A stretch of DNA of 31,600 bases from a virus (lineage: Duplodnaviria; Caudoviricetes), in the IMG/VR virus record IMGVR_UViG_3300020282_000011, positions 1-31,600 of that record; one strand, given 5' to 3'. Positions 1 to 31,600 of the stretch are shown here, one piece after another; positions within the stretch are counted from its first letter, which is position 1, and each line of letters opens with the position of its first letter. Made by a program: the position numbers and the translations under genes. Below the pieces are notes generated by a model. The model searched no databases and was not told where the DNA came from. It worked only from the letters and a program-made list of their open reading frames with translations.

Positions 1-278
1 ATTGTTAATTCAACTTCATCTCTCAAACTCATACCAAATTTAGTAAGAACGTCACCAGCACCTGAGTAACCATCATATGAGTTTACATACGCTTCAATAA
101 CAAAATTATCATCAAATTTTGATGATTGAACTTCTTCAATAATGGATTTTGTATTTACAAACTTACGTGGAATATAAGTAACATCCAATCCATATATTTT
201 TAATTGTTCATTTATTAAATCTTGAACTAATCTCTGTTCAGATTCTGAACCATGTAAAAAGTAAGAATTTTTTGCCAT
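1..278 (-). CDS. gp14: T4-like neck protein gp14, N-terminal part (runs off the window)
   Basis: Hand translation from ATG at 278: MAKNSYFLHGSESEQRLVQDLINEQLKIYGLDVTYIPRKFVNTKSIIEEVQSSKFDDNFVIEAYVNSYDGYSGAGDVLTKFG. The EQxLxxxLxxE, G.DV.YIPR and GD.L.KFG motifs match gp14, and the gene lies directly downstream of gp13. Confidence 0.9.
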   Translation of the reverse strand, partial: MAKNSYFLHGSESEQRLVQDLINEQLKIYGLDVTYIPRKFVNTKSIIEEVQSSKFDDNFVIEAYVNSYDGYSGAGDVLTKFGMSLRDEVELT

Positions 279-282
279 AATA

Positions 283-1125
283 TCATCCTATCATGTCAAG
301 GGGAGGAGTTTCATATTCTGTTGCCATTCTTTGCTTGATTGAATCCAAATCTCTAATTGCATCATCATATATCTCTCTTCCATTTAATTCAATACCACCT
401 GGTAATTTAGTTCCCCTAAATTTAATTAAATTTTGTCCCCACTGTCTCTTTATTAGTGCTGTCAAATATAATTTAACAAATGGATCATTATAAACTTGTG
501 TGAATTCATCAGGATCTAAAGCACGAAAACAATCAATCACAATAAAGTCACCCTCTTGTTGTGCCCCCCAATCAAGATCTAAATATAATCTATCTTGTCT
601 CTGATTAAATCTTATTTGTTTTTCTGTCGTTAGTAAATGATCAATATCCTCAAGATATCTTTTTGTCATCGCATATTGTAATAAATTAATTGAATTAAAA
701 TAATATAAATCATTTAAAAATAACTGATATTTTATACTAAACATTCCACCAGAAATTGAACTGGTATCAAATTTAAATATTCTATTTACACCAATAACGT
801 GGTCAGGAACTGCTAAAAAATTAGATGTTTCATAAAAATTACTTGTTATTGTACCATACCCACTTACATTTTGTGTTCCAGTAGTTGTTACAATACCTAC
901 ACCATCAGTTCCTTTTGCTGAACCTCTATCAATATCTTCTTGAGTAATTTTATATTTAAGAAACATTCTTTCAATACCGTCAAAATGCCTCTGATTAAAA
1001 TATTGAATGGTATCATCGACCAAATCATCAACTTGGTCATCATCAACATTTATTTCCAATACTGGTGCACCCAGTTTACGGAAACAGTATTCAATTAATC
1101 CTTGTCTAGTTGATGGTTTAGCCAT
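283..1125 (-). CDS. gp13: T4-like neck protein gp13
   Basis: 280 aa. Motifs RKLGAPVLEINVDDDQ and KRQWGQNLIKF...LPGG..LNG..IY are typical of gp13, and it is syntenic with gp14. Confidence 0.93.
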   Translation of the reverse strand: MAKPSTRQGLIEYCFRKLGAPVLEINVDDDQVDDLVDDTIQYFNQRHFDGIERMFLKYKITQEDIDRGSAKGTDGVGIVTTTGTQNVSGYGTITSNFYETSNFLAVPDHVIGVNRIFKFDTSSISGGMFSIKYQLFLNDLYYFNSINLLQYAMTKRYLEDIDHLLTTEKQIRFNQRQDRLYLDLDWGAQQEGDFIVIDCFRALDPDEFTQVYNDPFVKLYLTALIKRQWGQNLIKFRGTKLPGGIELNGREIYDDAIRDLDSIKQRMATEYETPPLDMIG

Positions 1126-1301
1126 TATTCACCTTTGAGATTTGCTATTTGCTCTAGAAGTTCGTTTCTTTCTCTATCAAAATCATTTTTAAGAGTTTGT
1201 AATTTTGCCTCTAATAATACGTTTTGATTTAATGCTGATGCTAATTTAGAATTATATAAGTTGACGAGTACATTAACGTCCACTTCATTGTTTTGTTGCA
1301 T
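1125..1301 (-). CDS. Small coiled-coil hypothetical protein (58 aa, not in the ORF track)
   Basis: Hand translation MQQNNEVDVNVLVNLYNSKLASALNQNVLLEAKLQTLKNDFDRERNELLEQIANLKGE*. It fills the gap exactly, its TAA overlaps the gp13 ATG (TAATG), and it has heptad-like Leu spacing. Confidence 0.8.
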   Translation of the reverse strand: MQQNNEVDVNVLVNLYNSKLASALNQNVLLEAKLQTLKNDFDRERNELLEQIANLKGE

Positions 1302-1304
1302 TTC

Positions 1305-2948
1305 TTAAAAAGTTCCCCCGTCTAGGGTTGAAGTCCAATGTGGTTTGTTTGTATATACCACTGTAACAGTATTGGGCACAGATGCCAAGTTTTGTATAGC
1401 ACCATTGTTACCTTCCTTACGTAAATTAGCAGTAGTATTAAATGTTCCTTCAACACCTATTAAATTTACAGATGTAGAACCAGAAACACCAGTCTCAACA
1501 ATACCAAATGCTCCTGTGGTATCTTGTTTAATTATATCACCTGCAGCTGCGGTAATACCAGCAGATAGATTAGAAAGTGTATTTTTGGTTATTGCTGTCA
1601 ATACCTGTTTTGATGTAGGTATAGGTGCTTGTGGACTGTTAGTAGATTGCTGTAATCCTTCACTGTCAAACCAAACAACGCCACCTGAGTTAAAGTCACC
1701 AGACTGATAGTAGATACCTTTAATATCAAGGAAACCTTTTGTTCCAGCAACTACACTGTTTGATATAGTTGCATCAGGAACATATGTCCATCTACGACTA
1801 TTATCTCCGTGTGTTCCATGATTTCCAGCACCTTCAGTGCCTGATGCTATTGAACTATCATCAAATCCAAAGAAACCATCTTTGACATTTGCTGTTCCAA
1901 CGCCAACATTATACTTAAATCCAAGTCCACGATCAGTGTTAGTATCAGTTGCGTGAGTTACTGTTATTTGAGTGGTTGAAGTGATTCCTGCAATTGTTGT
2001 TCCTTGGAATGTTAATGTTTTTGTTCCAGTGTTAACATTAGAAACTGTTGTAATTCCACTTAGAGAAAAACTAGGATGTACTAAGATATCATTAACAGCA
2101 ATACCTATCACTGAATCAACTACAACTGTAGATGCACCAGAACTTATATCTGTCATTACAGTTCTTGTGCTGGTTGTATCACCAACCACCATAATCGCAT
2201 CATTAACTGTTGTTGATGTTGAGTTAACCGTGGTTGTAGTACCATCAACTTGCAAGTTACCTTTGATGATAACGTCACCTTCATTACTTAAACCATCTGG
2301 AAATGGGTCAATGAATATTTTATTTCCTTGACCAGCAAGAGATGCAATTATATTATCTTGTATTCTAATATTACCAAGTTTAGCATTTCCACCTGCAACT
2401 ACTAAATCTCCATCAATATTTACTTTAGTGCTAGTAAATCTTACATCTGCTCCAGCAAATCTTAATTCATCTGTTCCATTCTCATCATATTCAATAGTAG
2501 CATCAGAACTTGAATTTCCATCACTACCACCACCAAATCCAAGTTTGGTATCATCAGGTATCATTACCTCACCAGATCCATCAGGATTAAAAATTATATC
2601 ACCATCTGTATCTGTTGATGATAAGGTATTTCCATTTAATGTTAAGTTATCTACATTCCATTCGTCTATTTTGCGATTGTTATCAAGAACTGCAACTAAT
2701 CCACCATCACTATTTCTAGTGTTAGTAACACCTGTTAATGAACCTGGTGTATGTTCCATCATCGAGGTGTAATAGTGCCCCGCTACTGGATGAACATTTG
2801 TACCATCATCTCCTAAGAATATTCTATCCTTATATTGATTTGTGCCACCAAACTGACCAACACCAGTAACATATGCCATTTCACCCCAGTTCAAACTAGC
2901 AGGTTTGGCTGTACCCGATGATCGTTTGATTCTAATTATACTAGCCAT
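1305..2948 (-). CDS. Virion fiber / tail-fiber-like protein
   Basis: 547 aa, rich in G/T/S/N. The N-terminus MASIIRIKRSSG...LNWGEMAY resembles the Mtd_N/hyaluronidase-type fiber N-terminus. It also has the fiber motifs VIIKGNLQVDGTTTTVNST and DTNTDRG and ends in LDGGTF. Confidence 0.75.
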   Translation of the reverse strand: MASIIRIKRSSGTAKPASLNWGEMAYVTGVGQFGGTNQYKDRIFLGDDGTNVHPVAGHYYTSMMEHTPGSLTGVTNTRNSDGGLVAVLDNNRKIDEWNVDNLTLNGNTLSSTDTDGDIIFNPDGSGEVMIPDDTKLGFGGGSDGNSSSDATIEYDENGTDELRFAGADVRFTSTKVNIDGDLVVAGGNAKLGNIRIQDNIIASLAGQGNKIFIDPFPDGLSNEGDVIIKGNLQVDGTTTTVNSTSTTVNDAIMVVGDTTSTRTVMTDISSGASTVVVDSVIGIAVNDILVHPSFSLSGITTVSNVNTGTKTLTFQGTTIAGITSTTQITVTHATDTNTDRGLGFKYNVGVGTANVKDGFFGFDDSSIASGTEGAGNHGTHGDNSRRWTYVPDATISNSVVAGTKGFLDIKGIYYQSGDFNSGGVVWFDSEGLQQSTNSPQAPIPTSKQVLTAITKNTLSNLSAGITAAAGDIIKQDTTGAFGIVETGVSGSTSVNLIGVEGTFNTTANLRKEGNNGAIQNLASVPNTVTVVYTNKPHWTSTLDGGTF

Positions 2949-2949
2949 T

Positions 2950-3180
2950 TCAGAAATTTCCTCCGTTGATGTCTAAATTCTGTTCTGTTCCAGGCGTTAA
3001 TTCTAAAGTCGCATCAAATTTTTTTGTAGTACCATTAAAAACAAGAACCATTCCATTCTGGAGTGTACCTGCTATATTCACATCACTTAATTCTGCTAAT
3101 GATAGGGTTTGAGCACCTGCTAGTGAAGAAATCACTTTTGTGGCACCTTGTTGTCCTACTCTGACTTTTATATCTGCCAT
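2950..3180 (-). CDS. Small virion/fiber-associated protein
   Basis: 76 aa. Contains LAELSDV...NGMVLVFN...KF, a repeat seen in phage fibers, and ends in INGGNF. It is the first gene after a late promoter. Confidence 0.7.
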   Translation of the reverse strand: MADIKVRVGQQGATKVISSLAGAQTLSLAELSDVNIAGTLQNGMVLVFNGTTKKFDATLELTPGTEQNLDINGGNF

Positions 3181-3207
3181 CTAAAAAATGTATTCAGATC
3201 TAAAAAG

Positions 3208-3215
3208 TATTTATA
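3208..3215 (-). promoter_or_regulatory. T4-type late promoter TATAAATA (gp55 sigma)
   Basis: The plus strand reads tatttata, a perfect TATAAATA on the minus strand. It is intergenic, about 28 nt upstream of the ATG at 3180. Confidence 0.85.
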
Positions 3216-3219
3216 TTTA

Positions 3220-3432
3220 CTATGATGTTATCTTTGATGCAAGATCATTAAGCATGGATTTGAGAGTCTCAATCTCCTCTTTCATGGCATCAAATTCTTC
3301 TTTCTTCAAATTATTTCTTTTTTTATCTCGTAGATAATTCATATATGCACCATTATCACAATTAATAATAGCACCTGTACTATCATCACGATAAAGGTTC
3401 TTGTGACCTTCTACTGGGATCATTTTAGACAT
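3220..3432 (-). CDS. Conserved cyanophage hypothetical protein with C-terminal coiled coil
   Basis: 70 aa with VEGHKNLYRDDSTGAIIN followed by a coiled-coil tail. I recognise this type of ORF as commonly following VrlC in T4-like cyanophages. Confidence 0.75.
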   Translation of the reverse strand: MSKMIPVEGHKNLYRDDSTGAIINCDNGAYMNYLRDKKRNNLKKEEFDAMKEEIETLKSMLNDLASKITS

Positions 3433-4175
3433 TATTCTTTTAGTTTAAGTTTTCTATCTATCTCTTTGTTCGCATCTCTCTTACGCCTGATACCTGATTT
3501 TTCTAGATATCTATCAAGTAATTTTTTTAATCGTGCTCTTTTTGCACCAGGTACTAAATCGCCTGGTCCTTCTTTTGCTATTTGATCATCTCTCTTCTTT
3601 ATAATTTCTCGTTGACCTTTAATTTTTCTATTCTTTTTTTGCTGCTTAGTTAAATCAGAGGATGGGGGCAAACCAAGATACTGTCTTTTAGTTCGTGACT
3701 TTGATGCATCAAATCCTCCAGTTCCTGCAAATGGACCTTTAGATTTTTTTGATTGCATGATCATACCAGCAGCACCAATACCTGTCATCAAAGCAGGAAC
3801 AACTTTACTTCCTGTTTTGATAGCCATTGCAGCATTCTCGAATTGATTTTCAGGTTTATTCATTCTTTTTCTTGTTGCTTTATCAACTTTTTTACCAGTG
3901 AATGTGTCCAGATCAGTTGGTCTATTTAAATCTGGATTCGTTTCATTGTTTATACGTTTCTGAGCTTCTCTAACCTTTTTTAACATTTCTTCCTTAGAAG
4001 GTTTACTAGTGTTACTAATAACCTTTTTTTCATATGGTTTTCTTGCCTTCTTTGCTTTTCTTGATTGTAATATAGTTCCAGCAGCACCAATACCTGTCAT
4101 CAAGGCAGGAACAAGTTTACTTCCTCCCTTGACAGATACTGCAATACTTTCTTGAAATTGATTGAATGTTTTCAT
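3432..4175 (-). CDS. Basic protein with capsid-targeting-like N-terminus and internal duplication (putative internal head protein)
   Basis: 247 aa, Lys/Arg rich. It starts MKTFNQFQE, resembling the T4 internal-protein capsid-targeting sequence MKTYQEF..E, and carries two copies of GSK(L/V)VPALMTGIGAAG. TAATG overlaps occur at both ends. Confidence 0.6.
   Translation of the reverse strand: MKTFNQFQESIAVSVKGGSKLVPALMTGIGAAGTILQSRKAKKARKPYEKKVISNTSKPSKEEMLKKVREAQKRINNETNPDLNRPTDLDTFTGKKVDKATRKRMNKPENQFENAAMAIKTGSKVVPALMTGIGAAGMIMQSKKSKGPFAGTGGFDASKSRTKRQYLGLPPSSDLTKQQKKNRKIKGQREIIKKRDDQIAKEGPGDLVPGAKRARLKKLLDRYLEKSGIRRKRDANKEIDRKLKLKE
3766..4125. repeat. 48-bp direct repeat pair (3766-3813 and 4078-4125)
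   Basis: ccagcagcaccaatacctgtcatcaa(a/g)gcaggaacaa(c/g)tttacttcct: 46/48 identical, 312 bp apart and in frame. Confidence 0.95.
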
Positions 4176-7100
4176 TATGCGAGTGCTATTGCTCTGAAAT
4201 CTTTTAATCTAATTGGAACTGATTCATTAGTTGAAATCATTACAATTTTTATTTTAAATCCATTGAATTCTTCCAAATCATCTATAGAGAATTGATATTC
4301 AGAAAATTCATCAAAACTATTTGCTGCGACAAAAGCATCTGGTCTACCATCATTTTGAGTAATATCAATTATATCATTCCCAAATCCATCACCTGTTGTA
4401 TCATTAAGATTTTTATAACCAGGAAATGGTCTATAAGTTTGTGATACTTCACTAGAATCAAAACTATATAAACGATAAAATACTCTAAAGTCTGCCTCTG
4501 GTTGTCTACTAGCTGCAATAAGAACTTTAAGAGATGTGGCAGGATTTTTTAACGTAACAAGTTTAGATATGAAAACTGAACCATGAGGATCATTTTTCAA
4601 TCCTCTCGCTCTCTCATCTGTTGCATAATTATTTTCACCAATAGGATTATTAATTTTATTTCTACCTAGATAGAAGTTGGAATTTTTTACATCTAAAACA
4701 GGTGATAAATTAGAATCAGTAGATACCATGTCAACATTCAAGGTAAGTGATTTATTTTTTGGTAAATTTGCCAATCGCTCACTTTCATTTTTAACAGATG
4801 CAACTAATCTTGGAGAAGGTAAGAATGTTGTTTCATTTAGAGTTACTGGTGTAAAACCTTGATCTATGAATGAGACTTCGTTACCTCCTGAACTTGTACC
4901 ACTTACTGTTCTTAAACTAGTATTGACATTTGTTGATTTACCAGGTGTGATGACATTGAATTGTGGGTTGATTGAACTAAACTGATGATTTTGTGATATG
5001 TGAACATTTTTTCCACCAATCGCTTTTTCATTTGTAAAGCAGAGTAAAGCATCTCCTGTTCTATCAGATGCTAAGTTTGGTACGTCAACTTTTAAGAAAT
5101 AATTATCAATATTATCATCAAATGTTGTAATATCAAACGTTGTATTAATACCTGCAAGAGAAATACCACCTGCTTCATATGTTTGTATATCTGATCCAAC
5201 ATTATGTGATACGGGTGTTGTGCCAAATTGTCCTCTGACTATTGATAATTTACCAGTTCCAACTGTATATGATACAATTTCACTTCCAATTAAAGCAGAA
5301 CCCCTATCAGTTGTAATTCCATTAAAATTGGCAAATGGTGTTGTATCTGCAATCTCAACAGATGTTGTATCTGATGTTAATGCTGATGTTGTTTTGACCT
5401 TTACAGAATCTGGTTTTACATTTTTTACAACTACCTTATTATTAGCACCATGATGAGCGTGATTAAATTGAGTAACCTCAAATACATCACCTGTATTCAA
5501 CTCTCCATTCACCGCTGATCCATCAACTTGTGATTGTGTAATAACTGACTTAGAAGTATTATTACTTGTATATTTTACAAGTTTGCGACCATTTGTAAAT
5601 TGGGATCCTTGAACATCAGTTAAGAATATGGAATCAAAAGTAGTTCCAATAGATGCAATAGAGAATTTAAATCCAATACCTGTGGTTACGTTACTACTCG
5701 TATTATCAATAGTAATTACATCACCTACTTGATAACCAGTACCAGCACCATTAACAGCAACGGTATTTACAGAATCACCACTTAAAGTTATATCCACTGT
5801 TAATCCATTTCCACTTCCTGTAATATTTCTTGTTGGTACAGCAGTTGCAGAACTAAGTACATATCCGCTTCCATCAGTAATCTTTGTAACACCCGTAACA
5901 CTTGAACCTTGTCCTTCAATTATACCTGTTATTGAAGAGTCATCAGGAACAGTGTTATTAGTAGCGTCAGCTTGTGATACCTTTTGTCCAATACCTAAAT
6001 TTGCGTCAGTACAATCATTACCACTAACATTAATTTTTAATTTTCTTGGCAAGGTGCGTATAGGATTATCAGGTAATTTCTGAGTATTTAAATTACCAGC
6101 TCTAATTGGTGTATTATAGAAAGTAGCAGTTCCAGAACTTACAAATGATGCCTTACGTAATTTAAAGCATAAATCTTCATATTGACTTGGAGTCCAAATA
6201 GTACCGTTTTGTGATTTAAATAAACTTCCACCAATATATTGTTTTGATACAACCACATCTTCAACATCAGGAAGCACCGTTGAACGAACTGTTTTCTCAC
6301 CCATGCGAGCAACCCACATTTCATATAAATCTGATGCAGGTGATAATATTACAATTGCATATTCTCTTCTTGGTTCTAGATAAACTGGAGATGGGAAACG
6401 AATTGTAGTGGCAAGAGACGCATCATCCGAAATATTCACTTGATTTGGATTTAATGCTATCTGTGTATAATCCTGAACAAGGAACCTTGTTGGTGTTCCT
6501 AATTCTACATGTCTGAGTTCAATGAATACTTTTGCGTTTGGATCTTTAGAAGCAAAATATAAATCAAACGATGTTAAAAATGCTCCTGTTTCATCAACAG
6601 TAAATGATTGAGCCAATGGATCTCTATCAGGTGCCTCAAAGAACTCCGTATCTGTCAATGTATTTACATTGACGCTTACAGTCGTTTCATTTTGTCTTTG
6701 AGGGGGTGCTGAAGGATTTCTAACACTTACATTACTATTAGATTGTGTAAGTATAACCCCTGTGCCTGTAAAGACTCCTGAAGCGTCACTAGCGAGTGCT
6801 GTTGAGCCAGGCAATGGTATTACACCTTCAGCAGCTGCAGTTACTCTAAATGTCTTTGTTCCAGATCTAAAAGTAATTGGTGGTCTGGGAACTGCATTTG
6901 CATTTCTAAAGAAGAATGACCCTATCAAATCTCCCCAATTATCAGATATTAAGTTTATGTTGGTAATTCTTGCTACTGCACCACTAGTTTCACCAATAAT
7001 CGTTGCTCCTACAACAGTATATCCATAGTATTCTTCATTATTTGCTAATGCAGTTACATCAATATTAAGTAATTTTGATGTTGCAGAATAACTTGTCGAT

Positions 7101-10100
7101 GGTGCTGGTCTTGAAGAATCAAAAGGATCAACCGTATATTCTTCAACAGTAACGGATGGTGATCCTAGTCCTGCACCAACATCTGGTCTTGTACTATCAC
7201 CAAACTTATGATTTGGTCTCTGAATTCTCATATATCCTATAACTGGATCATCACCTAAACTTACTAATTCAACTCTGACATTCTCAAATATTGTAAATGA
7301 ACCAGAAACCATTTCGATTTCAATTAATTTAGGGACAATATCTGGAGAAGCACTATCAAGATAATGATGATGTCTGGTTGCAGGTTTCAGACCATTTGCT
7401 GCAAAGAACACATTTCTTGATCTCATGAATGGATCTGCTTCACTATCAATTTTAGTGCTCTCAACATAATCAAATTCTCTACTTGGACCTTCTAAAACGT
7501 TTGTAAAACTTCTTTCAGTTCTTTGTGTTGTAGTAGTGGTTGTTGTAGTGACTAATTGAGCACTTTCATCTGCAAATTCTGTGCGTTGTCGTGTACGATT
7601 AACATCCGTATTAGTTTGTTGTGAAACAATATTTGCTTGCTCAACCCATGTAGCACCTGATGATTCAACTCTGTGACTATCAATATAAATTGTTCTTGCC
7701 CAATTATCTGATGGTGGGTCTAAAACAACCGCTCCAGCAAATGTAATTACATTAAATGGGTTTACATTTTCTACTCTTGTTGCTTGTGGTTGATTTATCC
7801 AATCAATTTCAGTATAATCAAGAGTAATTAAATCACCCGTTTTTCTACAATTTGTATCAAGTAATTGTAAATTAGAATTAAGGTCAGCAGACGCAGGGTC
7901 AATATTTGGATTAAGTGCAAGTTCTGCATTAATTGACCAAAAATCGACTGCACTTATTAATTCTCTATTAACAACATCAACATCACATCTAGAACCTCCA
8001 TTTAAACTAAAATCAATAAAACTTCTATTCTTAAAGTTATTAACTACAAAACCTGTTTTAAATCTATTAAGACCATCAGCATCTTTAACTTCTAAAGTTT
8101 TTGTGTCTAGTTCTAAAGCACTTAGAGATGTCATTTCTTCTAAGTTTTCAATTCTTCTCTCTAAGGCACCAATATCTCTCATCGTAAAACGACGATTATC
8201 GAACATTCTTATTCTAGGACCTCTTACAGTATCATACAAATATGGAGGTAAAGTAATCTGAGCAACTTCCATTGCATTGCCAACCTCTGTAGGAGGTACA
8301 GGATTTTCAGATGATACTCCTTTTATTAATTTTACCTGTTCAAATTCATTGATAACAAGTTTATCAATACGTGGTAGGTAGAAACTATAACCAATTATAG
8401 AACTTTCATTAGGTGTTATGATAAATGGATTTGTTTCTTCAAACTCACGATTACTAAATGCAAAAGGAGAACTATTAGTTGCGGTGAATTCTTTAACTCT
8501 AGGTCTTAGATCTAAAATATCAGTTGCCCTATCATTTGATATCAATGGTATATCATTTGTGTATCTATCAGAGGTGAATGAATTTACTGTAAATAAATCT
8601 CCTTTGTTACCTGAAGGTACTTCATATTGATCAAATATAACTAATAATCTCTTTGAAGGAATAGCAGACTTTTCTTTTCTAACAATTCTAGAATAATCTG
8701 ATATTTGTCTAGTATGTCCTTGATCCAATAGATAATTATCAGTTCTGTCGAGGTAGTTTCCATTTATAATTTCTTGTAAATTTGCAGAAATTGATGATTC
8801 TTTAAAGGATATATTCTCACCTAGAATAAATCTATTTGCATTTAGATATACAAAACTTATTTCAGTTGAGGTTCTTTCAACAATTTGTCCAACAGCTCTA
8901 CTCTCTTCCCCTACAATTTTTTCTCCTATAATCGTTGCTGTATCTAAATTTAATCCAGATACAAATATTAATTTATCTAACACTGGAGTGACTAAAGTTT
9001 TTGACTCATATATTGCAATAACTTTATTAACATCAGGATTATTAAGAGAAATTTCCTCATCTTCAACTCTTAATCCATAGGCATCACTTTGTGTTAAATT
9101 ACCATTAGTTGATATACCAACTGTTCTTGTAACTTCGATCTTCTTACTTCTAACATAATTTTTTGACTTACTTGTCAATCCAATCTTTTTAAGAGTGACA
9201 TTAACTGAACAATTAGCATTGGACTGTGTTAATCCTGCAAATTCAATATCATTTCCGTTATTTGTTATTGTAACTTTATCAGATGAGAGAGGTTCAATAG
9301 ACCCATCAGAATAAAATATTGTATATTTTTCAGCATCAAATGGTTCAAAGAAAGCACTTGTTATACCTGCATTTGCATTTAATGCGTCAGATGATGAGAG
9401 TGATAATGTACCTGTAGCACTAGTAGTTTGACTATTTACCTGAGAGGTAATTACTAAATTAGAATTAGATGCATTTAAATTTGATATATTTCTTCTAGGT
9501 AATCTAGAATATAATCCAGCATCATCAATATTTGATATTAAAGGAACTCTTACCCTAAAAACACCAGTCGTTGTGCCTGTACCTACTGATAAAACAGAAC
9601 CTTTATTTACACCAACTACATCTGGAATTTGATTTATAGTAAGTGTTTTACCATCACCACTTATGTTAGATATACGATTAAATACTGGATCTGTAAATGC
9701 ACCATGACTATAAGATATTATTGAATCTGTATTAATACCAACTCTACCTGCAAAATTTCTGCCAGGAATAGTCGCAGTGTTAACGGTGCCAGATGATGCA
9801 TCTGATATTACATTTAATTGATCTGCTGGTGAAAAACCTGGCAATACACGATCATATAGAACAGAATCTGCTATAAAATCTGATGGTAAGGCACCACCAC
9901 TAATTGTATCAGAATTTTGATAGATCGATTTAATGTCAAACACATTATATGCATTTATTTTAATGATAGATGACTTACTGTCAATTGTCTTTTCATTGTA
10001 TATTAATTTTTCTCCAACAATAAATGTACCTGTGGTTGAAGATATATTAATTTCATCTGCAGCAGTAGTGCCTGAGACTTCTGCCAAATAACCTATAGCA

Positions 10101-11596
10101 CCACTAGATAATCCTCTAACTCTAGTTCCTTTTGGTTGAGATGATACCAAATTTGTTATTTTAAGTGTTGTATATGTTTGAATATCATACAAGTGCAAAT
10201 CAAACTCTGTTGATGCACCACTGTATGCTGAATCTGTAACTCCAAATGAATATACTCTTGCTTGTCCTATTTTTAATCCAGTCCCTGCAGTTGTGCTTGC
10301 ACCTCTTCGTTCGTTATGAAGGTCAACAATATTAGTGTTAGTACCACCTAAATTAATGAACGGTGAACCAAAAACATTATTTACCCTTATTAAACTACCC
10401 ATACTGAATGGAACAGATGCAGAGTTTACATCCTCCACATCTCTTGGTTTATCAATATCTAAAACAGTCGTACCAGGTAGATAAACATCATATCCCTTTA
10501 CATATGCTTTACCAGGTGATAGTTTAACACACATGGTATCTTCTGAAGGTTTATTGCCTTGGTCAGTTAATTGATTTTCATTATATAATCCATCTGATCC
10601 AATTTCATCATTGAGTGAGTTTTGTAAACTGACACGAAATGGTTCTACAGCGTAATTACCAGATTCATCAAAGGTTCTTTTCGCAAAATATTTTTTTATC
10701 TCAGAGTAAACTGATGTATTTTGTATTTTTTTAGGTTCACCTTCTCTTATTCTATATAACTCTACAAAATTAGTATCATTAAAGTCATTTAATGATTTTT
10801 TTGTTAACTTAACAGTTATTTTAAATCTATCGGCACCTGGTGCTGCAAAGTTTGTAAATCCCTTTGCATTATCATACAAAGAGGGATCATCATTTGCATT
10901 TACAATCTCCTCAATAATATCTAATCCCACTCTAAATGATGGTTTAGGATTATACGGATCTAATATAATTAGAGACGTTGGAACATCTACAAAAACTCCA
11001 CGTAAAAAATATACTCCTTCATTAATACCAAATGCAGAACCAGTTGCAGTAGCATTTTCTAATGATAATGTTAGTATTGTTTCACCAATATTTAAAGTTG
11101 TATTACCATAAGTTAAACTTTCTTCTAGAATTAAAACTTCACCATCGGGGAATGATTCACTTTCACTATTTGTTCCTGATTGATTATATTTGACAAATAT
11201 TGTTGGTTCTTCTACTCCTTCATTTGGTGGTAAGACGTAATTTTTAATAGTTGCTACAATACCAGAATTTTGACCTCTTACCCTTGTTCCTTTACCATTA
11301 TTATTAGATATTAAACTATCTAAGTAAATCGATACATCAATACCTAAATGAGATTGATTTATTTTACATGAAAAATAAGATTGATCACACTCTATGCCAC
11401 CAGGTATGACCATTGAACCTTCTTTGAAGATATGTTTACCAAAGGATTCAACTTGATTTTGTATTATTGATTGAAAACCAGTTAATTCTCTTGCTTGAAC
11501 TGGTTTACCAGGTTTAAAAAGAATTTTATAAAAGTTTTTCGCCTTATCAAAGTCGTCATAATAAGGACTTATATTTAGATTGGTCTTTTGTGGCAT
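4175..11596 (-). CDS. vrlC: VrlC-like / DUF4815 large virion structural protein
   Basis: 2473 aa. Motifs SPYYDDFD..KNFYKILFKPG..VQARELT..Q, APGADR, FAKRTFDESGNY, NRRFTMRDIG.LE.RIENLE and DPLAQSF are characteristic of cyanophage VrlC proteins, and the gene sits after gp8. Confidence 0.85.
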   Translation of the reverse strand: MPQKTNLNISPYYDDFDKAKNFYKILFKPGKPVQARELTGFQSIIQNQVESFGKHIFKEGSMVIPGGIECDQSYFSCKINQSHLGIDVSIYLDSLISNNNGKGTRVRGQNSGIVATIKNYVLPPNEGVEEPTIFVKYNQSGTNSESESFPDGEVLILEESLTYGNTTLNIGETILTLSLENATATGSAFGINEGVYFLRGVFVDVPTSLIILDPYNPKPSFRVGLDIIEEIVNANDDPSLYDNAKGFTNFAAPGADRFKITVKLTKKSLNDFNDTNFVELYRIREGEPKKIQNTSVYSEIKKYFAKRTFDESGNYAVEPFRVSLQNSLNDEIGSDGLYNENQLTDQGNKPSEDTMCVKLSPGKAYVKGYDVYLPGTTVLDIDKPRDVEDVNSASVPFSMGSLIRVNNVFGSPFINLGGTNTNIVDLHNERRGASTTAGTGLKIGQARVYSFGVTDSAYSGASTEFDLHLYDIQTYTTLKITNLVSSQPKGTRVRGLSSGAIGYLAEVSGTTAADEINISSTTGTFIVGEKLIYNEKTIDSKSSIIKINAYNVFDIKSIYQNSDTISGGALPSDFIADSVLYDRVLPGFSPADQLNVISDASSGTVNTATIPGRNFAGRVGINTDSIISYSHGAFTDPVFNRISNISGDGKTLTINQIPDVVGVNKGSVLSVGTGTTTGVFRVRVPLISNIDDAGLYSRLPRRNISNLNASNSNLVITSQVNSQTTSATGTLSLSSSDALNANAGITSAFFEPFDAEKYTIFYSDGSIEPLSSDKVTITNNGNDIEFAGLTQSNANCSVNVTLKKIGLTSKSKNYVRSKKIEVTRTVGISTNGNLTQSDAYGLRVEDEEISLNNPDVNKVIAIYESKTLVTPVLDKLIFVSGLNLDTATIIGEKIVGEESRAVGQIVERTSTEISFVYLNANRFILGENISFKESSISANLQEIINGNYLDRTDNYLLDQGHTRQISDYSRIVRKEKSAIPSKRLLVIFDQYEVPSGNKGDLFTVNSFTSDRYTNDIPLISNDRATDILDLRPRVKEFTATNSSPFAFSNREFEETNPFIITPNESSIIGYSFYLPRIDKLVINEFEQVKLIKGVSSENPVPPTEVGNAMEVAQITLPPYLYDTVRGPRIRMFDNRRFTMRDIGALERRIENLEEMTSLSALELDTKTLEVKDADGLNRFKTGFVVNNFKNRSFIDFSLNGGSRCDVDVVNRELISAVDFWSINAELALNPNIDPASADLNSNLQLLDTNCRKTGDLITLDYTEIDWINQPQATRVENVNPFNVITFAGAVVLDPPSDNWARTIYIDSHRVESSGATWVEQANIVSQQTNTDVNRTRQRTEFADESAQLVTTTTTTTTQRTERSFTNVLEGPSREFDYVESTKIDSEADPFMRSRNVFFAANGLKPATRHHHYLDSASPDIVPKLIEIEMVSGSFTIFENVRVELVSLGDDPVIGYMRIQRPNHKFGDSTRPDVGAGLGSPSVTVEEYTVDPFDSSRPAPSTSYSATSKLLNIDVTALANNEEYYGYTVVGATIIGETSGAVARITNINLISDNWGDLIGSFFFRNANAVPRPPITFRSGTKTFRVTAAAEGVIPLPGSTALASDASGVFTGTGVILTQSNSNVSVRNPSAPPQRQNETTVSVNVNTLTDTEFFEAPDRDPLAQSFTVDETGAFLTSFDLYFASKDPNAKVFIELRHVELGTPTRFLVQDYTQIALNPNQVNISDDASLATTIRFPSPVYLEPRREYAIVILSPASDLYEMWVARMGEKTVRSTVLPDVEDVVVSKQYIGGSLFKSQNGTIWTPSQYEDLCFKLRKASFVSSGTATFYNTPIRAGNLNTQKLPDNPIRTLPRKLKINVSGNDCTDANLGIGQKVSQADATNNTVPDDSSITGIIEGQGSSVTGVTKITDGSGYVLSSATAVPTRNITGSGNGLTVDITLSGDSVNTVAVNGAGTGYQVGDVITIDNTSSNVTTGIGFKFSIASIGTTFDSIFLTDVQGSQFTNGRKLVKYTSNNTSKSVITQSQVDGSAVNGELNTGDVFEVTQFNHAHHGANNKVVVKNVKPDSVKVKTTSALTSDTTSVEIADTTPFANFNGITTDRGSALIGSEIVSYTVGTGKLSIVRGQFGTTPVSHNVGSDIQTYEAGGISLAGINTTFDITTFDDNIDNYFLKVDVPNLASDRTGDALLCFTNEKAIGGKNVHISQNHQFSSINPQFNVITPGKSTNVNTSLRTVSGTSSGGNEVSFIDQGFTPVTLNETTFLPSPRLVASVKNESERLANLPKNKSLTLNVDMVSTDSNLSPVLDVKNSNFYLGRNKINNPIGENNYATDERARGLKNDPHGSVFISKLVTLKNPATSLKVLIAASRQPEADFRVFYRLYSFDSSEVSQTYRPFPGYKNLNDTTGDGFGNDIIDITQNDGRPDAFVAANSFDEFSEYQFSIDDLEEFNGFKIKIVMISTNESVPIRLKDFRAIALA

Positions 11597-11597
11597 T

Positions 11598-13193
11598 TTA
11601 GAACTCTAGTACGATTTTAATGTCCTCTTTTTGTCGGGAACTTCTAACAATTTCTGGTCTGTTATCCATATAAATGATTTGACCCGACCCTTTATTTATC
11701 TCTGAATCAGATAACCCTGCTTGAAATCTAGTTCCCAAATTGATAAGTTTAGCACCTGTTGGATTAGTTGTTATACCTGTAAAATTAATTTGTATTGAAC
11801 CAGAAAATCCAGATTCCTCTGCATTAATGACATTTGCATTAGTTGCACTTTCAAATTGATAAATTCTTGCAGATGTTGTTACACCAACACGATCTGTTTG
11901 ATCATATGATGTTGGATTAAAATAAAGTGATCTATCTCTAAAATACTTTAATACTTTAGTTTCCTTGTCATAAGAACTAACATATCCTTTAGCAATTTTA
12001 CCTGTATTTGGTGCAACTGTCAGTTTTTGATTAATTTTTTCACCAATTTTTGGTGCATTACTACCAGTTACTGTATCTAATTTAAGTGCTTGTAATGACG
12101 AAAAAGTACTATCTGTGTAAGTAATAGCACTTCCAGCTTTAGTTGGATTTTTTACAATACCTACCTGTGCAAATTTAGTGTCAACTGGAAAATCCTTCGT
12201 AGAATCATCAAATCTTGCATATATGATAACTTTATCAGTGCCTAATTCAGTATAGACATCATCACCATGACCCCTACCAGGTGGGATAATAGGGATTAAT
12301 TTTGCTTTGCCAGTTGTAGGTACATTAGAATTAATTGTATCTAAATCTACTACTGCATAGGTGTATCCCTTTCCTCCTGAACTTACAACCACATTAGTTA
12401 TTTTTCCACCTTCAACATCAATTCTTGCTCTAGCTCCTGTGCCATCACCTATAATATTGACTTCTTGTGAAAATCCGTTTGAGTAATTTGTACCACTATT
12501 TTCAATATAAACGTGTTTTATCTGATTTAAATTTATTTCAGAATTACCATTTTCTCTGACAGATCTTATTTGAGAATCTGTTGATGATGACCATTCATTA
12601 GGAACTGTAATAAACTCTGTTGAATCAAATTTAATGATATCACTAGGTGAAATTGTAAATAGATATTTCCATTTGTACCCATCTCCACTATTTCCTGCCT
12701 TAGATGGTTCTAAATCTGTAAAAGTTGGTTCATCCTGAGATACATTTCCTAGAGGATTAGTTCCTGAAGAACCATTATCAATACAAATATAAACTTTAAA
12801 GTCTGAATTTACAACATAATAGTTTGCATCATATAATCTATTTGCTTTTGTAAGAGGACTTTGATTAGTAGCACTGTAATCATCCCTGTAAATTTCATAT
12901 CTATTTCCCGAAACCCAATCTACTCTTCTGATAAGTCTTCTTATGTTTCCAGATGATATTTTTTTACCAAACATCATGGTATCACCAACATGTTTACGAT
13001 ATGAAAAACTATCTATTGGTGCAGGGGTATTTGTATCCCAATTGGTTGTTCTACCAAATCCAACTAAACCAGCGGCTCCAGTGGGATTTGTTAATCCTAA
13101 AAATACATAATATGAATTATTAGTATTCTCTACTGACTCCACAAAATTATTTGCATTCAAAATTCTGAATTGATCAGTAATAATTGCTGACAT
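11598..13193 (-). CDS. gp8: Baseplate wedge subunit gp8
   Basis: 531 aq-scale protein of 531 aa with MSAIITDQFRILNA, KVYICIDN, DGYKWKYLFTI, P..GHG.D...ELG and the C-terminal IIYMDNR...RS..QKEDIKIVLEF. Confidence 0.9.
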   Translation of the reverse strand: MSAIITDQFRILNANNFVESVENTNNSYYVFLGLTNPTGAAGLVGFGRTTNWDTNTPAPIDSFSYRKHVGDTMMFGKKISSGNIRRLIRRVDWVSGNRYEIYRDDYSATNQSPLTKANRLYDANYYVVNSDFKVYICIDNGSSGTNPLGNVSQDEPTFTDLEPSKAGNSGDGYKWKYLFTISPSDIIKFDSTEFITVPNEWSSSTDSQIRSVRENGNSEINLNQIKHVYIENSGTNYSNGFSQEVNIIGDGTGARARIDVEGGKITNVVVSSGGKGYTYAVVDLDTINSNVPTTGKAKLIPIIPPGRGHGDDVYTELGTDKVIIYARFDDSTKDFPVDTKFAQVGIVKNPTKAGSAITYTDSTFSSLQALKLDTVTGSNAPKIGEKINQKLTVAPNTGKIAKGYVSSYDKETKVLKYFRDRSLYFNPTSYDQTDRVGVTTSARIYQFESATNANVINAEESGFSGSIQINFTGITTNPTGAKLINLGTRFQAGLSDSEINKGSGQIIYMDNRPEIVRSSRQKEDIKIVLEF

Positions 13194-13220
13194 CTGTACT
13201 GAGTATCTTACTTTTCTTTC

Positions 13221-13228
13221 TATTTATA
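13221..13228 (-). promoter_or_regulatory. T4-type late promoter TATAAATA
   Basis: Perfect match in the 39-nt gap between gp7 and gp8, about 28 nt upstream of the gp8 ATG. Confidence 0.85.
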
Positions 13229-13232
13229 GGGG

Positions 13233-16200
13233 TTAGGTTATAGAAATAATTGCTCTAATAGAACCACTGTTTCTGTGACCTGTTTCTCCTAGACCATCAT
13301 AACTCTTTCTTTGTATCGTAGGGAAGGTTGAAAGTCCAGCATCAACGGTCAAACCTGTAACACCTATTGAGATAGGATTTAATGAACGTTTAACATCAAC
13401 ACCACTATCCGCACCATATAATCTACCCCAGTTTAATGTTCCTAATGAAACTGTAGAACCAGGTGAACCATCATAAAAACCCTCTTCATCAATACTATCA
13501 ATCCAACTATCTGTATTAGAATGTACTTTACATACAATAGTTCCTTTCGATCCACCAACAGACATGTCAACAGAATCAACGATATAAACATTATCAAGGA
13601 AAGTTGTTCCAATACCAACTACATGTCCATCATCTGGATTAACTGATGTTAGACCATTTCCAACCGTTGTATCTTTGATATAAACTGGATATCCTACCAG
13701 AAGTGTATTTGCAGTGGCATTTGTAAGTCCACCGTTACTATTTCTAGTTACAGCATGAAAATCAAATCTTAGTGCTGAACCACTTTCTTTTGTGATACCA
13801 GTAATAATTCCAATATATCCCTCAAAATTGTTTATCCCAGTAATTTTTTCTGTCTCAAATTTAGGTCTCTCTATGATAACATGAGGTGGATTACTTTGTT
13901 GATCATATCCAAGTCCAGGATTTACTATATCAATATTAGATACTGAACCATTGGTTACTGTAACAGTAGCAGTGGCAGTGGTGCCAATACCGACAAACTT
14001 TTCAACACCTATGGGTGCCTCAATACCAACATCAACTATTCCAGAATATCCTGAACCACCTTCCGTCACAGTAATAGATGAAATGGTGCCTCCAGCACCT
14101 ATGGTAGCAGTTGCCTTTGCGACTTCACCAATTTCACCAGATGTTATTAATGCATCAACTGTATCTGGAAGTGTAGAATTGTCGTATTTACCTTCATAGA
14201 AGAATGATTGAGCATCATCCACAAAAATACTATTACTTCCAAGTGTGCCTTTTCCTGAAGTCTCAGATAAATCACCAATTATTTTAGATGTAGGATAAAT
14301 TTGTGGTTCAAGTATTGACCTTGACTTAGGAACTAATCTACCGTTTATCTGAAGATCGTTCTTTTGTTTTATCCACTTAATCGGTTTTTCATTTTTTTCA
14401 TCAATACCTAATCCCTTGTAAATATCGGTATCAACTAAATCAGTGTTTAATATATCTTTTATAATTCGATTATTTGATTGTGTTGTTGTTACTCCAACAG
14501 TATTTGATTTTTCACTCTTAAACACACGTACAGCATCACCAATTTTTATTGTTTCTGATACATTTTGAATTTGAACATCAACACCATCAATTCCCTTATA
14601 GAAGTAAATGTCAACATTATCATGATCGTTTAGACCAGGTTGTGATTCTCCACTTGGTGGTTCAGTGAATATAAATGTTGTTCCTCCCAAGAATTGATAA
14701 GCTTCACCAGGTTTTTGTAATACACCATTTACAAATATAAGTAATACTGCATCTAAATCAATTAATGCAGAACGAGGGTCAGTTAATACCTTCTCAAAAC
14801 TGAGCAATTCACCGTTAAAGAATAATGGGAATCTTGTTCTCTGCCCATCTTGTAATATTTTAATGTTATCAATTGCATCAATTTCACCAAATTGCCAAGC
14901 AGCAAATTTATCATTAAATATTTCTAGAACTTCTAATTCAAATTCTTGTATCGGTGCAGATAAATGTGCAGCAGTTACAAGTCCTACAGGTCTGAATTTA
15001 TCACCCCTCTTAAATGAATAACCTGATCTAGATATCTCGAAGTCTTTAATTCCAAATAAGGTAGAACCAATTCCAACGGATGTTGTTGCTGCACTCACAC
15101 CAACATTTAGAAGTAGATTTGCACCTGTCTCTGTAGTTGCTCCAACACCTAATCTAGATATACCCTCAACTTCAATATTTTCATATGTAGGTTCAGGTAT
15201 GATTATTTGTGGATTTACATAACCTGTACCAGCTGAAGTTATATCAAACGATAGAGTACCTCCTACACCCACAGTTGCAGTCACAACAGCACCTGTTCCA
15301 CCACCTCCACCAGCACCAACATTAAATCCAATTGAATCTATAGATGTAGTTCCTATACCTACAAATGTACCAGCAAATGGGTCTGAATTAGGGAAACTTG
15401 TTTTGGATACTGCACGAGGATATGGATGATTGCCAAAGAATCCATCCTTTGAACACTTGAATACAATTCCACCAGTATCAATACCAATTGAGTCACCTAC
15501 TTCTAATCCATGATTTGGTATTACTAAAGTGAGAAGACCACTATGTGATTCGTATATAGCATCTGTTGCAGTAAAGGCATCACCGTCATAATTATCTTTT
15601 CTTATTGATCCAATTCCACTACTTACAAATTTATGCTCATATGCAATATCCGTTACACCTATTGCAACAGTGCCACCTCGATAACCAGAACCAAATGTTA
15701 AATCTTCAAAGAATTCAAATGCATGACCACCACCTTGATAGGTGTGTGGAATTGTACTGGCACCTGCTACAACCTCAAAAGTTCTTTCAGAAACTATACC
15801 AACAACAAATAATGGTCTATCGTGGTCTTGGAAGATAGTGGTTGTAACCCCAACATATCCTCCACCACCAATAGTTTTAACTGAATCAGTAGCAGCAGAA
15901 ACAAATGTATGAACATATTGATCACCTGGAGCTGATTGACCAACATTAACTCTAAAAGTATTTGTTGTTCTATTTGTAATTGTTAGATATTGACCAGCAG
16001 CAGGGTCTGTGGCACGAGGATAGCAATGAGTAGTATTATTGCTATCTTTATCACAAGTAAAGCATATTGAACCTGTATCAAGAATAACAGCATCTCCTAC
16101 AACTAATCCATGATTCGCAATGGTCAACACCAATACGCCAGTAGCAGGATTGTATGTTGCATTAGTTGGAGTTCCTACAACTGTTTTAGGACATACAAAT

Positions 16201-19200
16201 TCTAATCCCTTTAATTTAACTGTATTCGGTTTATTTAATCCAAATCCATGAACATCATTTGTTGTAACTGTAATGATTCCACTTAGATTATCATATACAG
16301 CAGTCTGAATACCTAAATTAAATCCAGAAGATGTTCCAATACCAACAATTCCTGTTAATTCACCAGATGCATTTTTTTCTGCTCTTACCTTTGCACCAAC
16401 TAGTGGAGCGTATCCTAAACCTTCAGTTGAACCAAGAGAAACAATTAAACCACCTCTAGGTATTTGATTTTGATTAATATCATCAGGAGATACAATAAAT
16501 TGACCATTTTCTGATGTAATACCAGTAAATCTAATTGATGATATACCTGCGGTTGTATCTGCAATTATTTCATAGTTATTACCAGAAGTATTAGAAGTAA
16601 ATGGTTTTTGGTATATACCATTAATAAACACAACTCCATTTCCTACTTCAATTCCTGCTGATGTATTTGCACCTCCGACTTTCAAGGTATAGTTAGTTGT
16701 AAGACCTGTGAAATTATCTGAAACATCATCAAATAACATGTTTGTTGTATAATCTTGTCTTGTAAAAGTTCTACCACTAAAATCTGCTTTTACGAAAGGT
16801 AATTCAGTATTAGTTTTTCTTGAACGAGTATTTCCCTTTGGAGGATCGATAAAATGAACTTTACTGTCAACAATATTAAATGAACCTCTATGTACTTTGA
16901 CAATATCACCATTATTATGTGGTGTAGCACCAATTCCTAAAGTTCCTCTCTGAACTCTTACTGTTGGAACTGTAGATAACCCCTCAGATATGTTTAATTG
17001 ATCATCTATTTTTCCACTTCCATCTGATGTGCTTGAAAATCCTACTTCAATTATTTTCATAAATTCATCATTTATTTTTAACACATCAAAAGTTGATATA
17101 GAACCAATACCACTTAATGAAAACTGAGTAGTTCCTGCCCCAATATTAACAGATAATGTATGAGTTAATGAAGTAAAAGTAACTGGTTGCTGTACAACGC
17201 CATCTAAACCAATAATAGTTTTAGATAATTTTTTGGTCATATTCAACTTATGAATATTACCAGAACCAGGACCTGTAATTGTAATTGCTATACCTGATGT
17301 TATATCCTCTCTTGTTGGGAATAATTGGAATTTATCTTCACTTATTACTTTTGCAAAGACAGTCGTTGGCATAATATCTGTGGTTAAACCTGCGTTATTA
17401 ACAGTTGAACCAATTGATATTGAGGTAGCAGCAATTCCTATGAAAGAAGAATCAGGAGTATAAACCAATTCCTCATTTGTATTGAAGAAATGATCTGGTA
17501 TCGTGAATACACCTGTTGATTTTTCAAGTCCTACTCCATCAGGATTAAACTTCTTTGTGTAAATTGGAATGCCTTGATACTTAAGGTCAAAATCAGTTTT
17601 ATTTGCTCTTGTTCCTTCTAATCCATCATACGTTGATAATATTATACTCTGGTCAATGTTACCAAACCTTAATGATGCTGGAATATTGTCAAAATCAGAC
17701 TCTGTATAGAAGACTTGATTATATGCTTGAACCTTAATCTCATCTGTAAATTCTGAATCAGGAACAAATTTTAAGATAATGTCATCTCCAGATATTACTG
17801 AAGTAAATGAACCGATTCCTGAAGTTGACCCTAGTGAAACGAATGGATATTGAACAACTAAAACATCCTCTGCATCTCTAATTGCTGTAACTTGGTGTAT
17901 TGCAGAAGTTTGTCCAGTTGATACCTTAACTAAAGATTTGACTGAACTATCGATTGATTTATCAAGAGTTGCATAAGTAACATCTGAACCTGTTGCTTGG
18001 TTAAACGTTGATTCAAATCTTGCACTTCTCTCTGCTAGAGGAGGTTGTCCTTCAGTTAAAAATCTAAATGTTCCTATTCCCGCACTTGTTGTTCCTAAAC
18101 CAACTACAACAGACTTAGAATCTAAAGTAGTTGCTCTATTATTTTCGATTTGCAGTTTAACTAAATCATTTTCTAATCTAGCAGTGATTATACCAACAGT
18201 ATTGGTTGTAATTCCCGAAATATCATCAGAATAAATTTGAGATAAAGTTGTATTAACACCATCAAAATCAAGTATTATTTCATTATAGTTTATTTCCTTA
18301 GTTACTGAATCTTGAACAAATATATTTGCTTGCAATCCATTAAATTCATCTTTATCAAATTCTAAAATTGTAGTTGTATTGAACCCTACACTAGTTGATG
18401 AGATACCAACATTCGCACTAATTAAGTTTATGCTACCAATAACATTTGTACTTATTCCAGAAATATTATCATCATAAAATGTTTTTAATATTTTTATGTT
18501 ATGATCTTTCGTAAACTTTTCAACTGGATTAAATAATAAGTTATTTGTAGTTCCTATTTCTGTCTCAAAATCACCAAGTTTTAGATTACTATCAATACTA
18601 TCTAAACCAACTCCAGTGGTATCACTTGTTTTTTCAAGTAAAAATATTTGCTCTTCTTTAGTTAATACAACTATTTCACTTAATTGAGTATCTAAAGTAT
18701 CAGGATCAGTTACTTGAATGAGATAATTAACAATTTGACCATTTATTTCATCAATTATACTTGAATCAGCAGCAAAACCAACACTTGAAAAATTGGGACT
18801 AATATCATCATGCATTAATACCCTGTTGGTAATACATTTGTTAAAGTTAGTTAAATTTTTTGTAGAAAATAAAAGTGTTTTTGTTCTAAATCCAAGACTA
18901 TTGAAATCTAATACATAATCAAAATTATTGATTGCATCAACTCTATTATCATCACTCACCAAATCTAAAATAATAGTTGCTATTGATTTATCATTATCTG
19001 TGCCGAGACCAACTTTTACATTACTCTGTACAGTAGTATCAGCAAAATTTTTCAGTCCTGCAGGATGAACAATGCTATTAACACTATTTGAGAATTTATC
19101 CCAAGTTATTGGACTTTTAATTGAATATGATAAATTTTGGTAATAATCATTATCAGGTATAACCTGTATATCTTCATTTAAATTACCAATGTTATTATTC

Positions 19201-22200
19201 CAACCATACTCTTGACGATTTGAGAAATCAACCTCAAATCGACCTAAATTAGGTTTTGACTTAACTATTTCAGCAGAAACTCCTGATGTTCTACCAATAA
19301 TCCTATCACCTACATTAACTATATCTAGTCCATCTAATTTAATAAAATCATCTCTTGTTTCAACAATCTTTAGATCAGATTTAACATCATTTAAAATTAA
19401 GGGTTCATTTAATTGGAAAGTTCCTCTTTCCTGAATTGGAACTAATTCTGGATAATTCTTTTTATTAATTATAGAAGCATAACCAGATTGGAATGTTTTA
19501 GCAATACCTGGATTTGTAGTTACTCCAGCAACACTAAATGTTAGTACAGTATTACTACCAGGTATGTAATCTATAACCTTAAAGAATGAGTAATTATAAT
19601 TTTCAGAATTGAATCCCTCTCCTAATACTTCACCACCTGATACACCATCTTGCTCAGTAAGTGATCCTGCTTCTCCAAGTCTTTGTATACCCTCAACATA
19701 AATCTCATCTCCTACCTCAAATGGTTGAGGATCAACAAATCCATCAAATGGTGTTTGCATGAAACAAGTAACTATTCCACCAGAACTGCTTTGTATTGAG
19801 TTAATACCTATCCCATTAGAATTATTGATTGCAAATATTTTATGCTGAACAGAGTCTAATCCATTTATTGGACCAAGTAAATTGACATTAGAAATAGTTT
19901 GATTGGGAAGATCTGCTTGTAATGAACCAGTGTCAACTATTTTATTTAAAGTTGGATTAAAGAGAATTAAATTAGGTGGTGTTGTATAGTCTGAACCACC
20001 GTTGACAACTTCAATTTTAGATAATGTATCCAAATTATCTACATTTAAAATTGATGGTATATAAACTTCTGGTTGTAAAGTTTTATCAGCAGAATATTCA
20101 TATCCAATATCAAGAACTCTTACTTTTTTAATTTTACCAATATTTTTAGATTCAACAACTAAATTGGCATTTACACCCTCTTCAGAAATTACTTCTTTAA
20201 ATAAAGGAACTTTTTTATAATTAAATCCTTTAGATAATATCTTAAATTTTTTAATTGGACCTTTAACTTTAGTTGATTTGGTTGAATATTCAAGTTTTTC
20301 GCAATCATTTTCATTATAAGTTAAAAATTCAGGAACTTTTGGTGAAAAATTAAATGTTTCAGGTGTTACATCAGATATTTTATAATCGCCATTGTAAATA
20401 CTATCTAAGAAAATAATTTGTGAATGATTTTGTACCTCATTATCTGATGTGCTAATAAAACCACCTTTTGTTATTCCATAATATAACACTAAGGGTGTTG
20501 ATGTAGTGGGTTCTAAAGTTAATGAAGCATCTACAATACCACCTGTTTCTGTTCCAATCCCAACAGTACCTGCTGTACCAACATTGAATAATGTCGAATC
20601 TTGAGAACTATTGAATTCATTTTTACCATTATCATAGAAAATTTTAAAATCAAACCCTGCAAGTGTTGTAGTAGATAAACCAAATTTAATCTTAGAATTT
20701 TTATAAACCTTAATTTGTGGATTTATAGGTGCAATACTTTGTTTACTTCCACCACTATTATTTGTTAATTCGATTAATCTTATTGGATTTGCAAATAAAT
20801 CATTATATGTTTCTGCTAATTGGAAAAATCTACTATTAATTTTATTAACAAAATATGTGCCTGTACCTAAACCAGCATTACCCTCGTAGAATACTTTGTC
20901 ACCAGTATTAAAACCATGATTTTCAATGTTTATTCTATTAACCTCTACATTTGTATTTGTAAATTCTATTGGATTTATTAATAATTTCTCAAATTCATGA
21001 TTATAATTTACTTCAATTGGAGTTGTTGCACCAATACCAACAGTTTGATTCGGAATTACATTTATAGAAACAACATCACCATTTTGTAAACCATGAGTTG
21101 TTGTATTCGCTGCGGAAACCTTTGTTGTTACAGTGCTAACTATTTTATCAATATCACCCGTGACTTGATTAAATTGTGATGATAGATTATACAGATGTGT
21201 GTTTATACCTGTAACAGAACTTCCATTTGATTTGAAGTATAGACCTTCTCCTGTACTACCAACACTAACTGTTGATAGACCAATATAATTTTCACTTTTT
21301 TTAATGACAAATAAATCTATTGAAACATCACTTGAATCGTATGGTATTGAAAAATTATTATTAGTATCACTAGGATCATCTGTATTTGCAACGTCTAATT
21401 GTCTATTTGAAACTGCTGGAACATTAAGTTTTACTTTTTGTCCTGTGACAAATGGATGATTAGGTAAATATATTTGCCTATTAGGTATGGATATTGATTT
21501 AATGGTTTCTCCAATTTGATAACTTGTGCTTATTGAATCACCATCTGTACCAACTCCAATTGATTGAGGGGCATTAAAATAAACTACATCATTTAATTGA
21601 GAATCGAATTTCTTTGTTTTAACTGGTATTGAAACTCTATTATTCAATAAATCAACGTTCGATCCAAAAGTATGTGCAATTCCAGTATTTCTCAATACAC
21701 GAATTATTTTTTGTTGTTTATACGCATTCAACACAGTTACAATTTCATCATTAACCGTATTGCCAGAACCAAGTCTTAACGTATTATTAGGTAATATATC
21801 TTCTGGCAATTTATTAACAAAAATATCTTCAACTGCAACTAAACCAGATGCTACAAAGTTTGTGGTTTTGGCTAAAGAAACACGAGAAGTAGAAACTCCA
21901 ATAGAGAATGAATCAGTTAAATTTTGGATTGATGTGCTTAAACCTGAAACAAACACAAAATCTTCATTATTTAATTCAATATATGTTGATATACCTGCTG
22001 TAACTGTTTTGTCGTTTGACCATGTAAATACTAAATCTTCAAATCTAGTCAACTCTGTTTGTATGCTAGAAACACCTAAACCAACTAATTCACTTACTTC
22101 TGCTTTAAATCCTAAACCATTTGTATCGGTATCGTCAAAAGAGGTAAGATCACCAACTTTATAATCTGCACCTGGATTCAGAATTGATATAGTTTCTATT

Positions 22201-25200
22201 TCACCCTTAGATACAGATTCTACTTGTGTGATTTGTCTGATAAATTCATTAGATTCTGTAAGAAAATCATATTCAGCAAATTTTTCTCCGATGTTATATG
22301 GATATGTATTTCTTACTAATTTAGAATTATTAAATTCAAAATTATGATCCAATTTAAGATTATCTTGAATTAACGGTAATCTAAATGTTTTACCTATGAA
22401 GTATGGATATTTACCAACAATTTTACCATCAATATTACTTTTTTCTACAGTTGCAAAGTAAGCGTAGATTCCATTTGGAAATTCTGGTGTTTTACAAAAT
22501 CTTCCATTATGAATATCTAAATCTCCAGAATTATTAAAGATGTAATCATTAATAAAGAATCCCTCATCAAATCCAGAAGGTCTATTCTGAACACTGGATA
22601 TATTTTTAATGTATGAAGATTCTAATATACGTATCGGTGAATTTATATTATTTGGTTCTGAATATCCAAACGGACCATAAATTGGAACACCATCATATGC
22701 CCATCCTATAATTGATGAGTGTTTTGTTACTTGATTAAATTCTCCACTAGGTAAAGTATTATAAGTATCGAATTCTAAGTTTTCTAAGAGTGATTGATTA
22801 ATACCAATTATATTAAAACTTAAAAAATTATCTCTCGGTACTAAAATTGTATCTCCTTCTCTAAACTGTTCATTAAGTTGTAATTTTCTTACTGAAGTAT
22901 CAAATGAACCTCTTATACCTCTGGTTATAACATCTACATTAGTATCCCCTTGACTGTATCCTATACCGCTACTGATAATTACAGCATCTACTAACTTACC
23001 ATTCTCTATAACAGGTCTTACAACGGCACCTGCACCCTTTCCAGATGATGTTATTTTTATATCAGGTGAAGAATTATATCCTCTTCCTTGATCAGATACA
23101 ACAACATTCACCACTTTACCATTCTGAATTATTGGTGTAATAGACGCTGAACTTCCAGATTCTATGGTGACATTTGGATTGGATATGTTATTTAATATTT
23201 TAGAACCATAATCTGTTCCCTCTTCATACAAGTAAGCACCAGTTAATGAACCTGTAACAACTGGTGTGATAGTAAATGAACCAGTTACCGAACCTGTATA
23301 TAAAACTTCAATATTAACTTTGATATCAGGATACTTAAACGTTTGATAACCAGTTCCAGTTGATGATAAATTAACAATTTTACCTCTGTCAAAATCAGAT
23401 GTAGAAGTTCCACCTATTCCTGCATTTGATAACTTAAACGTATGATCATCGACTTTAGAAACATAATAAGACGATGTAGTTGTTAATCCTTGAATTGATT
23501 GTGGTGTGGTTGATCCAAGACCAACAGTTGGCGAATAATTAATTAAATCACCATGCTTGAATCCATGATCTTTAAAGTTTATAGTATTGAATGAAGTAGA
23601 TATTCCTGATGGTTTAACACGTAGTTTTCTATATTCATATCCTTCACCTGAATTTAATACTTTAATATTGTTTATTGTATTTTTTGTTTCTGTTCTAAAA
23701 ATGTGAATTCCAGCAGCTGCAGTATCAGTTGCTATTCCTATTGTGTTTACTCCACTTAATGCATCATTTTGTGTTTCGTAAATTCTAATTGTTTGAGGAT
23801 TAATAACACTTACAAAATATGGATCACCGTTTGCAAGTGTTCCTTCTATGGTGTTTAGATTATTATCAAACGCTGAACCAATACCCAGAGAAGAATTACC
23901 ATTATTCAAATAATAAACAATTTGACCATCCTCTAAATTATGATCAGTCTCAAAGGTTATTGTTTCATTTACAATATCAAGACTACCACCAAAAAATAAA
24001 TTTCTACTATCAAATGGTAATTCTCTAAATCGAGTACCAGTAACTGCTTCTAATTCACATCCATTTCCATTTCCACCAGTTAATGATATACTCTTTACTG
24101 ATTTTACATCAAAATCTTGTGGATCAATAATAACTTGTTTAACTGAACCACTTATAATGGGTTCTGCAAACGCAGTATTACCTAAACCTGTTTCTATTAA
24201 TATTTTTGGTGGATTAATAATGTCATAATCCTCTCCACCATTTATTAGATTAATACTAGATAAAGGTCCATAACTAACAAAATCATCTGATACTGGAGAT
24301 CTTACTTCAACTCCATTCTTCAGAATACCAATATCAGTTACATTTTCATCATTCGTAGATGAATCAAATAAACTTTGTGATAAAGGAAATCTTCTTAATA
24401 TTTTGTTTGCACTTATTTTTTTACCGTGTTGTTTTAATAAGGTAAAGGAGTGTAAATCTTTTTGTGAAACCCCTAAACCAACTTGCACCGTGCTTGCAGA
24501 TCCTACTTGTGCCCTAGAAAGGTAAAGAGCTAATTTACTAATGTTCGACCCAACGTTTGCTGCTATTGGATTTACATAGTATATTTGACCATCTGATAAA
24601 CCTGGTGCAACCTCTGATGGGTCAGTAGCATGAGTTGGACTGTAGTTACCACCTAATGGATCTGTTTGATTTTCAGCATTAGGATCTTTGATTGAATTGT
24701 AAACAACAGCATCTCCCTGTATAAATTTAATATCTCTATTTGTGTCGAAATAAAATTGTATATAATTAAATAATCCAGTTGTGGTATCTTGACTATCACG
24801 ATCAAAAGAGAATCTAAAAGATGTATTCGCAATACCTACCAATGTTTCTCTAATAATATCATCATCTATATTAAAATCGGGTAGTGAATTTGATGCAACA
24901 TAACCTTCGATATCACCATCAGTGTAAACATTAAGTACATTAGATATGATTTCTTCATTTCCCTCTCTAATATCAATTTTTGTACTTGTTGCCTTTTCAA
25001 CTACTCTACGGATATCGTAATCCTGCCCCTCAACTGGTGTAAATGATAAATTCGCAGTGGTTATTATATCATCATCAGATACAGCTGACTGAACATTAAA
25101 TGTACCCTCACTAACGACTTTTTGACCCCTTCTAAGAACCTGAAATTCATCACCAACTTTAATAGATGACTTATCAATTAAAGTATCTAATTTAATATTA

Positions 25201-26600
25201 CCAAGACCAGCACCAGTATTTTGTATATTAACATTAAATCTAGAACTTGTATTATAAATCCACGAATTTGCAAAATTTTCCTTATAAGTTACGCCATTAT
25301 TAAATATTTTTTGACCTAAATGCTTAACAAATATATTTTCACCTTCGTTTACTGATGTAACATTATCATCAACTACTAAATTATTCAATACACCTGTTAT
25401 TCTTAACTCTACTTTCTTTGATAAATCTCCATTTTCATATCCAAAAATGCTACTATTTAATCTAATATCATCAGCAGTATTGATTTGATTAGTTATTCCA
25501 CTACAATTAAAAAATTGATTGATTGATTTATCAGTGTAATCTATAGTATTATTACCACTGATGATAGTTCCTGTTGTCCCAAATCCAACTGTTGAGTCAA
25601 CAGAAATAATTGATGAACTAGGGGATACAGTATTTAATACTTTTGTATTAGGATTAACAGTAAATATACCTTGAATTAAATCTCTATCACTAAATCCAAC
25701 AAATAGAGACATTTTATAGTATGATTTATCATCTCTGTTAAATATTTCTACTTCAGAAACAGATGCATTTGTTTGTAGATCATCACTTTTAAATATTGTT
25801 TGACCTACCAAATTTTGTGGGTTTCCTCCATCTGTAATTAAATCAGCAACAATTACTTCTCTTCTTATAAATTCAGCACCAGAGGGTTTAATTAAATTGC
25901 CTTCAAGGTCAATTATTGTTGTATCAACACCATATAATACTTTGAATAATATTTTTATAGATTCCTCAATACCTTTTGATTGATAGAATGAGCGAGCGAA
26001 CTTAATAAAATTACCTACATCTAAATCAGGAGTAAACTCAACATCCTCAAATCCAGGTAAAAATGTTTTCTTTAATTTCCTATAAAACTCCTGTATGAAT
26101 AATACAGATAAGTTTTGTACTGTAGATCCATCTATATGACTGTCTGCTAATGTATCTTCAAAGATTAATTTTTCTCTATTAACATCTATTAAAGAAGAAG
26201 ATACTCCTACATTGTATCCTGTAATTCCACTAAATCCACGTTCGCAACCTGTAAATGATGTAGATGTAATACCAGTATAAGTGATTATTTCATTATCAAT
26301 TTTTAATAATCCATATTCATCTGGAAATCCTTTTGTACTCGTAACGTTTATTGTTGTATCTGTTGATGCAACACCAGCAGTTATGCTAGTTAACCCAACA
26401 ACAACTTCTGGTACAAGATTATCTACTTTAATATATTGATCAAAATTCTGAATTATATCAGAAGCACCTCCTTGAAATTCTTGGGAGATGTAATATTGTT
26501 TGAAAAATTCTACAGCATTAGGAAAATCAGCTGTTACAAATTCTGGCAACTGATTTTCAATAATAGTGTTAACTTTTATTCTTTTGTCAAATTGTGACAT
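13233..26600 (-). CDS. gp7: Giant gp7-like baseplate wedge initiator / multidomain structural protein
   Basis: 4455 aa, located between gp6 and gp8. It has the N-terminal IENQLPEFV...FFKQYY and FYQSKG.EESIKILFKVLYG motifs, the YYQNLSYSIKS...VHPAGLKNF block, and many GxGY and (N/D)HG(F/L)xxGD repeats. Confidence 0.82.
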   Translation of the reverse strand: MSQFDKRIKVNTIIENQLPEFVTADFPNAVEFFKQYYISQEFQGGASDIIQNFDQYIKVDNLVPEVVVGLTSITAGVASTDTTINVTSTKGFPDEYGLLKIDNEIITYTGITSTSFTGCERGFSGITGYNVGVSSSLIDVNREKLIFEDTLADSHIDGSTVQNLSVLFIQEFYRKLKKTFLPGFEDVEFTPDLDVGNFIKFARSFYQSKGIEESIKILFKVLYGVDTTIIDLEGNLIKPSGAEFIRREVIVADLITDGGNPQNLVGQTIFKSDDLQTNASVSEVEIFNRDDKSYYKMSLFVGFSDRDLIQGIFTVNPNTKVLNTVSPSSSIISVDSTVGFGTTGTIISGNNTIDYTDKSINQFFNCSGITNQINTADDIRLNSSIFGYENGDLSKKVELRITGVLNNLVVDDNVTSVNEGENIFVKHLGQKIFNNGVTYKENFANSWIYNTSSRFNVNIQNTGAGLGNIKLDTLIDKSSIKVGDEFQVLRRGQKVVSEGTFNVQSAVSDDDIITTANLSFTPVEGQDYDIRRVVEKATSTKIDIREGNEEIISNVLNVYTDGDIEGYVASNSLPDFNIDDDIIRETLVGIANTSFRFSFDRDSQDTTTGLFNYIQFYFDTNRDIKFIQGDAVVYNSIKDPNAENQTDPLGGNYSPTHATDPSEVAPGLSDGQIYYVNPIAANVGSNISKLALYLSRAQVGSASTVQVGLGVSQKDLHSFTLLKQHGKKISANKILRRFPLSQSLFDSSTNDENVTDIGILKNGVEVRSPVSDDFVSYGPLSSINLINGGEDYDIINPPKILIETGLGNTAFAEPIISGSVKQVIIDPQDFDVKSVKSISLTGGNGNGCELEAVTGTRFRELPFDSRNLFFGGSLDIVNETITFETDHNLEDGQIVYYLNNGNSSLGIGSAFDNNLNTIEGTLANGDPYFVSVINPQTIRIYETQNDALSGVNTIGIATDTAAAGIHIFRTETKNTINNIKVLNSGEGYEYRKLRVKPSGISTSFNTINFKDHGFKHGDLINYSPTVGLGSTTPQSIQGLTTTSSYYVSKVDDHTFKLSNAGIGGTSTSDFDRGKIVNLSSTGTGYQTFKYPDIKVNIEVLYTGSVTGSFTITPVVTGSLTGAYLYEEGTDYGSKILNNISNPNVTIESGSSASITPIIQNGKVVNVVVSDQGRGYNSSPDIKITSSGKGAGAVVRPVIENGKLVDAVIISSGIGYSQGDTNVDVITRGIRGSFDTSVRKLQLNEQFREGDTILVPRDNFLSFNIIGINQSLLENLEFDTYNTLPSGEFNQVTKHSSIIGWAYDGVPIYGPFGYSEPNNINSPIRILESSYIKNISSVQNRPSGFDEGFFINDYIFNNSGDLDIHNGRFCKTPEFPNGIYAYFATVEKSNIDGKIVGKYPYFIGKTFRLPLIQDNLKLDHNFEFNNSKLVRNTYPYNIGEKFAEYDFLTESNEFIRQITQVESVSKGEIETISILNPGADYKVGDLTSFDDTDTNGLGFKAEVSELVGLGVSSIQTELTRFEDLVFTWSNDKTVTAGISTYIELNNEDFVFVSGLSTSIQNLTDSFSIGVSTSRVSLAKTTNFVASGLVAVEDIFVNKLPEDILPNNTLRLGSGNTVNDEIVTVLNAYKQQKIIRVLRNTGIAHTFGSNVDLLNNRVSIPVKTKKFDSQLNDVVYFNAPQSIGVGTDGDSISTSYQIGETIKSISIPNRQIYLPNHPFVTGQKVKLNVPAVSNRQLDVANTDDPSDTNNNFSIPYDSSDVSIDLFVIKKSENYIGLSTVSVGSTGEGLYFKSNGSSVTGINTHLYNLSSQFNQVTGDIDKIVSTVTTKVSAANTTTHGLQNGDVVSINVIPNQTVGIGATTPIEVNYNHEFEKLLINPIEFTNTNVEVNRINIENHGFNTGDKVFYEGNAGLGTGTYFVNKINSRFFQLAETYNDLFANPIRLIELTNNSGGSKQSIAPINPQIKVYKNSKIKFGLSTTTLAGFDFKIFYDNGKNEFNSSQDSTLFNVGTAGTVGIGTETGGIVDASLTLEPTTSTPLVLYYGITKGGFISTSDNEVQNHSQIIFLDSIYNGDYKISDVTPETFNFSPKVPEFLTYNENDCEKLEYSTKSTKVKGPIKKFKILSKGFNYKKVPLFKEVISEEGVNANLVVESKNIGKIKKVRVLDIGYEYSADKTLQPEVYIPSILNVDNLDTLSKIEVVNGGSDYTTPPNLILFNPTLNKIVDTGSLQADLPNQTISNVNLLGPINGLDSVQHKIFAINNSNGIGINSIQSSSGGIVTCFMQTPFDGFVDPQPFEVGDEIYVEGIQRLGEAGSLTEQDGVSGGEVLGEGFNSENYNYSFFKVIDYIPGSNTVLTFSVAGVTTNPGIAKTFQSGYASIINKKNYPELVPIQERGTFQLNEPLILNDVKSDLKIVETRDDFIKLDGLDIVNVGDRIIGRTSGVSAEIVKSKPNLGRFEVDFSNRQEYGWNNNIGNLNEDIQVIPDNDYYQNLSYSIKSPITWDKFSNSVNSIVHPAGLKNFADTTVQSNVKVGLGTDNDKSIATIILDLVSDDNRVDAINNFDYVLDFNSLGFRTKTLLFSTKNLTNFNKCITNRVLMHDDISPNFSSVGFAADSSIIDEINGQIVNYLIQVTDPDTLDTQLSEIVVLTKEEQIFLLEKTSDTTGVGLDSIDSNLKLGDFETEIGTTNNLLFNPVEKFTKDHNIKILKTFYDDNISGISTNVIGSINLISANVGISSTSVGFNTTTILEFDKDEFNGLQANIFVQDSVTKEINYNEIILDFDGVNTTLSQIYSDDISGITTNTVGIITARLENDLVKLQIENNRATTLDSKSVVVGLGTTSAGIGTFRFLTEGQPPLAERSARFESTFNQATGSDVTYATLDKSIDSSVKSLVKVSTGQTSAIHQVTAIRDAEDVLVVQYPFVSLGSTSGIGSFTSVISGDDIILKFVPDSEFTDEIKVQAYNQVFYTESDFDNIPASLRFGNIDQSIILSTYDGLEGTRANKTDFDLKYQGIPIYTKKFNPDGVGLEKSTGVFTIPDHFFNTNEELVYTPDSSFIGIAATSISIGSTVNNAGLTTDIMPTTVFAKVISEDKFQLFPTREDITSGIAITITGPGSGNIHKLNMTKKLSKTIIGLDGVVQQPVTFTSLTHTLSVNIGAGTTQFSLSGIGSISTFDVLKINDEFMKIIEVGFSSTSDGSGKIDDQLNISEGLSTVPTVRVQRGTLGIGATPHNNGDIVKVHRGSFNIVDSKVHFIDPPKGNTRSRKTNTELPFVKADFSGRTFTRQDYTTNMLFDDVSDNFTGLTTNYTLKVGGANTSAGIEVGNGVVFINGIYQKPFTSNTSGNNYEIIADTTAGISSIRFTGITSENGQFIVSPDDINQNQIPRGGLIVSLGSTEGLGYAPLVGAKVRAEKNASGELTGIVGIGTSSGFNLGIQTAVYDNLSGIITVTTNDVHGFGLNKPNTVKLKGLEFVCPKTVVGTPTNATYNPATGVLVLTIANHGLVVGDAVILDTGSICFTCDKDSNNTTHCYPRATDPAAGQYLTITNRTTNTFRVNVGQSAPGDQYVHTFVSAATDSVKTIGGGGYVGVTTTIFQDHDRPLFVVGIVSERTFEVVAGASTIPHTYQGGGHAFEFFEDLTFGSGYRGGTVAIGVTDIAYEHKFVSSGIGSIRKDNYDGDAFTATDAIYESHSGLLTLVIPNHGLEVGDSIGIDTGGIVFKCSKDGFFGNHPYPRAVSKTSFPNSDPFAGTFVGIGTTSIDSIGFNVGAGGGGGTGAVVTATVGVGGTLSFDITSAGTGYVNPQIIIPEPTYENIEVEGISRLGVGATTETGANLLLNVGVSAATTSVGIGSTLFGIKDFEISRSGYSFKRGDKFRPVGLVTAAHLSAPIQEFELEVLEIFNDKFAAWQFGEIDAIDNIKILQDGQRTRFPLFFNGELLSFEKVLTDPRSALIDLDAVLLIFVNGVLQKPGEAYQFLGGTTFIFTEPPSGESQPGLNDHDNVDIYFYKGIDGVDVQIQNVSETIKIGDAVRVFKSEKSNTVGVTTTQSNNRIIKDILNTDLVDTDIYKGLGIDEKNEKPIKWIKQKNDLQINGRLVPKSRSILEPQIYPTSKIIGDLSETSGKGTLGSNSIFVDDAQSFFYEGKYDNSTLPDTVDALITSGEIGEVAKATATIGAGGTISSITVTEGGSGYSGIVDVGIEAPIGVEKFVGIGTTATATVTVTNGSVSNIDIVNPGLGYDQQSNPPHVIIERPKFETEKITGINNFEGYIGIITGITKESGSALRFDFHAVTRNSNGGLTNATANTLLVGYPVYIKDTTVGNGLTSVNPDDGHVVGIGTTFLDNVYIVDSVDMSVGGSKGTIVCKVHSNTDSWIDSIDEEGFYDGSPGSTVSLGTLNWGRLYGADSGVDVKRSLNPISIGVTGLTVDAGLSTFPTIQRKSYDGLGETGHRNSGSIRAIISIT
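22390..22721 (-). other. YHYH-family-like domain embedded in gp7
   Basis: HSSIIGWAYDGVPIYGPFG...GDLDIHNGRFCKTPEFPNGIYAYFAT...YPYFIG follows the YHYH-family pattern, with YAYF in place of YHYH. Confidence 0.7.
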
Positions 26601-26603
26601 AAA

Positions 26604-28550
26604 TTATTTCCTCTCTAAAACTCCATTTGAGTAACTTGAGGTATAGTAATCTCTAGTAAATACAACACCTGAAACATCTTCTCCTGATGCAATTACGTCC
26701 TTCAACATATTTATCGAACTATTTGAAACGTCTAAACTAACAAACAAATCTTTTAATCCAATAATATCATTTGAATCAGGGAATGCCTGTATTTCAATTA
26801 TATTATTTTGTGCCACTGTTGATGTGATGTTGATTGTGTTTAGTATTACCTCACCTTTTTTATAATCAACTAAACCAGCATCTTTAAGTAAAACTTGAAT
26901 ATTATTCTTTTCATCCCTAGTAACAACACTTATTGTTCCTTTCATACTTCCATCAAGATTTCCTGCAGAATCCTTATTAGGAATATCCGTCAAAAATGCT
27001 GTTGATGGACTTCCTGAAATTGTAAAACCTGTACTTTTTATATTATATCCAGCAGAATTAATATGAAACTTATTACCAAAACATAGTTCATATTGAGCAA
27101 ACTGATTTATTAAAGCCTTTAGGTCTCTTCTGATAATAATTTTTGTAATATTAGATGTAATACCATCATTAATTCTATCAATAAGTTGATTAACTTTACT
27201 ATACTTAAATCTACCGCCAAATTTATTCATCTCAACATTAGTTGCATGATTTTGCAATGCATTAATAACATTTGTTCTTAATGAAATTGGTGAACCCACT
27301 TTAGATGGGTCATAATAGACATTAGAATCAACCTCGACATAAAGAATTTTTAGGTCAACTATTTCATTATTGATACCAGCAACTGCGTAACTCTTGAGTT
27401 TATTTTTGATCTGCGTTTTGTCAAAATCAGATACGAATGTGCCATTTTTTGGTTTAATACTAATCTGAACTTTACCAAATTGTGGAGGGTCTAATTCTTC
27501 ACCACCAATGACAGCAACAGACTCCGTTTGGGGATAAATTTGATTAATTATTGCCTCATAATCTCTTGGTGTAACTGCTCTGTATTGTGCTGAGTAAAGT
27601 CTTGGTGCAAAATACTTAATAGAAGACACATCTTCAACTTCAGACCCTCTAGAAGCGTTTGTGACTGTAGTTATCGTTACGGTATCAGCAGGAGTAAAGA
27701 ATGTCCCATCATCCTTAGAAAATGTTCCTTGGAAACTAAAATTACTTGGTCCATTTCCATCTTGACCATCAGTTACAATATACGATGATGATATAATTGA
27801 ACCATTTTCTAACTTCTTACCAAAAAATCCATCTCCAAACAAAATCTCATATTTTTCATCCTGCACTTCTTGTGCGAGATAAATTTCTGAGTTTTTATTC
27901 AACTTTAATATGTTATCAACTCTTGAATACTTTCTTCCTTTTGTTGCTGTATTTGGATCTGAAACATGCACAACTAATGTCGAAGCATCAATATTTGGAC
28001 TATCGATGATAAATCTTTGATCAACTGATGTATTAACTCTAAAATTACGAGTTAAGTATGTTCCCTCATAAATTGAAATTTCATCATTAAATTGAGCAAA
28101 TGAATTGCCACCAATTGATTTTACTGAACTTGAAGTAATACTTTCAGGAATTGAAAATCTAAAAGTTGTATTTTCACTCGCACCGACACATATGAGACCT
28201 GCTCGTAATGTAATAAACCTTGGTGTTGCATCTGTTGTTGGACCTAAATCAATGTCATCAATTTTTATTGTAGCAATCGCTGCTCTTTTTGAGCGAGGAA
28301 CATAACCAATATTTCTTGCGAGTGAAACTACATTCTCTCGAATTGTCGCAGAATCTAAGAAAGATTCATTTGCTACTAAATTTGCATTAAATGCATTAAT
28401 ATAAGTGTTATATGCAAGGGTATCAATTAGAACTGAAAAATTAGACCCCTCAAAGTCAAAATCAGTAAAATTTGAATTTGATCGTAAAAAATCTTTGATT
28501 TGTACTTTGATATCATCAAAGTCTAAACTAGTGTACTGAGTAAATGGCAT
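26604..28550 (-). CDS. gp6: Baseplate wedge subunit gp6
   Basis: 648 aa with LDFDDIK...FTDFDFEGS, ESFLDSAT.RENVVSLAR.IGY.P.S, YEILFGDG and QYRAVT..DY motifs (baseplate J/gp6 family). Confidence 0.93.
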   Translation of the reverse strand: MPFTQYTSLDFDDIKVQIKDFLRSNSNFTDFDFEGSNFSVLIDTLAYNTYINAFNANLVANESFLDSATIRENVVSLARNIGYVPRSKRAAIATIKIDDIDLGPTTDATPRFITLRAGLICVGASENTTFRFSIPESITSSSVKSIGGNSFAQFNDEISIYEGTYLTRNFRVNTSVDQRFIIDSPNIDASTLVVHVSDPNTATKGRKYSRVDNILKLNKNSEIYLAQEVQDEKYEILFGDGFFGKKLENGSIISSSYIVTDGQDGNGPSNFSFQGTFSKDDGTFFTPADTVTITTVTNASRGSEVEDVSSIKYFAPRLYSAQYRAVTPRDYEAIINQIYPQTESVAVIGGEELDPPQFGKVQISIKPKNGTFVSDFDKTQIKNKLKSYAVAGINNEIVDLKILYVEVDSNVYYDPSKVGSPISLRTNVINALQNHATNVEMNKFGGRFKYSKVNQLIDRINDGITSNITKIIIRRDLKALINQFAQYELCFGNKFHINSAGYNIKSTGFTISGSPSTAFLTDIPNKDSAGNLDGSMKGTISVVTRDEKNNIQVLLKDAGLVDYKKGEVILNTINITSTVAQNNIIEIQAFPDSNDIIGLKDLFVSLDVSNSSINMLKDVIASGEDVSGVVFTRDYYTSSYSNGVLERK

Positions 28551-28551
28551 A

Positions 28552-28953
28552 TTATCTCGTTGGTTCTAATAAAAAACTAAAGGACTGAGTTGGAACTGCT
28601 AAACCAGATATATCAAAAAACACCTTAACTTCCAATTCATTTAAATCTGGTCTTCCAATCACATCTACACTAACATTAGTTACTCTTGGTTCAAAGTTAT
28701 TGATAGTTTCCTTTATTTGATCCTCAATAACATAAACAGTTGTTCTTGAAAAATTCTCAAACAATGATTCTCTAATGTCTGTACCGATCAAAGGGTTAAA
28801 AAACCGTTCTGTAGGTATTGTTTCAACTAAATTTCTCACTGATCTGGCAATCGCACGTTCATTCAACAGCACAGGCAAGTCTTTTGTCACTGGATGTGGT
28901 GAAAAAGACAAACTTATATCCTTAAATGCTCTAGATTTGCGTTGAATCGCCAT
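28552..28953 (-). CDS. gp25: Baseplate wedge subunit gp25
   Basis: 133 aa with FKDISLSF..HPVT.D, AI.RSV.NLV.T...ERFF.P..G and I.NFEPRV (GPW/gp25 family). Confidence 0.92.
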   Translation of the reverse strand: MAIQRKSRAFKDISLSFSPHPVTKDLPVLLNERAIARSVRNLVETIPTERFFNPLIGTDIRESLFENFSRTTVYVIEDQIKETINNFEPRVTNVSVDVIGRPDLNELEVKVFFDISGLAVPTQSFSFLLEPTR

Positions 28954-28971
28954 TAGTGGTACTTTTAGATT

Positions 28972-28979
28972 TATTTATA
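28972..28979 (-). promoter_or_regulatory. T4-type late promoter TATAAATA heading the baseplate operon
   Basis: Perfect match between the speD stop (28982) and the gp25 ATG (28953). Confidence 0.87.
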
Positions 28980-28981
28980 CC

Positions 28982-29338
28982 CTATCTTGTATAATCATTC
29001 ATCTCATAATCATCACTATCAAAGTAATCAAGTAACCACCATGCTACTGAACGGGGATTTTTGCTACCACAAGTAAAAATATCGACTGCAACACACTGTT
29101 TTTCTGGCCAAGTATGACAACAAAGATGACTTTCACCCAATGTGACAGTGCAAGTCACTCCAACAGGGTCAAATTGATGAGTATACGTATTTAAGACCCT
29201 TAGATTTTCAGTTTGACAAGCACTAACACACCTTTCTTCAATTTTCTTTGCATCATTTAACTTTTCAACGGAGACATTATAGACTTCAATGAGCAAATGT
29301 TGTCCCATATGGGCATTTTTTACTTTTTTCTTAATCAT
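28982..29338 (-). CDS. speD: Pyruvoyl-dependent S-adenosylmethionine decarboxylase family proenzyme (class 1b SpeD/SpeH-like)
   Basis: 118 aa with MGQHLL.E, HQF.P.GV, an intact ESH autocleavage site (29126-29134), HTWPE and DIFTCG. Substrate specificity cannot be read from the sequence. Confidence 0.9.
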   Translation of the reverse strand: MIKKKVKNAHMGQHLLIEVYNVSVEKLNDAKKIEERCVSACQTENLRVLNTYTHQFDPVGVTCTVTLGESHLCCHTWPEKQCVAVDIFTCGSKNPRSVAWWLLDYFDSDDYEMNDYTR

Positions 29339-29391
29339 GCTGATCCTATGTAGTCATCCATTGTAAAATCATCACTATCAAAGTAATCAAG
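29008..29391. repeat. Identical 25-bp blocks (29008-29032 and 29367-29391) marking a 359-bp tandem gene duplication
   Basis: aatcatcactatcaaagtaatcaag occurs twice. The 359-bp offset equals the offset between the two start codons (29697 and 29338). Confidence 0.93.
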
Positions 29392-29697
29392 AAAACAAAA
29401 TGCCAATCCACGGTTATTTTTTTCGCCACAAGTGTAGATATTGATCGTAGCACTTGCTTTTTCGGGACATGTAGTACAACAAATACGCATATCTTCCGTA
29501 GTAGCGGTGCAGGATACCCCAGAAAAACCAAATTTAATCGTTTCTACATCTAATTTCTTTGGTTTTTCATCTTTTACTATTAAAACACACCGTTCTTCAA
29601 TTTTTTTCTTACTTTTTAACTTGTCAGATTGAACATTACGCACTTCAAGAAGAAAGTGATGACTTACATAACTGTCATCAAAGGTTTTTTTAGTCAT
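29335..29697 (-). CDS. SpeD paralog lacking the pyruvoyl-forming Ser (predicted catalytically dead)
   Basis: 120 aa. It aligns without gaps to the neighbouring SpeD (53/118 identical by hand count). ESH is replaced by DMR (29485-29493) and HTWPE by TTCPE, while TCG and LDYFDSDD are retained. Confidence 0.85.
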   Translation of the reverse strand: MTKKTFDDSYVSHHFLLEVRNVQSDKLKSKKKIEERCVLIVKDEKPKKLDVETIKFGFSGVSCTATTEDMRICCTTCPEKASATINIYTCGEKNNRGLAFCFLDYFDSDDFTMDDYIGSA

Positions 29698-30145
29698 AAA
29701 TTACTCCATAATCATCTTCTAAGACCTCTTTGAGATAATTTTCATCCCAATAGTCATAATAATTGGTTTTTGCAAGTTTTTTTCTTGCTTCAGTAAGTTC
29801 TTTTCGTGGTTGACAAAGAACTAAGTTATATTTTCCGTTACTTGTTTGGATTCCTTGTATATATGTCTTCGTTTTTCCATGATCTGCAATAAATTTGTAG
29901 TCAGGATAGTTACGATTATAGTCATCAACTGCATCATATAAGAAATTTGCACTTATATCATCTTCCACCACGTAAATTATAACATCAAAATCATCTCTTG
30001 GCACGATTTGAGACAATTTTTCATCTACAATCTTAAAATTTGCCTTTGATGCATAGGGACATATTGCAAAATTACCTAATTCTGGTCTAATTTTTGATAA
30101 TTGACCAATCCAATGTAAAATATATCTACTTTTCTTGTCTCTCAT
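29690..30145 (-). CDS. Hypothetical protein, DUF1415-like (W...CPYA motif)
   Basis: The likely start is MRDKK at 30145, because the ORF-track start at 30178 overlaps the upstream gene more heavily. WI..LS...LGNFAICPYA resembles the DUF1415 W...LCPFA motif, and the C-terminal region has AR.KL....YY..W. Confidence 0.55.
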   Translation of the reverse strand: MRDKKSRYILHWIGQLSKIRPELGNFAICPYASKANFKIVDEKLSQIVPRDDFDVIIYVVEDDISANFLYDAVDDYNRNYPDYKFIADHGKTKTYIQGIQTSNGKYNLVLCQPRKELTEARKKLAKTNYYDYWDENYLKEVLEDDYGVIYD

Positions 30146-30782
30146 CAGGTGTTGTCCAAAAATAATCATCACAATCACCTAATCGACCCCAGTTTACATC
30201 ATTCTCAACCTCAAATATACGTGTCGAGACCTTAAAATCAGGTGTTTTAACTGGATCAGGTGTCATTGAGGTGTCATAAATCCGACAACGATTGTTTGGA
30301 TAGAGACAATACTGTCCATTTCGCAATTCAATTAGATTAAATGACTTATGTTCATCGGGCATCTCACTTGTTGATGGGTCAATCTGGTCAAAATCACCAT
30401 GATAGTTGTCTAAAGTACAAATATACTGTCCTTTTTGATTCCCAAAATGTCTTGTACGACATTCCCACTCCATCGGAGCAACAAATTGCTTGACAATCAC
30501 TGTAAAATCATAGTCCATACAATTCCAGAACTGTAAATTGACTAAATCCATGTCTGGATCAGGTGTGTTTGGTGACGAGAGAAACGCTGAAATTGGAAGT
30601 TTATCATACATCGCTCCATATTCAGGCAAATATGTCTCAAAATAGAAGGCACGACCTTGTATTGACTTGGCACATACCCAGATTCCTTCAATAAACTCTC
30701 CATGACCTGATTGAAAGTCAGTTAGATACTCTTTTCGTACCCATACTTTTTTTGTTGGTAGGTTTGCAATTAATTTTGACAT
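30126..30782 (-). CDS. Conserved T4-like cyanophage hypothetical protein
   Basis: 218 aa with LIANLP..KVWVRKEYL.D...GHGEF, YDKLPISAF, LQFWNC, EHKS and YPNNR. I recognise it as a widespread marine myovirus protein of unknown function. Confidence 0.75.
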   Translation of the reverse strand: MSKLIANLPTKKVWVRKEYLTDFQSGHGEFIEGIWVCAKSIQGRAFYFETYLPEYGAMYDKLPISAFLSSPNTPDPDMDLVNLQFWNCMDYDFTVIVKQFVAPMEWECRTRHFGNQKGQYICTLDNYHGDFDQIDPSTSEMPDEHKSFNLIELRNGQYCLYPNNRCRIYDTSMTPDPVKTPDFKVSTRIFEVENDVNWGRLGDCDDYFWTTPDERQEK

Positions 30783-31210
30783 GTTTCAAAGAAGTTAGAA
30801 ATCTCGTATCCCTGTAGTTTTGATTTATAATCGGATGATTCTCCAAGATAAAAGTAATCATATCCCAATCTCTTATATAATGCTATCTCATTCTTGTTGG
30901 CAACGTGCCCTAAACTCAGTTTTTTATTCTTATAATTCCATGCAAACTGATCCGCCCATACACTATTTACGCTCTTAAATTTATAAGCAAGAGTAAAGGC
31001 AGAGAGTTCATTTCCATCATAATATCCAATCACATCAGTATGTGGTAGTTCAAACTCTTCACGAAATATCGGAACAGTTCCCTTAAATTTCTTATAAGCA
31101 AGATAATCTTTATATACTTCTAAACATCTCTCAAAGGAAGAACTACCAAGAATACGATAGTTATGGTACTCTTGATAGTTTGTGTCCTTCAATCGGATTC
31201 GACAATACAT
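30770..31210 (-). CDS. ATE_C-like (arginyl/leucyl-tRNA-protein transferase C-terminal, GNAT fold) protein
   Basis: 146 aa. VYKDY, YYDGNEL.AF and LSLG......EI...K.LGY.YFYLG....YK......E follow the ATE1/Bpt C-terminal pattern SLG....L.EI..A...G..Y.YLGY......M.YK..F.P.E. Confidence 0.6.
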   Translation of the reverse strand: MYCRIRLKDTNYQEYHNYRILGSSSFERCLEVYKDYLAYKKFKGTVPIFREEFELPHTDVIGYYDGNELSAFTLAYKFKSVNSVWADQFAWNYKNKKLSLGHVANKNEIALYKRLGYDYFYLGESSDYKSKLQGYEISNFFETCQN

Positions 31211-31353
31211 TATCGTCCTTGACCTCTGTATCTCTTGCGAGCCGAGTTACGAGAGGTTGCTGAATATTTTGAGTGTTTTCCTCTTCCTTGTCGAGATTTT
31301 TTAGGTCGAGCATCACGATTGTAAGACGCTCCACTTAACATTCCCTTTGCCAT
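31210..31353 (-). CDS. Small very basic protein (47 aa, not in the ORF track)
   Basis: Hand translation MAKGMLSGASYNRDARPKKSRQGRGKHSKYSATSRNSARKRYRGQGR*. It has a strong Shine-Dalgarno and a TAATG overlap with the next gene. Confidence 0.85.
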   Translation of the reverse strand: MAKGMLSGASYNRDARPKKSRQGRGKHSKYSATSRNSARKRYRGQGR

Positions 31354-31515
31354 TTAGTTTTCCTCCTTTATAGGTTCATAAGTAATTTGTTCACTAATCT
31401 TTTCACCAGTGACATATTGTTCAACTGCGAAATCTTCAAGACGGTCAAGTAATTCATTCTCTGATAAGTCCCAGAAAATGATTTCACCGTTACGTAGAAG
31501 GTTATAACGTGTCAT
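31354..31515 (-). CDS. Small acidic hypothetical protein (53 aa, not in the ORF track)
   Basis: Hand translation MTRYNLLRNGEIIFWDLSENELLDRLEDFAVEQYVTGEKISEQITYEPIKEEN*. It abuts the next ATG and has an ATGA overlap with the upstream ORF. Confidence 0.75.
   Translation of the reverse strand: MTRYNLLRNGEIIFWDLSENELLDRLEDFAVEQYVTGEKISEQITYEPIKEEN
31362..31368 (-). promoter_or_regulatory. Shine-Dalgarno AAGGAGG for the 47-aa basic protein
   Basis: The plus strand reads cctcctt, with an 8-nt spacer to the ATG at 31353. Confidence 0.75.
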
Positions 31516-31600
31516 TTGAGTCTGTCGATAAGTTCTGATTCATCGATTGCTTCTCTTATAATTCTCTTCAGTTGTTTGCCTTTCTTTCCAAAACCAACTG
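31512..31600 (-). CDS. 3' end of a hypothetical protein entering from the right edge
   Basis: Open frame ...VGFGKKGKQLKRIIREAIDESELIDRLK*, whose TGA overlaps the ATG at 31515. Confidence 0.55.
   Translation of the reverse strand, partial: VGFGKKGKQLKRIIREAIDESELIDRLK

Follow-up and report, generated by a model that had tools for sequence, protein, structure and literature searches.

A serine-less SpeD homolog upstream of an intact speD in a T4-like phage contig belongs to a small clade of its own

Why would a phage keep, directly upstream of an intact speD gene, a second copy that cannot form the pyruvoyl cofactor? The question is raised by a single 31.6-kb viral contig with T4-like baseplate genes, which was analyzed over its whole length (hereafter the window). 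Among named isolates, its gp6 is best matched by Prochlorococcus phages P-SSM2 and P-SSM5 (65% identity), and this suggests a cyanobacterial host. An earlier note on this DNA had proposed that the two genes form a coupled enzyme/prozyme system. We find that the upstream gene is a member of a small serine-less clade, and that this clade, not the pair, is the object of interest.

Two SpeD copies in front of gp25

The genes around the locus lie on the minus strand in the order ATE_C-like ORF, 218-aa ORF, 162-aa ORF, serine-less speD, intact speD, TATAAATA, gp25 and gp6. The baseplate wedge subunits gp25 (28552..28953) and gp6 (26604..28550), both identified by profile matches, served as backbone markers. 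TATAAATA (28972..28979, minus strand), which we take to be the consensus of T4-type late promoters, was located between speD and gp25 by a motif scan; as the window holds three matches against 7.07 expected by chance, it is the position of this one that makes it a candidate late promoter. Overall, a promoter and terminator scan of the window gave matches at chance level. The 162-aa hypothetical ORF (29690..30178, minus strand; profile match to phrog_10325) overlaps the serine-less gene by 8 nt, and the same overlap is seen with the single speD of relatives. The 218-aa ORF (30126-30782, minus strand) matched phrog_3704, with the putative label ferredoxin (E = 3e-106), and no Pfam or NCBIfam family. 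The 146-aa ORF (30770-31210, minus strand) gave a weak match to Pfam ATE_C, the C-terminus of arginyl-tRNA-protein transferase (E = 1.8e-4; 22.5 bits, cut-off 25), and copies 67-93% identical to it occur in a subset of related phage loci; a candidate tRNA-dependent transferase-like gene in cyanophages may deserve a separate look.

The downstream speD (28982..29338, minus strand) codes for P0001, a class 1b SpeD proenzyme of 118 aa with E69-S70-H71, H75, W77, E79 and C90. The upstream gene (29335..29697, minus strand) codes for P0002, a homolog of 120 aa with D69-M70-R71, T75, C77 and N86, termed here the dead copy. An ATGA stop/start overlap (29335..29338, minus strand) joins the two. BLASTP confirmed a gap-free alignment, with 53/116 identities (E = 2e-38; 53/118 by hand in the earlier note), and the replacements described there, E69D, S70M, H71R, H75T, W77C and D86N, are all real. 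The residues E-S-H, H, W and D are present at those sites in each of the 80 intact relatives. The dead copy retains F56, S62, E79 and C90 in the alignment, and the motifs said to be kept are so in general, one being looser than implied (GVTCT becomes GVSCT). Both copies match Pfam AdoMet_dc (109.2 bits for the intact copy with PF02675, cut-off 25); at the TIGR03330 cut-off of 75.65 bits the intact copy passes (100.2) and the dead copy falls below (45.9). S70, H75 and C90 of the intact copy align to T. maritima S63, H68 and C83, which the accessible text of PMC10407285 gives as essential for self-processing. Judged by its sequence, the intact copy, with a Glu-Ser cleavage site and equivalents of His68 and Cys83, is a predicted class 1b SpeD. 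The dead copy has neither the cofactor-forming serine nor the processing histidine (M70, T75), and although its ORF is open it cannot form a pyruvoyl group, as had been claimed. Databases label such serine-less proteins S-adenosylmethionine decarboxylases, so that ocean-virome 'speD' counts include members unable to make the cofactor.

Mis-assembly of the tandem was ruled out. The metagenome contig L079 carries the same pair, with 12 differences in 5263 nt and none within either gene, and in four of four sequencing runs, from four studies, a contig spans the ATGA junction, differing by 1-2 letters. One of the four studies further contains samples flagged as possibly the source of the window. 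Hence, the pair is not an assembly artefact. The sequencing runs listed for this DNA included no RNA run, which is no evidence on expression. In both the window and L079 the two ORFs are in different frames and are split by a TGA stop. The database proteins P0005, P0009, P0012 and P0086 read through the TGA/TAG stop of these genes; they are likely to be gene calls made under other genetic codes rather than real fusions. Longer or fused SpeD forms were absent among 7999 candidates, which is weak evidence. The protein cluster of the dead copy has five variants, on 61, 11, 6, 4 and 4 contigs. Variants of the intact copy were also seen (P0007, P0011, P0015 and P0017), with identical first 84 residues and different C-termini, which suggests frequent recombination in the 3′ end of speD.

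A serine-less clade and the origin of the tandem

To learn how often two copies, one or none occupy the locus, related loci were scanned. A six-frame profile search found a second SpeD in none of 78 viral loci retrieved with the intact copy as query. Of 80 gp25-anchored loci, 45 had one speD, 24 none and 11 were too short, and of 80 gp6-anchored loci 43 had one, 19 none, 13 were too short and 5 lacked gp25; no locus had two in either scan (the scans overlap, and covered 24 and 14 of the 64 parts of the collection). The search proposed earlier, for serine-less SpeD beside intact speD, thus returned this lineage only (0/78 and 0/160 other loci). All 141 isolate records with a match had it at one place each. 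In P-SSM2 the 5 kb preceding gp6 carry no gene annotated as speD, and speD has been put at ∼0.2 copies per cyanophage genome in the accessible text of PMC9983427. In L103, L104, L107, L108 and L148, other, more distant intact speD clades are found upstream of gp25, which indicates that the locus was replaced repeatedly. In L092, L095 and L097-L100 the place of speD, just upstream of gp25, is taken by a short acidic ORF of ∼40 aa, and in L007, L013, L025, L055 and L057 an extra ∼600 bp, non-SpeD by profile search, lies between speD and gp25.

Such turnover bears on the main rival explanation, namely that speD is a dispensable accessory gene here and that the upstream copy of the window is a decaying relic on its way out, which we regard as possible though rather unlikely. 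The 24 gp25-anchored loci without speD favour it, as do the nearest backbones in the scans (L092, L095-L100), which lack the gene. L096 has only a speD stub (about 2150-2200), the last 9 codons before the late-promoter motif; it lies within a 51-nt run identical to the intact copy and spacer of the window, and its exact 27-mer occurs in 2 of 275 loci (L079 and L096). Were the relic view correct, one locus would offer a snapshot of auxiliary-gene loss, with an intact gene, a serine-less one, both, a stub only, or none.

Relatives of the dead copy were sought in a profile-free search of 1.84 billion representatives, which gave 11 matches. Among them, P0018 is 50% identical to the dead copy; its cleavage site reads E-T-R and its residue 75 is Thr. 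The cluster headed by P0018 has 55 members, and a second serine-less cluster has 9. Proteins with a readable motif fell into 67 with E-S-H/H, 16 with E-T-R/T, one with E-T-K/T and five with D-M-R/T. All 17 E-T-R/K proteins have Thr at 70 and 75 and keep W77-P-E, E69 and E79. This type is present on two viral contigs, L080 (38 kb) and L081 (31 kb), where the serine-less gene stands alone directly before gp25 and is the only AdoMet_dc match of the record. These records are 17% and 14% complete, respectively, so that an intact speD elsewhere in those genomes is possible. The relatives of the dead copy score 63-68 bits, under the TIGR03330 cut-off. No further serine-less locus was obtained: an alignment scan gave six loci, of which the two serine-less were L080 and L081, and two DNA patterns (2 matches in one case; 24, of which 2 SpeD, in the other) led to the same two. 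A dead-copy-only query, which came to one cluster among 2 protein-index candidates and one metagenome contig, had no match in viral contigs. Genome contigs held no serine-less locus, four sequencing runs compared with L080 gave no long contig of the serine-less gene, and a search of the ESM Atlas returned AdoMet_dc clusters only.

With 22 sequences, the dead copy, L080 and L081 grouped with bootstrap values of 98, 90, 92 and 96 in four codon ranges and 93 at third positions, and with 99 in a large tree. Y10, F15, G57, F58, T75 and T112 are common to the three, and R71 and G97 to the dead copy and L081; none of these occurs in the 80 intact sequences. The gp6 (100) and gp25 (97) trees give the same three-member phage group. 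It follows that the serine was lost in the ancestor of the lineage, that the serine-less gene travelled with this phage backbone, and, from the solitary genes of L080 and L081, that it can persist without an intact neighbour. The window copy has lost E69, T70, W77, D86 and P95, all of which, together with C90, are kept by L080 and L081.

The proposal that the dead copy serves specifically the phage SpeD next to it, as an activator or specificity switch, fares poorly here, and we give it very little credence. The two copies are adjacent, overlapping and of the same length, and ω is below 1; heterodimers can accumulate neutrally after duplication of a homodimer (PMC11066126, accessible text), and a SpeD fused to a degraded SpeD domain is described as active in Victivallis (PMC10407285, accessible text). 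However, in the closest relatives no intact speD lies beside the serine-less gene, and the dead copy has lost the histidine with which it would help a partner. The intact copy gives no sign of dependence: its ω is 0.066, its catalytic residues are all kept, and it is 86% identical to a solitary speD. Furthermore, the trypanosomatid prozyme relieves a class 2 N-terminal autoinhibition through an interface that, in the accessible text of PMC5201418, is absent from bacterial enzymes. Since related fragments carry the serine-less copy alone, it is likely that it is not a dedicated activator of its neighbour.

In some trees the intact copy is sister to the serine-less clade (support 92 in the large tree, 79 with 22 sequences), a point in favour of the prozyme proposal, but this placement fell to 49 without codons 100-116 and was absent for codons 4-60 and for third positions. 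A nucleotide tree without L080 and L081 placed the dead copy arbitrarily (support 14) and was dropped. A 25-nt tract (29367..29391, minus strand; codons 103-111) is identical in both copies, its partner lying at 29008-29032, and is identical in L081 too. Of the two ancestral junctions, the upstream one is found at the dead copy and the downstream one at the intact copy. Within the D-D-Y-I-G-S-A end of the dead copy, a segment of 25 nt (29339..29363, minus strand), located just before the intact start, is similar to the D-D-Y terminus that the 162-aa gene has in single-copy relatives. This likeness suggests unequal recombination at a microhomology, and the segment is likely to be the scar of the event that made the tandem. 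The order of events may have been an old duplication followed by loss in L080 and L081, or replacement and later regain.

Selection on the serine-less gene and its possible role

Selection was analyzed with our own codon models (MG and GY) on 12 sequences, codons 4-116 and a fixed tree. Against a background ω of 0.11 (MG) and 0.07 (GY), the serine-less clade gave 0.354 (MG; p = 3.5e-7 versus 1) and 0.211 (GY; p = 1.6e-12), and the L080/L081 tips 0.226 (p = 2.5e-5 versus 1). The serine-less clade is under relaxed but real purifying selection. A clade-stem ω of 42.6 was discarded: the synonymous length of that branch is close to zero, and the value lacks significance (p = 0.37). For the tip of the dead copy ω was 0.41-0.45 with MG, the model of better fit (p = 0.024 and 0.073), and 0.24 with GY (p = 0.007); it exceeds the background (p = 0.001 and 0.017) and does not differ significantly from the rest of the clade (p = 0.50 and 0.72). 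The earlier expectation that the dead copy does not evolve neutrally therefore holds firmly for the clade (p ≤ 3.5e-7), but less so for the window copy, with p from 0.007 to 0.073 and an ω of 0.65-0.9 on the clocks of the neighbouring genes. A fair reading is that the window copy is under relaxed constraint and is the most eroded member of the clade.

The values obtained on the neighbours' clocks favour a relic; the dN of the dead copy (0.28) approaches the synonymous distance of its neighbours on the same branch (gp6 0.43, gp25 0.31). Its changes do not avoid sites conserved in the family (30/52 kept versus 23/40, p = 1.0), and retention of the hydrophobic core is not above neutral (p = 0.35). 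On the relic view the frame stays open mainly because translation likely passes through it, from the 162-aa ORF (8-nt overlap) on to the intact speD (ATGA). In L080 and L081, however, the ORF is open and selected although no gene is coupled downstream. In simulations of neutral drift, which ignore indels, the share of runs with a stop-free frame was 0.7-1.2% at 0.3 substitutions per site and 0.1-0.15% at 0.65. Although one deletion would suffice to return the locus to a single gene, the dead copy has persisted over a synonymous distance of at least 0.3. The changes on the dead tip are also mildly conservative at 63 well-anchored sites (p = 0.046, 0.043 and 0.039 for three correlated measures), but not significantly so on a wider set of 92 sites (p = 0.27 and 0.22). 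A PSSM result of P = 0 for the 92 sites was discarded for bias: at positions where its relatives are derived, the dead copy still has the ancestral residue. On balance, we lean towards an upstream gene that is still selected, non-catalytic and independent of its neighbour.

The dead copy was modelled with an alignment that included intact relatives (pLDDT 87.8). The best structural match, by VIA search, was T. maritima SpeD 1vr7_A (Z 16.0, rmsd 2.2 over 110 residues), and the protein is likely to fold as a class 1b SpeD, an alpha/beta half-sandwich. In the model, a hairpin is made up of strands 60-66 and 70-77. Residue 70 is located at its turn, and residues 62, 75, 77 and 79 lie at the far end; the latter four, we infer, serve the active site of the partner across the dimer. 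A class 1b active site would be made of Ser70 and Cys90 from one protomer and Thr62, His75, Trp77 and Glu79 from the other; F49, W70 and E72 of T. maritima SpeD presumably have substrate roles. The dead copy lacks Ser70 for its own site and His75 (and Trp77) for what would be that of its partner. With both Ser70 and His75 missing, a mixed dimer would be impaired at both sites, and would more likely be poisoned than activated, contrary to the effect of prozyme on its enzyme. As the serine-less relatives are solitary, the partner available there would be host SpeD; marine cyanobacteria have their own speD (PMC1079782, accessible text).

We therefore offer as the best explanation, and tentatively, a folded non-catalytic decoy subunit that would pair with a SpeD enzyme, probably that of the host, and dampen it; expression, folding, binding and partner are all as we infer them. 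Against such a decoy, an enzyme and its damper in one genome are not obviously useful, and under the better-fitting model the tip ω is only weakly below 1. A complex prediction of intact plus dead copy scored 0.16 and 0.13 against a mark of 0.32 (35- and 45-row alignments; controls not folded) and carries no weight for or against pairing.

When residues were assigned to sides by strand alternation, without coordinates, novel residues numbered 9, 10 and 11 of 20 on the presumed partner-facing side versus 3, 4 and 5 of 17 in the core (p = 0.09-0.18), this side being the most altered part of the dead copy (11/20 versus 5/17, p = 0.18). This fits a remodelled interface, but it could also mean that pairing was lost. 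In the latter case the sheet face may have been remodelled to bind a small molecule (SAM, decarboxylated SAM or a polyamine) or an unrelated protein, which we consider unlikely. Besides the side bias, the charge gains H54D, T66D and H71R/K in the relatives, and the retention of F56 and E79 in all members and of W77 in the relatives, are consistent with a new binder; the bias, however, is not significant, and since the window copy has lost W77, D54 and D66, any such binding site is not conserved across the clade. The dead copy may still be an inhibitor of host or phage SpeD or a ligand-binding protein, both alternatives of the earlier note.

Alternatively, the relatives could be weak enzymes that self-cleave at Glu-Thr to give a 2-oxobutyryl cofactor, the Met70 copy of the window being a dead remnant, released once an intact speD had come to lie beside it. 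We think this highly improbable. All 17 E-T-R/K proteins keep E69, a hydroxyl residue at 70, W77 and E79 (L080 and L081 also D86 and C90), and the sole copy beside an intact speD, that of the window, lost exactly E69, T70, W77 and D86. In the human enzyme H243A is described as slowing rather than abolishing activation (PMC3975893, accessible text), but H75 and H71 are lost in all members, and T. maritima H68 is called essential in the accessible text of PMC10407285. The S70T replacement is one base change (AGT to ACT) and may be neutral, and no literature match was obtained for a threonine-derived ketobutyryl cofactor in pyruvoyl enzymes. Thr mutants of pyruvoyl enzymes process poorly.

In its more specific form, that a P-SSM2-like cyanophage pseudoenzyme poisons host SpeD, or else that Glu-Thr members use a threonine-derived 2-oxobutyryl cofactor, the claim is speculative and we would not expect it to hold; in both cases a phage metabolic gene would act in a new way, and with poisoning SAM would be spared or spermidine synthesis throttled during infection. 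If the clade is functional at all, it would represent a phage pseudoenzyme acting on polyamine or SAM metabolism. These ideas are cheap to test, as an E. coli speD-deletion assay is already in use for phage SpeDs.

Comparison with known systems

Class 1b SpeD (PF02675, TIGR03330; T. maritima 1vr7/1tlu and A. aeolicus 2iii) has the same fold and length as the dead-copy model (Z 16.0 and 15.5). Of the two copies, the intact one has the full set of processing residues and scores above the family cut-off, whereas the dead copy and its relatives lack the Ser63 and His68 equivalents and are below it.

Phage-borne class 1b homologs with altered function are known likewise from Li et al. 2023: in the accessible texts of PMC9992855 and PMC10407285, phage SpeD homologs have turned into arginine or ornithine decarboxylases, and in the former the SpeD of cyanophage S-PM2 is a true AdoMetDC. 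Those proteins keep the pyruvoyl serine, and no serine-less or duplicated phage copy is described in the accessible text. Nor was one found in the literature, mostly open-access; figures and supplements of Li et al. may bear on this.

The trypanosomatid prozyme is likewise a dead paralog without processing residues. According to the accessible text of PMC5201418, it displaces an N-terminal autoinhibitory segment of a class 2 enzyme, gives ∼1000-fold activation and always occurs with that enzyme; the relatives of the dead copy, in contrast, are alone at the locus in two of two records (14-17% complete). The prozyme has a class 2 fold, an autoinhibitory N-terminus and an extra dimerisation domain in that text, and the proteins described here are class 1b half-sandwiches of 118-120 aa. 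The dead copy has also lost the histidine contributed by the dead half of the human enzyme, if T. maritima His68 is taken as equivalent to human His243.

The closest structural precedent is the fusion of SpeD1 to a degraded SpeD2 in Lentisphaerota and Desulfobacterales (PMC10407285, accessible text), where, as in the C-terminal half of class 2 enzymes, an active unit stands beside a non-cleaving one. As described there, the fusions are one polypeptide with the active unit first, whereas here the genes are separate, the dead unit comes first and it can occur alone. Should the serine-less clade be functional, it would parallel, with separate genes, the 'active plus dead' step through which class 2 AdoMetDC has been proposed to originate.
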